Of a stretch of 50,853 nucleotides of DNA, positions 1 through 50,853 are shown in pieces. Origin of the DNA: Candidatus Methylomirabilota bacterium (GTDB taxonomy: Bacteria > Methylomirabilota > Methylomirabilia > Rokubacteriales > DASRDR01); contig DASRDR010000130.1 in NCBI GenBank assembly GCA_035652475.1, positions 1 through 50,853 of the forward strand. Direction: 5' to 3'. The position numbers and the translations under genes are program-made. The notes under the pieces are model-generated. The model did no database searches and had not been told where the DNA came from. It saw nothing but the letters and a program-made list of their open reading frames with translations. The first letter of the stretch is position 1. The number at the start of each line of letters is the position of its first letter.

Positions 1-507
1 GCCGACCCGTTCCCGATCGCGGCGGGCGAGCTCCGGACCGAGTGCTCGTGCCCCGACTGGGCGAACCCGTGCAAGCACGTGGCGGCGGTCCACTACGTGC
101 TCGGCGAGTTCCTCGACCGGGACCCGCTGCTCCTCTTCGAGCTGCGGGGCCGGCCGCGGGCGCGGCTCCTCGCAGATCTCCGGCGCGCCCGGGCCGGCGC
201 CCCCGAGGCGCCGCGCGGGGCCCGGGCGCCCCGCCGCGCGGCGGGCGAGACCGCCGCGCCCGCGCCCGGCGAGGCGACGGCGGAGTCGTGGGCGCCCGAG
301 CGATACGCGACGCCGCGGGGCCGGCTGGACGACCTCCGGTTCCACGTCGCCCCGGCCGCCGGCGAGGGGGCGCTCCTCCGCCGGCTCGGGCCGCCCCCGT
401 CCTGGCACCTCGCCGCGCCGCCGGCCGACTGGCTCCAGCCCGTGGTCGCGCGCGCCGCCGCGCTCGCACTCGAGCTCGCGCTGGGCGGCGCGGACGAGGG
501 CGCCTGA
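1..507 (+). CDS. SWIM zinc-finger domain protein, C-terminal part (5' end lies outside the window)
   Basis: Frame 1 is open from base 1. The translation ...GELRTECSCPDWANPCKHVAAVHYVLGEFLD... shows the CxC-x(n)-CxH SWIM signature. Stop TGA at 505-507. Confidence 0.7.
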   Translation, partial: ADPFPIAAGELRTECSCPDWANPCKHVAAVHYVLGEFLDRDPLLLFELRGRPRARLLADLRRARAGAPEAPRGARAPRRAAGETAAPAPGEATAESWAPERYATPRGRLDDLRFHVAPAAGEGALLRRLGPPPSWHLAAPPADWLQPVVARAAALALELALGGADEGA

Positions 508-686
508 AGGGCCTCGCCGGGAGCCGCGGGGACCGCCGCCGGCTCGCGGCGACTCGCCGCCCCGTCCGCCGGGGCGACGGCACGCGGCGCTGGCGCGGGC
601 CGCCGGAGCCGCCTATACTCGCGGCGTCCGGGCGACGCGATCCGCGGGGCGCCGCGTCGCCGCCACCCTCACCGGAGGAGCACGAG

Positions 687-1475
687 GTGCGCGAGAACAC
701 GGTCAAGTCGATCTGGGCCCGGGGCGGCAGCGTCGTCAACGGCTGGCTCTCGATCCCGAGCGCCTTCTCGGCCGAGGTCATGGCCCACCAGGGGTTCGAC
801 TCGCTCGTCGTCGACATGCAGCACGGGGTCGTCGACTACCAGGCCGCGGTCACGATGCTCCAGGCGATCTCGACCACCGCGGTCATGCCCATGGCCCGCG
901 TCCCCTGGAACGACCCCGCGTTCATCATGAAGATCCTGGACGCCGGGGCGTACGGGGTCATCTGCCCGATGGTCAACAACCGGCGCGAGGCCGAGCAGCT
1001 CGTGCGGACGTGCAAGTACCCCCCGAAGGGCTTCCGGAGCTTCGGGCCCGTCCGGGCGTCGATCTACGCGGGGTCGGACTACGCCACCCACGCGAACGAC
1101 ACGATCGTCGTGATGCCGATGATCGAGACCGCCGAGGCGCTCGCCAACCTGGACGAGATCCTCTCGACGCCGGGCGTCGACGCCATCTACGTCGGGCCGG
1201 CCGACCTGTCGCTGGCGCTCGGCTGCACGCCGAAGCTCGACCAGACCGAGGCGCCCGTGGTCGACGCCCTGGCCAGGATCCTCGCCGCCTGCAAGCGCCA
1301 CGGCGTGGTCGCCGGCATCCACAACGCGACCAGCGCCTACGCCCTCCGGATGGTCGCCCAGGGCTGGCAGTTCGTGACCCTGGCCAGCGACAGCCGCTTC
1401 CTCGCCGCGCGCGCGGCCGAGGAGGCGGCGGCGGTGAAGCAGACCGTCGCCAGCGGGAAGCTGCCGGCGTACTGA
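687..1475 (+). CDS. HpcH/HpaI-family (class II) aldolase
   Basis: GTG start at 687 preceded by GGAGGAG (674-680). The sequence VNGWLSIPSAFSAEVMAHQGFDSLVVDMQHG...VMPMIETAEALANLDEI...IYVGPADLSLALG is typical of 2,4-dihydroxyhept-2-enedioate aldolase-like enzymes. The upstream part of track ORF 42..1475 is Arg/Pro junk. Confidence 0.88.
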   Translation: MRENTVKSIWARGGSVVNGWLSIPSAFSAEVMAHQGFDSLVVDMQHGVVDYQAAVTMLQAISTTAVMPMARVPWNDPAFIMKILDAGAYGVICPMVNNRREAEQLVRTCKYPPKGFRSFGPVRASIYAGSDYATHANDTIVVMPMIETAEALANLDEILSTPGVDAIYVGPADLSLALGCTPKLDQTEAPVVDALARILAACKRHGVVAGIHNATSAYALRMVAQGWQFVTLASDSRFLAARAAEEAAAVKQTVASGKLPAY

Positions 1476-1634
1476 GCGCCGGCCGCCCGAGGGCTGGTCG
1501 GGCCGACCGGGCCCGTGCCCGCCGGTGGCCCGGTCCCGGCGAGGCACGGCGGCCCGCCCTGCGCCGGCCGCGGCCCCCTCCCGTGCGCGCCGCCCGGTGT
1601 CCCTGGCGCCCGCGACCGGCTCCGCGACCGGCCG

Positions 1635-1664
1635 TTGACCGCGGGCGGCGCGGCTGCCTAAGAT
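1635..1664 (+). promoter_or_regulatory. sigma70-like promoter candidate, TTGACC-N18-TAAGAT, upstream of the formate dehydrogenase genes
   Basis: TTGACC at 1635-1640, an 18-nt spacer, TAAGAT at 1659-1664. It lies in the intergenic region about 110 nt upstream of the ATG at 1776. Confidence 0.4.
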
Positions 1665-1775
1665 GACCTCCGCGGGCCATGCCGCCCCGGCGCGGCGGCC
1701 GCGCACCGTGCCCCCGGAGACGATCGCCTCGACCCGCAGCTTCCGCCCGCGCCGCCCCGACCGGGCTCGCGGCCG

Positions 1776-4139
1776 ATGACCTCTCGCCCGCTCGAGGAGC
1801 TTCTCGCCCCCTTCCCGCCCGAGCGGACGTGGCTCCTCCCGGCGCTCCAGGCCGTGCAGGCCGACCGGCGGTGGCTCTCGCTCGACGACCTGGCCGCGAT
1901 CGGCAGGCACCTCCACGTCCCGGCCAGCGAGGTCTTCGGGGTCGCCACGCACTACCCGGAGCTCAGGCTGACCGCCCCCGGCCGGCACGTGGTCCGCGTG
2001 TGCACCGGGCTCTCGTGCCGCGTGAACGGTGGGCCCGCGCTCCTCCGCGACCTGGCCGGCCGGCTCGGGGTCGCGCCCGGCGGGACCACGGCGGACGGCG
2101 CCGTCACGCTGGAGGAGGCCGACTGCTGCTTCGTCTGCAGCGTCGCGCCCGTGGTGGAGGTCGATCACCGCCACCTCGCCGGACCGAACGCGGACGCGGT
2201 CCTCGCCGCCTGCCGGGACGGCGCGCCGCACGCCGGGCCGCGGCTCCCCGCCGGGATGGCGACGAGCGGCCCGCTCGCCGTGGTCGACCGCGGCGCCGCC
2301 GGCGAGGCCGCGCGCCCGGTCTCCGCCCCCGCAGCGCCCGCGACCTCCGGGACCCCGCATCCGGGGGCGGCGAGCCCCATCGTGCACGCGGCACCGGCCA
2401 GTCCCGGGGCCGCGCCCGGCGAGCCGGAGCGCGCCGGGCGGATCGGCGCCGCCCGCGGTCCGGGCGGCGCGCGCGCCCGTCTCGAGGCGCTGCGCGAGCG
2501 CGCCCGCGGCCGCGTCCCGACCGGCACGCGGCTCCTGGTCGCGACCGGCTCCTGCGGCCTCGCGCGCGGGGCGGCGCGCACCCGCGACGCGCTCCGCGCC
2601 GCGATCGCGCGTGCCGGCCTGGACGTGGTCGTCGACGACGGCGCGTGCAACGGTCTCTGTCACGCCCAGCCGGTCGTCGAGGTCCTGACGCCGGGGGTGC
2701 CGCGGCTCACGCTCGAGCGCGTCACGCCGGCCGCGGCGCGGGCCGTGCTCGATCTCCTCGCCGGCCGTCCCGCGCCCGGGCTGACGGCGACGGCCTGGCC
2801 GGCCGCCCGCCACCCGGTCCTGGGGGGCGAGACCCGGATGCTGGCCGAGCGCTGGGGCGCGATCCGCCCGGCATCCCTGGATGACGCGCTCCTGGCCGGG
2901 AGCTACGCCGCGCTCGCGGCGGCGCTCGATGCCGGCGACCCGGCGGCGGTCGCCGCCACGGTGAAGGCAGCGGGGCTCCTGGGGCGCGGGGGCGCGTACT
3001 TCCCGGCGGCGGTCAAGTGGGAGGGCTGCCGGGCCGCGCACGGGGCGCCCAAGTACCTGGTCGCCAACGGCGAGGAGGGCGAGCCCGGGATCTTCAAGGA
3101 CCGCCACCTGATGGAGGCCGACCCCCACCGGCTGCTGGAAGGCATGCTCCTCGCCGGATACGCCGCGGGGGCGAGCCGCGGGATCCTCTACGTCCACGGC
3201 GAGGCGGGCCTCTCCGCCGAGCGCTGTGCCGCGGCGATCCGCGAGGCCGCGGCCGCCGGGCTCCTGGGGCCGCGCGTCCTCGGGACCGGCTTCGCGTTCG
3301 AGGTGGAGCTCCGGCGCGGGGCGGGCGGCTTCATCCTGGGCGAGGAGACCGCGCTCCTCGAGTCGCTCGAGGGCGCGCGCGCGATGCCGCGCCCGAAGCC
3401 CCCGTTCCCGGTCGAGGCCGGCGTCCACGGCCGGCCGACGGTCATCAACAACGTCGAGACCCTCTCGGCCGTCCCGCTGATCCTGGGCGGCCGCCCCGAG
3501 GCCGCGCGGACCAAGCTCTTCGGCCTGTCGGGACACGTCGTCCGCCCCGGCGTGGTCGAGGTGGCGCCGCCGGTCACGCTCCGGCGACTGGTCGCGACCC
3601 TCGGCGGCGGCGTCGCGACCGGCCGGCCGCTCGGGGCGGTGGTCGTCGGCGGCCCGTCGGGGATCGTCGTGCCGCCGGGGCTCCTGGACCGGCCGCTCGA
3701 GCGACCGGCGCTCTCGCCGGGGACCGGCGGCATCGTGGCGCTCGACGACTCCGTCCGGCTGGCGGAGGTCTTGCGGACCCTCCTCGGGTTCAACGCGCGC
3801 GAGTCCTGCGGCAAGTGCACCCCGTGCCGCGAGGGGACGGTCCGCCTGCTGGAGCTGCTCGACCGCTTGACGGCCGGAGACGGCGACGGCCGCCCGCCCG
3901 CGGGCGGCGCTCCCGGGGCGGCTCATCCGGGGCCGCGCGCCACCGGCGATCCGGCGCCAGCCCCGCGGCCCCGTCCGGGCGGCGATCCGGTCGCCCGGAC
4001 GAGCGGGGACCTGGCGCAGCTCCGGGAGCTCGCGGACGTGGTCCAGCTCGCCTCGCTCTGCGGCCTCGGCCAGGCCGCGCCGCTCGCGCTCAAGTCGGCG
4101 CTCGAGCACTTCCCGGGAGTCCTCGCCCCCACCGCGTGA
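1776..4139 (+). CDS. Fused NuoE-like (2Fe-2S) / thioredoxin-like / NuoF-like (FMN, NAD, 4Fe-4S) diaphorase subunit of NAD-dependent formate dehydrogenase
   Basis: The N-terminus VCTGLSCRVNGG...EEADCCFVCSVAPVV is a NuoE/FdsG-type 2Fe-2S motif. The C-terminal half has GRGGAYFPAAVKWE, YLVANGEEGEPGIFKDRHLME and ESCGKCTPCREG...SLCGLG (NuoF/FdsB). It lies directly upstream of the FDH catalytic subunit. Confidence 0.9.
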   Translation: MTSRPLEELLAPFPPERTWLLPALQAVQADRRWLSLDDLAAIGRHLHVPASEVFGVATHYPELRLTAPGRHVVRVCTGLSCRVNGGPALLRDLAGRLGVAPGGTTADGAVTLEEADCCFVCSVAPVVEVDHRHLAGPNADAVLAACRDGAPHAGPRLPAGMATSGPLAVVDRGAAGEAARPVSAPAAPATSGTPHPGAASPIVHAAPASPGAAPGEPERAGRIGAARGPGGARARLEALRERARGRVPTGTRLLVATGSCGLARGAARTRDALRAAIARAGLDVVVDDGACNGLCHAQPVVEVLTPGVPRLTLERVTPAAARAVLDLLAGRPAPGLTATAWPAARHPVLGGETRMLAERWGAIRPASLDDALLAGSYAALAAALDAGDPAAVAATVKAAGLLGRGGAYFPAAVKWEGCRAAHGAPKYLVANGEEGEPGIFKDRHLMEADPHRLLEGMLLAGYAAGASRGILYVHGEAGLSAERCAAAIREAAAAGLLGPRVLGTGFAFEVELRRGAGGFILGEETALLESLEGARAMPRPKPPFPVEAGVHGRPTVINNVETLSAVPLILGGRPEAARTKLFGLSGHVVRPGVVEVAPPVTLRRLVATLGGGVATGRPLGAVVVGGPSGIVVPPGLLDRPLERPALSPGTGGIVALDDSVRLAEVLRTLLGFNARESCGKCTPCREGTVRLLELLDRLTAGDGDGRPPAGGAPGAAHPGPRATGDPAPAPRPRPGGDPVARTSGDLAQLRELADVVQLASLCGLGQAAPLALKSALEHFPGVLAPTA

Positions 4140-4284
4140 TGCGCGGCCCACGGCGACGCACGGGCGCGGCGGGCCTCCGCGGACGACGAGGACCCGGCCG
4201 GCATCGATCGGGAGGCGTGCGCACGCCCCGTGTAGCGGCCCCCGGCCCCCCGGGCGCCCCGCGGGCGCGGAGTAGAATGGGCTC

Positions 4285-7017
4285 GTGCAGCTGACGATCG
4301 ACGGCCACGCGGTCGAGGTCCCGGACGGCGCGTCCGTCCTCGACGCGGTGAACCGCGCCGGCATCGCCCTCCCCCAGCTCTGCAAGGACCCCGACCGCCG
4401 GCCGCTCGGCGCCTGCCGCACGTGCCTCGTGCAGGTCGAGGGCCAGCGCGGGTTCCCGGCCTCCTGCCACCTCCCCGCACGCGCCGGGATGGTCGTCCGC
4501 ACCGACGCCCCCGACGTGGTCCGCGTCCGCCGCGCGGTCCTCGATCTCACGCGCGGGATGCTCACGCCCGGCCACGGGCGCGACGGCTTCGGCCAGCTCG
4601 GCGAGGCATGCCGCCGCCACGGGCTCGACCGCCCGTCCTGGACGCCGCTCCACCGGCACGCGATCGACGAGTCGAAGTCGTTCTTCGTGCTCGACCGCGA
4701 GGCGTGCATCCTCTGCGGCCGCTGCACGACGGCGTGCGGCGACGTCCAGCGGATCGGCGCGATCGCGCTCCTGGGCCGCGGCCATGCCGAGCGCGTCGGC
4801 GTCTTCGCCGACGGCCCGATGGCGAGCTCGATCTGCACCTCCTGCGGCCAGTGCGTGGCCACGTGCCCGACCGGGGCGCTCCGCCCGAAGGAGGCGCCGG
4901 CCCCGGTCGCCCGCCGGGTCGAGACCACCTGCCCGTACTGCGGGGTCGGGTGCGGGATCGTGAGCGCCGTGCGGGCGGACGGCCGGCTGGCCGTGATGGC
5001 CGACGACGTCCCCGCGAACCGCTCGAGCGAGGGCATGCTCTGCGTCAAGGGCCGCTTCGGCACCGGGTTCGTCCACGCGCGGGACCGGGTCGTCCGGCCG
5101 ATGCTCCGCCGGGACGGCCGTCTCACGCCGGTGTCGTGGGACGAGGCGCTGGACGCCGCGGCGGACGGGCTGGCCCGCCACCGCGGCCGGTTCGGCGCGC
5201 TCGCCTCCGCGAAGGCGACCAACGAGGACGGCTACCTCGTCCAGAAGCTCTGCCGGGTGGCGATGGGAACGAACAACGTCGACCACTGCACCCGGCTCTG
5301 CCACTCGCCGTCGGTGGAGGCGATGCTCGTCGCGATGGGCTCGGGGGCGACCTCCAACTCGTACGTCGACTACGAGGAGGCGGGCTGCCTGTTCGTGGTG
5401 GGCTCGGACGCGAGCGCGAACCACCCGGTGATCGCGGTCCGCTTCCGCCGGGCCCACGCCCGCGGCGCCCGCATCGTGGTGGTGAACCCGAAGCGGATCG
5501 AGCTCTGCGACTACGCCCACGCCTGGCTCCGCCAGCGGCCGGGGACCGACGTGGCGCTCTTCAACGCGATGGCCCGCGTCCTCCTGGTCGAGGGGCTCTG
5601 GGACGAGGCGTTCGTCCGGGCGCGCACCGAGGGGTTCGAGGCCTGGCGCGCGGCGGTCGAGCCCTGGAACCCCGAGCGCGCCGAGCGGGTCACCGGCGTG
5701 CCGGCCCGCGACATCGTCCAGGCCGCGCGCTGGTACGGGCGGCCGCCGTTCGGGGGCTCGTGCCTGGTCTGGGGCATGGGCGTGACCCAGCACGTCAACG
5801 GCACCGCGAACGCCCACGCGCTCCTGAACCTGGCCCTGGTCGCCGGCCAGCTCGGCCGCCCGGCGAGCGGGATCTCGCCGCTCCGCGGCCAGAACAACGT
5901 CCAGGGTTGCGGGGACGCCGGCTGCATCCCGACCAACCTGCCCGGGTACCAGGGCTACGACGCCGCCACCCTCGACCGCTACGCGCGCGCCTGGCACGGC
6001 GTCCGCCCGCCGGCCGAGCCCGGCCTGGTCGTCACGGAGATGGTGGAGGGGTGCCTGGATGGCCGCATCCGGGCGATGTACGTCGTCGGCGAGAACCCGC
6101 TCCTCTCCGAGCCGGACCTCAACCACGCGCGGAAGGCGCTCGGCCAGCTCGACTTCCTGGTGGTCCAGGACCTCTTCCTCCACGAGACGGCGGAGCTCGC
6201 CCACGTGTTCCTCCCGGCGGCGGCGTTCGCGGAGAAGGAGGGCACGTTCACCAACTCCGAGCGGCGCGTCCAGCGAGTGCGGCGGGTGCTCGATCCCCCC
6301 GGGGAGGCGCGCCCGGACTGGTGGATCACGGCGGAGCTGGGACGCCGGATCGTCGCGCGGGTCGGCGGGCCGCCCCAGGCGTTCGCGTACGACTCGGCGG
6401 CGGCCGTGTGGGACGAGATGGTCGGCCTCGTGCCGTTCCTGGCCGGGATCTCCCACGCGCGGCTCGACCGCGAGGGCGGGCTCCAGTGGCCCTGCCCCAC
6501 CCCGGACCATCCGGGGACGCGGTTCCTCTACGCCGAGAGCTTCCCGCGCGGGAAGGGCCGCTTCGTCCCGGTGACCCAGGGCGAGCCGGCCGCCGAGCTG
6601 CCCGACTCCGACTACCCGTTCGTCCTCAACACCGGGCGGCTCCTCTATCACTGGCACGGCGGCACCATCACCCGCCGCGTCGACGGCCTGCTGGCGCTCG
6701 AGCCGCGCCTCCGGGTCGCGGTGAACCCCGCCGACGCGCGCCGGCTCGGGCTCGGCGACGGGGCGCCGCTCCGGCTGGTCTCGCGGCGCGGCGAGCTCGA
6801 GGGCGCCGCCCGCCTGACCGAGGACGTCCGGCCGGGGGAGGTGTTCGTGCCGTTCGTCCGGCTCGCCGAGTCGGCGGCCAACTTCCTCACGAACTCGGCG
6901 TGCGACCCGTCCTCGAAGATCCCCGAGTACAAGGTCTGCGCCGTGCGCGTCGAGCCGCTCGGCGCGTCGAGCGCAGCGGGCCCGGCCGCCCCCGCCGGCC
7001 GGGCCGCCGGCGCCTGA
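4285..7017 (+). CDS. fdhA: Formate dehydrogenase catalytic (alpha) subunit, molybdopterin oxidoreductase, Cys-type
   Basis: N-terminal 2Fe-2S and 4Fe-4S ferredoxin motifs (CRTCLVQVEG, CILCGRCTTAC, CTSCGQCVATCP, TTCPYCGVGCG), followed by the MopB domain NVDHCTRLCHSPSVEAM. The codon at the E. coli FdhF Sec position is Cys (TGC 5299-5301). GTG start. Confidence 0.93.
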   Translation: MQLTIDGHAVEVPDGASVLDAVNRAGIALPQLCKDPDRRPLGACRTCLVQVEGQRGFPASCHLPARAGMVVRTDAPDVVRVRRAVLDLTRGMLTPGHGRDGFGQLGEACRRHGLDRPSWTPLHRHAIDESKSFFVLDREACILCGRCTTACGDVQRIGAIALLGRGHAERVGVFADGPMASSICTSCGQCVATCPTGALRPKEAPAPVARRVETTCPYCGVGCGIVSAVRADGRLAVMADDVPANRSSEGMLCVKGRFGTGFVHARDRVVRPMLRRDGRLTPVSWDEALDAAADGLARHRGRFGALASAKATNEDGYLVQKLCRVAMGTNNVDHCTRLCHSPSVEAMLVAMGSGATSNSYVDYEEAGCLFVVGSDASANHPVIAVRFRRAHARGARIVVVNPKRIELCDYAHAWLRQRPGTDVALFNAMARVLLVEGLWDEAFVRARTEGFEAWRAAVEPWNPERAERVTGVPARDIVQAARWYGRPPFGGSCLVWGMGVTQHVNGTANAHALLNLALVAGQLGRPASGISPLRGQNNVQGCGDAGCIPTNLPGYQGYDAATLDRYARAWHGVRPPAEPGLVVTEMVEGCLDGRIRAMYVVGENPLLSEPDLNHARKALGQLDFLVVQDLFLHETAELAHVFLPAAAFAEKEGTFTNSERRVQRVRRVLDPPGEARPDWWITAELGRRIVARVGGPPQAFAYDSAAAVWDEMVGLVPFLAGISHARLDREGGLQWPCPTPDHPGTRFLYAESFPRGKGRFVPVTQGEPAAELPDSDYPFVLNTGRLLYHWHGGTITRRVDGLLALEPRLRVAVNPADARRLGLGDGAPLRLVSRRGELEGAARLTEDVRPGEVFVPFVRLAESAANFLTNSACDPSSKIPEYKVCAVRVEPLGASSAAGPAAPAGRAAGA

Positions 7018-7429
7018 GCGCCGCGCGCCCGCCGGACCCGGCCGGCCGACCGGCGTCCCCCGGCGCGCGCGCGCCCGACCCCCGCGCCGCCGCCGCCCGC
7101 CTCCCCGCCCCGCGTCAGCCGGGCGGACCCCCTGGCGCTCACCCCGCGCGCCCGCGCCCGACCCCGGGCCCGCCGGCGCCCGACCCCGCGCCCGGCGGCC
7201 GTGGCCTCGCCGCGTCCGAGCGCCGCACCCGCCAGGGGACGGCGGCTCCCGCACTTCGGCGCGGCGCCGGCCCCCGCGCGGCGGCCATCGCGGCATGGCG
7301 CGCCTGGGTCGCTCCGGCGGGCAGCGTCGAGCTCCTCCCTGCCGCTTTCCTGGGCACGTGCCCACCGGCTGAGCACGCGCCCGTCCGCGCCGGCCGGCCG
7401 CGGCCGCGAATCCCGCGGCGACGCGCTGA

Positions 7430-7846
<417 letters not shown>

Positions 7847-7882
7847 GACCGGCCGGCGCCCGGCCCGAAAGGAGAGTTCCCC

Positions 7883-9373
<1,491 letters not shown>

Positions 9374-9620
9374 CCGCGCCCGGTCCGGCCGCCGCGCGAG
9401 ACGCCGCCCGGGGCGCGCTGGCGGCGAGCGGGAGAGCCCGGCGGCGCGCCGGCGCGAGGCGGCCGAGCGTCGCCGCGTCCGGGGCGCGCCGGCGGTGCTC
9501 GCGGGCCCGCGAGCGCCGCGCCAGCGCGAGGCGCCCGCCCTCCGGGCGCGCCGCCGCCCCGCGGCAATGCGGCACCCGGTGCGGCAAGCGGGGCTCGGGC
9601 GTCGGCCCCGCGCGACCCGG

Positions 9621-10466
9621 TCAGCCGGGCGGGTCGGAGGTCCTCGCGAGCCAGGCCAGGAGGCAGTCGGCCAGTGCGACCGGCGCGTCGAGCGTCACGT
9701 GGTGGTGCGCCCCGCGGAGCTCGACGAGGGTCGCCCGGGGGATCGCTTTCACCATCCGGCGCGCGACCTCGCGAGAGAGGATCGTGCTGTGCTCGCCGCG
9801 CACGACCAGCGTGGGCACGCGGATCCGCGGCAGGAGCGCCCAGGCGTCGATCGGGACCCGCCGCCGCTCGCACTCCGGGTCGAACCGGTAGCGCCAGCCC
9901 CCGGAGGCGAGCCGGACGAGCCCTCGCCGGCCGATCTCCCGGATCCGGGCCGGTGGGGCCGTGGTCTCGCCGGGGCGAAGGCGGAAGCGGGCGAGCGCGG
10001 CGGCGAGCGTGGGGAACTCGGTCGGCGCTCGCGCGGGCCGCCGCCGGAGCGCCCGGAGCCGCTCGCGGTTCACGTGCGGGCGGGCATCCAGCACGACCAG
10101 CCGCGAGAGCTGCGCCGGGTGCCACGCCGCGAAGGCGAGCGCGGCGTGCCCGCCCATGGAGTGGCCGGCGACGATCGGGGCGACGAGCCCGAGGCGCTCG
10201 ATCACACCGACCAGGTCGGCCGCGAAGTCCTGCGAGCGGTAGGCGGGCGGGCGCGGCCACGCGCTCCGGCCGTGACCCCGCCAGTCGAGGGCGAGCACGC
10301 GGAGCCGGGGCGCCAGCAGCGGGGCGACCGGATCCCACCAGTGAGCGTGGGCGGCGGCGCCGTGGAGCGCGAGGAACGGCGCACCCGGCCCGCCCCAGTC
10401 CCGGTAGCGGAGCCGCAGGCCTCCCACCGTGACGAAGCGGTCGCGGGGCGCGGGGGCGGGCAGCAT
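9621..10466 (-). CDS. alpha/beta-fold hydrolase
   Basis: LALHGAAAHAHWW...LDWRGHGRS...VAGHSMGG (nucleophile elbow)...HHHVTLDAP. A CATAAT -10-like hexamer lies 8 nt upstream of the ATG. Confidence 0.85.
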   Translation of the reverse strand: MLPAPAPRDRFVTVGGLRLRYRDWGGPGAPFLALHGAAAHAHWWDPVAPLLAPRLRVLALDWRGHGRSAWPRPPAYRSQDFAADLVGVIERLGLVAPIVAGHSMGGHAALAFAAWHPAQLSRLVVLDARPHVNRERLRALRRRPARAPTEFPTLAAALARFRLRPGETTAPPARIREIGRRGLVRLASGGWRYRFDPECERRRVPIDAWALLPRIRVPTLVVRGEHSTILSREVARRMVKAIPRATLVELRGAHHHVTLDAPVALADCLLAWLARTSDPPG

Positions 10467-10539
10467 CGACGGCGATTATGCCGCGACGGCCGCCGGCGCG
10501 CCCCGGGCCCGGGCCTCGTCCCGAGGCCGCTCAGCCGCA

Positions 10540-10872
10540 TCAGCCGTGGCCCGCGCCGCACGCCGGGCACACGGGCGGCGACGGGACCGGGGTGACGAGC
10601 CCGCAGAGCGGGCACGCCGCGACCTCCCGGACGACGGCGCCCGCGGCCAGGCGCGGCGCGGCCGCCTCGCGCCCCGATGCGCCGCCCGGCCCTCCCGCGA
10701 TCCCGGCAGGGGCCGCCGCTCCGGGCCGCGCCGCCGAGCCGGCGCCCCCGCCATCTCGGCCGCCCGCCGTCGCGGCGATCGCCGGTCGACCCGCGCCCTC
10801 CTCGCCGGCAACGGGCTCCGGGACCGGAACGACGGCCGCGCCGCCCCGCGCGTCCGCGCCCGGGGAGGCCAT
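10540..10872 (-). CDS. Hypothetical low-complexity protein ending in a CxxC-x(n)-CxxC zinc-ribbon-like motif
   Basis: The ATG is 3 nt after the stop of the upstream 97-aa gene. The C-terminus is ...VAACPLCGLVTPVPSPPVCPACGAGHG. The rest is Gly/Ala/Pro-rich, so the coding status is uncertain. Confidence 0.35.
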   Translation of the reverse strand: MASPGADARGGAAVVPVPEPVAGEEGAGRPAIAATAGGRDGGGAGSAARPGAAAPAGIAGGPGGASGREAAAPRLAAGAVVREVAACPLCGLVTPVPSPPVCPACGAGHG

Positions 10873-10875
10873 GGG

Positions 10876-11169
10876 CTACGCGACCTCGTCGAGCACCGCC
10901 TCGGGCTCGGCGGCCGCCTCGTGGACGCGCATCCAGAGGCGGTAGAGCTCGCCCACCGCGTCCCGCCACCGCTGGAGGATCCCGTCGGCATCCCGGAGCT
11001 GACCGTAGAGGACGCCGACCTCCCGCTCGGCGCGCTCCAGCGCGGCCCACCAGGCCGCATCGAGCGCGGCCAGCCGGTCGGCGCTCCCGGGCCGGTAGTC
11101 CCGCCCGACCGCGGTGACGAGCGCGTCCAGGTCCGCCCGTGCCATCGTCTCGAGCAACCCCGTCGTCAT
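10876..11169 (-). CDS. Hypothetical helical protein (97 aa), no family recognised
   Basis: SD GAGGAGGG lies 7 nt upstream of the ATG. Third-position GC is near 100 % and the composition is balanced (LDALVTAVGRDYRPGS...LYGQLRDADGILQRWRDAVGELYRLWMRVHE). Confidence 0.55.
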   Translation of the reverse strand: MTTGLLETMARADLDALVTAVGRDYRPGSADRLAALDAAWWAALERAEREVGVLYGQLRDADGILQRWRDAVGELYRLWMRVHEAAAEPEAVLDEVA

Positions 11170-11325
11170 CGCCCCGCCCTCCTCTCGCGAATTCGAGGGT
11201 CAACGTAACAGGTGTTTAGTATCCCTCGCAACCGCAAGATGTGGGGCTCCCCGGGCTGGAGACCCCGACCACGTGCGGGAGGCGGGCGGCTGGGCCCGGT
11301 GCGCTGCCGTCGTACCCTGGAGCCC

Positions 11326-12552
11326 ATGGCCCCCGGGGACCGGCGGACCGTCCCCTTCGTCCTCGCGGCGAAGGCGACCCGCACGTTCTGCTACGGCTAC
11401 CTCGGGGTGCTGCTCCCCGTGTACCTGGACCACCTCGGCGTCGGGCCGCGCGGGATCGGCGTCGCGGTGGCCCTCACCCTGGCCGCCAGCGCCGGGCTGA
11501 CCGTCGCGCTCCGCCGCCCGGTGGAGCGACTCGGAGGCCGGGCCGTCCTGGTCGCGCTGGCGGGGCTCATCGTGGTGGCCGGGGCGCTCCTGGCGACGGC
11601 GCGGTCGCCGGCCTGGGTCGTCCTGGCGGCGATGCTCGGGAACGTCGCGGTGAGCACGGGGGAGACCGGCCCGTTCCTCTCGATCGAGCAGGTCCTGGTC
11701 GCCCGCGCGGCCCCCCGGGGCCGCCTCACCCAGTGGATGAGCGCCTACTACCTGGTCGGCTACGCCGCGGCGGGCCTGGGGGCGCTGGCGGTGGCGGCCT
11801 CGACCGGCCGGGGGGCGCCGGCGGGGGTGGCGCCGTATGGGCTCCTCTTCTGGGTGTTCGCCGCCTCGGGCGCGCTCCAGGCGGCGCTCTACGCGCAGCT
11901 GCCCCCCACGCCGCCCCGGCAACCCGAGCGCGCGGGCGGGCGCCTGCCGTCCTCGGGGCTGATCTACCGGATCGCGGTCCTCTTCGCGCTCGACTCGTTC
12001 GCCGGCGGCTTCGTCCTCCAGAGCCTGATGGTGTACTGGCTCCACGTCCGGTTCGATCTCTCGGCGGCGGCGCTCGGCTCCGTGTTCTTCGGGACCCAGG
12101 TCCTGACCGTCTGTTCGCTCCTGATCGCCGCCAGCGCCGCCCGGCATCTCGGCCTCGTGAACACGATGGTCTTCTCCCACCTGGCCTCGAACGTGCTGCT
12201 GATCCTGATGGGGCTCGCGCCGACCGCGGCGCTGGCGGTGGGGCTCCTGCTCGCGCGCGCGCTGCTCTCGCAGATGGACGTCCCGACCCGCCAGACGTTC
12301 CTGATGCTGGTGGTCGGGGACGCGGAGCGCGAGGCGGCCGCGACGGTCACCAACGCCGGCCGGACCGTCAGCCAGGCGGTGAGCCCGGCGCTGACCGGGT
12401 ACGTGATGCAGGCGCTCGCGCTCTCGGCACCGTTCCTGCTGGGCGGCGGCCTCAAGATCGTCTACGACCTGCTGCTGTACGGCCTGTGCCGGCGAGCCGG
12501 CCTCACCGGCGCGGGCCTCACCGCGCGCGAGCGCGGGGGCTCAGCCGCATGA
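11326..12552 (+). CDS. MFS transporter
   Basis: About 12 predicted hydrophobic helices (FCYGYLGVLLPVYLDHLGV..., LIVVAGALLATA..., FFGTQVLTVCSLLIAASAA...). Internal ATG chosen at 11326; TACCCT lies 7 nt upstream. The upstream part of the track ORF is not protein-like. Confidence 0.78.
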   Translation: MAPGDRRTVPFVLAAKATRTFCYGYLGVLLPVYLDHLGVGPRGIGVAVALTLAASAGLTVALRRPVERLGGRAVLVALAGLIVVAGALLATARSPAWVVLAAMLGNVAVSTGETGPFLSIEQVLVARAAPRGRLTQWMSAYYLVGYAAAGLGALAVAASTGRGAPAGVAPYGLLFWVFAASGALQAALYAQLPPTPPRQPERAGGRLPSSGLIYRIAVLFALDSFAGGFVLQSLMVYWLHVRFDLSAAALGSVFFGTQVLTVCSLLIAASAARHLGLVNTMVFSHLASNVLLILMGLAPTAALAVGLLLARALLSQMDVPTRQTFLMLVVGDAEREAAATVTNAGRTVSQAVSPALTGYVMQALALSAPFLLGGGLKIVYDLLLYGLCRRAGLTGAGLTARERGGSAA

Positions 12553-13315
12553 GCAGGCGGTCGACCAGCCCGGGCGCCAGCTCGTTGGCGAGGAACAGGA
12601 GCCGGGCGGGCGGATAGGGATGCACCTCGGCCCGCGGGCGGCGGAGGGCGCCGACGATCGCCCGGGCGACGCGCTCCGCGCTCTGGACGGGCCCGCCCCG
12701 CCCCGGGCGGCCGAGCCGGTTCTCCTCGACGGCGGGGAACTCGGTCGCGGTGCCGATCGGGCACACGCACGTGACGTGGATCCCCGCCCCGGCAAGCTCC
12801 ATCCGGAGCGCCTCCGAGAGCCCGATCAGGGCGGCCTTGGACGCGACGTACGCCGCGCGGAACGGGCTGGCGCGCTTGCCGACGACCGAGGCGACGTTCA
12901 CGATGTGGCCCCCGCCCTGCCGGCGAAGGTGCGGCAGCGCGGCGACGATCCCGTGGACGGCGCCCAGGAAGTTGACCCGCATCAGGCGCTCGTAGTCGGC
13001 GACGGTGGTCGCCTCGACCGGCGCCAGGAGGCCGATCCCCGCGTTGTTGACCAGGACGTCGAGCCGGCCCCACGCCGCGACCGTCCCGTCGACCAGCGCG
13101 CGGACCGCGGCCGCGTCGGTGACGTCCGTGGGGACCACGCGCCCCTCGCCCCCGGCGGCCCGCACCCGCTCCGCCACCGCCTCCAGCCGGTCCCGGCGGC
13201 GCGCGGCCAGGACGACCCGCATGCCGGCCCCCCCGCACGCCACCGCGGTGGCCGCGCCGATCCCGCTCGACGCCCCGGTGACGACGGCTACGCGGCCGGC
13301 GAGCCCGCCCGCCAT
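12518..13315 (-). CDS. SDR-family oxidoreductase
   Basis: MAGGLAGRVAVVTGASSGIGAA (TGxxxGxG), NNAG, and YVASKAA (YxxxK). Start moved to the second ATG (13315) because GATAAT (13323-13328, minus strand) overlaps the first ATG. Confidence 0.88.
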   Translation of the reverse strand: MAGGLAGRVAVVTGASSGIGAATAVACGGAGMRVVLAARRRDRLEAVAERVRAAGGEGRVVPTDVTDAAAVRALVDGTVAAWGRLDVLVNNAGIGLLAPVEATTVADYERLMRVNFLGAVHGIVAALPHLRRQGGGHIVNVASVVGKRASPFRAAYVASKAALIGLSEALRMELAGAGIHVTCVCPIGTATEFPAVEENRLGRPGRGGPVQSAERVARAIVGALRRPRAEVHPYPPARLLFLANELAPGLVDRLLMRLSPRARAR

Positions 13316-13448
13316 GGGCGGCATTATCCCGGCCGCTCCCCGCGCCGGTCAACGCGCGGCCGCCGCGTGCTACGCTAGGCCGGCCGCGGGCGCGGCCCGC
13401 CGGCCGGCGGTGCGCTGCGCCCCGCCGACCTCGACCGCTGGAGGCTCC

Positions 13449-14072
13449 ATGTCCCTCGCCGCCGAGTTCGCCAGGCTCTCCCCGACCAGCGTCGCCGACG
13501 CCCTGACGCGCGACCGCGTGATGGACATCGGCATCCGGCCGCTCTGGCCGGGGATGCCGCGGGTGGCCGGTCCGGCCTACACCGTGCGATGCGCGCCGGG
13601 CGACAACCTGATGCTCCATGCGGCGATCTACCGCGCCGCGCCCGGCGACGTGGTCGTGGTCGAGGCGGGCGACGTCGACTACGCCGTGGCGGGCGGGAAC
13701 GTCTGCGCGGTCGCCCAGCGGCGCGGCATCGCGGCGTTCGTGGTGGACGGCGTGATCCGCGACGTGGCCGAGGCGCGCGAGCGCGCGTTCCCCGTCTTCG
13801 CGCGGGGCGTGATCCCGATCCCGGGCGGCAAGGAGGTCCTGGGGACGCTCGGCGAGCCGGTCCGGGTCGGCGGCGTCGAGGTCCACCCGGGCGACATCGT
13901 CGTGGCCGACGAGGAGGGGATCGCGGTGGTCCCGGCCGCCCGGGCCCGAGCCGTGCTGGAGGCCGCGCGCGCCCGCGCGAACAAGGACGCCGCGACGTCC
14001 CTCGACGACTGGGAGCGGGCGCACCGGGCGCGCATCGAGGAGACGCTCCGGCGCAAGGGGTTCGCGGGATGA
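13449..14072 (+). CDS. RraA-family protein (4-hydroxy-4-methyl-2-oxoglutarate aldolase / RNase E regulator-like)
   Basis: SD GGAGG lies 5 nt upstream of the ATG. Contains VADAL...GPAYTVRC.PGDNLMLHAAI...GDVVVVEAGD...AVAGGNVCAVAQRRGIAAFVVDGVIRD. Confidence 0.85.
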   Translation: MSLAAEFARLSPTSVADALTRDRVMDIGIRPLWPGMPRVAGPAYTVRCAPGDNLMLHAAIYRAAPGDVVVVEAGDVDYAVAGGNVCAVAQRRGIAAFVVDGVIRDVAEARERAFPVFARGVIPIPGGKEVLGTLGEPVRVGGVEVHPGDIVVADEEGIAVVPAARARAVLEAARARANKDAATSLDDWERAHRARIEETLRRKGFAG

Positions 14073-14096
14073 GCGCCGCCGGGGCCGGCTGAGCCG

Positions 14097-14492
14097 ATGA
14101 CGGTCGCGCGGCCAGGCTCGGTCGAGGCGGTCACGGCGGCCACGCGCGCCGCGATCGAGCGGTTCAGCGAGGCCTTCGGGCGGCACGACGTCGACGCGAT
14201 CATGGCGGCCATGACCGAGGATTGCGTCTTCGAGAACACCTGGCCCGCCCCGGACGGCGAGCGCCACGTCGGCCAGGCGGCGGTGCGGCGGGTGTGGGAG
14301 CGGTTCTTCCGCGAGACACCGTCGGCCGTGTTCGAGACCGAGGAGGTCTTCGCCGCGGGCGACCGGGGGGTCGTGCGGTGGACCTACCGCTGGCGCAACC
14401 CGGACGGGTCGGCGGGCCACGTGCGTGGGGTCGACGTCCTCCGCGTGCGCGGCGGGAAGATCGCCGAGAAGCTCTCCTACGTGAAGGGCTGA
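14097..14492 (+). CDS. SnoaL-like / NTF2-superfamily protein
   Basis: 131 aa with the typical pattern FSEAFGRHDVDAIMAAMTEDCVFE...GVDVLRVRGGKIAEKLSYVKG. Confidence 0.72.
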   Translation: MTVARPGSVEAVTAATRAAIERFSEAFGRHDVDAIMAAMTEDCVFENTWPAPDGERHVGQAAVRRVWERFFRETPSAVFETEEVFAAGDRGVVRWTYRWRNPDGSAGHVRGVDVLRVRGGKIAEKLSYVKG

Positions 14493-14635
14493 GCCCCGCC
14501 GGCGGCTCGCCCGGGTGGCGTTCCAGATCGAGGTGCCGTCCGCCGGCGTGCCCGCGGCGCCGTCCGCGACCCGGGGGCTCCGGCAGCACGCACCGAGCGG
14601 CCTCCGGCGCCGCCGGGCCGCGTCGGGGGTGGCCC

Positions 14636-15400
14636 TCAGCGCGTCGTGACGGTGAGGCCGGCGTCGATCACCAGCACCTGTCCCGTCACCCAGCGCGCCT
14701 CGTCGCTCGCCAGGTAGACGGCCCCCCAGCCGACGTCCCAGCCCGTCCCCTCGGTGCCGAGGGGGGTGGCCCGCCGCCGCCGCTCCCGCGCCTCGGGTCC
14801 GAGCGCCTCGACCATCGGGGTCCACACCGTGCCGGGCGCGATCGCGTTGACCCGGATCCCGTGGGGGCCGAGCTGCACCGCGACGCTCCGGACGAACCCG
14901 AGGATCCCGGCCTTGGCGGCGGCGTAGGCGGTGCGCCCGTGGCCACGGAGCCCCGCGATCGACGAGACGCAGATCACCGCCCCGCCGCCCCGCGCGATCA
15001 GGGCCGGGACGGCGGCCCGGGTCGCCAGGAACACGGACTTGAGATCGACCCGCACGACCTCGTCCCACTCGGCCTCGCTGGTGTCCAGGAGGTCCTTGCG
15101 GGACTCGATCCCGACGTTGTTGTGGAGGACGTCGAGGCCGCCCCAGCGCCCGACGGCCGCCTCGACCATCGCGCGACAGTCGTCGCCGCGCGTGACGTCC
15201 GCGGCCAGCGCGGCGGCCTCCCCGCCCTCGGCCCGGATGGCCGCGGCGGTCTCCTCCGCCCGCGCGAGCGCCTGGTCGACGCAGAGGACACGCGCGCCCT
15301 CCCGGGCGAAGAGGAGCGCGGCCGCCTTGCCGTTCCCCAGGCCCGGCCCGCGCGAGCCCGCCCCCGTGACGATCGCCACCTTCCCGCGCAGCCGATCCAT
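14636..15400 (-). CDS. SDR-family oxidoreductase
   Basis: MDRLRGKVAIVTGAGSRGPGLG...NNVG...YAAAKAG...PGTVWTP. Internal ATG at 15400 is preceded by GGAGAGGGAGGA. A TTGCGC-N18-GAGAAT promoter-like element lies further upstream. Confidence 0.9.
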   Translation of the reverse strand: MDRLRGKVAIVTGAGSRGPGLGNGKAAALLFAREGARVLCVDQALARAEETAAAIRAEGGEAAALAADVTRGDDCRAMVEAAVGRWGGLDVLHNNVGIESRKDLLDTSEAEWDEVVRVDLKSVFLATRAAVPALIARGGGAVICVSSIAGLRGHGRTAYAAAKAGILGFVRSVAVQLGPHGIRVNAIAPGTVWTPMVEALGPEARERRRRATPLGTEGTGWDVGWGAVYLASDEARWVTGQVLVIDAGLTVTTR

Positions 15401-15824
15401 CGCCCGCCGCCCATCCTCCCTCTCCGGAGGGGCTCCATTCTCGGGTAGACTCTTTGGACGGCGCAACTGGACCTGCCCGGGCGCGGGCATCCGCGAGCGG
15501 CGACCATCGGGGTTCGGATGCCGCTTGGCACCGATCCTCGCCGGCCCACACGATCGACGTGGAGCGGGCGGGAGGTCGGGCCGCCGTCCGCCGGGCGCCT
15601 CGGCAAGCCGCGGAGCACCGTCAGAAACTCACGGCCCCGGCGGCCCCGCGAACGGGCACGTGCAGTCCCATGGAGGAGACCCCTGCACGGTGCGCATCGC
15701 TGCCGCGTCCGGCCGGATGACCGTCGGGACGGCACGGTGCGCGCACCATCGCGACGACCTCGGGCGCCGGCGCCGCCGGGCGAGGATCCGCCCTCGGGCC
15801 TGCGCGGGGAGGGAGGGCCCACTC

Positions 15825-16409
15825 ATGGACGCCACGCTGCTCGCCGAGCTCGACGCGCTCTGGCAGGCTGGCGAGGCCAACGACGCCCGCGAGACCGACC
15901 GCCGGCGGCGGATGCTGAACATCACGCCGGACACCGGCCGCCTCCTCTGGATCCTCGCCCGTGCGGCGCGGGCGACGCGCATCCTCGAGGTCGGCACCTC
16001 CAACGCCTACTCGACCATCTGGCTGGCCGATGCCGCCCGGGCGATGGGCGGCCGGGTGACGACCCTCGAGCGCGAGCCGGCCAAGGTCGCGCTGGCGCGC
16101 GAGAACCTCGCCCGGGTGGGCCTCGCCGAGTGGGTGGAGCTCCGGGAGGGGCCCGCCGCCGAGACCCTGCCCCAGCTTCCGGGTCCCTTCGACCTGGTCT
16201 TCCTGGATGCCGACCGGCCGAGCTATCTCGCCTATCTCGAGCTGGTCGTCCCGCGTCTCGTCCCCGGCGGCCTCCTGGTGGCCGACAACGTCGTCTCGCA
16301 CGCCCACGAGCTCGGCGACTTCCTGGCCCGGCTCGCCTCGCATCCGGAGCTCTCGAGCGTGACGGTCCCCGTCGGCAAGGGCGAGGCGATCGCGATCCGG
16401 GCCCGCTGA
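15825..16409 (+). CDS. Class I SAM-dependent O-methyltransferase (family 3, caffeoyl-CoA OMT-like)
   Basis: RILEVGTSNAYSTIWLA...VTTLEREP...FDLVFLDADRPSYLAYLELVVPRLVPGGLLVADNV. SD GGGAGGGAGGG upstream. Confidence 0.85.
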   Translation: MDATLLAELDALWQAGEANDARETDRRRRMLNITPDTGRLLWILARAARATRILEVGTSNAYSTIWLADAARAMGGRVTTLEREPAKVALARENLARVGLAEWVELREGPAAETLPQLPGPFDLVFLDADRPSYLAYLELVVPRLVPGGLLVADNVVSHAHELGDFLARLASHPELSSVTVPVGKGEAIAIRAR

Positions 16410-16474
16410 CGCGCGCGGGCCAAGCGTCCAGGCCCCCGGCAGGGCGAGGCGATCGCGATCCGGGCCCGCTGACG
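16378..16474. repeat. 34-bp perfect direct repeat (16378-16411 and 16441-16474, period 63 bp) duplicating the last 10 codons plus stop of the methyltransferase gene
   Basis: AGGGCGAGGCGATCGCGATCCGGGCCCGCTGACG occurs twice. Degenerate GGGCGAGGCG(CG)ATCGCG copies follow at about 16574 and about 16607. Confidence 0.9.
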
Positions 16475-16658
16475 GGCGCCCGCGAGCTCCGCGGACGCGT
16501 CCGGGGGCCGGGCACGGATCCCGTGGCCGTGCGGGACGGCCCCCGCGCGGGGGCCTGCGCGGCTCCAGCGTCCGGGCGAGGCGCGATCGCGCCCCCGGGG
16601 GCTCGGGCGGGCGAGGCGCGCCGCGGCGCCCCGCCCGCGCCGGTCCCGAGCGGCGCGG

Positions 16659-18044
16659 TCAGGCGGGGATGACCGCTTTGATGGACGCGCGCACGGCCTC
16701 CAGCGCGCGGTCGAGCTGCTGCTCGGTGATGACGAGCGGCGGCGCCAGGAACACGTGCTCCGAGATGGTGCCATCGCCGACCGGGTAGCTCCGGACCCGG
16801 GTGACGAGGCCGCGCTTCTCCATCTCGCGCCGGATCCGGAGGCCGACCTTCTGATCGGGCGGGAATCCGGCCTTGGTCGTCCGGTCCGCGACCAGCTCCG
16901 CCGCGGCGATGAGCCCCTTGCCACCCCGGACGTCGCCGATCGGGTGGAGCTCCCGCTGGAGCTCGAGCAGTCCCTGGTAGAGCCGGGTGCCGAGCCGGGC
17001 CGAGCGCTCCCACAGCCGCTCCCGCTCCATGATCGCGAGGTTCGCGAGCCCCACCGCGCAGCACATCGGGTGGCCCGAGTAGGTGTAGGCGTGCATCCAG
17101 CGGTCCTCGGGCTTGACGGTGTTCATGGCCTCGAAGATGTCGTGCGAGACCACGATCCCGCCGAGCGGCGCGTACCCCGAGGTCACCGCCTTGGCGAACG
17201 ACTGGATGTCGGGCTGGACGTTCCAGTGCGTCAGCGCGAACCACTGGCCGGTCCGGCAGAACCCGGTGATCACCTCGTCGCCGATGAACAGGACCTCGTG
17301 CTTCGTGCAGATCTCGCGGACCCGCGGGAAGTAGTCGTCCGGCGGGACGATCACGCCACCGCCGCCGATGATCGGCTCGGCGATGAACGCCGCCACGGTG
17401 TCCGGTCCCTCGCGGAGGATCGCCTCCTCGAGCTCCCGGGCCGCCGCCTGGCCGACGGTCTCCCCCGCCCGCGCGCCCTGGTAGCGGTACGGGTACGGGG
17501 CCCCGATGTGGAGGAAGCCGGGGACCCGCGGCTCGAACATCTTCCAGTAGGGCGCCATGCCGGTCGCGCTCATCGCCTGGAGGGTGACGCCGTGGTACGC
17601 GTTCTGCCGGGCGATGATCTTGACCTTGTTCGGCTTCCCCTTCGCCTTCCAGTAGAAGCGCGCCGTCTTGAACGCCGACTCGTTCGCCTCGGCGCCGCCG
17701 CAGGCGAAGTAGACCGCGGCCATGTTGGGGTAGCTCAGGCCGACGATCTTCGTCGCCAGCTCGACGGCCGGGATGTTCGACGAGCCGACGTAGTTCGAGA
17801 AGTACGCGAGGCGCTTCATCTGGTCGTAGGCCGCCCGGGCCAGCTCCTCGCGCCCGTGCCCGACGCTCACGTTCCAGAGGCCGGACAGCCCGTCGATGTA
17901 CTCGTTCCCGTGGATGTCCTTGATGAGCGCCCCGTGGCCCTCGACCACCACCAGGGGCTCGGCGGCCTCCGAGGAGTGGTGGAGCGGGTGGATCAGATGG
18001 GACTGGTCGTTCTTGATCAGCTCGGCCGCCTGCGGCATCGCCAT
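16659..18044 (-). CDS. Class III (omega-type) pyridoxal-phosphate aminotransferase
   Basis: GNEYIDGLSGLWNVSVGHGREEL...GGAEANESAFK...NAYHGVT...FIGDEVITGFCRTG. ATG at 18044 with GGAGGAG 7 nt upstream. Confidence 0.93.
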   Translation of the reverse strand: MAMPQAAELIKNDQSHLIHPLHHSSEAAEPLVVVEGHGALIKDIHGNEYIDGLSGLWNVSVGHGREELARAAYDQMKRLAYFSNYVGSSNIPAVELATKIVGLSYPNMAAVYFACGGAEANESAFKTARFYWKAKGKPNKVKIIARQNAYHGVTLQAMSATGMAPYWKMFEPRVPGFLHIGAPYPYRYQGARAGETVGQAAARELEEAILREGPDTVAAFIAEPIIGGGGVIVPPDDYFPRVREICTKHEVLFIGDEVITGFCRTGQWFALTHWNVQPDIQSFAKAVTSGYAPLGGIVVSHDIFEAMNTVKPEDRWMHAYTYSGHPMCCAVGLANLAIMERERLWERSARLGTRLYQGLLELQRELHPIGDVRGGKGLIAAAELVADRTTKAGFPPDQKVGLRIRREMEKRGLVTRVRSYPVGDGTISEHVFLAPPLVITEQQLDRALEAVRASIKAVIPA

Positions 18045-18060
18045 CGAGGCTCCTCCAGGG

Positions 18061-18516
18061 CTAGGGGTTCTGGGCGTGCGCCGCCAGGTGGGCGCGCCAG
18101 TCACCGGACTCGACCCGCGGACCGCGGGTCCGGGCGGGGCCGAGTCGCTCGTTGTAGACGTAGACCCACGCCTCGCGGATCGCGCCGCCGGCGAGGCGGA
18201 CGGGAACGGACCGGCGGAGATAGAGGCTCCCCGCCTCGTCGGCGGGATCGTGCCACTCCTCGCGGTCCAGCGCCGGCAGGCGGGCCGCCAGGTCCGGCAC
18301 GCGGTAGAGCTCGCCCGCGACCCAGCCGGCCGCGTCGAGCACCACGCCGGGATACTCGCCGAAGTGGTAGAGCGACCCGCGGATCCGGCCGGGCCCCTCG
18401 AGGATCGCCGGACCGAGGAGCGGGCGCCGGGAGAAGCCCTCCATCAGGGTGCCGTAGGCGAAGACCCGGTCGGGACCGCCCACGGCCGCGGAACGCGCCG
18501 ACGCCACGCCGGTCAT
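18061..18516 (-). CDS. Gamma-glutamylcyclotransferase-like (GGACT/AIG2-like) protein
   Basis: VFAYGTLMEGF...GSLYHFGEYPGVV...GELY. Internal ATG at 18516 after GGAGGA. 16 nt upstream of the aminotransferase gene. Confidence 0.72.
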   Translation of the reverse strand: MTGVASARSAAVGGPDRVFAYGTLMEGFSRRPLLGPAILEGPGRIRGSLYHFGEYPGVVLDAAGWVAGELYRVPDLAARLPALDREEWHDPADEAGSLYLRRSVPVRLAGGAIREAWVYVYNERLGPARTRGPRVESGDWRAHLAAHAQNP

Positions 18517-18606
18517 TGTAGTCCTCCGGCCGGGGGGCGTCGAGGCGGACGGGGCATCCGCCCGGGACGCCATCCGCCCGCGACGGCATCCGCCCGCGGC
18601 GGCGGC

Positions 18607-18636
18607 TTGCCCGGGCGCGCGCGGGACCGCTATGAT
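18607..18636 (+). promoter_or_regulatory. sigma70-like promoter candidate, TTGCCC-N18-TATGAT, with the -10 only 8 nt from the GTG start (leaderless type)
   Basis: TTGCCC at 18607-18612, TATGAT at 18631-18636, GTG at 18645. No SD. Confidence 0.4.
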
Positions 18637-18644
18637 CGGGCCGC

Positions 18645-19916
18645 GTGGCTGCTCCGCCGTCGGCCGGACCGCGTCGTCGGTTCGCCCTGCTGGTGCTCCT
18701 CGGCGCGGTCGGCGTCGCGCTGCTCGCCGTGCCCGTGCGGCACCGGTGGTGGGGCGGGTGGCTCCTCGCGATCGCCGAGGCGGGGGTCGTCGGGGGGCTC
18801 GCCGACTGGTTCGCCGTCACCGCCCTCTTCCGCCGCCCGCTCGGGCTCCCCATCCCGCACACCGCGCTGATCCCCGCGAACTGGGAGCTCATGGCCGCGC
18901 GCGTGGGCACGATGGTCGGCGACCGCGTCCTCACCCGCGAGTACCTGGCCCGGGAGGTCGCCGCCGTCGACGTGGCCGGCCTCCTCCGCCGCGGCGCCGG
19001 GCGGCTGCGCCGCGAGGACCTGGACGCCCTCGGCCGGCGGGTCGGCGCCTGGCTCGCCGGCGAGGTCCCGCCGGGGGCGGTCCGGGAGCTGCTCGAGCGC
19101 GTCCGGGAGCTGGCCGGCCGCCGGCCCGCGGCGCCCGTCCTCGCGTGGGCGATCGAGGGCGCGCGGCGCGAGGGGTGGGATCGCCGCGTGGTCGCGGCGC
19201 TGGCGCGCGCCCTCGGCGAGGCGGCGGACCGGCCCGACGTCGTGCGGGCGCTGGACGCCGTGGTCGCCGACCTGCTCGGCCGCTACCGGGAGGGCGCCGG
19301 GACGTACCCGCGATTCTGGCTCGGGCTGGCCGAGCTGTTCGGGCTGGTCGACCGGGCGCGGATCGTCGAGGCGCTCCGGGCGGGGCTTCGCACCGTGGCC
19401 ACGGAGCCGGACCACCCGCTCCGCCTCGAGCTCCTCGCCGCGGTCGCCGAGCTGCCGGCCCGCCTCCGCACCGACCCCGCCCTCCAGGCGCGGGTCGAGG
19501 CGGCGAAGGCCGATCTCCTGGCCAGCGCGGCGGTGGCCGAGCTCGTGCGCGACGTCGCGGCCTCGCTCCACCGGACGCTGGTCGCCGATCTGGGCAGCGC
19601 GGAGTCGGCGGTGGTCGGCTGGACCGTCGAGCGGCTCGAGGACCTGCGGCGCGCGGTGGTCGACGATCCCGCCGTCGCGGCCGACGTGGACGCCTGGCTG
19701 AAGCGCCGGATGACCGAGCTGGTCGAGCGCCACCACGGCCGGCTGGCCGCGCTCGTCGAGGGCGGGATCCGCGCGCTCGGGCCGGAAGGGGCGGTACGGC
19801 TCATCGAGGACCAGGCGGGCGACGACCTCCAGTTCATCCGCGTGAACGGGACGGTGGTGGGCGGGCTCGCCGGCGGCGCGATCTACGCGGTCCACCTGCT
19901 GCTGAACTGGCGCTGA
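18645..19916 (+). CDS. DUF445-family membrane-associated protein
   Basis: N-terminal TM segment, then GGLADWFAVTALFRRPLGLPIPHTALIP, which I recognise as the DUF445 (YjiN-like) signature. The C-terminus has IRVNGTVVGGLAG. Confidence 0.72.
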   Translation: MAAPPSAGPRRRFALLVLLGAVGVALLAVPVRHRWWGGWLLAIAEAGVVGGLADWFAVTALFRRPLGLPIPHTALIPANWELMAARVGTMVGDRVLTREYLAREVAAVDVAGLLRRGAGRLRREDLDALGRRVGAWLAGEVPPGAVRELLERVRELAGRRPAAPVLAWAIEGARREGWDRRVVAALARALGEAADRPDVVRALDAVVADLLGRYREGAGTYPRFWLGLAELFGLVDRARIVEALRAGLRTVATEPDHPLRLELLAAVAELPARLRTDPALQARVEAAKADLLASAAVAELVRDVAASLHRTLVADLGSAESAVVGWTVERLEDLRRAVVDDPAVAADVDAWLKRRMTELVERHHGRLAALVEGGIRALGPEGAVRLIEDQAGDDLQFIRVNGTVVGGLAGGAIYAVHLLLNWR

Positions 19917-19941
19917 CCCGGGCGGCGCGCCGGCCGGGAGG

Positions 19942-19966
19942 GGCGGGGCCCCGGATCGGCCCCGCC
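19942..19966 (+). terminator. GC-rich hairpin, GGCGGGGCC-ccggatc-GGCCCCGCC, 26 nt after the DUF445 stop
   Basis: Perfect 9-bp stem with a 7-nt loop. A second hairpin, CCGGACCG-N11-CGGTCCGG, follows at 19964-19990. There is no T-tract, so it may be only a stabiliser or bidirectional barrier between convergent genes. Confidence 0.3.
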
Positions 19967-20302
19967 GGACCGCGGTGCGCCTCCGGTCCGGCCTGACGAC
20001 CGGCTCCGGGACGCTGGCCGGCGCCTCCCGTGGAGAGCCGGCGAGCCCCGTGGAGAAGGGCGGATGCTCACCCTCGCCAGGAGACCGGGAAACCCGGTCG
20101 AGGCGGCGCAGCGGGACCGCCCGGGGGTGCCGTCAGGCGGCCGGCGAGGTGGGCGGCCGCGGAGCGGCGGGGGCCGGCGCGTCCGGCGCGCGCGCGGGCT
20201 CCGTCCCGGAGCCCGTCGGCGGCACCGCTCAGCCGCGGCCCCGGCGGGAGAGCCACACGAGGAGCGCGGTCACCAGGCCGGCGCCGAGGATCCCCTCCCA
20301 GC

Positions 20303-20962
20303 TCACGCGGACGCGCCCCCGTTCACGGCGCGGAGGACGGCGTCGACGAACTGCGCCTCCGGGAGCGCCCCCTCGAACGAGACGCGGTCGTTGACGACCG
20401 TCTTCGGCACCGCCATCACCATGTAGCGCTGGGCGAGGTCCGGGAACTCCGTCGCCTCGATGCAGTCCCCCCGGATCCACTCCGACGCGACCGCGAGATG
20501 GTGAGCCAGGCGCACGGCCCGGGGGCAGTGGGGTCAGGTGGGGGTCGTGAAGACCTGGATGTGGACGCGCTCCCTGAGGCCGGCCAGCCGCTCCAGGGTC
20601 TCGGCGCCGAGCGAGGGGACACCCGAGGAGGCGGCGACCATCGCGTCGATGAGGTTCGTGAACTCGTAGCCCATCGGGATGCCGAAGAAGCGGATGCCGT
20701 AGTCCCGGGCCCCTTCCACGACGATCGCCGGCATCCGGTCGACGCCGTAGGCGGCCGCGCGGTCGCGGTCGATGTGGAGGTTCAGGAGCTCGACCGTGAC
20801 CTGGTCCGAGCACTCGGCGACTTCCCGGACGAGCCGCTCGGTCTCGAGCGCGTACTCGGAGGCCTCCAGCTGGCTCGTGAACACGACCAGCTTCACGGGC
20901 CCGGCCAGCCGCGCGAGCTCGTCCCGCACCGCCGCCCGGTCCCGCTCGGTCAGGATCGCCAC
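20303..20962 (-). CDS. Protein-disulfide oxidoreductase (PDO / glutaredoxin-like, two thioredoxin folds) with an in-frame TGA at the first Cys of the CPxC site: candidate selenoprotein (UPHC)
   Basis: Track ORFs 20534..21016 and 20303..20515 share one frame and are separated only by TGA 20534-20536. Read-through gives ...RVHIQVFTTPT[U]PHCPRAVRLAHHL...EFPDLAQRYMVMAVPKTVV.DRVSFEGALPE. A GTG start at 20962 follows GGGGAGG. TATAAT (21015-21020, minus strand) overlaps the track ATG. Confidence 0.65.
20503..20520 (-). other. Candidate SECIS-like hairpin (mRNA +14..+31 after the UGA)
   Basis: GGGCCG-UGCGCC-UGGCUC forms 6 bp including 2 G-U pairs, with the loop at +20..+25. This is a similar distance to the E. 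coli fdhF SECIS loop. Drawn by eye, not folded computationally. Confidence 0.2.
20534..20536 (-). other. In-frame UGA, candidate selenocysteine codon
   Basis: It occupies the position of the N-terminal Cys of the CPxC motif. Third-position GC is above 95 % on both sides. Confidence 0.55.
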
Positions 20963-21288
20963 TCGTGCCTCCCCGGGGATCGATCGCGCGGCGCGACAGC
21001 CGCGCTCGCGGCCCATTATACGGCCGGTCCGGGCGCGAGCCCGGGCCGCGCGCCACCCGGCCGGCGGTGGACGCTCTCCTCGCGGTCCCGAGGCGCCGAC
21101 CGAGGATCGCCCGCGCCTCCGGCAGGTCGAACGGGCGGCGGAGCGCTCGCGCCAGCTCCCGGACGAACCCGAGCCCCGCGACGAGATCCCCGAGCGGGGG
21201 AGGGCGGCCGGCAGTCAGCGCGGGGTGCGGGGCCCGGAGCGGGCGGCCGCCCGGGTGCGGCCGGGAGCGGCCGATGCCGGGCGCGCGG

Positions 21289-22464
21289 TCATCCGAGCCG
21301 GGCGAGCCCCTCGCGGATGCGGCGGAGGGCCTCCTGGATCGTGGCGGGCGACGCCGCGTACGAGAGCCGCAGGTACCCCTCCCCGTACTCGCCGAAGGCG
21401 CTGCCGCCGAGCACCGCGACCCCGGCCTCCTCGAGGAGGCGGGACGCCACCTCCCGCGACGGCCGCCCGAACGACCGCACGTTCGGGAACACGTAGAAGG
21501 CGCCGCGCGGCCGGGCGCAGCGGACGCCGGGAATCCCGTTGAGGCCGTCGACGATCAGGTCGCGCCGGCGCCGGAACTCCTCGACCATCGCCTGGACCGG
21601 GCCGTCGTCGCCCTGGAGGGCGGCCAGCCCGGCGTGCTGGACGAACGTCGCCGTGCACGAGGCCGAGTTGGTCATGAGCCGCGTGACGTGCTCGGCCAGC
21701 GGCGTCGGCATCACGCCGAACCCGAGCCGCCAGCCCGTCATGGCGTACGTCTTCGAGAAGCCGTCCAGGATGATGGTCTGGGCCTTCATCCCGGGCAGGC
21801 TCGCGATGGACGCGAACTCGCCCTCGTAGAGGAAGCGGCGGTAGATCTCGTCGGCGAGGACCGGCACCTGGTAATGGCGCGCCAGCTCCGCGATGCGGCC
21901 GATGTCCTCGCGGCCGAGCACGCCGCCGGTCGGGTTCTCCGGCGAGTTGATGATGATGAGCTTGGTCTTCCGGGAGACCCGCCGCTCGAGGGCGGCCACG
22001 TCGAACCCGAACCCCGTCTCCTCGAGGAGCGGGATCGGCACCGGCACCCCGCCGACGAAGTTGATGACGGACTCGTAGATCGGGAAGCCCGGGTTCGGGT
22101 ACACGACCTCGTCGCCCCGGTTCACCAGCGCCATGATCACGAAGAACATGATCGGCTTGGCGCCCGGCGTCACCACCACCTCGTCGGGAGCGACCGGGAT
22201 GTGGCGGGACTTGCCGATGTGCTCGGCGATCGCTTCCCGGAGCTCCGGCAGCCCCGCCGAGGGCCCGTAGTGGGTGGCGCCGGCGTCGAGCGCGCGCTTG
22301 GCCGCCTCGCGGATGTGAGCCGGGGTGTCGAAGTCCGGCTCGCCGATCTCCAGGTGCACGACCGTCTTGCCCTGCCGCTCCAGGGCGCGCGCCCGCGCGA
22401 GCACCTCGAACGCGGTCTCGGTCCCGAGCCGCCCCATCCGCTCCGCGACCCTGCTCTCGATCAT
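21289..22464 (-). CDS. Class I/II PLP-dependent aminotransferase (aspartate/aromatic aminotransferase-like)
   Basis: LEIGEPDFDTP...YGPSAGLPELREAIA...NSPENPTGGVL...DEIY...SKTYAMTGWRLGF (PLP lysine). SD GGAAGGAG upstream. Confidence 0.93.
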   Translation of the reverse strand: MIESRVAERMGRLGTETAFEVLARARALERQGKTVVHLEIGEPDFDTPAHIREAAKRALDAGATHYGPSAGLPELREAIAEHIGKSRHIPVAPDEVVVTPGAKPIMFFVIMALVNRGDEVVYPNPGFPIYESVINFVGGVPVPIPLLEETGFGFDVAALERRVSRKTKLIIINSPENPTGGVLGREDIGRIAELARHYQVPVLADEIYRRFLYEGEFASIASLPGMKAQTIILDGFSKTYAMTGWRLGFGVMPTPLAEHVTRLMTNSASCTATFVQHAGLAALQGDDGPVQAMVEEFRRRRDLIVDGLNGIPGVRCARPRGAFYVFPNVRSFGRPSREVASRLLEEAGVAVLGGSAFGEYGEGYLRLSYAASPATIQEALRRIREGLARLG

Positions 22465-22954
22465 GACCGTGCGCTCCTTCCGCCCAGACGACCCTGGACT
22501 CCGGTCGCGTCCCGCGGGCCGCCGCGGCGCCCCGCCCGTGCCACCGCGAGCCGCGCGGCAGGTCCTTCCTCCCGCGCCGGCCCACCCACCGCCCGGCCCG
22601 CCCGCGCGCGCTGGCCGCGCGCCGCCGCTCTCGCCGCGCGAGCCGGCGGGACAATCGAGCCGGAACGGTGGGAGCCTGACGGCGAGTGACCTCCCGGCGT
22701 GGCGGCGAGCAACCGCCGCGATCTTACCGCGCGCCGGAGCGGCGGCTCAAGGCCACGGCGCGGCGCCCCCCGCCCTCGATGGTCGCGCGGGGCGACGCGC
22801 CCGGGGCCCGCGCGCGGCGCCACACCCGGCGGCGGCGCCGGCGGGCATGGCCACGCCCCGGGGCGGCGTGGACCTGCCGGGCGCTCACGGCGCTCCGACC
22901 ACCGCCGGAATGGCCGATCCCGCTCAAGGGTGCGGCCGATTCGTTCACGCACTC

Positions 22955-24382
22955 TCAGCGGAGCGTGAGGACCACGGTCGCGGTCGCCAGCAGGTTGCCG
23001 GTCGCGTGGGCCACCATCCCCGGGACGAGGCTCCGGGTCGCCTCGTAGGCGAGCGCCCACACGATCCCGCTCCCCAGGACGGACGCGAAGCCGACTGCGC
23101 CGTAGCCGTGGGCGGCCGCGAAGACGATCCCGCTCGCCAGCGCCGCCGGCAGCGGCGACAGGCGGAGGCGGAACGTCGCGTAGAGCACGCCCCGGAAGAG
23201 CACCTCCTCGAGGATCGGAGCCATGATCACGCTGTCGAGGACGTCGGCCAGCACGTCGCCTCGCGAGCCCCAGACCAGCCGCTCCTGGAACCCGTCGGTC
23301 CAGTGCGGCGAGAACCCCAAGCGGGCGCCGCCGGTCTCGATGACCAGGTCGGCGAGCGTGGACAGGCCGATCAGGACCACGCTCGCCCGCCCGAGCGCGC
23401 CCCACCGGCCGGACGCCCCGCGGAGGCCGAAGAGGGCGCGCGCCGAAAGCTCCCGCGCGCGGCAGTACGCCCAGGTGGCGGCGAGCAGCGGCACGGCCGA
23501 GAGCAGCGAGAGGAGCGCGGCGACGCCCGCGGAGTCGGGGAGGAACGACCCGAGCCCCGCGACCCCGACCAGGCCGACGCCGCCCCGGGTGAAGAGGCCC
23601 AGGCCATCGAGGCCGCTCCAGACCGGCGGGATCGGGGCGCCCGCCACCCGGCGCCGGGCGGCGCCGAGGAGCCCGGCCGCCCCGGCCGCGCTCGCGAGGA
23701 GGAGCAGCCCCTCGGCCCCGAGCAGCGCGCGCTGGCGCTGCAGCAGCCGCCGGCCGCGCGCGAGCACCGCCGCGTCCGCGGCCGCCGCCGCGGCGGGGTC
23801 CCCGAGACGCATCGCCAGCGCCGCCACGAGCCGGTCGCGGAACCAGTCCGGCTCGAGCTCGGTCCGCGCCCCGGTCAGGGCCGACTCGAGGGCCGCGGAG
23901 GTCGGCGGCTCGGGGGCGTAGGCCGCCGCCGCCCAGGCCGCCAGCCGCCGCCCGGGCTCCTCGGCCGGCGCCCACTCGGCGAGGGCGCGGCCGATGTCGG
24001 CGGCGCGCCCGTCCTCGGCCAGGAGGACGATCCGCTGGAGCTCGGCGAGCGGCGAGCCCTCCGCCTCCACGAGCTCGGTGTACCACCCGATCGCCTCGTC
24101 GCGGGAATCGTCCTCGGCGCCGAGCGCGAGCTCGTACAGCCGCCGCTCCCAGGCCGGTGCGCGCCGGGCCGCGGCCCGGAAGTCCAGGTCGCGCCCGACG
24201 ACACGCGCGAGCGAGGCGTCCGGGCGCTGGAGGGTCTCGAGGGGCGGCGTGGGCCAGACGGCGAGCGTGGAGAGGCTCAGCAGGATCGCGCCGGTGAGGA
24301 CCGTGCCCCACCGCGTGAAGTATCGCGGCGCCGGGACGACCTCCGGCCCGGCGGGCCCGGCGCCGGCGTGCTCGGCGGCCAC
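22955..24382 (-). CDS. CPBP-family intramembrane glutamic endopeptidase (CAAX protease/Abi-like) with a long N-terminal extracytoplasmic helical region
   Basis: The C-terminal domain has the motifs APILEEVLFRGVLY, FAAAH and MVAHATGN. GTG start at 24382 with TATACT 8 nt upstream. Confidence 0.8.
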   Translation of the reverse strand: MAAEHAGAGPAGPEVVPAPRYFTRWGTVLTGAILLSLSTLAVWPTPPLETLQRPDASLARVVGRDLDFRAAARRAPAWERRLYELALGAEDDSRDEAIGWYTELVEAEGSPLAELQRIVLLAEDGRAADIGRALAEWAPAEEPGRRLAAWAAAAYAPEPPTSAALESALTGARTELEPDWFRDRLVAALAMRLGDPAAAAAADAAVLARGRRLLQRQRALLGAEGLLLLASAAGAAGLLGAARRRVAGAPIPPVWSGLDGLGLFTRGGVGLVGVAGLGSFLPDSAGVAALLSLLSAVPLLAATWAYCRARELSARALFGLRGASGRWGALGRASVVLIGLSTLADLVIETGGARLGFSPHWTDGFQERLVWGSRGDVLADVLDSVIMAPILEEVLFRGVLYATFRLRLSPLPAALASGIVFAAAHGYGAVGFASVLGSGIVWALAYEATRSLVPGMVAHATGNLLATATVVLTLR

Positions 24383-24416
24383 GGGCCGGGAGTATACCGC
24401 GCCGGCGGCCCGACGC

Positions 24417-24422
24417 TATAAT
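24417..24422 (+). promoter_or_regulatory. Perfect TATAAT -10 hexamer upstream of the ABC transporter operon (divergent from a TATACT box at 24391-24396 on the minus strand)
   Basis: A 75-bp divergent intergenic region holds two back-to-back -10 boxes. No convincing -35 element. Confidence 0.4.
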
Positions 24423-24457
24423 GCGCCACCGGGCTGCCGGGCCCCGGGCCAGCCAGC

Positions 24458-25228
24458 GTGGACGCGATCGCAGTCAGGGACCTCTCGAAGCGTTACCGGA
24501 CCCGCGACGGCGAGGTGGCCGCGCTGGAGGGGATCACCTTCGGCCTGGCCGAGGGGGACTTCGTCGCCGTCGTCGGGCCATCCGGCTGCGGCAAGTCGAC
24601 GCTGCTGAAGATCCTGGCCGGCCTCTTGCCCCCCTCCCGCGGGGCGGCCCTCCTCCGCGGCACCCCCATCGCCGGGCCGCGGCGCGACATCGGCATGGTC
24701 TTCCAGGCGCCCGTCCTGTTCCCCTGGCGCACGGTGCTCGACAACGTCCTGCTGCCGGTCGACGTCCAGGGGCTCGCCCGCGAGCGGTACGGGCCGATCG
24801 CGCTCGACCTCCTCGCGCTGGTAGGCCTGGACGGGTTCGAGCGGCGGTACCCGTGGGAGCTGTCCGGAGGCATGCAGCAGCGGGTCGCGCTGACCCGCGC
24901 GCTGGTCCACGACCCCGCGATGCTCCTGATGGACGAGCCGTTCGGCGCCCTCGACGCGATGACCCGCGAGCAGATGAACGTCGAGCTCCAGCGCATCTGG
25001 CTGGAGCGCCGGAAGACGGTCGTGTTCATCACCCACTCGATCCCGGAGGCCGTGTTCCTGGGCGCGCGCGTCCTCGTCATGAGCCCGCGTCCGGGCCGGA
25101 TCCTGGAGGACGTCCGGGTCGACCTCCCCCACCCGCGCCCGCTGGAGGTCATGAACACCCCGGCGTTCGGGGAGTACGTCCGCGAGATCCGCGGCCGCTT
25201 CGCGGCGGTTGGGCGGACGGACGGGTAG
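24458..25228 (+). CDS. ABC transporter ATP-binding protein (NitT/TauT nitrate/sulfonate/bicarbonate family)
   Basis: GPSGCGKSTLLK (Walker A), LSGGMQQRVALTRAL (signature), LLMDEPFGALD (Walker B), ITHS. Confidence 0.93.
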   Translation: MDAIAVRDLSKRYRTRDGEVAALEGITFGLAEGDFVAVVGPSGCGKSTLLKILAGLLPPSRGAALLRGTPIAGPRRDIGMVFQAPVLFPWRTVLDNVLLPVDVQGLARERYGPIALDLLALVGLDGFERRYPWELSGGMQQRVALTRALVHDPAMLLMDEPFGALDAMTREQMNVELQRIWLERRKTVVFITHSIPEAVFLGARVLVMSPRPGRILEDVRVDLPHPRPLEVMNTPAFGEYVREIRGRFAAVGRTDG

Positions 25229-25237
25229 CCGGCGCCG

Positions 25238-26089
25238 ATGGGGCGGGCGCGCCGGATCGGGCTGAGCGCGGCGTTCTTCGTCGCCTCGATGGCGGGCTGG
25301 GAGGCGCTCGTCCGCGGGCTCGCCATCCCCCCGTACATCCTCCCCGCGCCGACCGCGGTCGCCGTCGCGCTGTGGCGGGGGTTCGCCACCGGCCTCTACC
25401 TCGTCCACCTCTGGCACACCCTGCTCGAGACGCTGCTCGGCTTCGCGCTCGGGTCCGCGCTCGGGTTCTGCCTGGGGACGGCGGTCGCCACCAGCCGGTG
25501 GGTCGAGTACTTCCTGTACCCGTACATCGTCATGTTCCAGTCGCTGCCCAAGATCGCCCTCGCCCCGCTGATCGTGATCTGGTTCGGTCTCGGCCTGGCG
25601 TCGAAGGTGGTCAACGCGGCCCTGGTGGCGTTCTTCCCGCTGCTCGTGAACACGACGGTCGGGCTCCGCTCGACCGACGAGGACCGCCTGAGCCTGATGC
25701 GCTCCCTGGCGGCCACCGAGCGGCAGGTGTTCTGGATGCTGCGCCTGCCGAACGCGCTCCCGTTCGTGATGGCGGGGCTCGACGTCGCGATGATCTTCGC
25801 GCTCATCGGCGCGATCGTCGGCGAGTTCGTGGGGGCGACCGCCGGGCTCGGGATGCTGATCCAGAGCATGAACTTCACGATGGACGTCTCGGGCCAGTTC
25901 TCGGTGCTGCTGGTGCTCTCGGCGGTCGGGCTGGCCCTCAACCGAACCATCCAGCTCGTGCGCCGGCGCGTCCTGTTCTGGGACCCTTCCGAGAAGGCCG
26001 CCCGGGAGCGCGCGCTGCCCGACGAGGCGGCGGTGCCCGCCCCCCTGGCCCGGGACCCGCGCGCCAAGAAGGAGGTCGCCGCATGGTGA
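25238..26089 (+). CDS. ABC transporter permease (NitT/TauT family)
   Basis: Six hydrophobic segments. The EAA-like loop is RSLAATERQVFWMLRLPNALPFVMAGL. Confidence 0.9.
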   Translation: MGRARRIGLSAAFFVASMAGWEALVRGLAIPPYILPAPTAVAVALWRGFATGLYLVHLWHTLLETLLGFALGSALGFCLGTAVATSRWVEYFLYPYIVMFQSLPKIALAPLIVIWFGLGLASKVVNAALVAFFPLLVNTTVGLRSTDEDRLSLMRSLAATERQVFWMLRLPNALPFVMAGLDVAMIFALIGAIVGEFVGATAGLGMLIQSMNFTMDVSGQFSVLLVLSAVGLALNRTIQLVRRRVLFWDPSEKAARERALPDEAAVPAPLARDPRAKKEVAAW

Positions 26090-27174
26090 GCTCGCGCCGT
26101 CGCCGTCCCCGACCCGTCCTGGCCGTCGCCGCGCTGGCCCTGGTGGCGCTGGCCGGCGCGCGGCCCGCCCCCGCCCAGACCCGGATCAAGGTCGGGTGGT
26201 GCGCGCGCACGGTCTCGGCCGCCGCGGCCCCGTTCGCGATCGCCCGGAAGCTCGGGTGGTTCCGCCAGGAGGGGATCGAGGTGGAGCTGGTGCCGCTCCC
26301 GGGCTCGACGGACTGCGTGAAGAACGTCGCCGTGCGGGAGGTCGACTTCTCGCTCCCGAGCGTCGAGCCGCTGGCGGTCGGGCGACCGCAGGGGATCCGG
26401 GCCAAGATCTTCTACACCGCCTACCAGGGGAACATCTACGGCATCGCGGTGCCGGCCGACAGCGCGATCCGCACCGCCGCCGACCTGCGCGGCAAGCGCA
26501 TCGGCGTCATCTCGATGAGCTCGGCCGGCGTCCTCATCGCGCGCGAGCTCGCCCGGGCTGCCGGCCTGGACCCCGAGCGCGACATCACCGTCGTCGTCGC
26601 CGGCGAGGGCGCTCAGACCGCGGCGATGGTCCGCAACGGCCAGGTGGACGCGCTGAGCCAGTTCGACACCCAGTACGCGATGGTGCAGAACGCCGGGGTG
26701 ACGCTGCGGATCCTGGACACGAGCGCCATCGACCGCTTCCCGTCGAACGGGTTCCTGGCCCTCGAGGAGACGCTCCGGACCCGGCGGCGCGAGGCGGTGG
26801 CGCTGGCGCGGAGCTACGCGAAGGGAACCGTCTTCGCGATCGCCAACCCCGCGGCGGCGGTGCGGATCCTCTGGGAGGTCTTTCCGCAGACCAAGCCGAC
26901 CGGCAAGGACGAGGCGACCGCGCTCCGCGACGACACCGCGGTGCTCCAGGCCCGGGCCCGGAACTGGCGGCTCGACAGGGCCGGCGTCCGGCGCTGGGGC
27001 GAGAACTCCGAGGCGAACTACGGCGCGTACGCGGACTTCATGTTCCGGACCGGCATCATCAAGCAGGCGGTCACCGCCCAGGAGCTCGTCACGAACGAGC
27101 TCATCGAGGAGATCAACCGGTTCGATCCCGAGCAGGTGGCGGCCGAGGCCCGGGCCTACAAGCCCGGTCCGTGA
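26083..27174 (+). CDS. ABC transporter substrate-binding protein (NMT1/THI5-like, sulfonate/nitrate family) with signal peptide
   Basis: The ATG at 26083 overlaps the permease stop (ATGGTGA), with AAGGAGG upstream. Signal RRRRPRPVLAVAALALVALAGARPAPAQ. GKRIGVISMSSAG...DALSQFDTQ. Confidence 0.85.
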   Translation: MVSSRRRRPRPVLAVAALALVALAGARPAPAQTRIKVGWCARTVSAAAAPFAIARKLGWFRQEGIEVELVPLPGSTDCVKNVAVREVDFSLPSVEPLAVGRPQGIRAKIFYTAYQGNIYGIAVPADSAIRTAADLRGKRIGVISMSSAGVLIARELARAAGLDPERDITVVVAGEGAQTAAMVRNGQVDALSQFDTQYAMVQNAGVTLRILDTSAIDRFPSNGFLALEETLRTRRREAVALARSYAKGTVFAIANPAAAVRILWEVFPQTKPTGKDEATALRDDTAVLQARARNWRLDRAGVRRWGENSEANYGAYADFMFRTGIIKQAVTAQELVTNELIEEINRFDPEQVAAEARAYKPGP

Positions 27175-28289
27175 GCGCGGATCGCGCCGCCCCGGGCAGC
27201 CGGGCGGACCGGGCGACTGCCGCGCCCGGCGGCGGGCCGGACCGTGCGACCGCCGCCCCGGGCGGCCCCGGGGCCGGATCGTCGGCCGAGCCGGCGCTCG
27301 ACGGGCTCGATCTGACGGACCTCCACATCCACGTCGGCGGCGCGGTGGCGCCGCACGTGCTGTGGGAGATCGCTCACGACCACGGGTTCAAGCTCCCGGT
27401 GAAGACGTACTGGGAGTTCCGGGACCTGGTCTACGCCGATCCCGAGCGCGTCACCTCGCTCGACAGCTACCTCGACATCCTCCACCGCTGGACCGAGCGC
27501 ATCCAGTCCTCGCCGTCGGCGATCGAGCGCTCCGTCTACTCCATCATCGGCAAGGAGTACCGTTCGTCCCGCGTCTCGACCATCGAGCTCCGCTTCAACC
27601 CCATGAAGCGCAACCTGGGCGGGGAGCGCGACCTCGACTACATCATCGCCGCCGCGATCCGGGGGATGGAGCGGGCCTGCCTGGCGTACGGGATCCGGGC
27701 CGGGCTCATCTTCTGCCTGGCCCGGGAGTTCGACTACGAGTTGAACGACATCATCGTCCGCAAGGCCGAGCGGTACCGGGACCGGGGCGTGGTCGGGATC
27801 GACCTGGCTGGACCCGAGCGGCACACCCTCGAGTTCGGCGGGGACGTCGAGCGCTACCGGGGCCTCTTCGCGCGAGCCCGGGCGGCGGGGCTCGGCACGA
27901 CGATCCACACCGGGGAGACCTCGCACACCGGCGCCAACGGCGTCCACGCCGTGCTCGAGAAGCTCCGCCCCGACCGGATCGGCCACGGCATCGCCGCCGC
28001 GCGCGACGCCGGCCTCCTGCGGCGGCTGGTCGACCAGGGCACGGTGCTGGAGCTCTGCCCCTCGTCCAACCTGCGGACCCGCGCCGTCTCCGGATGGGAG
28101 GAGCTGCGGGAGGTCTACGGGCGGCTCCGCGCGGCGGGCGTGCGGACCACCATCAACACCGACGGGACGTACCTCCTGCGGACGACGCTCCGGCGGGAGT
28201 TCGAGCTCCTCCTCGCCCACCGGGTCCTGGACGCGGAGGGCGCGCGGCGGTGCATCGAGACCGCCCGGGAGGCGACCTTCCTCCGGTAG
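27171..28289 (+). CDS. Adenosine/AMP-deaminase-family metallo-amidohydrolase
   Basis: LTDLHIHVGGAV (HxH), GIDLAGPE, TIHTGE, RIGHG, TINTDG. A GTG at 27171 overlaps the SBP stop (GTGA). The start is uncertain because the N-terminal 45 aa are low-complexity. Confidence 0.78.
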   Translation: MSADRAAPGSRADRATAAPGGGPDRATAAPGGPGAGSSAEPALDGLDLTDLHIHVGGAVAPHVLWEIAHDHGFKLPVKTYWEFRDLVYADPERVTSLDSYLDILHRWTERIQSSPSAIERSVYSIIGKEYRSSRVSTIELRFNPMKRNLGGERDLDYIIAAAIRGMERACLAYGIRAGLIFCLAREFDYELNDIIVRKAERYRDRGVVGIDLAGPERHTLEFGGDVERYRGLFARARAAGLGTTIHTGETSHTGANGVHAVLEKLRPDRIGHGIAAARDAGLLRRLVDQGTVLELCPSSNLRTRAVSGWEELREVYGRLRAAGVRTTINTDGTYLLRTTLRREFELLLAHRVLDAEGARRCIETAREATFLR

Positions 28290-28511
28290 GCCGCGCCGGC
28301 GCCCGCCGGCCCCGGCCGTCGGCGACCGGCCCATCGACCCCCGGCTGCCGGCGCCCCGGCCGGCGCCCGCCGACGAACCGGGGATCGACCGTTGCCGCCC
28401 GGCCCGAACCGTGCCACGCTGACCCGCGCCGACCCTCGACTCGACGACCCCGGCGCACGCTCGCGCGGTCGGCCGCGGGCCCGCCCGAAGTCCCCGACGC
28501 AGGAGGCTCGC

Positions 28512-28958
28512 GTGAAGCGCCAGGTCATCAGCACCGACCGGGGCCCTCGCACCGGACTGCCCTACTCCCAGGCGATCCGTCACGGCGACCTGGTCCACGT
28601 GGCGGGCCAGGTCGCGATCGATCCGGCGACCGGCCGCGTCGTCGAGGGCGACATCCGGGCGCAGACGCGCCAGGTCCTCGAGAACATCGACGCGATCCTG
28701 CGCGCCGCCGGCACCTCGCTGGCGCACGCCGTCGAGTGTCTCTGCTTCCTCCGCGACGTCGACGACTTCGCCGCCTTCAACGAGGTCTACAAGGGCTTCT
28801 TCCCGACCGATCCACCGGCCCGCACCACCGTGCAGGCGGTGCTGCCCCGTCCGGAGCTGCGGGTGGAGATCCGCGCGGTCGCCGCGATGCCGCCGCGGCG
28901 GGCCACCGCACGCGCCGGGCGCCCGAGGGCGGGGGCCGCGACAGGACGGCGGCGCTGA
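28512..28958 (+). CDS. RidA/YjgF-family reactive-intermediate deaminase with an Arg-rich C-terminal extension
   Basis: GTG after AGGAGG. YSQAIRHGDLVHVAGQVAIDP.TG...QTRQVLENIDAILRAAG...ARTTVQA.LPRPELRVEIRAVA. Confidence 0.85.
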   Translation: MKRQVISTDRGPRTGLPYSQAIRHGDLVHVAGQVAIDPATGRVVEGDIRAQTRQVLENIDAILRAAGTSLAHAVECLCFLRDVDDFAAFNEVYKGFFPTDPPARTTVQAVLPRPELRVEIRAVAAMPPRRATARAGRPRAGAATGRRR

Positions 28959-29302
28959 CCGGAGGCCGCCGCGCCGGCGGCGGAACCGCGCGCCACCCGA
29001 GCGCCGCCGGCTCCAGGCGCCGCGTCGAGGCGACCGCGCGCGGCCCGTCCACCGCGACCCGGACGGCCCTCGGGCCGGTCCCCCTCTCGACGGTGCGCGC
29101 TCCGACGGGCACGGCTATAATGGCGAAGCTCGCGGCTTCGGAGGGGGCCCGGGCGCCTTGGTGGTTGCATGCAGTGGGACGTGTCTGAGCGACCGCAGCA
29201 CGCGCGAGGGTCTCCGCTGGTCGGCTCCGGCCGCGCTCGCGGCGTCCGCCGCGCCCCCGCCCCTGGCCGCCCCGCGTCCGCGGCCGGTCCCTGCCTGACG
29301 CC

Positions 29303-30046
29303 GTGAGCGACGCCTCGGGCCGCGCGCTCGCCGGGCGGGTCTCGGACGAGGCGATGGCGGTGTTCAGCCGGCTCGCCGACGCGGTGGGCCACGAGCTCCG
29401 GAACCCGCTCGGGGTCATCACGAACTCGGTCTACTACCTCCGCATGGTGCTCCCGGAGGACGAGCGCTACCGGAAGCACCTCGACATCCTGCAGCGGGAG
29501 GTCTCCACCGCGGCGCGGATCGTCGCCGAGCTGGTGGAGGTGGCGCGGGTGGCGCCGCCCAGCCCCGCGCCGACCGACCTCAACGCGCTGGTGCGGCGGG
29601 TGGTGGACCGCGTGGCGCGACCGCCCGCCGTCCAGCTCGGGGTCGAGCTGGAGCCTGCCGGACCCGTGCTCCGGGTCGATCCCGACCAGGTCGAGCTCGC
29701 CCTCGGCCACCTCGTCGCCAACGCGCTCGAGGCGATGCCGGCCGGCGGCACCCTGACCGTCCGCACCGCCCGCGGGCCGCGCGGCGACACGGTGTCGGTG
29801 GCCGACACCGGCGTCGGGATCCCGCCCGAGCACCTGGACCGGATCTTCGAGCCGCTCTTCACCACCAAGCCACGCTGCCTCGGGCTCGGGCTCACGGTGG
29901 CCCGGGCCCTGGCGGAGGCCAACGGGGCGCGGGTCCAGGTGGAGAGCGCGCCCGGCCGCGGCAGCCGCTTCGACCTGTGCTTCCCCCGGCCGGAGGCGCG
30001 CGAGCGCGGGCGGCCGGGCGCGGACGCGGCGCCCGGCGAGGCCTGA
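29303..30046 (+). CDS. Soluble sensor-less histidine kinase (HisKA + HATPase_c only)
   Basis: H-box AVGHELRNPLGVI, N-box HLVANALEAM, G1 VADTGVGIP, F/G2 FEPLFTTK...GLGLTVAR. No TM segment or input domain. Confidence 0.85.
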   Translation: MSDASGRALAGRVSDEAMAVFSRLADAVGHELRNPLGVITNSVYYLRMVLPEDERYRKHLDILQREVSTAARIVAELVEVARVAPPSPAPTDLNALVRRVVDRVARPPAVQLGVELEPAGPVLRVDPDQVELALGHLVANALEAMPAGGTLTVRTARGPRGDTVSVADTGVGIPPEHLDRIFEPLFTTKPRCLGLGLTVARALAEANGARVQVESAPGRGSRFDLCFPRPEARERGRPGADAAPGEA

Positions 30047-30058
30047 CGGGCGACCGGC

Positions 30059-31975
30059 ATGATCCAGCCGCGCGTGCTCGTCATCGACGACGACCCCGGC
30101 ACCTGCGAGACGATCGGGGACGTCCTCCAGGCCCGCGGCATCGACGTGCAGACGACCACCCGCGGGAAGACCGCGCTGGAGCGCCTCGCGAGCGTGCCGG
30201 TCGACGTGGCGATCGTCGACATCCGGCTCCCCGACCTCCCCGGCCTCGAGCTGCTGGACGCCGCCCGGATGATCCGGCCCGACCTCGAGGCGATCGTGAT
30301 CACCGGCTACGCGTCGGTGGCCACGGCGGTCCAGGCGATCAACACCGCGGCGTTCGCCTACTTCGTGAAGCCGTTCGACATGAACCAGCTCCTGGTCACG
30401 CTCGACAAGGCGCTCGAGAAGCAGCGCCTGGCCCGGGCGCTCCGGGAGTCGGAGGAGCGTTACCGGCTCCTCATCGACAGCATCGGCGATGCCGTGTTCC
30501 TGCTCGACCTGGAGGGGCGGGTCGTGTTCGCGAACCGCCGGGCCGTCGACCTGAGCGGCTACCCGGAGGCGGACCTCCTGGGCCGCCCCCTGCTGGCGCT
30601 GCTGGCGCCCGAGGGCGCCCGGGCGGTCGAGGCGCCGCTGGCCGCCGCGAACATCGGGACGGGCGTGCTCCCGGTCCACGACGTCCGGCTGCTCCGGCAG
30701 GACGGCCGGAGCCTGTGGGTGGACGTGACGGTCAGCGGGGTCGTGAAGGGCGGCCGGCTGGTCGGGCGGCTCGGGGTCATGCACGACGTCACCGAGAAGA
30801 AGCGGCTGGAGGACCAGCTCCGGCACAGCCAGAAGCTCGAGGCCGTCGGGCGGCTGGCCGGCGGGGTCGCCCACGACTTCAACAACCTGCTCGCGGTGAT
30901 CATGGGCTACAGCGACCTCATCCGGGTCAACGCCCGGAAGAGCGACCGCCTGGCCCGCGACATCGAGGAGATCCGCCGGGCCAGCGAGCGCGGCGCCAGC
31001 CTGACCCAGCAGCTGCTGGCATTCAGCCGCGGGCAGCTGCTGCAGCCCCAGGTGGTCGAGGTCAACGCGCTGGTGGGCGCGATGGCCGACATGCTCCGCC
31101 GGGTCATCGGCGAGGACATCGAGCTCGAGCTCCAGCTCGATCCGGAAGCCGGCTGCGTGACCGGCGATCCCGGCCAGCTGGAGCAGGTCGTCCTGAACCT
31201 CGTCCTGAACGCGCGGGACGCGATGGCCCGTGGAGGCCGCCTGACGCTCGAGACGGCGCGCGTCGACCTGGACGTCCGCCACGTCGAGCACCACGCCGGA
31301 GCAGGCCTGGGCCCCCACGTGCGGCTCACCGTCCGCGACACCGGCTGCGGCATGCCGCCCGAGGTGATGGCCCACCTCTTCGAGCCGTTTTTCACGACGA
31401 AGGAGCCGGGCCGCGGCACCGGGCTCGGCCTCTCGACCGTCTACGGGATCGTCAAGCAGCACGGCGGGCACGTCGAGGTCGACAGCCAGCCGGGCCAGGG
31501 CAGCACGTTCCGGGTCCACCTGCCCCGGGTCGACGCCGAGCCCGAGCCGCAGCGGCCGGCCGCGACCGGCAAGGCGCGGCCGCGCGGCACCGAGACCGTG
31601 CTGGTCGTCGAGGACGAGGAGGCGCTCCGGGACCTGATCGGACGGATCCTCGGCCACAGCGGCTACACGATCCTGCCCGCCGGCGACGGCGAGGAGGCGC
31701 TGGCGCTGGCTGGCAAGCACCCGGAGCCGATCCACCTGCTGGTGACCGACCTGGTCATGCCGCGGATGGGCGGGTTCGAGCTCGCCGCCCGGGTGCGCGG
31801 CGCGCATCCGGAGACCCGGGTGCTCTACCTGTCGGGGTACAGCACCGAGACCCTGGAGGAGCGGGCCGACGTGGGCGCCGACGCCGTGCTCCTCCAGAAG
31901 CCGTTCACGCCGGACGCGCTGCTGCGGACGGTGCGCGAGGTGCTGGACCGGCCGGACGCCCGGCCCGCCCGGTAG
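30059..31975 (+). CDS. Hybrid sensor kinase: REC - PAS - HisKA - HATPase_c - REC
   Basis: N-terminal REC (VLVIDDD...[13 protein letters not shown]...VKPF), PAS ([21 protein letters not shown]), H-box [11 protein letters not shown], HATPase ([24 protein letters not shown]), C-terminal REC (VLVVEDEE...[13 protein letters not shown]...QKPF). Confidence 0.9.
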
Positions 31976-32240
31976 CCGGCGCGCGCCCGCGCTGGCCCAA
32001 CTTCCGCAGTTCGGGGACCCCCCAGCCGCCCGCGCGCGGCGCCGGGCCCGCGAGCCTGCGCGAGACGTCGACCGCTTCACCCGCGCGGCGTTTGGCGCCT
32101 GCCCGCGCACCTGCGTCAGCCCGCTCGCCGGCATCCGTGGCGGCAGACCTTTTCGGCGCGCCACGAACGGGCACCAGTCTCCGGGCCGGCGCCCGTGGGC
32201 GTGGTCCAGGAACGGGATGCGGTGGGCTATCGTCGGACGC

Positions 32241-32400
32241 GTGGCAACGCGTGGCGCCCCGCTGAAGCCCAGGCTCAAGGTGTGGATCCTCTTCGACGAC
32301 CGGGTCGAGTTCGGGGACGGGCGGGCGCACGTCCTCGAGCGGATCGAGGCGCGTGCACGTGGTCCGGCCGGACGTGCCCCTGTGGGCCGCCCGCCGGGTA
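32241..32400 (+). pseudogene. Remnant of a small ModE-N-terminal-like wHTH regulator gene (frame collapses after about 37 codons)
   Basis: LKPRLKVWILFDDRVEFGDGRAHVLERIEA has 100 % third-position GC and resembles the N-terminus of short ModE/LysR-like wHTH proteins. After about 32351, third-position GC drops in this frame and rises briefly in the +1 frame (VHVVRPDVPLWAARR). No full-length ORF. Confidence 0.3.
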
Positions 32401-32600
32401 GTGACGCACCGCGCCCCTGTACCGCAAGCCTCCTGAAGGCTTCCCGAAGGTGACGGCTCCCACCCTCCCCGAATGGGACGGTGACAGGTCTCGGCGGAGG
32501 CCTGGAGAGGCGTGGCCGCCCGGGGGCGTCACCGGCATGTCGTCGGCCGCGGCGGCCGACGACGGTCGAGCGAAGCGCGGTCGGTGGGAATGGCGCGGAA

Positions 32601-33767
32601 TTAGGCGACGGTCGAGCCGACTCCGGCTCGCCGCCCGGGCCGCTGGGGACGCCCGCCGGCGCTGGACACCGTGAGGACGTGGAGGACGTCCTTCAGGCTC
32701 AGATACCCGACGAGCCGATCGCCGTCGAGGACGGCCAGGCGGCCGAGTCCGTTCCTGGAGAGCTTCTCGAGTGCCGCGGTGAGGCGATCGCCCGGGGCCG
32801 CCGCCAGCGCCTCCTCGAGCGGGCGCATGACCTCACGCACCGGCGTCGTGGCCCAGCGATCTCGGGCCACGTCCCCGAGTTGGTGGACGGTGAGGATGCC
32901 CAGGACGCGGCCGCCGTCCAGCACCGGGAAACTCGTGACGTGGTGACGCCAGAAGTAGTCGTCGACGGCCGCCGCGAGCGGCAGGTCTGGCCGGAGGTGG
33001 ATCACGTCCGTCGTCATCACATCGCGAACGGCGAGGGGTCCCAGGGTCCGCCGAAGGACGACCTGCTGGTAGCTGCCTTCGGCGGCCTGCCGGAGGAACA
33101 GGCCGATCAGGACGAGCCACAGGCCTCCGAGGAACTCGCCGGTGAGCCCTCGCAGGATGCCGAGCCCCATCAGGACCACGCCGACGGCCGAGCCCGCGCG
33201 GCTCGCCACGCGCGTCGCCCACTGGAGGTTGCCCTTCGCGCGCCAGAGCGCGGCGCGCAGGAGGCGGCCCCCGTCGAGGGGAAAGCCGGGGACCAGGTTG
33301 AACGCGCCGACCACGAGGTTCACGGTCCCCAGGTAGCGTAGGATCGCCGCCAGTGTCGGTCGCGCGCCGGCGAGCCCGGCGGCGGCCAGCGCGAGGCCGC
33401 CGAGGGCGAAGCTCGTGAGCGGGCCCGCGATCGCCACGCGAAACTCGACGCCCGGGCTGTCCGGCTCGCGCTCGAGCTGCGAGACGCCGCCGAAGATGTG
33501 GAGCGTGATGGCGGAGACGGGCAGGCCGTGGCCCCGAGCCACCACGGAGTGGGAGAGCTCGTGCAAGAGGACGGAGACGAAGAGCAGAAGGGCGGCCACG
33601 AGCCCGCTGATCCAATAGGTGCGCGCGGCCACGTCGGCCAGCACGTGGGGGAAGTAGCCTACGGACAGGCTCCACGCCAGGAGTCCGTAGACGACGAGCC
33701 AGCTCGCGTGGACCCGGACCGGGATCCCGGCGACTCGGAAGAGCGTGACGGCGTTATCCATCATCAT
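32601..33767 (-). CDS. Site-2 protease (M50 family) with tandem C-terminal CBS domains
   Basis: ATGATGATG start after GGGAGGA. HELSHSVVA (HExxH), NLVPGFPLDGGR, then two CBS repeats (VRDVMTTDVIHL..., VREVMRPLEE...LAVLDGDRLVGYLSLKDV). Confidence 0.9.
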   Translation of the reverse strand: MMMDNAVTLFRVAGIPVRVHASWLVVYGLLAWSLSVGYFPHVLADVAARTYWISGLVAALLLFVSVLLHELSHSVVARGHGLPVSAITLHIFGGVSQLEREPDSPGVEFRVAIAGPLTSFALGGLALAAAGLAGARPTLAAILRYLGTVNLVVGAFNLVPGFPLDGGRLLRAALWRAKGNLQWATRVASRAGSAVGVVLMGLGILRGLTGEFLGGLWLVLIGLFLRQAAEGSYQQVVLRRTLGPLAVRDVMTTDVIHLRPDLPLAAAVDDYFWRHHVTSFPVLDGGRVLGILTVHQLGDVARDRWATTPVREVMRPLEEALAAAPGDRLTAALEKLSRNGLGRLAVLDGDRLVGYLSLKDVLHVLTVSSAGGRPQRPGRRAGVGSTVA

Positions 33768-34190
33768 CGATCCTCCCTTTCCAGGAGGAAGGCGGCCGAG
33801 ATCGGCACGACAGGCTCCGTCACGAGGATACCCCTGCGCGCCGAGCGCGGCATTGGCTGGCTCCACTACCGCCCGCAGACACCCCAATCCGGCGTGGCGT
33901 CCCTCCGCGGAACGGACCGGACGCGTGGCCATGAGCGTGAGGCCCTCCTCCCCACCCTGGCGTCGGTCGCGGGACCGGCCACCCCACCGGTGGGGTTTCG
34001 CGCGGGAGGATGTCGCTCGTGCACAGGCGCTGGTACGCGATCTGGTCGGAGCGAGGGGCCAGCGCCCGTCGCCGTCGCCGACGGCCCGGACCGCACAGTG
34101 TAGTCCCGACGGCGAGGTGGCGGGGCCCATCTCCAACAAGCCGGGACGGGTCCTCCGATACTCTCTTGCCCCCCCCGGGGGGGATGTAAC

Positions 34191-34220
34191 TTGTCATGTC
34201 GGGCCCCTTCCCCGTCGAAT
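34191..34220 (+). promoter_or_regulatory. Promoter-like TTGTCA-N18-TCGAAT in the long non-coding region upstream of the KaiC-like operon
   Basis: TTGTCA at 34191-34196, TCGAAT at 34215-34220. It would give a leader of about 260 nt. A C8G7 palindrome (34169-34183) lies just upstream. Confidence 0.25.
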
Positions 34221-34483
34221 CGATCCGGGGCGAGAGAGCGACATGGACGACGATTCCCGTCCTTGGACGGGCGGGCACGGGCCACCCCGGTGACCTCGAC
34301 CGGCTGCTCTACCAGCGGATGGGAGCGGCTGGGGCCGATCGACACTGGCCAAGCCCGTGGAGTTCGAGCGGTCGTGCACGGATAGTGGACGAGGATCCTC
34401 GGACGCAGGGGGGCCGACGGAGCACTCAGCGAGCGTTAGCCGGTTGCGGCGGCGATTCGCTCCCGGGTGAGAGGCGGAGGGAG

Positions 34484-34882
34484 ATGGACGGCGCAGAGGG
34501 CCTCCTCGAGGCGGCGGGCATGCGCCACCCCTGTGACCTCGACCTGCTGCTCTTCTTCGACGCGCACCCGCATGGGCTCCTGACCGCCGAGAAGCTCGCG
34601 GCGCTGGTTGGCTATGACGCCCAGCAGGTGGGGCGGTCCCTCGAGTGGCTCGTGACCAAGGGCCTGCTGAGCCGGTCGCTCAATCCCAACCACCCGCACG
34701 TGGCGCGGATGTATCGCCTCAGACCGGAGGCGGGCGAGGACTGGCTCGCCCCGCTCCTGCGGCTCGGATCCACCCGAGCGGGCCGGCTCATGCTGATACG
34801 CCGGGTGCGCGAGCGGGCGGAGGAGCGGAATGGGCAGGCGCTGGGCGTCGAGCCCGCTCCGCCGGCGCAAGGAGGCCGATGA
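34484..34882 (+). CDS. Small winged-helix (MarR-like) protein, first gene of the KaiC-like operon
   Basis: ATG after GGAGGGAG. CDLDLLLFFDAHPHGLLTAEKLAALVGYDAQQVGRSLEWLVTKGLLSRS fits a wHTH recognition-helix/wing pattern. Third-position GC becomes high only from this ATG. The stop overlaps the KaiC start (ATGA). Confidence 0.6.
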   Translation: MDGAEGLLEAAGMRHPCDLDLLLFFDAHPHGLLTAEKLAALVGYDAQQVGRSLEWLVTKGLLSRSLNPNHPHVARMYRLRPEAGEDWLAPLLRLGSTRAGRLMLIRRVRERAEERNGQALGVEPAPPAQGGR

Positions 34883-36417
34883 TGCCTGAACGGGACCTCG
34901 TCCAGACTGGGATCAGAGGGTTCGACGATATCCTGGCGGGCGGCGTGCCGCGCGGCCACATCGTCCTCGTGGAGGGGACCTCCGGCACCGGGAAGACGAC
35001 GCTCGGCCTCGAGTTCGTCTATCGCGGGGCGAGCCAGTTCGACGAGCCCGGGATCGTCGTGGTCTTCGAGGTGTCCCCGGACAAGCTGGTCCGGGATGCC
35101 GCGTTGTTGGGCTGGGAGCTCCGCGAGCTCGAGCGTTATGGTCGGCTCAAGATCATCTTCACCACCCGGCAGGTCTTCCTGCAGGAGATCCAGCAGGCGG
35201 ACAGCCTGCTCCTCGCGGAGGCAGCGACGATCGGCGCGCGCCGCATCTTCGTCGACGGTCTCGTCCGGCGGACCGCCGACGCGAACGGGGGAACCGCCAC
35301 CCCGGAGGAGTTCCACCTCCTCGCCGAGGGGCTGAACCGCGAGCGCCTCACCGCCATGCTCGGCGTGGAAGTCGGCGACCTGGGGGAGGCGCGGCCCGCC
35401 CCTCCGGCGCCGGAAGAGTTCATCGCCGACACCATCATCCGGCTCCGGCTCGAGCCGATGGAGCGGGCGGTGCTCCGGTCGATCGAGGTTGTCAAGGCGC
35501 GTGGCCAGGACTATCGCCTGGGCCGCCATTCCTTCCGGATCGTCGATGGCCAGGGGACCGAGGTCTACCGGCGGGTCCAGGCGCCCCGGGAGGTACCCCG
35601 TGAAGAAGCGGCGGCGTTCGACCCCACGACGCGGGTCTCGACGGGCATCCCGGGCCTCGACGAGCTGACGAACGGGGGATTCTTCCCCGGCAGCACCACG
35701 ATGGTGGTCGGAATCACCGGCTCCGGCAAGAGCGTCATGGCCCTCCAGTACATCGCCGAGGGCGATCGGCGCGGGGAGCGGAGCCTGATGGTCACGCTGG
35801 ACGAACCGCGGGCTCAGGTCCTCCGGAACGCCGCCGGCATCGGCATCGACCTCCAGCATGCGATCGACCGGGGGTTCGTCCGGCTCGTCTACGACCGACC
35901 CCAGGAGATGGAGATCGACCGCCACTTCCTTCAGCTCGAGGAGACCGTCCGGGAGTTCCGGCCGCGGCGCGCCGTGATCGACAGCCTGTCGACCTACGGC
36001 TCGAGCCTGGGCCCGGCGGGCCGCAGCTTTCGCGACTTCTTCCACGCCGTCATCGCCCTCATGAAGGAGTACCAGGTCACGGCGATCTACAACCACGAGA
36101 ACCCGGAGCTGCTCGGGATGTCCTCGATCATGGGCCCCTTCGGCGTCAGCTCGCTGGTCGACAACGTGATCCTCCTCAATTTCGTGGAGCTGGGGGACAC
36201 GTTCCGGCACGCGCTCACGGTGGCGAAGATGCGGGCCAATCCGACCGACCGGACCACGCGGGAGTGCGAGATCGTGCCCGGCGTCGGGATGCGCCTCCTC
36301 CCAGGAGCGATCCGGTCCGGGGCCGTCCGCCGGCTGCCCTTCGCCGAGTACCAGAGCCTCGTGGCGCGCTCGCCGGAGCGTCACGCGGCGTCCGGCGAGC
36401 CGGCGCCGCCGGAGTGA
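34879..36417 (+). CDS. kaiC: KaiC-family double-domain RecA-like ATPase
   Basis: Two KaiC domains: GIRGFDDILAGGVPRGHIVLVEGTSGTGKTTLGLEF and GIPGLDELTNGGFFPGSTTMVVGITGSGKSVMALQY. ...VIDSLS..., VKARG/AKMRA. SD AAGGAGG. Confidence 0.9.
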   Translation: MMPERDLVQTGIRGFDDILAGGVPRGHIVLVEGTSGTGKTTLGLEFVYRGASQFDEPGIVVVFEVSPDKLVRDAALLGWELRELERYGRLKIIFTTRQVFLQEIQQADSLLLAEAATIGARRIFVDGLVRRTADANGGTATPEEFHLLAEGLNRERLTAMLGVEVGDLGEARPAPPAPEEFIADTIIRLRLEPMERAVLRSIEVVKARGQDYRLGRHSFRIVDGQGTEVYRRVQAPREVPREEAAAFDPTTRVSTGIPGLDELTNGGFFPGSTTMVVGITGSGKSVMALQYIAEGDRRGERSLMVTLDEPRAQVLRNAAGIGIDLQHAIDRGFVRLVYDRPQEMEIDRHFLQLEETVREFRPRRAVIDSLSTYGSSLGPAGRSFRDFFHAVIALMKEYQVTAIYNHENPELLGMSSIMGPFGVSSLVDNVILLNFVELGDTFRHALTVAKMRANPTDRTTRECEIVPGVGMRLLPGAIRSGAVRRLPFAEYQSLVARSPERHAASGEPAPPE

Positions 36418-38132
36418 GTCGGCCGACCGGGATGCCCGCCGTCGACGCAGCCGCGTTCGCCTCCGACCGGGCCCGGGCAGCCCTCGGGCGGTACGCCGCG
36501 GTGTCGCACCTGACGGTTCAGGTCCACGGCGTCGGTGAGGAGCTCCTCGCGGGCCCCCTGGATCCGAGCCCCCTGGATCCGAGCCCCCTGTTCGAGCTGT
36601 TCGCGCCGGGGCGGCATGATCCCGGCCTGTTCGCGAACTGCCTCCGGCGGTGCCTGACGGCCACCGAGGGGCCCTCCGCCGTCGTCGTCGAGGACCACCA
36701 TGGCCTGGCGCTGGTGGGGACGGCACTCCGGCTGGCGGGCGAAATCGTCGCCGTGGCGGTGGCCGGCTACGTCCTGACGAAGCACCTGGACCAGCGCGAG
36801 ATCGAGCGCCTGGCCCGCGACGGCGGGCTCTCGTTCGAGACCGTGTGGAGGGCGGTCCGTCGGGAGCTTCCGGTGTCCCGGGCGCGGCTGGTCGTGTCCG
36901 GCGAGCTCTTGGGCGTCCTGGGCGAGACGCTCCTGAGCGAGCACTACCGCACCCGGCTCCTCGAGGACAGCGCCGTCCGGCTCGCCGAAGCGGACGAGGC
37001 GAAGGATCGGTTCCTGGCGGTCGTCTCCCACGAGCTCCGCTCACCCCTCCACGCGATCCTGGGGTGGACGCAGGTGCTGCGGTGCGGGAAGCGGGACGAG
37101 GCGCTGATCGAGCGCGCGCTCGACACGATCGAGCGGAACGCGAGGGCCCAGGCGCACCTGATCGACGACCTGCTGGACGTCTCGCGTATCATCGCCGGGA
37201 AGCTCCGTCTCGACCCGCGTCCGATCGAGCTCCGGCCCGTCATCGAGGCTGCCCTCGACGTCGTCCGCCCGGCGGCGGAGGCCCGGCGGATTCGCCTCGT
37301 GTCGGAGCTCGACGCCCCGGTCGGGCGGGTCCTCGGTGATCCGACCCGGCTCCAGCAGGTGATGTGGAACCTCCTCGCCAACGCGGTGAAGTTCAACGTG
37401 GACGGCGGGCACGTCGTCGTCCGGCTCCGGCAGGAGGGGTCGCAGCTCGAGGTCACGGTGACCGACACGGGACAGGGGATCCACCCCGACTTTCTCCCCC
37501 GGATCTTCGACCGGCTCAGCCAGGCCGACACCACGACGGCGCGGGCCCACGGCGGGCTCGGGCTCGGCCTCGCGATCGTCCGCCACCTCGTCGCCCGCCA
37601 CGGCGGGACCGTTGGCGCCGACAGCCCGGGCGAGGGGCAGGGTGCCTCCTTCGTCGTGACGCTGCCCCTCGCGGCCGACGGCGAGGGAGGCGAAGCCGAG
37701 CGGACGGAGGCGAGCCAGGCGGTCGGATCCGGGGCGGGCCCCCAGCCGAGGCTCCAGGGCCTGCGCGTACTCGTCGTGGATGACGACGCCGATTCGCGCG
37801 AGGTGCTCGCGACGATCATCCAGCAGGCCGGCGGCAGCGTGAGCGCCGCCGAGTCAGCGGCGGTCGCCCTCGCTCGCCTCGACTCGGCGGCCCCCGACAT
37901 ACTCGTGGTGGACATCGGGATGCCGGGTGAAGACGGCTACGCCGTGATCCGGAAGATCCGGGCCCGCGGGACCCCCCTCGCGCGAATCCCGGCCGCGGCG
38001 GTGACGGCGCACACTGGGGAGGACGACCGGGCCCGGGCGCTGGCCGCCGGCTTCGACCGTCACGTCCCTAAGCCCATCGATGCGGCCGAGCTGGTCGCGG
38101 TGCTCGCGCAGCTGGCCGGCCGACCCCGGTAG
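36414..38132 (+). CDS. Hybrid histidine kinase: N-terminal PocR-like sensory domain - HisKA - HATPase_c - REC
   Basis: The GTG at 36414 overlaps the KaiC stop (GTGA); an alternative ATG is at 36432. H-box FLAVVSHELRSPLHAILG, NLLANAVKF, DTGQGI, GGLGLGLAIV, REC VLVVDDDADS...VVDIGMPGEDGY...KPI. The N-terminal 170 aa with CLRRC...HHGLALVG...GYVL resemble PocR (low confidence). Confidence 0.87.
   Translation: MSRPTGMPAVDAAAFASDRARAALGRYAAVSHLTVQVHGVGEELLAGPLDPSPLDPSPLFELFAPGRHDPGLFANCLRRCLTATEGPSAVVVEDHHGLALVGTALRLAGEIVAVAVAGYVLTKHLDQREIERLARDGGLSFETVWRAVRRELPVSRARLVVSGELLGVLGETLLSEHYRTRLLEDSAVRLAEADEAKDRFLAVVSHELRSPLHAILGWTQVLRCGKRDEALIERALDTIERNARAQAHLIDDLLDVSRIIAGKLRLDPRPIELRPVIEAALDVVRPAAEARRIRLVSELDAPVGRVLGDPTRLQQVMWNLLANAVKFNVDGGHVVVRLRQEGSQLEVTVTDTGQGIHPDFLPRIFDRLSQADTTTARAHGGLGLGLAIVRHLVARHGGTVGADSPGEGQGASFVVTLPLAADGEGGEAERTEASQAVGSGAGPQPRLQGLRVLVVDDDADSREVLATIIQQAGGSVSAAESAAVALARLDSAAPDILVVDIGMPGEDGYAVIRKIRARGTPLARIPAAAVTAHTGEDDRARALAAGFDRHVPKPIDAAELVAVLAQLAGRPR
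36554..36590 (+). repeat. 15-nt in-frame tandem repeat (2.5 copies of CCCCCTGGATCCGAG) encoding PLDPS-PLDPS-PL
   Basis: Perfect copies at 36554-36568 and 36569-36583, plus 7 nt of a third. Confidence 0.85.
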
Positions 38133-38232
38133 CGCCCGGCCTCCCGCATCCGACCTGGGACCCCGAAGGCCGGGAGCGGCCTCGAGCCTCGACGCGTGCG
38201 ACCGGCCAGGTCGACGTTGACCCCTCCGACAG

Positions 38233-39021
38233 CTAACGGCCGCGGAAGGCGGGCGGCCGCTTCTCGGCGAACGCCCGGACGCCCTCGGCGAAGTCCTCGG
38301 TGTGGCCGCTCTGCGCGATGGCCTGGCTCTCGTGCTCCATCTGGGTCTCGAGGCTCTCGGTCGTCGACAGGTGCAGGAGCCGCTTGCCCCGCCCGAACGC
38401 GAGCGTGGGGCCCTGGGCCAGCTCCGCGGCCAGGCGCCGGACCGCCTCCGGGAACTCCGGGTCGGGCACCGCGCGCGTGGCCAGGCCCCACTCGACCGCC
38501 TCGCGGGCGGTGAGCACGCGGTTCGTGTAGAAGAGCTCCATCGCGCGCCGGAGCCCCACCAGCCGCGGGAGCCAGTAGGTCGAGGACCCGTCCGGCGACG
38601 CGGCGATCCGCGAGTAGGCCATGGTGAACCGGGCCGACTCGGCCGCGACCACCAGGTCGCCCGCCAGCGCGAGCGCCAGGCCGCCGCCGGCCGCGACGCC
38701 GTTGACCGCGGTGATCACCGGCTTCGGGGTGCGGACCAGCCGCGAGACCACGCCGTGGATCTGCGTGGTGAGCTCCTTGAGGAGGATCCCGATCCGCGGG
38801 AGCGCCTGGACGAACTCCTTCACGTCCCCGCCGCCGCAGAACGCCTTGCCGGCGCCGGTCAGGACGATGCAGCGCACCCCGGGATCCTCGTCCACCTCCA
38901 GCACGGCATGGAACAGTTGCTGGGCGAGCGGCAGCGTGAGCGCGTTGAACGCGTCCGGACGGTTGAGCGTGATGGTCGCGATGCCCCGGTCCCGCTCGAG
39001 CGTGATGGCGTCGTACCGCAT
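38233..39021 (-). CDS. Enoyl-CoA hydratase/isomerase (crotonase) family protein
   Basis: ITLNRPDAFNAL...VLTGAGKAFCGGGDVKEF...AVNGVAAGGGLALALAGD. ATG at 39021 after GGAGGGGG. Confidence 0.9.
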   Translation of the reverse strand: MRYDAITLERDRGIATITLNRPDAFNALTLPLAQQLFHAVLEVDEDPGVRCIVLTGAGKAFCGGGDVKEFVQALPRIGILLKELTTQIHGVVSRLVRTPKPVITAVNGVAAGGGLALALAGDLVVAAESARFTMAYSRIAASPDGSSTYWLPRLVGLRRAMELFYTNRVLTAREAVEWGLATRAVPDPEFPEAVRRLAAELAQGPTLAFGRGKRLLHLSTTESLETQMEHESQAIAQSGHTEDFAEGVRAFAEKRPPAFRGR

Positions 39022-39180
39022 GCCCCCTCCTCGCCGGGCGATCCCGTCGCCACGCGCCTCGGCGCGGCCATTCTGCCACGGCCCCGGCGGGGTGGCGTCT
39101 CGGGTCTGTCCCGGCAAACCGAGACACCCCCGGCGGCGGCCAGGATGAAGGCCGTCCGGAACGGCTGTAGAATTGATGCC

Positions 39181-40296
39181 GTGACGCAGCGGACCACCTG
39201 GCTGATCGCGGTCGTGCTCGTCGTGGCGCTCCTCGTGATCGTCGGGGTGGTCACGATCCGGGTCGACATCCATCCGCCCCGCTGGGCGGCCGCCGAGTTC
39301 TGGACGAACGCGTCCCGGGACGGCGCGATGCTGCCCGCCTTCCAGCTCTGGGTCGACCTCGCCAAGGCGGCCCGGCCGGCGGTGGTCAACGTGAGCACCC
39401 AGTCGCGCATCACCGACCCGCGGGCCGAGTTCTTCCGCCGGTTCTTCGAGGGGCCGCAGGGCGGCCAGCGCTCGAGCCTCGGCTCCGGGTTCATCCTCTC
39501 CCGCGAGGGCTACGTGGTGACCAACAACCACGTGGTCGCGGGCGGCGGGGACATCATCGTGCGGCTGGACGGCGGCAGCGAGCACCCGGCCCGCATCGTG
39601 GGCACCGATGCCGCGACCGACCTGGCGCTCCTGAAGGTGGAGGGCGGCTCGTTCGCCGTGCTCCCGCTCGGCGACTCCGACCAGCTGCAGGTCGGGGAGC
39701 CGGTGATGGCGATCGGCAACCCGTTCGGCCTCGACCAGACGGTCACCACCGGGATCGTCAGCGCGAAGGAGCGCTTCATCGGCAGCGGCCCCTACGACGA
39801 CTTCATCCAGACCGACGCCTCGATCAACCCGGGGAACTCGGGAGGCCCGCTGCTCGACAGTCGCGGCGCGGTCGTCGGCATCAACAGCGCGATCTTCTCC
39901 CAGTCCGGCGGGTCGATCGGGATCGGCTTCGCGATCCCGATCAACCTCGCCAAGACCGTCCTGGTGCAGCTCCGCGAGCGCGGCACGGTGGTGCGGGGCT
40001 ACCTCGGAGTCTCGGTCCGGCCGGTGACGCCGAGCGCCGCCGAGGCGGCCGGCCTGGCCGAGTCGCGGGGCGCCATCGTCGACAGCGTGGTCGAGGCCTC
40101 GCCGGCCGAGAAGGCCGGCGTGCAGCGGGGCGACGTGATCGTGGCCGTCAACGACCAGCCGGTCGCGGGGCCGCCCGAGCTCACCCGCCGGATCGCCGGC
40201 ATCGCGCCGGGGACGCAGGTGCAGCTGTCGATCGTCCGCAGCCGGAAGGAGATGAAGATCCCCGTCGAGCTCGGGCGCCTGCCCGAGCGCCGCTGA
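39181..40296 (+). CDS. htrA: HtrA/DegP-family serine protease (trypsin-like S1C domain + one PDZ) with N-terminal TM anchor
   Basis: GSGFILS.EGYVVTNNHVV (His), TDLALLKV (Asp), TDASINPGNSGGPL (Ser), PDZ GAIVDSV...SPAEKAGVQRGDVIVAVN. GTG 39181 is preferred because TAGAAT (39168-39173) lies 7 nt upstream. An alternative ATG is at 39145. Confidence 0.9.
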   Translation: MTQRTTWLIAVVLVVALLVIVGVVTIRVDIHPPRWAAAEFWTNASRDGAMLPAFQLWVDLAKAARPAVVNVSTQSRITDPRAEFFRRFFEGPQGGQRSSLGSGFILSREGYVVTNNHVVAGGGDIIVRLDGGSEHPARIVGTDAATDLALLKVEGGSFAVLPLGDSDQLQVGEPVMAIGNPFGLDQTVTTGIVSAKERFIGSGPYDDFIQTDASINPGNSGGPLLDSRGAVVGINSAIFSQSGGSIGIGFAIPINLAKTVLVQLRERGTVVRGYLGVSVRPVTPSAAEAAGLAESRGAIVDSVVEASPAEKAGVQRGDVIVAVNDQPVAGPPELTRRIAGIAPGTQVQLSIVRSRKEMKIPVELGRLPERR

Positions 40297-40308
40297 CCCG
40301 CCGCGAGG

Positions 40309-40406
40309 GGACCGGAGCGCCCGCCGGGATCCCCGGCGCGGGCCGGACCGTGCTGCCCCGGCCTGCCGGACCGGACCGGAGCGCCCGCCGGGATCCCCGG
40401 CGCGGG
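40309..40406. repeat. 34-bp perfect direct repeat (40309-40342 and 40373-40406, period 64 bp), each copy containing the hairpin CGCCGGG-atc-CCCGGCG, just after the htrA stop
   Basis: GGACCGGAGCGCCCGCCGGGATCCCCGGCGCGGG occurs twice, with a 30-bp spacer. Confidence 0.9.
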
Positions 40407-40457
40407 TCGAGGCGGGGGCCGCGCCCGCCGGCGCGGCGCGCGCGGACCGGCGGGCGG

Positions 40458-41372
40458 CTAGCCGGTGGCGGGCCGCGACGCCGGCGCGGCGCCCGCGGGC
40501 GCGTCCGCTCCGGCAGTCGACGCGGCGTGGGCGCCGTGGCCCGGCGTCCCGGCGCGCATCGCCCCACCGGCGCCGGTCGAGGCCCCGCCGCTGAGTCCGG
40601 GCCGCGCCGCCAGGAACGCCCGGATCGCCGCGTTCACGCGCTCCGGCTGCTCGAGCTGGGGGAAGTGGCCCGCGCCCGGGACCTCGACCGTCTCCGCGCC
40701 GGGGATCGCCGCCGCCAGGAAGCGCGCGTACCTGGGCGGCGTGAGCTGGTCGTCTGCGCCGGCCACGACGAGCGTCGGGGCGCGGATCGCGCCGACGCGC
40801 GCCATCACGTCGAAGCGGTCGCACGCCAGGAAGTCCCCGAGCGTCACCAGCGGCGCCGTTTCGCGGAGCACGCGGTCGGCCACCGCCACCCGCCCCGCCG
40901 GGGTCGACGGCGCGTACGAGAGCCCGCGCAGGAGGCTCCGGCCCTCCGGCGGCCGGTCTCGCAGGAGCTCGAGGATCCGCGCGAAGACGCGGAGCCGCGC
41001 GCCCGTCGCGACCAGGACCAGCCCGGCCAGGCGCTCCGGCCGCTCGAGCGCGAGGGTCTGGGCGACCGCGCCGCCCATCGAGTGGCCGCCCAGGACGACG
41101 CGGTCCAGGCCGAGCGCGTCGAGGAACTGGACGAGCCAGGCCGCGTACGCGGCGACGCTCGGCCGGGGGCGCCCGGCGAGCGGGCCGTGGCCGGGCAGGT
41201 CCGGCGCGATCACCCGCGCGACGTCCGCCAGGCCCTCGAGCTGCGGCGCCCACAGCGCCCCCGCCCCGCCCGCGCCGTGGACCAGGACGAGCGCCGGGCC
41301 GGCGCCCGCCTCGAGCCAGCCCGCCGCGGCGCCGCCGACCGCCTGGCTCCGGCGGGCGGGGGGCGCGGTCAC
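40458..41372 (-). CDS. alpha/beta-fold hydrolase
   Basis: LVLVHGAGGAG...PDLPGHG...LGGHSMGGAVA...GAGHFPQLEQP. The GTG start overlaps the upstream stop (GTGA). Confidence 0.83.
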   Translation of the reverse strand: MTAPPARRSQAVGGAAAGWLEAGAGPALVLVHGAGGAGALWAPQLEGLADVARVIAPDLPGHGPLAGRPRPSVAAYAAWLVQFLDALGLDRVVLGGHSMGGAVAQTLALERPERLAGLVLVATGARLRVFARILELLRDRPPEGRSLLRGLSYAPSTPAGRVAVADRVLRETAPLVTLGDFLACDRFDVMARVGAIRAPTLVVAGADDQLTPPRYARFLAAAIPGAETVEVPGAGHFPQLEQPERVNAAIRAFLAARPGLSGGASTGAGGAMRAGTPGHGAHAASTAGADAPAGAAPASRPATG

Positions 41373-42478
41373 AGCACCGCGCCGCGCGCGGTGATCGGCC
41401 ACAGCGCCGCGACCCGGCCGCCCCGGACGGCGACGTACCAGTCGTAGAGGTTGATCGTCGGGTCGCAGTGCCCGGGGACCAGCCACACGCGGTCCCCGAT
41501 CGCGACGCGCTCCCCGTCCGCGACCCGCAGCACCCCGTGCTCGTCGGAGGCGCGCTGGTACTCGAGCCCCGGCCGCTGCCAGACCCGCGGCATCCCCTTG
41601 TCGACCGACAGCGCCTTCAGGCCCGCGTCGACGACGGCCCGGTCGGGCGCCGGCCGGCTCATGACGGTCGCCACGACGAACAGCGCGTGCTCGAACTCGC
41701 GGGGGAAGCCCTCGACCAGGCCGTACTCCACGTCCATGAAGCAGTACGAGCCCGCCTGGACCTCCGTGTACACGCCGCTCGCCGCCTCGTAGCGGTAGGT
41801 TCCGGTGCCCGCCCCGGAGACGATCGGGCAGGCGAGCCCCTCGCGCTTCAGGAGGTCCACCGTGTGACGCACCTCGGCGATGGCGGCCTCCATCGTCGCC
41901 CGGCGCTGCGCCTCGTCGACGATGTGCTGGGCTCGCCCGTGGTACGCCTGGAGCCCTGCGAACGCGAGGTGCCGGTGCCCGGCGACCGCGCGGGCGAGCG
42001 CGACCGCGGGCGGCCCCGGCGGCACGCCGCACCGGGCCATGCCGATGTCGATCTCCACCAGCACCGGGAGGCGGATCCCGGCCGCGGCCGCCGCCAGGTC
42101 GAGGTCGCGCGCGTTCCCCGCGTCGTCGACGCAGACCGCGACGTCGGCCTCCCGGGCGAGCGCGACCAGGCGCGCGATCTTGCGGGCGCCGACGATCTCG
42201 TTCGACACGAGGACGTTCCGCACGCCGCCGTAGACCATCGCCTCCGCCTCGCTCACCTTCTGGCAGCAGGCGCCCACCGCCCCGCGGGCCACCTGGTGGA
42301 GGGCGACCACCGGCGACTTGTGGGTCTTGGCGTGGCCGCGGAGCCGGACCGGGGTACCCGCCAGCGAGGCCACCATCCGGTCGAGGTTGCGCTCGTAGGC
42401 CTCGACGTCCACCACCAGGGCGGGCGTGTCGATCTCCTCGAGGGGCGCGCCGACCTCCGCCGGCGGCCGGACCGTCAC
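41369..42478 (-). CDS. D-threonine aldolase / DSD1-family PLP enzyme (alanine-racemase-N fold)
   Basis: IDTPALVVD...NL..M...LRGHAKTHKSP (PLP Lys)...EIDIGMARCG...LVPGHCDPTINLYD. GTG start after GGGAGG. Confidence 0.85.
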   Translation of the reverse strand: MTVRPPAEVGAPLEEIDTPALVVDVEAYERNLDRMVASLAGTPVRLRGHAKTHKSPVVALHQVARGAVGACCQKVSEAEAMVYGGVRNVLVSNEIVGARKIARLVALAREADVAVCVDDAGNARDLDLAAAAAGIRLPVLVEIDIGMARCGVPPGPPAVALARAVAGHRHLAFAGLQAYHGRAQHIVDEAQRRATMEAAIAEVRHTVDLLKREGLACPIVSGAGTGTYRYEAASGVYTEVQAGSYCFMDVEYGLVEGFPREFEHALFVVATVMSRPAPDRAVVDAGLKALSVDKGMPRVWQRPGLEYQRASDEHGVLRVADGERVAIGDRVWLVPGHCDPTINLYDWYVAVRGGRVAALWPITARGAVL

Positions 42479-42545
42479 GGCCGCCTCCCGGGCCGGGACC
42501 GGAGGCGAGGCGCGAGGGACGGACGGCAGGGCACGGGGAGCGGTG

Positions 42546-43616
42546 TCACAGTCGTGGCAAAACCTCCTCCGCCAAGAGGCGCATGGAGCGCGTCCAGAGC
42601 TCGCGCGGCTGCCACTCGTGGCCGATGACCAGCAGCATCCCGAAGCCGCCGACCTCGTCCCGGAGGCGCCGGAGCCGCGCGGTCACCTCGTCCGGGTCGC
42701 CGACGATCCAGATGTGGTCCGCGAGGTACTCCAGGGTGACCGCGGCGTCCGGGAGCGCGGGGTCGGTCTTGAGGACCTCCACCCCCCGCGAGCGCCGGAT
42801 CAGCGGCAGGAAGTAGCCGGTCCAGTCGCGGGCGAGCGGGCCGTCCAGCGCCTGCCGGCGCGCCTCCGCCGTCGTCTCGGCGACCAGCACGTCGCGCGCG
42901 ATCCGCCACGCGCCCCGGTCGGGGGCGCGGCCGCTCCGCCGGGCTCCCTCCTCCACCGCCGCCCAGTGGGTCCGCAGCACCCGGGGCGGGACGAAGTTGA
43001 TGCTCATCGGGAGGTAGCCGCGCTCGCCGGCCACGAGGAGCGTGTCGGATTTCTCGGTCACGCCGGCCACGGCGATCGGCGGGTGCGGGCGCTGGTAGGG
43101 CCGGTAGTGGAGCCGGAGGGCGATCTCCTCCTGCGGCTCCGGGACCCGGAAGCGCCAGCGCGCGGTCTCGTAGAGCCCCGGCTTGGGGTCGCTCCAGAGC
43201 GCGAGGATCAGGTCGAGGGCGGCCCGCGTGACCTCGCGGTGCTCCCCGCCCTTGACGTCGAGCCCGAAGAGCTCGAGGTCGCCGGGGAACCCGCCCGAGC
43301 CCACGCCCCACAGGAACCGCCCCGCCGCCAGGTGGTCCAGCTGGGCGATCCGGTGGGCCAGCATGAGGGGATGGTGGTTCGGGAGGCACGAGACGCCGGT
43401 CCCGAGCTTCATGCGCCGCGTGACGCCGAGGGCCCGCGCGATGAACAGGTCGGGGCACGGGATGTTCTCCCACTCGGCGGTCAGGTGCTCGCCAACCCAG
43501 GCCTCCTCGAACCCCAGCTCGTCGAGGAACGCGAGCTGGGCCAGGTCGTCCGCCATCGTCCGGCCGGGATCGGACCCCGGCGGGTGCAGCGGCATCGTGA
43601 AGTAGCCGAGACGCAT
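42546..43616 (-). CDS. LLM-class (luciferase-like) flavin-dependent oxidoreductase
   Basis: MRLGYFTMPLHPPG...LGFEEAWVGEH...LGTGVSCLPNHHPLMLAHRIAQLDHL..GRF.WGVG. SD GGAGGAGG. Confidence 0.88.
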   Translation of the reverse strand: MRLGYFTMPLHPPGSDPGRTMADDLAQLAFLDELGFEEAWVGEHLTAEWENIPCPDLFIARALGVTRRMKLGTGVSCLPNHHPLMLAHRIAQLDHLAAGRFLWGVGSGGFPGDLELFGLDVKGGEHREVTRAALDLILALWSDPKPGLYETARWRFRVPEPQEEIALRLHYRPYQRPHPPIAVAGVTEKSDTLLVAGERGYLPMSINFVPPRVLRTHWAAVEEGARRSGRAPDRGAWRIARDVLVAETTAEARRQALDGPLARDWTGYFLPLIRRSRGVEVLKTDPALPDAAVTLEYLADHIWIVGDPDEVTARLRRLRDEVGGFGMLLVIGHEWQPRELWTRSMRLLAEEVLPRL

Positions 43617-43814
43617 CGGGCCTCCTCCGCCGCCGGCCGGGCGGCTCGGGGCCGACCGGACGGGACGCGCGCTAGCCTATCACGCTCGCGCGGGACTCGC
43701 CGCCGCCGGCCTGGCGCGAGCGGCCCATCGCGCGCACCCGCGCGCCGCGGCGCTGTAGACTGGAGGGCAGTTCCGGTCCGCACCCCTTCATCCTCGAGCG
43801 CAAGGAGCGATCGC

Positions 43815-44927
43815 ATGACCGAGACGGGCAGGCTGGCCGCCTGGATGGGCGTCGGCAAGGGCTTCGAGATCCGCGAGTACCCGGTGCCGGACCCGAAGCC
43901 CGGGGCGATCGTCGTCAAGATCGCCCTGGCGAACGTGTGCGGCTCCGACATGCACTACTGGAAGGGCGAGCTGGACATGGAGAAGCGGGGGCGGAAGCTC
44001 CCGATCAACACGGGCCACGAGCACACCGGGACGGTCCATCGGCTCGGCGCCGGCGTGACCACCGACTCCGCGGGGCAGCCGCTCCACGAGGGCGACCGCG
44101 TGATCTACCGCTACTTCATCCCGTGCGGCCGCTGCCGGGCGTGCCTCCGGCGGCAGTACAAGTCCTGCCCGACCCGGCAGGCGAACTGGTCGGTGACCTG
44201 CGACGTCTGGCCGCACTTCCAGGGCGGCTACGGCCAGTACTTCTACCTCGGCCCGAACCACGCGATCTTCCGGATCCCGGACGAGATCACCGACCCCATG
44301 GCGGCCGGGATCAACTGCGCCTTCACCCAGGTCTACGCGGCGCTGGACATCGCCGGATTCAAGGCGGGGCAGACCGTGGCCATCCAGGGCGCCGGCGGCC
44401 TCGGGGTCTACGCGTGCGCCGTCGCCCGCGAGATGGGCGCAGCGCGGGTGATCGTGATCGACGGCGTCCCGGAGCGGCTCGCCCTGGCCCGGGCGTTCGG
44501 CGCCGACGACGTGGTCGACCTCCGGGAGTGCCCGACGCCGGCGGCGCGGATCGCGCGGGTCCTGGAGCTGACCGGGCGCTGGGGAGCCGACGTCGTGATG
44601 GAGCTGGTCGGGCACCCCGACGTCGTCGACGAGGGCCTGCGGATGACCGCGCCGGAGGGGACGTACCTCGAGATCGGCAACATCAACGTGGGCTGGGAGA
44701 CCCGGTTCGACCCCGCGTGGATCCTGTTCGGCAACCGCCGCATCATCGGGGTCGCCCACTACGAGGCCGAGCACCTCAAGGCGACCCTGGACCTCATGAT
44801 CCGCACGCGCACGCGGTACCCGTACGACCGGATCCTCTCGCACGTGTTCCCGCTCGAGCAGATCAACGAGGCGTTCCGGCAGCAGGAGGACGGCCACATC
44901 ACCCGGGGCGCGATCGCCCCGAACTGA
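43815..44927 (+). CDS. Zinc-dependent alcohol dehydrogenase (MDR family)
   Basis: CGSDMHYW...GHEHTG..., structural-Zn cluster CGRCRACLRRQYKSC, and GAGGLGVYA Rossmann motif. ATG after AAGGAG. Confidence 0.9.
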   Translation: MTETGRLAAWMGVGKGFEIREYPVPDPKPGAIVVKIALANVCGSDMHYWKGELDMEKRGRKLPINTGHEHTGTVHRLGAGVTTDSAGQPLHEGDRVIYRYFIPCGRCRACLRRQYKSCPTRQANWSVTCDVWPHFQGGYGQYFYLGPNHAIFRIPDEITDPMAAGINCAFTQVYAALDIAGFKAGQTVAIQGAGGLGVYACAVAREMGAARVIVIDGVPERLALARAFGADDVVDLRECPTPAARIARVLELTGRWGADVVMELVGHPDVVDEGLRMTAPEGTYLEIGNINVGWETRFDPAWILFGNRRIIGVAHYEAEHLKATLDLMIRTRTRYPYDRILSHVFPLEQINEAFRQQEDGHITRGAIAPN

Positions 44928-45181
44928 GCGGCGCGCAGGGCCGGTCCCCCGCCCGGTGCCAAGCCCGGTGGTCCGGGCCGGCGACCCGGCGGCCCCGCGC
45001 GGGTGGGCGTTCGCCGCTCGACGCGCGGGCGATCCGGACCGGCGGGCTGCGGGCGCGCGGGCGCCGACGGGCCGGGTGGCGATCCGGGCGCCAGGCGCGG
45101 CGAGGCCGCTCGCGGCTCGCAACGCCGACCGCGAGCGAGGCGCGGTGGCAGACGGTCCGCCCCGCCGCGGCGGCGCACGCG

Positions 45182-46099
45182 TCAGGCGTCGGGGAGCGCG
45201 CTCCGCAGCCGGTCGAGGTCGGCGAGCACGTCGTCGATCGTCGCCGCCGCGGGCCAGGCGACGTACTCCGCCACGCCCAGGTCGCGGAGGCGCGCGAGGT
45301 CGCCGCGCACCTGGGCGGCGTTCCCCGTGAGCGGCTCCCGCTTGGCCTCGTCCGCCGCCGCCTCGCCGACCTGGAAGCCCTTCATGTACACGATCTGGAA
45401 CGCGGCCGGATCCCGGCCGGCGTCGCGGACGAGCTGCCGGAGCTGCCGCCCCATCTGATCCAGGACGTTGAACGGCAGACTCGAGGGGATCCAGCCGTCC
45501 GCGACGGCCGCCGTCCGCCGGAGCGCCGCCGGCACGTAGCCGGCCAGGTAGATCGGCGGATGGGGGCGCTGGACCGGCTTGAGGCCGATGTAGGACGGGG
45601 CCACGCGGAAGTACTGCCCCCGGAACTCCACCGGATCCGGGCCCCACATCGCCTCGAGCACCCGGATGAACTCGTCGGCCCGGCGACCGCGGGACGCGGG
45701 GTCGGCGCCGACCGCCTCCAGCTCGTCCGCCGACCAGGCATGGCCCAGCCCCACCCGGAGGCGACCTCCGGAGAGCACGTCGAGCGTGGCGAGTCGCCGC
45801 GCGAGGACGACCGGATGGTAGAAGGGGATGTTCAGAACGCTCGTGCCGACCCGGATGCGCCGCGTGTGCGCCGCCGCCCAGGTGAGGGCCTCCACGGGGT
45901 CCATCGCGATCTTGAACGCCTCGGGCATCACGCCATCCGCGGTGACCGGGTACGGCGTGCGCGGCCTCACGGGGTAGAGGAGCCGGTCGGCGACCCAGAG
46001 CGTGTCGTAGCCCAGCGCCTCGGCGCGCTGGGCGACGCGGACCAGGTTCTCCGGTGTGGCGAGCGGCCCGAGGGACGGCAGGACGCAACTCAAGCGCAT
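45182..46099 (-). CDS. LLM-class oxidoreductase (probably F420- or flavin-dependent)
   Basis: AEALGYDTLWVADRL...VGTSVLNIPFYHPVVLARRLATLDVLSGGRLRVGLG. ATG at 46099 after AAGGAGG. The upstream part of the track ORF is junk. Confidence 0.87.
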   Translation of the reverse strand: MRLSCVLPSLGPLATPENLVRVAQRAEALGYDTLWVADRLLYPVRPRTPYPVTADGVMPEAFKIAMDPVEALTWAAAHTRRIRVGTSVLNIPFYHPVVLARRLATLDVLSGGRLRVGLGHAWSADELEAVGADPASRGRRADEFIRVLEAMWGPDPVEFRGQYFRVAPSYIGLKPVQRPHPPIYLAGYVPAALRRTAAVADGWIPSSLPFNVLDQMGRQLRQLVRDAGRDPAAFQIVYMKGFQVGEAAADEAKREPLTGNAAQVRGDLARLRDLGVAEYVAWPAAATIDDVLADLDRLRSALPDA

Positions 46100-46320
46100 G
46101 GGGGGCCTCCTTCTCCGATCCGACCGCTCCAGCGTACGGCGGTGCGGCGCGCGCGAGCAAGCGGGCCGGCTCCGACGACACCTCCGGGGTTCCCCGGGCC
46201 CGGCCCGCGGCCGCGGACCGGCGCGACCCCGTCGAGCGGCGCCGCGGCGCCCGGGCCCTCGGCGGCCCCGCGAGGTCGCGCCCTGACGCCGGCGACCCGT
46301 CGGCGGCGGCGGCCGTCGCC

Positions 46321-46349
46321 TTGACAGCCCTGGAGGGGTGGCCCAGACT
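46321..46349 (+). promoter_or_regulatory. sigma70-like promoter candidate, TTGACA-N17-CAGACT, upstream of the sugar-type ABC operon
   Basis: Perfect -35 at 46321-46326. The -10 at 46344-46349 keeps A2 and T6. A leader of about 35 nt contains AAGGAGGG. Confidence 0.4.
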
Positions 46350-46389
46350 ACGGCCGCACGCACGCTACCACCGGCTCAAGGAGGGTGTC

Positions 46390-47736
46390 ATGGCGGACCC
46401 GCAGGCCACCTCCCCCCGCGTCTCCCGCCGCACCGTGCTCCGTCTCGGGGGCGCCGCCCTGGCCGGCGCGGCGACGGGGCCGTTCGTGTTCACGCCGGCC
46501 CGCGCCCAGGGCTTCAACTGGAAGCGCTTCCAGGGCAAGGAGCTCTTCTTCCTCTTCTACAAGCACCCGTGGGTCGACGAGATCGTGACCCACGTCCCGG
46601 AGTTCGAGTCCCTCACCGGCATGAAGGTGAAGTACGAGATCCTGCCCGAGGTGCAGGGCCGCCAGAAGCTGGTCGTCGAGATGACCGGCGGCTCGGGCGG
46701 CGTCGACGGGTTCCACTCGTCGATGCACGTCGAGAAGCGCCGGTTCTGGAAGGCCGGGTGGTACCAGCCCCTCAACAAGTTCCTGGAGGACCCGACGCTC
46801 ACGCCGCCGGACTTCGACTGGAACGACATCGTGCCGGGCGCGAAGGCGGCGGTCCTGCAGCCCGACAAGTCGATCAGCGGCATCCCGACCTTCGTCGACC
46901 CGTTCGTGCTCTTCTACCGCAAGGACCTCTACGACCAGAAGGGCTGGAAGCCCCCCAGGACGATCGCCGAGATGGAGAGCCAGGCGAAGGCCCTCCACGC
47001 CCCGCCCGGGACGTACGGCATCGTCTACCGGGGTCTGAAGAACGCCAACGCCACGCCGTGGGCGTACGTGCTCTTCGCGTTCGGCGGCGACTACCTCACC
47101 AAGGACGGCAAGTCCGCGCTCACGACCGAACCGTGGGTGCGGGCGATGGACTGGTATGCGGGGACGCTCCGGAAGTACGGGCCGCCCGGCGTGGTGAACT
47201 TCAACTGGTACGAGTGCAGCTCGGCGTTCATGCAGGGGCAGGTCGGCCTCTACTTCGACGGCGTGAACTTCGCCAACCAGTTCGAGGACCCGGCGAAGTC
47301 GAAGATCGCCGGGAAGGTCGGGTACGCGGTCCTGCCGGCCGGGCCGGCCGGCCACTACACCTGCACCTTCACCAACGCGATGGCGGTCTCCGCCCAGAGC
47401 CGGAACAAGGAGGCCGCGTACCTCTTCTGCGCCTGGTCGACGAACAAGCAGAACGCCGTCCGCGAGCTCCTGGCCGGGGTGGGCGTCGGCCGCGCCTCGA
47501 CCTGGGCGAACCCCGAGGTCAAGGCGAAGCCCAAGATGCCGCAGAGCTGGTACGACGCCTACCTCGAATCGCTCAAGATCGGGCGGCCCGGGCTCCCCGA
47601 GATCGTCGGCGTCACCGAGTACCGCGACATCATCGGCGTCGCCATCCAGAAGGCGATCGAGGGGGCGCCGTCGGCCCAGGTGCTGGCCGACGCGAGCCGG
47701 GAGTTCCAGGACCTCCTGAACCGCACCGAGGGGTAG
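46390..47736 (+). CDS. ABC transporter substrate-binding protein (family 1, carbohydrate-type) with Tat-like signal
   Basis: SRRTVLRLGGAALAGAATGPFVFTPARAQ, then the typical SBP_bac_1 body (GIPTFVDPFVLFYRKDLY...WAYVLFAFGGDY). Confidence 0.9.
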   Translation: MADPQATSPRVSRRTVLRLGGAALAGAATGPFVFTPARAQGFNWKRFQGKELFFLFYKHPWVDEIVTHVPEFESLTGMKVKYEILPEVQGRQKLVVEMTGGSGGVDGFHSSMHVEKRRFWKAGWYQPLNKFLEDPTLTPPDFDWNDIVPGAKAAVLQPDKSISGIPTFVDPFVLFYRKDLYDQKGWKPPRTIAEMESQAKALHAPPGTYGIVYRGLKNANATPWAYVLFAFGGDYLTKDGKSALTTEPWVRAMDWYAGTLRKYGPPGVVNFNWYECSSAFMQGQVGLYFDGVNFANQFEDPAKSKIAGKVGYAVLPAGPAGHYTCTFTNAMAVSAQSRNKEAAYLFCAWSTNKQNAVRELLAGVGVGRASTWANPEVKAKPKMPQSWYDAYLESLKIGRPGLPEIVGVTEYRDIIGVAIQKAIEGAPSAQVLADASREFQDLLNRTEG

Positions 47737-47905
47737 CCGCGGGCCGGCGCGCCGGCCGGGGCTGCCCGGGCGGGCGAGCTGGACCCGCGGCGGCCCCGGC
47801 CGCCGGGGGCCCGGCACGCGCGGCCCGAGCCGGCCGCGCCGCGGCCGGGCATCCGGGGCGGGCGCGCGCCCCCGCGCACCGGCTGCCGGGCCTGCCCTCC
47901 CGCCC

Positions 47906-48847
47906 ATGAATCCCGACCCCGCTCCCGCGTCGCCCGGGCGGCCCCCGGCACCCGCGCGGGCCGCCGGCGCCCTCGGCCGGTGGGCCCACCGGCATGCCCG
48001 CTGGCTGTTCCCGGCGCCCGCGGTGCTCATCGTGGCGGCGATCATCGTCTACCCGGTCGTCTACACGGTGTGGATGAGCCTCCAGGAGTGGGCCGCGTCC
48101 AGCCTCACCGCGCCCCGCTTCGTGGGCGCCGCGAACTACCGGCGGATCGTCCTCGCCGACCCGCGCTTCCGGGACGCCGTGCTGCGGACGCTCTACTTCA
48201 CGGCGCTGGCGCTCACCGGCGAGACGGTCCTGGGGGTGGCGATGGCCCTGGTCTTCAATCGCGAGTTCTGGGGTCGGGGGGTCCTGCGGACCCTCGCGAT
48301 CCTGCCCATGGTGGCGACCCCGACCGCGATCGGGCTCGTGTTCGTGATGATGTACCACCCGACGCTCGGGGTCGCCAACTACCTCCTGAGCCTGGCCGGG
48401 CTCCCGCCGTTCAAGTGGACCTACTCCAGCGCGACGGCCCTCTACGCGGTCGCCCTGGTCGACGTCTGGCAGTGGACCCCGCTCATCATGCTGATCGTGC
48501 TGGCCGGCCTGGCGAGCCTGCCGCGCGAGCCGTACGAGGCCGCCCACATCGACGGCGCCTCCGGGCTCCGGGCGTTCCGCTACATCACCCTGCCGCTCCT
48601 GCGGCCGGCGATCGTGGTCGCGGTGCTGTTCCGGGCGATCGACGCCCTCAAGACCTTCGACATCATCTTCATCCTGACCCAGGGCGGCCCCGCCAACGCG
48701 ACCGAGACCATCAACATCCTGCTCTTCAACCAGGCGTTCTCGTACTTCAACATGGGCTACGCCTCGTCCATGGCGGTCGCGCTGTTCGCGCTGGTGATGG
48801 GCGCGTCGCTCGTGCTGATCAAGGTCCGGCGGAGCGCCGCGTGGTAG
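47906..48847 (+). CDS. Carbohydrate ABC transporter permease (MalF/UgpA-like)
   Basis: Six TM segments. EAA loop EPYEAAHIDGASGLRAFRYITLPLLRP. Confidence 0.9.
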   Translation: MNPDPAPASPGRPPAPARAAGALGRWAHRHARWLFPAPAVLIVAAIIVYPVVYTVWMSLQEWAASSLTAPRFVGAANYRRIVLADPRFRDAVLRTLYFTALALTGETVLGVAMALVFNREFWGRGVLRTLAILPMVATPTAIGLVFVMMYHPTLGVANYLLSLAGLPPFKWTYSSATALYAVALVDVWQWTPLIMLIVLAGLASLPREPYEAAHIDGASGLRAFRYITLPLLRPAIVVAVLFRAIDALKTFDIIFILTQGGPANATETINILLFNQAFSYFNMGYASSMAVALFALVMGASLVLIKVRRSAAW

Positions 48848-49671
48848 CCGGGCGCGTCCGGCGGCGGCTCCAGGGGGCGGTCTACTACGGCCTGGCGCTC
48901 GCCTTCATGCTCCCGACGGTCTTCGTCTTCTACTGGATGATCACCCTGTCGCTCAAGCCCCAGGTCGAGGCCACCGCCTACCCGCCGTCGTTCTTCCGGT
49001 TCAGCGTCACCACCGCGGGCTACCGGACGGTCTTCACGAAGTACCCGTTCCTCCTCTACACGTGGAACAGCCTCGTGGTCGCGGTGGGCTGCACCGCCCT
49101 CGGGCTGGCGGTCGGCCTCCCGGCCGCCTACTCGATCGCCCGGTGGCGGCAGCGCGGGCTGGCGGTGACGATCCTGGTCGCGCGGATCATCCCCGGCATC
49201 TCGTACCTGATCCCCTGGTACATCTTCTTCCGGCAGCTCCGGATGGTGGACACCTACGGCGCCCTCATCCTGACCCACCTCATCGTCGGCCTGCCGATCA
49301 TCATCTGGGTCATGATCGGGTTCTTCGAGGACGTCCCGCGGGACCTCGAGGACGCGGCGCTCATCGACGGCTGCTCCCACCTCGGGATCTTCTGGCGGGT
49401 CGCGCTTCCGCTGGTCCGGCCGGGCGTCATGGCGACCGCGATCCTGTCGTTCGTGTTCTCGTGGAACAACTTCCTCTTCTCGGTCATCCTGGCCGGGCGG
49501 GAGACGCGGACGCTCCCGATCGCGGTCTTCAACATGATCTCGTACGAGGAGATCAACTGGGGGACGCTGGCCGCCGCGGCCACGATGATCACGCTGCCGG
49601 TCCTCCTGCTGGCGCTGCTGGTCCAGCGCCACATCGTGACCGGGCTCACCTTCGGCGCCGTCAAGCAGTAG
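48841..49671 (+). CDS. Carbohydrate ABC transporter permease (MalG/UgpE-like)
   Basis: The GTG at 48841 overlaps the upstream stop by 7 nt. EAA loop DLEDAALIDGCSHLGIFWRVALPLVRP. Confidence 0.88.
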   Translation: MVAGRVRRRLQGAVYYGLALAFMLPTVFVFYWMITLSLKPQVEATAYPPSFFRFSVTTAGYRTVFTKYPFLLYTWNSLVVAVGCTALGLAVGLPAAYSIARWRQRGLAVTILVARIIPGISYLIPWYIFFRQLRMVDTYGALILTHLIVGLPIIIWVMIGFFEDVPRDLEDAALIDGCSHLGIFWRVALPLVRPGVMATAILSFVFSWNNFLFSVILAGRETRTLPIAVFNMISYEEINWGTLAAAATMITLPVLLLALLVQRHIVTGLTFGAVKQ

Positions 49672-49710
49672 GCGGCGGCCGCCGGGCGGCCCGCGGGCCC
49701 GGCGGCCGCC

Positions 49711-50808
49711 TCAGGGCGCGAGGCCGGCGGCCGCCCCGGCCGCCCGCGCGAGGGCGCGGAGCCGCGGGCGGACGAGCAGCCAGCCGGCGGCCAGCAGGCC
49801 GAGCCCGGCCAGGAGCCACGCCGTCGCCAGCAGGTACGGCCCCCAGCCCCGGAGGACGACGCCCCCGGCCCGGGCGCCGAGCGGCGCGACGACGACCAGG
49901 TGGACGACGTAGACGAGGAGCGCGGCCCGGCCCAGCCCGACCAGCGGCCCCGCCCGCCAGCCCCCGCGCTCGATCGTGGCGTACGCGAGGGCCAGCAGGA
50001 CGAGGATCGCCGCGGTCAGGGCGGCGGCCGTGATCGGACCGGCCGTCCAGTAGTCGTTCAGGGTCAGGTCTCCCGCCAGACCGGGCCCGCGGCCGCCGGC
50101 GCGCCCCGGTGCGAGGGCGGCGATGCCGAGCAGCACGAGCGCGCCGGCCGCCCCGAGTCCGGCGTACCAGCGGTCTCGCCGCCACCGGTCACGCGCCGTC
50201 GCCTCCGTCCAGCCGGCGACCAGGCCGAGGAGCACCAGGGCGAGCCAGGGGAAGACCGGGAACTCCCGGAACAGCACGGCCGCCCGCAGCGGGTGCAGGC
50301 GCGACCACGCGGCCAGCGCGGGAAGGCACCACACGAACGCCACGTAGAGGGCCGGGGCGAGCGCGAGGAGGGCGGCGCGGCCCGGCCGGGAGCGGAGCGC
50401 GGGGAGGAGCGGCGTCGCCACCAGGATCATGAACGCGATGCTCACCAGCACCCGGGCGCCCAGGACGTCCTCCGGGAACACCAGCACGTTCACGACCGCG
50501 CCCGCCGCCAGGATCGCCGCCGCCCGGCGGACGTTGCGGCCCGCGACGGTCGCGAACGGTCGGCCTTCGATCACCGCCGCGCGATGGTAGCCCAGCGCCA
50601 GCGAGACGCCGACCAGGAAGAGGAAGGTCGGGCCGGCCAGGGCCATGGTCGCGTAGATGAGCGGCTGGCGCCCGAGGCCGACGGCGGGCGCCAGCCACCA
50701 CCGGGCCGTGTGATTCACGACCATGAGGCTCACGGCGAGCCCACGCAGGGCGTCCACGAACGCGAGCCGCGGCGGGCGGGGGGCGGGCGGCGAGCCACCG
50801 GGCGCCAT
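49711..50808 (-). CDS. Polytopic membrane protein, DUF1624/heparan-alpha-glucosaminide N-acetyltransferase-like
   Basis: The N-terminus RLAFVDALRGLAVSLMVVNH is followed by about 9 hydrophobic segments. The family assignment is from memory of that N-terminal motif. Confidence 0.6.
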   Translation of the reverse strand: MAPGGSPPAPRPPRLAFVDALRGLAVSLMVVNHTARWWLAPAVGLGRQPLIYATMALAGPTFLFLVGVSLALGYHRAAVIEGRPFATVAGRNVRRAAAILAAGAVVNVLVFPEDVLGARVLVSIAFMILVATPLLPALRSRPGRAALLALAPALYVAFVWCLPALAAWSRLHPLRAAVLFREFPVFPWLALVLLGLVAGWTEATARDRWRRDRWYAGLGAAGALVLLGIAALAPGRAGGRGPGLAGDLTLNDYWTAGPITAAALTAAILVLLALAYATIERGGWRAGPLVGLGRAALLVYVVHLVVVAPLGARAGGVVLRGWGPYLLATAWLLAGLGLLAAGWLLVRPRLRALARAAGAAAGLAP

Positions 50809-50853
50809 GCCGGGGAAGCTCGTGCATCGGCCGTGCCGGCCGATCCCGCGCCG

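Follow-up and report, generated by a model that had tools for sequence, protein, structure and literature searches.

On the minus strand of a 50,853-nt stretch of DNA from a Rokubacteria/Methylomirabilota bacterium (hereafter the window; 75% GC), the ORF list contains two halves, 20534..21016 and 20303..20515, that share one frame. The question raised by this locus is whether the TGA between them is a true stop, a lesion, or a codon that is read through. The preliminary description of the window proposed that the TGA lies exactly at the redox Cys of a protein disulfide oxidoreductase (PDO) and that the two halves together form a candidate UxxC selenoprotein. As the alternative, it considered a nonsense mutation that had recently turned TGC into TGA. 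We conclude that UGA 20536-20534 is very probably the selenocysteine (Sec) codon of one genuine 219-codon gene, predicted to encode a selenoprotein. The product would be a cytoplasmic thiol/selenol-disulfide oxidoreductase of about 24 kDa, belonging to the PDO / AhpF-N-terminal-domain family, with a predicted active site U143-P-H-C146. The features on which this reading is built are collected in the table.

The two halves form a single reading frame. On the minus strand, from 5' of 20962 to the stop at 20305-20303, the TGA at 20536-20534 is its sole interruption, so the claim that only this codon parts the two ORFs is borne out. The read-through peptide, RVHIQVFTTPT-(TGA)-PHCPRAVRLAHHL, is exactly as first quoted. 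The high third-position GC described on both flanks of the TGA was also recovered, with values of 0.98 over the 50 codons before it and 0.96 over the 50 codons after it; the corresponding second-position values are 0.48 and 0.46. Six codons, encoding P-H-C-P-R-A, separate the TGA from the GTG that opens the second ORF. Because the codon for Cys146 lies 5' of the called downstream ORF (20303-20515), this residue can be made solely through read-through. TGA is the usual stop in the window, where it ends 26 of the 39 called genes, which implies that UGA has undergone no genome-wide reassignment and that any decoding at 20536-20534 must be local. Abutting genes aside, no other TGA in the window splits a frame that shows a coding signal before and after it, and a scan of the window together with the Rokubacterial flanks gave no further same-frame TGA splits but adjacent genes.

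At the 5' end of the gene, orthologues begin at the same MAILTERD, and a GGAGG-like motif occupies the equivalent place in most loci. In 12 of 19 Methylomirabilota loci, within DNA of 64-75% GC, a (G)TATAAT sequence stands 20-60 nt ahead of the start codon. It probably gives the gene a promoter of its own; the TATAAT in the window has no -35 match, and a consensus promoter and terminator scan found no full promoter and reported nothing.

Table. Coordinates in the window of the predicted selenoprotein gene and its associated features
Feature	Coordinates	Strand	Remarks
Predicted selenoprotein gene, complete	20303..20962	-	219 codons; GTG start; predicted Sec143; stop TGA 20305-20303; from translation
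UGA, predicted in-frame Sec codon, residue 143	20534..20536	-	First position of the U-P-H-C redox motif
TGC codon, Cys146, predicted resolving Cys of UxxC	20525..20527	-	Invariant Cys in all loci
Shine-Dalgarno-like GGGGAGG	20968..20974	-	5 nt before the GTG start at 20962-20960; read from sequence
TATAAT, probable -10 box	21015..21020	-	Putative own promoter of the gene
SECIS-like hairpin	20505..20526	-	Positions 11-32, with the U of UGA numbered 1
25-codon small ORF (VSWEGILGAGLVTALLVWLSRRGRG)	20229..20306	-	Conserved; GTG start overlaps the TGA stop of the gene (GTGA)

When the 219-aa product was searched with Cys in place of the stop, it matched the NCBIfam model TIGR02187.2, 'PDO_seleno_TRX' (protein disulfide oxidoreductase), with 257 bits against a cutoff of 185, over model positions 2-208/209. 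Pfam Thioredoxin_3 matched the C-terminal unit at residues 134-210. Solved PDO structures (PDB 1J08/1A8L) aligned with E of about 1e-44, residues 1-213 of the product against structure residues 1-225. On the strength of these matches the protein is predicted to consist of two tandem thioredoxin folds of the PDO / AhpF-N-terminal-domain type. The TGA aligns with the first Cys of the C-terminal CPYC in the structures (TPT-U-PHC-P versus TPT-C-PYC-P), which places it at the redox Cys of a PDO-type protein, as had been proposed from the sequence.

Comparison with solved proteins shows what is shared and what is changed. The archaeal and thermophile PDOs (Pyrococcus furiosus 1A8L, P. horikoshii 1J08, Aquifex 2AYT/2YWM and Aeropyrum 2HLS) have the same full-length architecture of two thioredoxin folds. 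Their C-terminal motifs VF.TPT-CPxC-P.AVR.A and MAVPK match the product residue for residue. PDO structures carry Cys at both positions of this motif and a second CxxC in the N-terminal unit, whereas here the C-terminal attacking residue is predicted to be Sec and the second CxxC of the classical archaeal PDO is absent, with SEYA in place of CQYC. The alignment with the PDO structures thus agrees with the preliminary description on the loss of the N-terminal CxxC. The SEYA substitution has no effect on membership of TIGR02187 at the HMM level, and it fits the layout of the AhpF N-terminal domain. The latter domain (1HYU, 1ZYN; E 6e-14) is alike in having tandem thioredoxin folds with a lone redox motif in the second fold. 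By analogy, this likeness suggests that the protein may shuttle electrons between a flavoprotein and a peroxiredoxin. AhpF has a fused FAD/NADH thioredoxin-reductase-like domain, and the protein described here does not. Its identity as AhpF itself is ruled out, since it has only 219 aa, lacks the fused flavoprotein domain, and reaches only 74 bits with the AhpF model TIGR03140, whose cutoff is 503.

The TGA is conserved across two phyla. A scan of species-representative genomes gave 55 loci, which place the organism in Candidatus Rokubacteria / Methylomirabilota, and three contig-derived loci brought the number to 58, of which 56 were tabulated. Of the 56, 52 have TGA as the homologous codon: it is present in all of the approximately 26 Methylomirabilota loci (63-90% identity) and in 26 of the 27 Acidobacteriota/Terriglobia loci (45-54% identity). 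The remaining four have Cys codons, TGC in a Terriglobia locus (L049) and TGT in L054, L056 and L057, the last two of which are Asgard archaea. A further Cys form, P0002, has CPHC at 62% identity. Together with the PDOs in the PDB, these supply Cys homologues at the predicted Sec position, and full-length Cys-containing homologues at about 50-63% identity were also found in a protein search. From the same search came about 90 clusters at 75-99% identity. Every one of them is 141-143 aa long, which means that all end at the same codon. On the contigs, each 142-aa call is followed 19 nt on by a separately called Thioredoxin_3 ORF of 70-83 aa.

The tail encoded after the TGA is better conserved than the head. 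Between the phyla, identity is 58% after the TGA versus 42% before it, and within Rokubacteria it is 82% versus 76%. The frame after the TGA is open in every locus, for 74-92 codons and in one case for 116. Truncation or decay past the TGA, which the preliminary description named as grounds for refuting its proposal, was found in none of the orthologues, and the Cys/Sec pairs that it advised looking for were found.

Recoding of UGA as Sec in bacteria involves a hairpin in the message, and a suitable one is present. In the core stem, G17-G18-G19-C20 pairs with G26-C27-C28-U29. The apical loop, C-G-U-G-C at 20516-20512 on the minus strand, has G and then U at its second and third positions. The stem can be extended by pairing C15/C16 with G30/G31 or, in the RNAalifold consensus, through a 3-nt bulge by pairing G11-C13 with G30-C32. 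The bSECIS model allows a loop of 3-9 nt, a stem of 4-16 bp, a UGA-to-loop distance of 16-37 nt and a minimum free energy of -7.5 kcal/mol or lower, with a G in the first two loop positions that is usually followed by G or U (PMC13188914). The window hairpin, with a stem of 4-6 bp that has 6 bp in the scored fold, a 5-nt loop, 17 nt from UGA to loop and -9.6 kcal/mol, agrees with the model in every respect. Among the 48 distinct TGA-bearing sequences that were folded, 45 reach -7.5 kcal/mol; two Acidobacteria copies with weaker folds are L031 (-4.4) and L050 (-6.5). The stem starts 11-12 nt past the UGA. The minimal E. coli element, as defined in work on fdhF, has the same spacing. Like the SECIS of E. 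coli fdhF and fdnG, the hairpin lies inside the coding region just past the UGA. Compared with the fdhF SECIS, it has a far shorter stem (4-6 bp, or 4+3 bp if bulged) and no sequence similarity.

Folding of single sequences was dropped as evidence. Past the UGA, such folds are no better than those of shuffled sequences in this 75%-GC context (z of -0.3 to +1.2), so that support for the hairpin comes from comparative data only. The preliminary description had drawn GC-rich hairpins downstream of the UGA; drawn in this way they carry little weight, although a hairpin there does fit the bSECIS model and is conserved. Rfam gave no match in the window at gathering thresholds and only chance-level matches around the site. 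The hairpin motif occurs once in the window.

The comparative data reveal strong conservation. In both phyla, the site lies in a block of near-invariant nucleotides with the consensus TGA CCN CAY TGY CCN CRG GCS GTN CGC CTG GC, in which the hairpin loop takes the form N-G-U-N-C. Across 47 sequences, 93% of cells are paired, versus 21-54% in controls in which the 3' arm was slid. No compensatory double change was seen at any of the 6-7 pairs in these 47 sequences. The changes are one-sided only: G-U/A-U (13), C-G/U-G (7) and G-C/G-U (1). The hairpin is thus unproven by covariation and rests on conservation. This conservation extends to synonymous positions. In Rokubacteria, all 25 of the 25 genomes share one sequence at codons +4 to +9 (CCC CGG GCC GTG CGC CTG), with zero codon entropy, whereas 1% of 81 other conserved-residue columns for amino acids with 4-6-fold degeneracy are invariant. 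In Acidobacteria, the Arg codon of the 3' arm is CGC in 25 of 26 sequences (entropy 0.24) and the Leu codon is CTG in 25 of 27 (entropy 0.38); none of 70 other columns has an entropy of 0.4 or less. The third positions in the bulge and loop vary freely in these genomes (55-65% GC). Such freezing of synonymous sites is a positive sign that supports a constraint acting at the RNA level. The Cys-type loci add to this picture. The block is lost in L054, L056 and L057, and it is retained with an intact hairpin in the Terriglobia Cys form, L049, where the combination with a Cys codon suggests a recent change from Sec to Cys.

Genes for Sec decoding were sought in the window and in related loci. None of selA, selB, selD and tRNA-Sec is present in the 50.8-kb window or in the flanks of its Rokubacterial orthologues, which amount to about 450 kb, and ARAGORN found no tRNA in the window. 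When E. coli SelA, SelB and SelD were compared by tblastn with the window and all orthologous loci, the only matches were selD genes in the Terriglobia loci L031 and L051. These lie 4-6 kb upstream of each locus's own copy of the PDO gene, and each has an in-frame TGA at the Cys17 equivalent (VKAAG-(TGA)-AAKLS). A Rokubacterial selD was sought by scanning metagenomes with a high-GC SelD motif and sorting the hits by tetranucleotide signature. The best named relatives of one SelD found in this way (L143) come from Candidatus Rokuibacteriota, and the corresponding loci L182-L184 have their gene order in common with an NCBI Rokuibacteriota contig (L185). The SelD of L182-L184 also has an in-frame TGA at the Cys17 equivalent (LSHGAG-(TGA)-ACKLGPE), and a strong hairpin, GGGCCAG-loop-CUGGCCC, lies 12 nt past the UGA. 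Judged by these sequences, a predicted Sec-type selD is carried by the Rokubacterial lineage; the assignment is at the level of the lineage, and the loci are other than those of the PDO gene. Several candidates were discarded. A selB-selA-tRNASec/selD cluster (L125) is from Limnocylindria (Chloroflexota) and was rejected as Rokubacterial. ARAGORN tRNA calls in L011 and L021 are unconfirmed, as Rfam found nothing there, and another in L143 falls inside the selD coding region.

Other genes of these organisms point to selenium use as well. In the Methylomirabilota loci L020-L022, the gene directly after the PDO gene encodes an AhpC/TSA protein that carries a signal peptide; it has an in-frame TGA at the position of the peroxidatic Cys (AFTSG-(TGA)-TLEF) and a hairpin of its own, and this putative Sec-peroxiredoxin appears to be exported. 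In the literature, 63 selenoprotein genes have been predicted in a Methylomirabilota MAG, and Sec-type group 4 hydrogenases have been described for Methylomirabilota and Acidobacteriota, the genomes concerned having selABCD in most cases. The FDH alpha subunit in the window (4285-7017, plus strand) has Cys339 (TGC 5299-5301), within TRLCHSPSV, at the Sec/Cys site. The preliminary description was right that Cys is used there where E. coli FdhF uses Sec.

Three other explanations of the TGA have to be weighed against Sec decoding. A recent TGC-to-TGA mutation would need one base change only, and in a fresh pseudogene whose tail has yet to decay, high third-position GC would last a while downstream. 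It would not account for a TGA common to 52 loci in two phyla at 45-90% protein identity, nor for a tail that is under stronger purifying selection than the head and open everywhere. The conserved TGA and the better-conserved tail exclude that the TGA is a recent nonsense mutation or an error of assembly and that the gene is a pseudogene in decay, and the divergence of the orthologues excludes assembly chimeras of one sequence. We regard the alternative named in the preliminary description as refuted, its probability being vanishingly small. Scarcely more probable is that the UGA is a true stop, giving a 142-aa thioredoxin-fold protein, and that a separate 70-aa thioredoxin-like protein starts at GTG 20515. 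Gene callers do split every database copy in this way, and that GTG is present in the window. However, all loci conserve the P-H-C-P-R-A segment that lies between the two codons, and with it the invariant resolving Cys. No ribosome-binding site precedes GTG 20515, and the 70-aa product would lack two parts of the fold, strand beta-1 and the entire redox motif. The supposed start is the Val codon of the hairpin loop, which is GTT, GTC or GTA in at least 10 Acidobacteria, and this argues against an independent downstream protein.

The UGA could also be recoded not, or not only, as Sec. Cys might be inserted by a SelB-dependent tRNA of the tRNA(ReC) type that makes use of this hairpin, or near-cognate read-through might insert Trp or Cys when selenium is scarce. 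SelC* tRNAs that read SECIS-associated UGA as Cys have been described in the literature, DNA alone cannot tell Sec from Cys insertion, and the Cys form in L049 keeps the hairpin. On the other side, the lineage retains a Sec-type selD, which would be purposeless without Sec insertion. A plain TGC would suffice for Cys, and Cys codons are indeed used so in four loci. Neither kind of tRNA is seen in the window or the orthologue flanks. We consider recoding of this kind improbable, if somewhat less so than the two explanations above. Decoding as Sec is the preferred reading, and the TGA shared by 52 of 56 loci, the conserved tail and the bSECIS-fitting hairpin support the original proposal of a PDO-type UxxC selenoprotein.

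If Sec is inserted, as we infer, the following mechanism may be envisaged. The loop of the hairpin would recruit elongation factor SelB while UGA 20536-20534 sits in the ribosomal A site, and Sec-tRNA(Sec) delivered by SelB would decode it, inserting Sec at residue 143. In the second thioredoxin fold, U143 would be exposed as the attacking residue, and its selenolate would attack substrate disulfides. Cys146 would then resolve the mixed selenenylsulfide formed with U143. Model systems for recycling are the transfer from AhpF to AhpC and the archaeal TrxR/PDO pair. By analogy with these systems, the oxidised protein would probably be re-reduced by a thioredoxin-reductase-like flavoprotein, and electrons could then pass to peroxiredoxins or other disulfide clients.

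The neighbourhood of the gene differs between lineages. In the window its neighbours are an aminotransferase, an Rce1-like protease, DUF445 and GGACT; in Acidobacteria they are MutS2 and a phosphoribosyltransferase. No gene for a redox partner lies next to the PDO gene in the window or in Acidobacteria, no flavoprotein gene adjoins it in the window, and the neighbourhood analysis gave no conserved redox partner. Directly 3' of the gene, most Rokubacteria loci encode a peptide with the pattern [VM]SWEQIL...VLLWRRGLG, with a variant in L017-L019, L023 and L024. This 25-codon ORF is absent from the Acidobacteria loci. From its sequence, the product looks like a translationally coupled membrane peptide with a single helix. 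A more elaborate scenario may be drawn, in which the near-identity of the UGA-plus-hairpin cassette in Methylomirabilota and Acidobacteriota reflects a ready-made move of the gene and its SECIS between phyla, the Rokubacterial enzyme and its coupled 25-aa peptide form a membrane-anchored redox module, and the UGA acts as a selenium-responsive switch between the 142-aa and full-length products. Taken jointly, we consider it unlikely.

The UxxC selenoprotein family has been known since the 2004 survey of prokaryotic selenoproteomes and is listed in papers of 2006, 2022 and 2026. The current NCBIfam name, PDO_seleno_TRX, itself flags selenoprotein members. Known exemplars from Carboxydothermus hydrogenoformans (ABB15282.1) and Symbiobacterium thermophilum match the same NCBIfam model and have the same UxxC with Sec first; like the Rokubacterial protein, they are predicted selenoproteins. 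The hosts of the exemplars are thermophilic Firmicutes/Actinobacteria, whereas those described here are soil Rokubacteria/Methylomirabilota and Acidobacteriota. Given this history, the Rokubacterial gene is a well-supported addition and represents neither a new family nor a new mechanism; by their sequences, the Terriglobia genes are parallel predicted members. Our literature search found no paper linking Rokubacteria to a PDO_seleno_TRX protein, an absence that is no sign of novelty. Knowledge of selenoprotein families and of recoding mechanisms is left unchanged by the finding.

What changes is the annotation. Public annotation systematically splits the gene into a 142-aa 'AhpF' and a 70-83-aa 'thioredoxin', an error that touches about 90 clusters. 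JGI wrongly labels the 142-aa fragments 'AhpF'. The correct product is predicted to be a single Sec-containing oxidoreductase, encoded by a widespread gene of two abundant soil phyla. The SECIS-like hairpin, very compact (4-6 bp, with a 5-nt loop) and highly conserved, offers a test case for minimal SelB recognition in non-model phyla. In summary, the gene adds to the evidence for a reliance of Rokubacteria and Terriglobia on selenium in their thiol-redox chemistry.

The PDO-Sec gene, a predicted selenoprotein gene of the PDO-type thioredoxin fold, is consistently cut in two by public annotation (protein clusters P0004-P0120; orthologous loci L001, L002 and L061). The first product, of 142 aa, is labelled 'alkyl hydroperoxide reductase subunit AhpF', and the second is called as a Thioredoxin_3 protein of 70-83 aa. 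A perfect TATAAT precedes the gene, and (G)TATAAT recurs at a comparable distance from the start in 12 of the 19 Methylomirabilota orthologous loci. This recurrence suggests that the gene has its own promoter. A consensus scan found no -35 partner for the TATAAT in the window. At the 3' end, the GTG start of a small ORF overlaps the TGA stop of the PDO-Sec gene as GTGA. Most Rokubacteria loci have the peptide pattern of this ORF behind the gene, with a variant ending in ...WVLPRLGVPT in L017-L019, L023 and L024, and the Acidobacteria loci lack it.

Coordinates of features in the window and in the compared loci
Feature	Position	Strand	Description
TATAAT	window 21015-21020	-	perfect match, ~53 nt 5' of GTG start, in 75%-GC DNA
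Small ORF	window 20229-20306	-	hydrophobic, 25 codons, conserved; peptide VSWEGILGAGLVTALLVWLSRRGRG
Formate dehydrogenase alpha subunit	window 4285-7017	+	NAD-linked; 2Fe-2S, 4Fe-4S and molybdopterin domains
Fused NuoE/NuoF-like subunit	window 1776-4139		upstream of formate dehydrogenase alpha subunit
In-frame TGA, AhpC/TSA gene	L020 5147; L021 6886; L022 7413	+	peroxidatic Cys position, AFT[SP]G*T.EF
In-frame TGA, Sec-type selD	L031 5239; L051 3806; L182 9651; L183 9652; L184 9655		E. coli Cys17 equivalent

The only Acidobacterial copy with Cys at the Sec position is that of L049 (Terriglobia; TGC at position 3029). The SECIS-type hairpin sequence, CCTCGGGCCGTGCGCCTGG, is still intact there despite the TGC codon, which suggests a recent Sec-to-Cys replacement. 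Protein P0003 (JGI, 219 aa), a full-length homologue with 63% identity, reads TPT-L-PYCP, with Leu at the site expected to hold Sec or Cys. This Leu could reflect a TGA/TTA sequencing difference, or it could mark a real inactive variant. The Sec/Cys site of the formate dehydrogenase alpha subunit encoded in the window is Cys339 (TRLCHSPSV, codon 5299-5301).

A Sec-type selD, with a strong hairpin 3' of its in-frame TGA, lies 4-6 kb upstream of the PDO-Sec gene in the Terriglobia loci L031 and L051, and it is also present on the Rokubacteria-type contigs L182-L184. The frameshifts in these Rokubacterial copies are probably long-read assembly errors. A compact selB - selA - tRNA-Sec(TCA) cluster, divergent from selD, occurs on high-GC soil contigs (L125 208-4228, also L076 and L068). 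It was rejected as Rokubacterial, as these contigs belong to Candidatus Limnocylindrales (Chloroflexota).

In three Methylomirabilota genomes (L020-L022), an AhpC/TSA peroxiredoxin-like gene lies immediately 3' of the PDO-Sec gene. Its product bears a signal peptide, and a UCCCGG..CCGGGA hairpin is located ~15 nt 3' of its in-frame TGA. This peroxiredoxin-like protein is probably a second selenoprotein.

Follow-up and report, generated by a model that had tools for sequence, protein, structure and literature searches.

The roles of KaiC homologues outside cyanobacteria, and the route by which they reach gene expression, raise a question that the locus described here puts in compact form: how might a KaiC signal, and reach DNA, with neither KaiA nor KaiB at hand? 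Within the window, by which we mean the whole 50,853-nt stretch of Candidatus Methylomirabilota DNA that was analysed, positions 34484-38132 hold three tightly packed genes, evident as open reading frames, for a MarR-like winged-helix (wHTH) protein, a KaiC-family ATPase and a hybrid histidine kinase (Table 1).

Gene layout

The first-pass annotation of this DNA presented the three genes as a KaiC-based signalling module. The reading frames, a Shine-Dalgarno sequence, codon periodicity and Pfam domains confirm that the cassette is real; periodicity, judged from GC content by codon position, sets in for the wHTH gene at about 34450-34484. On one side the cassette is bordered by an M50/CBS protease gene of divergent orientation, on the other by a convergent gene for enoyl-CoA hydratase; both are unrelated to the cassette, whose GC3 is slightly below that of its neighbours. 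The reading as a self-contained KaiC-based signalling cassette is supported, as are the lack of KaiA and KaiB and the conservation of the triad.

The three genes had also been described as joined by overlapping stop and start codons, which holds for the first junction and is uncertain for the second. In the ATGA at 34879-34882 the wHTH stop codon (TGA, 34880-34882) overlaps the KaiC start, for which ATG 34879 and a second ATG at 34882 are equally possible. The letters GTGA do occur at 36414-36417, and a GTG start there would overlap the KaiC stop, but 17 homologous kinases have starts that line up with ATG 36432, 14 nt past the KaiC stop; the second overlap is therefore uncertain, and by this alignment ATG 36432 is the more likely start. 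Tight KaiC-kinase spacing is kept among relatives: measured from the KaiC stop, their kinases start at -23 to +12 nt, as against -4 or +14 nt in the window. From wHTH stop to KaiC start the relatives' distance is -14 to +38 nt.

Table 1. Positions of the cassette's features in the window
Feature	Position	Strand	Basis
Non-coding gap, presumed promoter region (~720 nt)	33760..34483	.	no codon periodicity, GC 65-72%
Weak palindrome-like element CGCTCCCGGGTGAGAGG	34458..34474	+	likeness to relatives' palindrome
wHTH gene (132-aa MarR-like winged-helix)	34484..34882	+	ORF, fold, family search
AAGGAGG Shine-Dalgarno for KaiC, inside 3' end of wHTH gene	34869..34875	+	sequence reading
KaiC-family ATPase gene (512 aa, two-domain)	34879..36417	+	Pfam, structure alignment
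KaiC CI domain	about 34900-35574	+	Pfam
KaiC CII domain	about 35623-36297	+	Pfam
S424/S425 codons (KaiC phospho-site equivalent)	36148-36153	+	alignment
Hybrid histidine kinase gene	36432..38132	+	Pfam, homologue starts; alternative GTG start 36414
PocR-like PAS/GAF-fold domain	about 36432-36980	+	Pfam, AF2
HisKA	about 36999-37196	+	Pfam
HATPase_c	about 37335-37673	+	Pfam
REC	about 37767-38105	+	Pfam

The KaiC homologue

The middle protein is matched twice by PF06745 (286.5 bits, E 1.7e-85) and can be aligned over its full length with crystal structures of KaiC. Its motifs are exactly as first quoted. Each of the two domains has an intact Walker A motif (GTSGTGKT and GITGSGKS), Walker B motif and Arg finger, and the equivalents of D145, D378, R226 and R459 are kept in 26/26 members of its clade. 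The Glu-Glu pairs of the circadian clock proteins have been replaced by E-V in CI and D-E in CII throughout the clade: CI reads FEVS, with E77 kept and E78 changed to Val (window E64/V65), and CII reads LDEP, with E318 changed to Asp and E319 kept (window D308/E309). Such changes, seen here in sequence alignments, could lower or alter catalysis. The S431/T432 equivalents are Ser-Ser (window S424/S425), and T426 has no equivalent. FEV, LDE and the SS phospho-site are invariant across the whole clade. A KaiC lineage with altered catalytic pairs has been maintained in four soil phyla. SS pairs are phosphorylated in other KaiC homologues (bioRxiv 10.1101/2022.01.26.477890; PMC8069551), including Methylorubrum KaiC1 (PMC8069551).

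The cut-offs of the NCBIfam KaiC equivalogs are not reached (PRK09302, 295.2 against 408; TIGR02655, 225.3 against 546). The best match in the PDB is a reconstructed ancestral KaiC-beta (E 4.7e-76), a protein that does not oscillate (bioRxiv 10.1101/2024.07.23.604570); the match on the side of the KaiBC hourglass systems, 8db3, is weaker (E 8e-46). A conserved PFxxYxxLxSRSPER motif at the C-terminus aligns with the A-loop region of S. elongatus KaiC.

Neither KaiA nor KaiB accompanies this protein, as the first-pass annotation had stated for the window. S. elongatus KaiB and KaiA probes, validated beforehand against Pfam (102 and 203 bits), found no match by phmmer or tblastn, either in the window or across 115 related loci.

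The two partner proteins

That the upstream protein is a MarR-like winged-helix protein is upheld by its fold. Its AF2 model (pLDDT 82.5) has the MarR order of elements (a1-a2-b1-a3-a4-b2-b3-a5-a6), and its top 30 Foldseek matches are all MarR-family structures (probability 1.0, TM about 0.45-0.55). The score of the window protein against Pfam MarR_2 is 25.3 bits, under the cut-off of 27; 18/29 members of its family match MarR or MarR_2 at E<=0.01. The family is basic (median pI 9.8), and it is small and distinct: 1.84 billion proteins yield 331 cluster representatives at E<=1e-10. It is essentially confined to a position ahead of this KaiC clade. Conservation is highest in helix 2 (0.92, against 0.60 for the recognition helix), where a PCDLDLL motif that includes Cys17 is invariant throughout the KaiC-linked family. 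We know of no counterpart among MarR-family factors of this family-specific PCDLDLLLFF helix.

The downstream protein is, as first proposed, a PocR-type kinase with its own receiver: Pfam finds PocR-like, HisKA, HATPase_c and REC domains, in that order. PocR (PF10114) scores 25.8-28.4 bits against a cut-off of 23.9 and is matched in 16/18 homologous kinases. The model of this domain (AF2 pLDDT 89.7) matches IclR-LBD, GAF and PAS structures, and Cys70 and Cys74 (CxxxC) and Trp139 are invariant in it. The translation contains SHELRSPL (H-box), NLLANAVKF, DTGQGI, GGLGLGL and, in REC, VVDIGMP...T...KP, and so has the H-box, the N, G1 and G2 boxes and the acceptor Asp of a hybrid histidine kinase. 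The cassette encodes neither an Hpt domain nor a DNA-binding response regulator, and the window holds no stand-alone REC protein. The kinase could be an input of the module rather than an output.

Conservation of the triad

The triad recurs well beyond this genome. In 61/63 metagenome loci anchored on the wHTH gene, KaiC lies directly downstream, and the remaining 2/63 carry a truncated KaiC; the same PocR-type kinase continues the series in 32/40. Of the 26 genome loci that were anchored on KaiC and extend far enough to either side, 14 hold the full triad, in four phyla, and 20 hold the kinase; the hosts are Methylomirabilota/Rokubacteria, Acidobacteriota, Chloroflexota and Myxococcota. Two sub-variants occur, wHTH with KaiC and KaiC with kinase. 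Neither the wHTH protein nor the kinase is obligatory, because some loci are wHTH-less (L018, L019, L020, L021, L025, L029, L031) and others kinase-less (L011, L012, L026, L033); one subclade has retained the wHTH gene beside KaiC after losing the kinase. Flanking genes are unrelated to the cassette and vary from locus to locus. A MazEF pair lies close to L006.

This gene-neighbourhood survey, proposed in the first-pass annotation, thus found the triad conserved in related loci and kaiB in none. The upstream protein has a winged-helix fold, and none of the findings named beforehand as fatal to the original reading has emerged.

The upstream region

A gap of non-coding DNA separates the wHTH gene from the divergent protease gene. 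Scans of this gap for a consensus sigma-70 promoter and against Rfam gave no match; within it, a decayed partial copy of the 5' end of the wHTH gene lies at 34213-34310. Many related loci carry an 18-bp palindrome, GCCCTCCC-NN-GGGAGGGC, which is followed by GAGCATACT and overlaps a TTGCCC -35 element. Across related loci totalling 781 kb there are 33 copies of the palindrome with GAGCATACT, and the palindrome is found only 76-106 nt upstream of the codons for the PCDLDLL motif; its arms are conserved and its centre is variable. The overlap of this candidate operator with a promoter-like site shortly ahead of the wHTH gene suggests that the wHTH protein may regulate its own cassette. The window has, 9 nt before the wHTH start, an element CGCTCCCGGGTGAGAGG that resembles the relatives' palindrome. 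A relaxed form of the pattern is not enriched in the window as a whole (2 matches, 5.3 expected), and CGCTCCCGGGTGAGAGG as a weak version of the operator is suggestive only.

How the cassette may work

The account that we favour, and hold to be somewhat probable, is a KaiA- and KaiB-independent three-gene KaiC signalling module of the kind characterised in Pseudomonas, extended by a MarR-like transcriptional arm. KaiC, a predicted hexameric ATPase and autokinase, would shift slowly in nucleotide or phosphorylation state with stress or cell age. By docking on the hybrid kinase through the PocR/PAS-like domain, it would gate the activity of that enzyme, as kinase or as phosphatase, and also phosphotransfer to the enzyme's own receiver. 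A dimer of the MarR-like protein would bind the palindrome that overlaps the operon promoter and so regulate the cassette; the invariant helix 2, which does not read DNA, may be the surface through which KaiC controls this binding, or a redox signal may act on Cys17 instead. The outcome would be a direct transcriptional arm beside a phosphorelay arm. Counted against this account are the lack of a clear palindrome copy and of a consensus promoter in the window, the E78-to-Val and E318-to-Asp changes, the lack of an Hpt domain or DNA-binding regulator, partners that are not obligatory and a MarR_2 score under the Pfam cut-off.

A bolder version, which we regard as doubtful, has the MarR-like protein reading the state of KaiC directly: driven by its ATPase or Ser-Ser phosphorylation cycle, KaiC would bind or release it at the PCDLDLLLFF helix, while the CxxxC of the PocR-type kinase feeds in a redox or metabolite signal. 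If so, a KaiC timer would act on DNA in one step, bypassing KaiB, SasA and RpaA, by a previously unknown KaiC output route widespread in uncultured soil phyla.

The wHTH protein might instead be a conventional local MarR-type autorepressor, with a small ligand or Cys17 oxidation as its signal and neither physically nor functionally coupled to KaiC, so that KaiC and the kinase are the whole device. Operons repressed by MarR-like regulators typically begin with the regulator's own gene, the relatives' palindrome overlaps a promoter, the family has its invariant Cys, and KaiC with a kinase suffices both in the wHTH-less relatives and in Pseudomonas (bioRxiv 10.1101/2022.01.26.477890). We nonetheless think this rather unlikely: the protein is essentially confined to the front of one KaiC clade, across four phyla and otherwise unrelated neighbourhoods, its most conserved surface is helix 2 and not the DNA-reading elements, and one subclade keeps it with KaiC despite the loss of the kinase.

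Improbable, in our estimate, is true timekeeping, by an hourglass or a damped oscillator in which the wHTH dimer would stand in for KaiA or KaiB as modulator of KaiC autophosphorylation, for instance by binding the A-loop-like C-terminal motif. The likeness of that motif to the S. elongatus A-loop region, the invariant SS site and the strict wHTH-KaiC linkage fit such a role, but PFxxYxxLxSRSPER is just as conserved in wHTH-less loci, the wHTH fold is unrelated to KaiA or KaiB, the hosts are non-phototrophic soil bacteria, and the nearest structure, ancestral KaiC-beta, is no oscillator (bioRxiv 10.1101/2024.07.23.604570). KaiC is also a member of the RecA/RadA superfamily, and RecA, RadA and DnaB are matched weakly here; these matches, varied genomic contexts, the MazEF pair and the slightly lower GC3 could suit not a signalling module but a DNA-repair or anti-phage system in which the wHTH protein brings the ATPase to DNA. 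Against this, PADLOC yields only a weak generic P-loop match (mad8, 44 bits), the KaiC-type double domain is complete with its phospho-site, the conserved partner is a two-component kinase, and no conserved nuclease or helicase gene lies nearby; we consider it very improbable.

Comparison with known systems

With cyanobacterial KaiABC the cassette shares a two-domain KaiC, its P-loops, Arg fingers, phospho-site pair and A-loop-like motif, and, with KaiABC-SasA/CikA-RpaA, a histidine kinase as signalling partner. It differs in the absence of KaiA and KaiB, in the EE pairs (EV and DE here), in Ser at T432 and in the missing T426; identity to S. elongatus KaiC is about 30%. The presumed docking domain of the kinase has a PAS/PocR fold, not a KaiB-like thioredoxin one. 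Rhodopseudomonas palustris and Rhodobacter sphaeroides, with their KaiBC hourglass systems, likewise use a non-cyanobacterial KaiC, there often followed by a PAS kinase, but these systems depend on KaiB, and in R. sphaeroides the C-terminus of KaiC is extended by a coiled coil that is lacking here.

In Methylorubrum extorquens (kaiC2-kaiR2) and Leptolyngbya boryana (kaiC2-HK) a KaiB-less kaiC is directly coupled to a two-component gene, as in this cassette. The L. boryana genes are 3 nt apart (PMC11680916), LbKaiC2 is 25.7% identical to S. elongatus KaiC, and the KaiC of M. extorquens is phosphorylated on conserved Ser residues (PMC8069551). These KaiCs belong to different subgroups, and no wHTH partner is reported for them. 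With MarR-family proteins (E. coli MarR, OhrR, SlyA) the wHTH protein shares its secondary-structure order, winged-helix core and top Foldseek matches and, in relatives, a position behind a promoter-overlapping palindrome; it departs from them in its short helix 1, its sub-threshold MarR_2 score and its linkage, which is with an ATPase and not with genes for efflux or detoxification.

The closest parallel lies in Pseudomonas, where a KaiB-less KaiC shares an operon with a (hybrid) kinase and one group has an SS phospho-site (bioRxiv 10.1101/2022.01.26.477890); in P. putida KT2440, group III, these are PP_3834 (KaiC) and PP_3835 (hybrid kinase) (Terrettaz et al., bioRxiv 10.1101/2022.01.26.477890). 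By description, group III and the cassette have in common a stand-alone two-domain KaiC, no KaiB, an operon kinase and the SS site. The N-terminal PAS domain of the P. putida kinase is sufficient for KaiC binding (bioRxiv 10.1101/2022.01.26.477890); the kinase here begins with a PocR/PAS/GAF-like fold, a candidate docking site for KaiC. Pseudomonas-type modules have an associated single-domain response regulator and/or a CsrA-family gene, and this window has no stand-alone REC equivalent to the former. The cassette also departs from them in its PocR-type sensor, where a CxxxC is invariant, and in the dedicated MarR-like protein encoded ahead of KaiC.

The first-pass annotation thus made the architecture seem more isolated than it is. 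In the literature searched we found no description of the dedicated KaiC-linked wHTH protein or of the PocR-type sensor, but KaiB-less KaiC with a hybrid kinase is published for Pseudomonas. The regulators associated with Pseudomonas KaiC are not DNA binders, and a link to transcription is wanting there (bioRxiv 10.1101/2022.01.26.477890). The present cassette, compact and conserved, genetically ties a small putative DNA-binding protein to KaiC, and a candidate operator visible in relatives and three recombinant proteins would make the question of a KaiB-less path from KaiC to DNA directly testable. KaiC had been seen paired with kinases before; what is new is a putative DNA-binding partner strictly linked to it.

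Conservation of the gene triad

We use "triad" for adjacent genes encoding a winged-helix protein (wHTH), a two-domain KaiC homologue and a PocR-type hybrid histidine kinase. Three such ORFs fill positions 34484-38132 of the plus strand in the window, which has a G+C content of 75%. The cassette is real, conserved and beyond chance, and the first-pass annotation had read its structure rightly.

The triad is kept in the neighbourhoods of homologues, whether these were found through wHTH or through KaiC. A database search with the wHTH protein recovered 43 close homologues, and an exhaustive profile search recovered small proteins only (331 cluster representatives at E<=1e-10, 499 at E<=1e-3). 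The window wHTH protein has 100% identity to an annotated protein of a Methylomirabilota (Rokubacteria-type) MAG. Seven wHTH contexts had wHTH, KaiC and kinase together amid unrelated neighbourhoods. A metagenome scan keyed on PCDLDLL, the invariant helix 2 motif of the wHTH family, gave 210 matches, from which 80 loci were retained. KaiC lies immediately 3' of wHTH in 61 of the 63 loci with sufficient downstream sequence, the other two having a truncated KaiC, and a PocR-type kinase comes next in 32 of 40 wHTH-anchored metagenome loci. The KaiC-anchored search, which is unbiased regarding wHTH, yielded 28 genome loci from Rokubacteria/Methylomirabilota, Acidobacteriota (Vicinamibacterales, Bryobacteraceae, 'Acidoferrum'), Chloroflexota (Limnocylindria) and Myxococcales. 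The full triad was present at 14 of these; six had KaiC and kinase only, four (all Rokubacteria) wHTH and KaiC only, and in one KaiC stood beside an IS-like gene. In a neighbour-joining tree the triad is the predominant state and losses are scattered.

The absence of kaiA and kaiB, remarked on from the window's sequence, was confirmed and extends to the related loci. S. elongatus KaiB and KaiA probes, which score 102 and 203 bits, respectively, when validated against Pfam, found no match either in the window or among 115 related loci.

The window KaiC is 78% identical to that of an Acidobacteriota MAG, compared with 57-70% for other Methylomirabilota, and the GC3 of the cassette (0.87-0.92) is slightly under that of its neighbours (0.96-0.98). 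These values hint, weakly, that the cassette may have been transferred laterally.

Individual loci showed further arrangements. In the Rokubacteria MAG AR_45 (locus L008, 9421-12299), a second two-domain KaiC gene and then a GAF-HisKA-HATPase kinase gene lie directly 3' of the triad, indicating that KaiC-kinase pairs occur in tandem. At two wHTH-less loci the slot upstream of KaiC is occupied by two REC-domain proteins (L020, 4354-5941) or by another large kinase (L021, 410-3076); the partners of this KaiC clade appear modular and exchangeable. A locus found through a kinase homologue (L116) looks degraded and is uninformative. PADLOC gave no meaningful match to a defence system for the cassette.

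Gene boundaries

The triad is flanked upstream by an M50/CBS protease gene in divergent orientation and downstream by an enoyl-CoA hydratase gene that converges on it, and thus forms a self-contained unit. Overlapping stop and start codons had been proposed to couple all three genes. ATGA at 34879-34882 and the GTGA at the end of the KaiC gene both exist, and KaiC could start equally well at ATG 34882; however, the GTGA is doubtful as a kinase start, because homologous kinases, when aligned, begin opposite window residue 7, ATG 36432. Relatives keep the genes close together, with -14 to +38 nt between wHTH and KaiC and -23 to +12 nt between KaiC and kinase.

Features at the cassette's gene boundaries and upstream region
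Feature	Position	Strand	Remark
Weak relative of palindrome, CGCTCCCGGGTGAGAGG	34458-34474		Not significant alone
wHTH ORF	34484-34882	+	Third-position GC periodicity clear from about 34450 on
Strong AAGGAGG	34869-34875	+	Precedes KaiC start
wHTH stop TGA	34880-34882	+	Overlaps KaiC ATG at 34879
KaiC end	36417	+	GTGA at 36414-36417

At four related loci (L008, L009, L010 and L105), a conserved peptide, I-Q/K-x-I/L-x-P-T-D-P, is encoded 5' of the annotated GTG/TTG start of wHTH and begins at ATT or ATC, 7 nt past a strong AAGGAG. This points to a possible non-canonical AUU/AUC start codon for wHTH in the closest relatives of the window. On the same strand of the window, 2.5 kb upstream of the cassette (29189-31975), are two more two-component genes, a HisKA-HATPase kinase and a REC-PAS-HisKA-HATPase-REC hybrid, which are not conserved beside the cassette in other loci.

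KaiC

The window KaiC had been described as a two-domain homologue with both Walker A motifs intact, altered catalytic EE pairs and a Ser-Ser phospho-site, and this description holds throughout its clade. The protein matches PF06745 twice (E 1.7e-85) and aligns across its full length with KaiC structures, the best PDB match being 8ZN5, a reconstructed pre-oscillatory ancestor KaiC-beta (bioRxiv 10.1101/2024.07.23.604570). Its scores fall short of both NCBIfam circadian-KaiC equivalog cut-offs, and its identity to S. elongatus KaiC is about 30%. We aligned 26 clade members to the S. elongatus protein, checking the numbering at K52, E77/78, K294, E318/319, T426, S431/T432 and R459. Walker A, Walker B and Arg fingers are intact in both domains; CI reads F-E-V (E78 to Val), CII reads L-D-E (E318 to Asp), the phospho-site is S-S and the T426 equivalent is missing. 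No clade member deviates in any of these features, indicating that they are lineage traits and not decay. A C-terminal PFxxYxxLxSRSPER motif, also conserved in the clade, aligns with the A-loop region.

The winged-helix protein

The MarR_2 score of the window wHTH protein is just under the Pfam cut-off, and no NCBIfam family was found for it. Its proposed MarR-like winged-helix fold is supported by an AF2 model (pLDDT 82.5) with the complete MarR secondary-structure order, whose best Foldseek matches are MarR-family structures. The family is basic (median pI 9.8). Conservation is highest in helix 2 (PCDLDLLLFF, with invariant Cys17) at 0.92, compared with 0.60 in the recognition helix and 0.46 in the wing, a pattern that fits a putative conserved protein-contact or sensing surface combined with more variable DNA-reading parts.

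The hybrid kinase

The downstream protein is, as had been claimed, a PocR-like kinase with its own receiver domain: HisKA, HATPase_c and REC are present with complete catalytic boxes, and the PocR match of the N-terminal domain is above the Pfam threshold and recurs in 16 of 18 homologues. As a single-sequence query the N-terminus gave only three matches; the AF2 structure prediction was made with database homologues, and its N-terminal domain (pLDDT 89.7) has a PAS/GAF/IclR-LBD-like fold. Cys70 and Cys74, separated by one helical turn, and Trp139 are invariant in this domain. A loop of the PocR-like domain carries a tandem PLDPS-PLDPS duplication (window about 36540-36575, kinase residues about 37-48 from ATG 36432) that is absent from 17 homologues and has lower model confidence (block pLDDT 65).

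Upstream region and candidate operator

Many relatives carry an 18-bp palindrome, GCCCTCCC-NN-GGGAGGGC, followed by GAGCATACT and overlapping a TTGCCC -35 element. The 781 kb of related loci searched contain 33 copies, every one of them 76-106 nt 5' of the PCDLDLL-motif codons and none elsewhere. With its restricted position, conserved arms and variable centre, the palindrome is the signature of a candidate operator for a dimeric repressor. The window's own operator-like element is statistically unsupported, since the relaxed pattern has two matches against 5.3 expected.

In palindrome-bearing relatives, for example L057, L062 and L040, the distance between a -10-like CATACT and the wHTH ATG is just 12-13 nt, with no visible Shine-Dalgarno sequence, which implies that wHTH mRNA in such lineages would be leaderless or nearly so.

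A consensus scan for sigma-70 promoters and terminators across 34100-38400 found none, nor did Rfam at gathering threshold return a family anywhere in the window. The non-coding gap between the protease gene and the wHTH gene (33760-34483) is unusually long (about 720 nt) and lower in GC, and has no Rfam family, consensus promoter or conserved counterpart in related loci. The 5' end of the wHTH gene has a decayed direct copy 237 nt upstream of itself (34213-34310 versus 34450-34553). This copy measures about 105 nt, is 73-80% identical to the original apart from indels, and spans the palindrome-like element, the Shine-Dalgarno region, the start codon ATG and some 23 initial codons including HPCDLDLL; the copy has HPGDLDRLL there, and the ORF beginning at its ATG runs for only 16 codons.

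Comparison with known systems

The proposed timer function of the cassette, with a phosphorelay and the wHTH protein as putative outputs, is plausible. That KaiC output would reach DNA directly through the wHTH protein seems unlikely.

Like the window's KaiC-kinase core, systems in Pseudomonas, Methylorubrum and Leptolyngbya pair KaiC with a two-component partner, the P. putida system being compared by its published description. In Pseudomonas, KaiB-less KaiC genes share operons with kinases, hybrid kinases and response regulators; its group III KaiC carries an SS pair, and P. putida KaiC binds its hybrid kinase via an N-terminal PAS domain (bioRxiv 10.1101/2022.01.26.477890). In that Pseudomonas work, phosphorylation increased as cultures aged, and mutants were sensitive to stress (bioRxiv 10.1101/2022.01.26.477890). 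Methylorubrum has kaiC2-kaiR2, and Ser sites of its KaiC proteins are phosphorylated (PMC8069551), and in Leptolyngbya a gap of 3 nt separates kaiC2 from a kinase gene (PMC11680916). Given these precedents, the window's KaiC-kinase core is a member-like variant of a kind already known. Our literature search found nothing tying KaiC to a MarR-like/wHTH partner, to PocR kinases or to these phyla. What appears to be new is the wHTH partner, together with the PocR/CxxxC sensor and the EV/DE catalytic variant.
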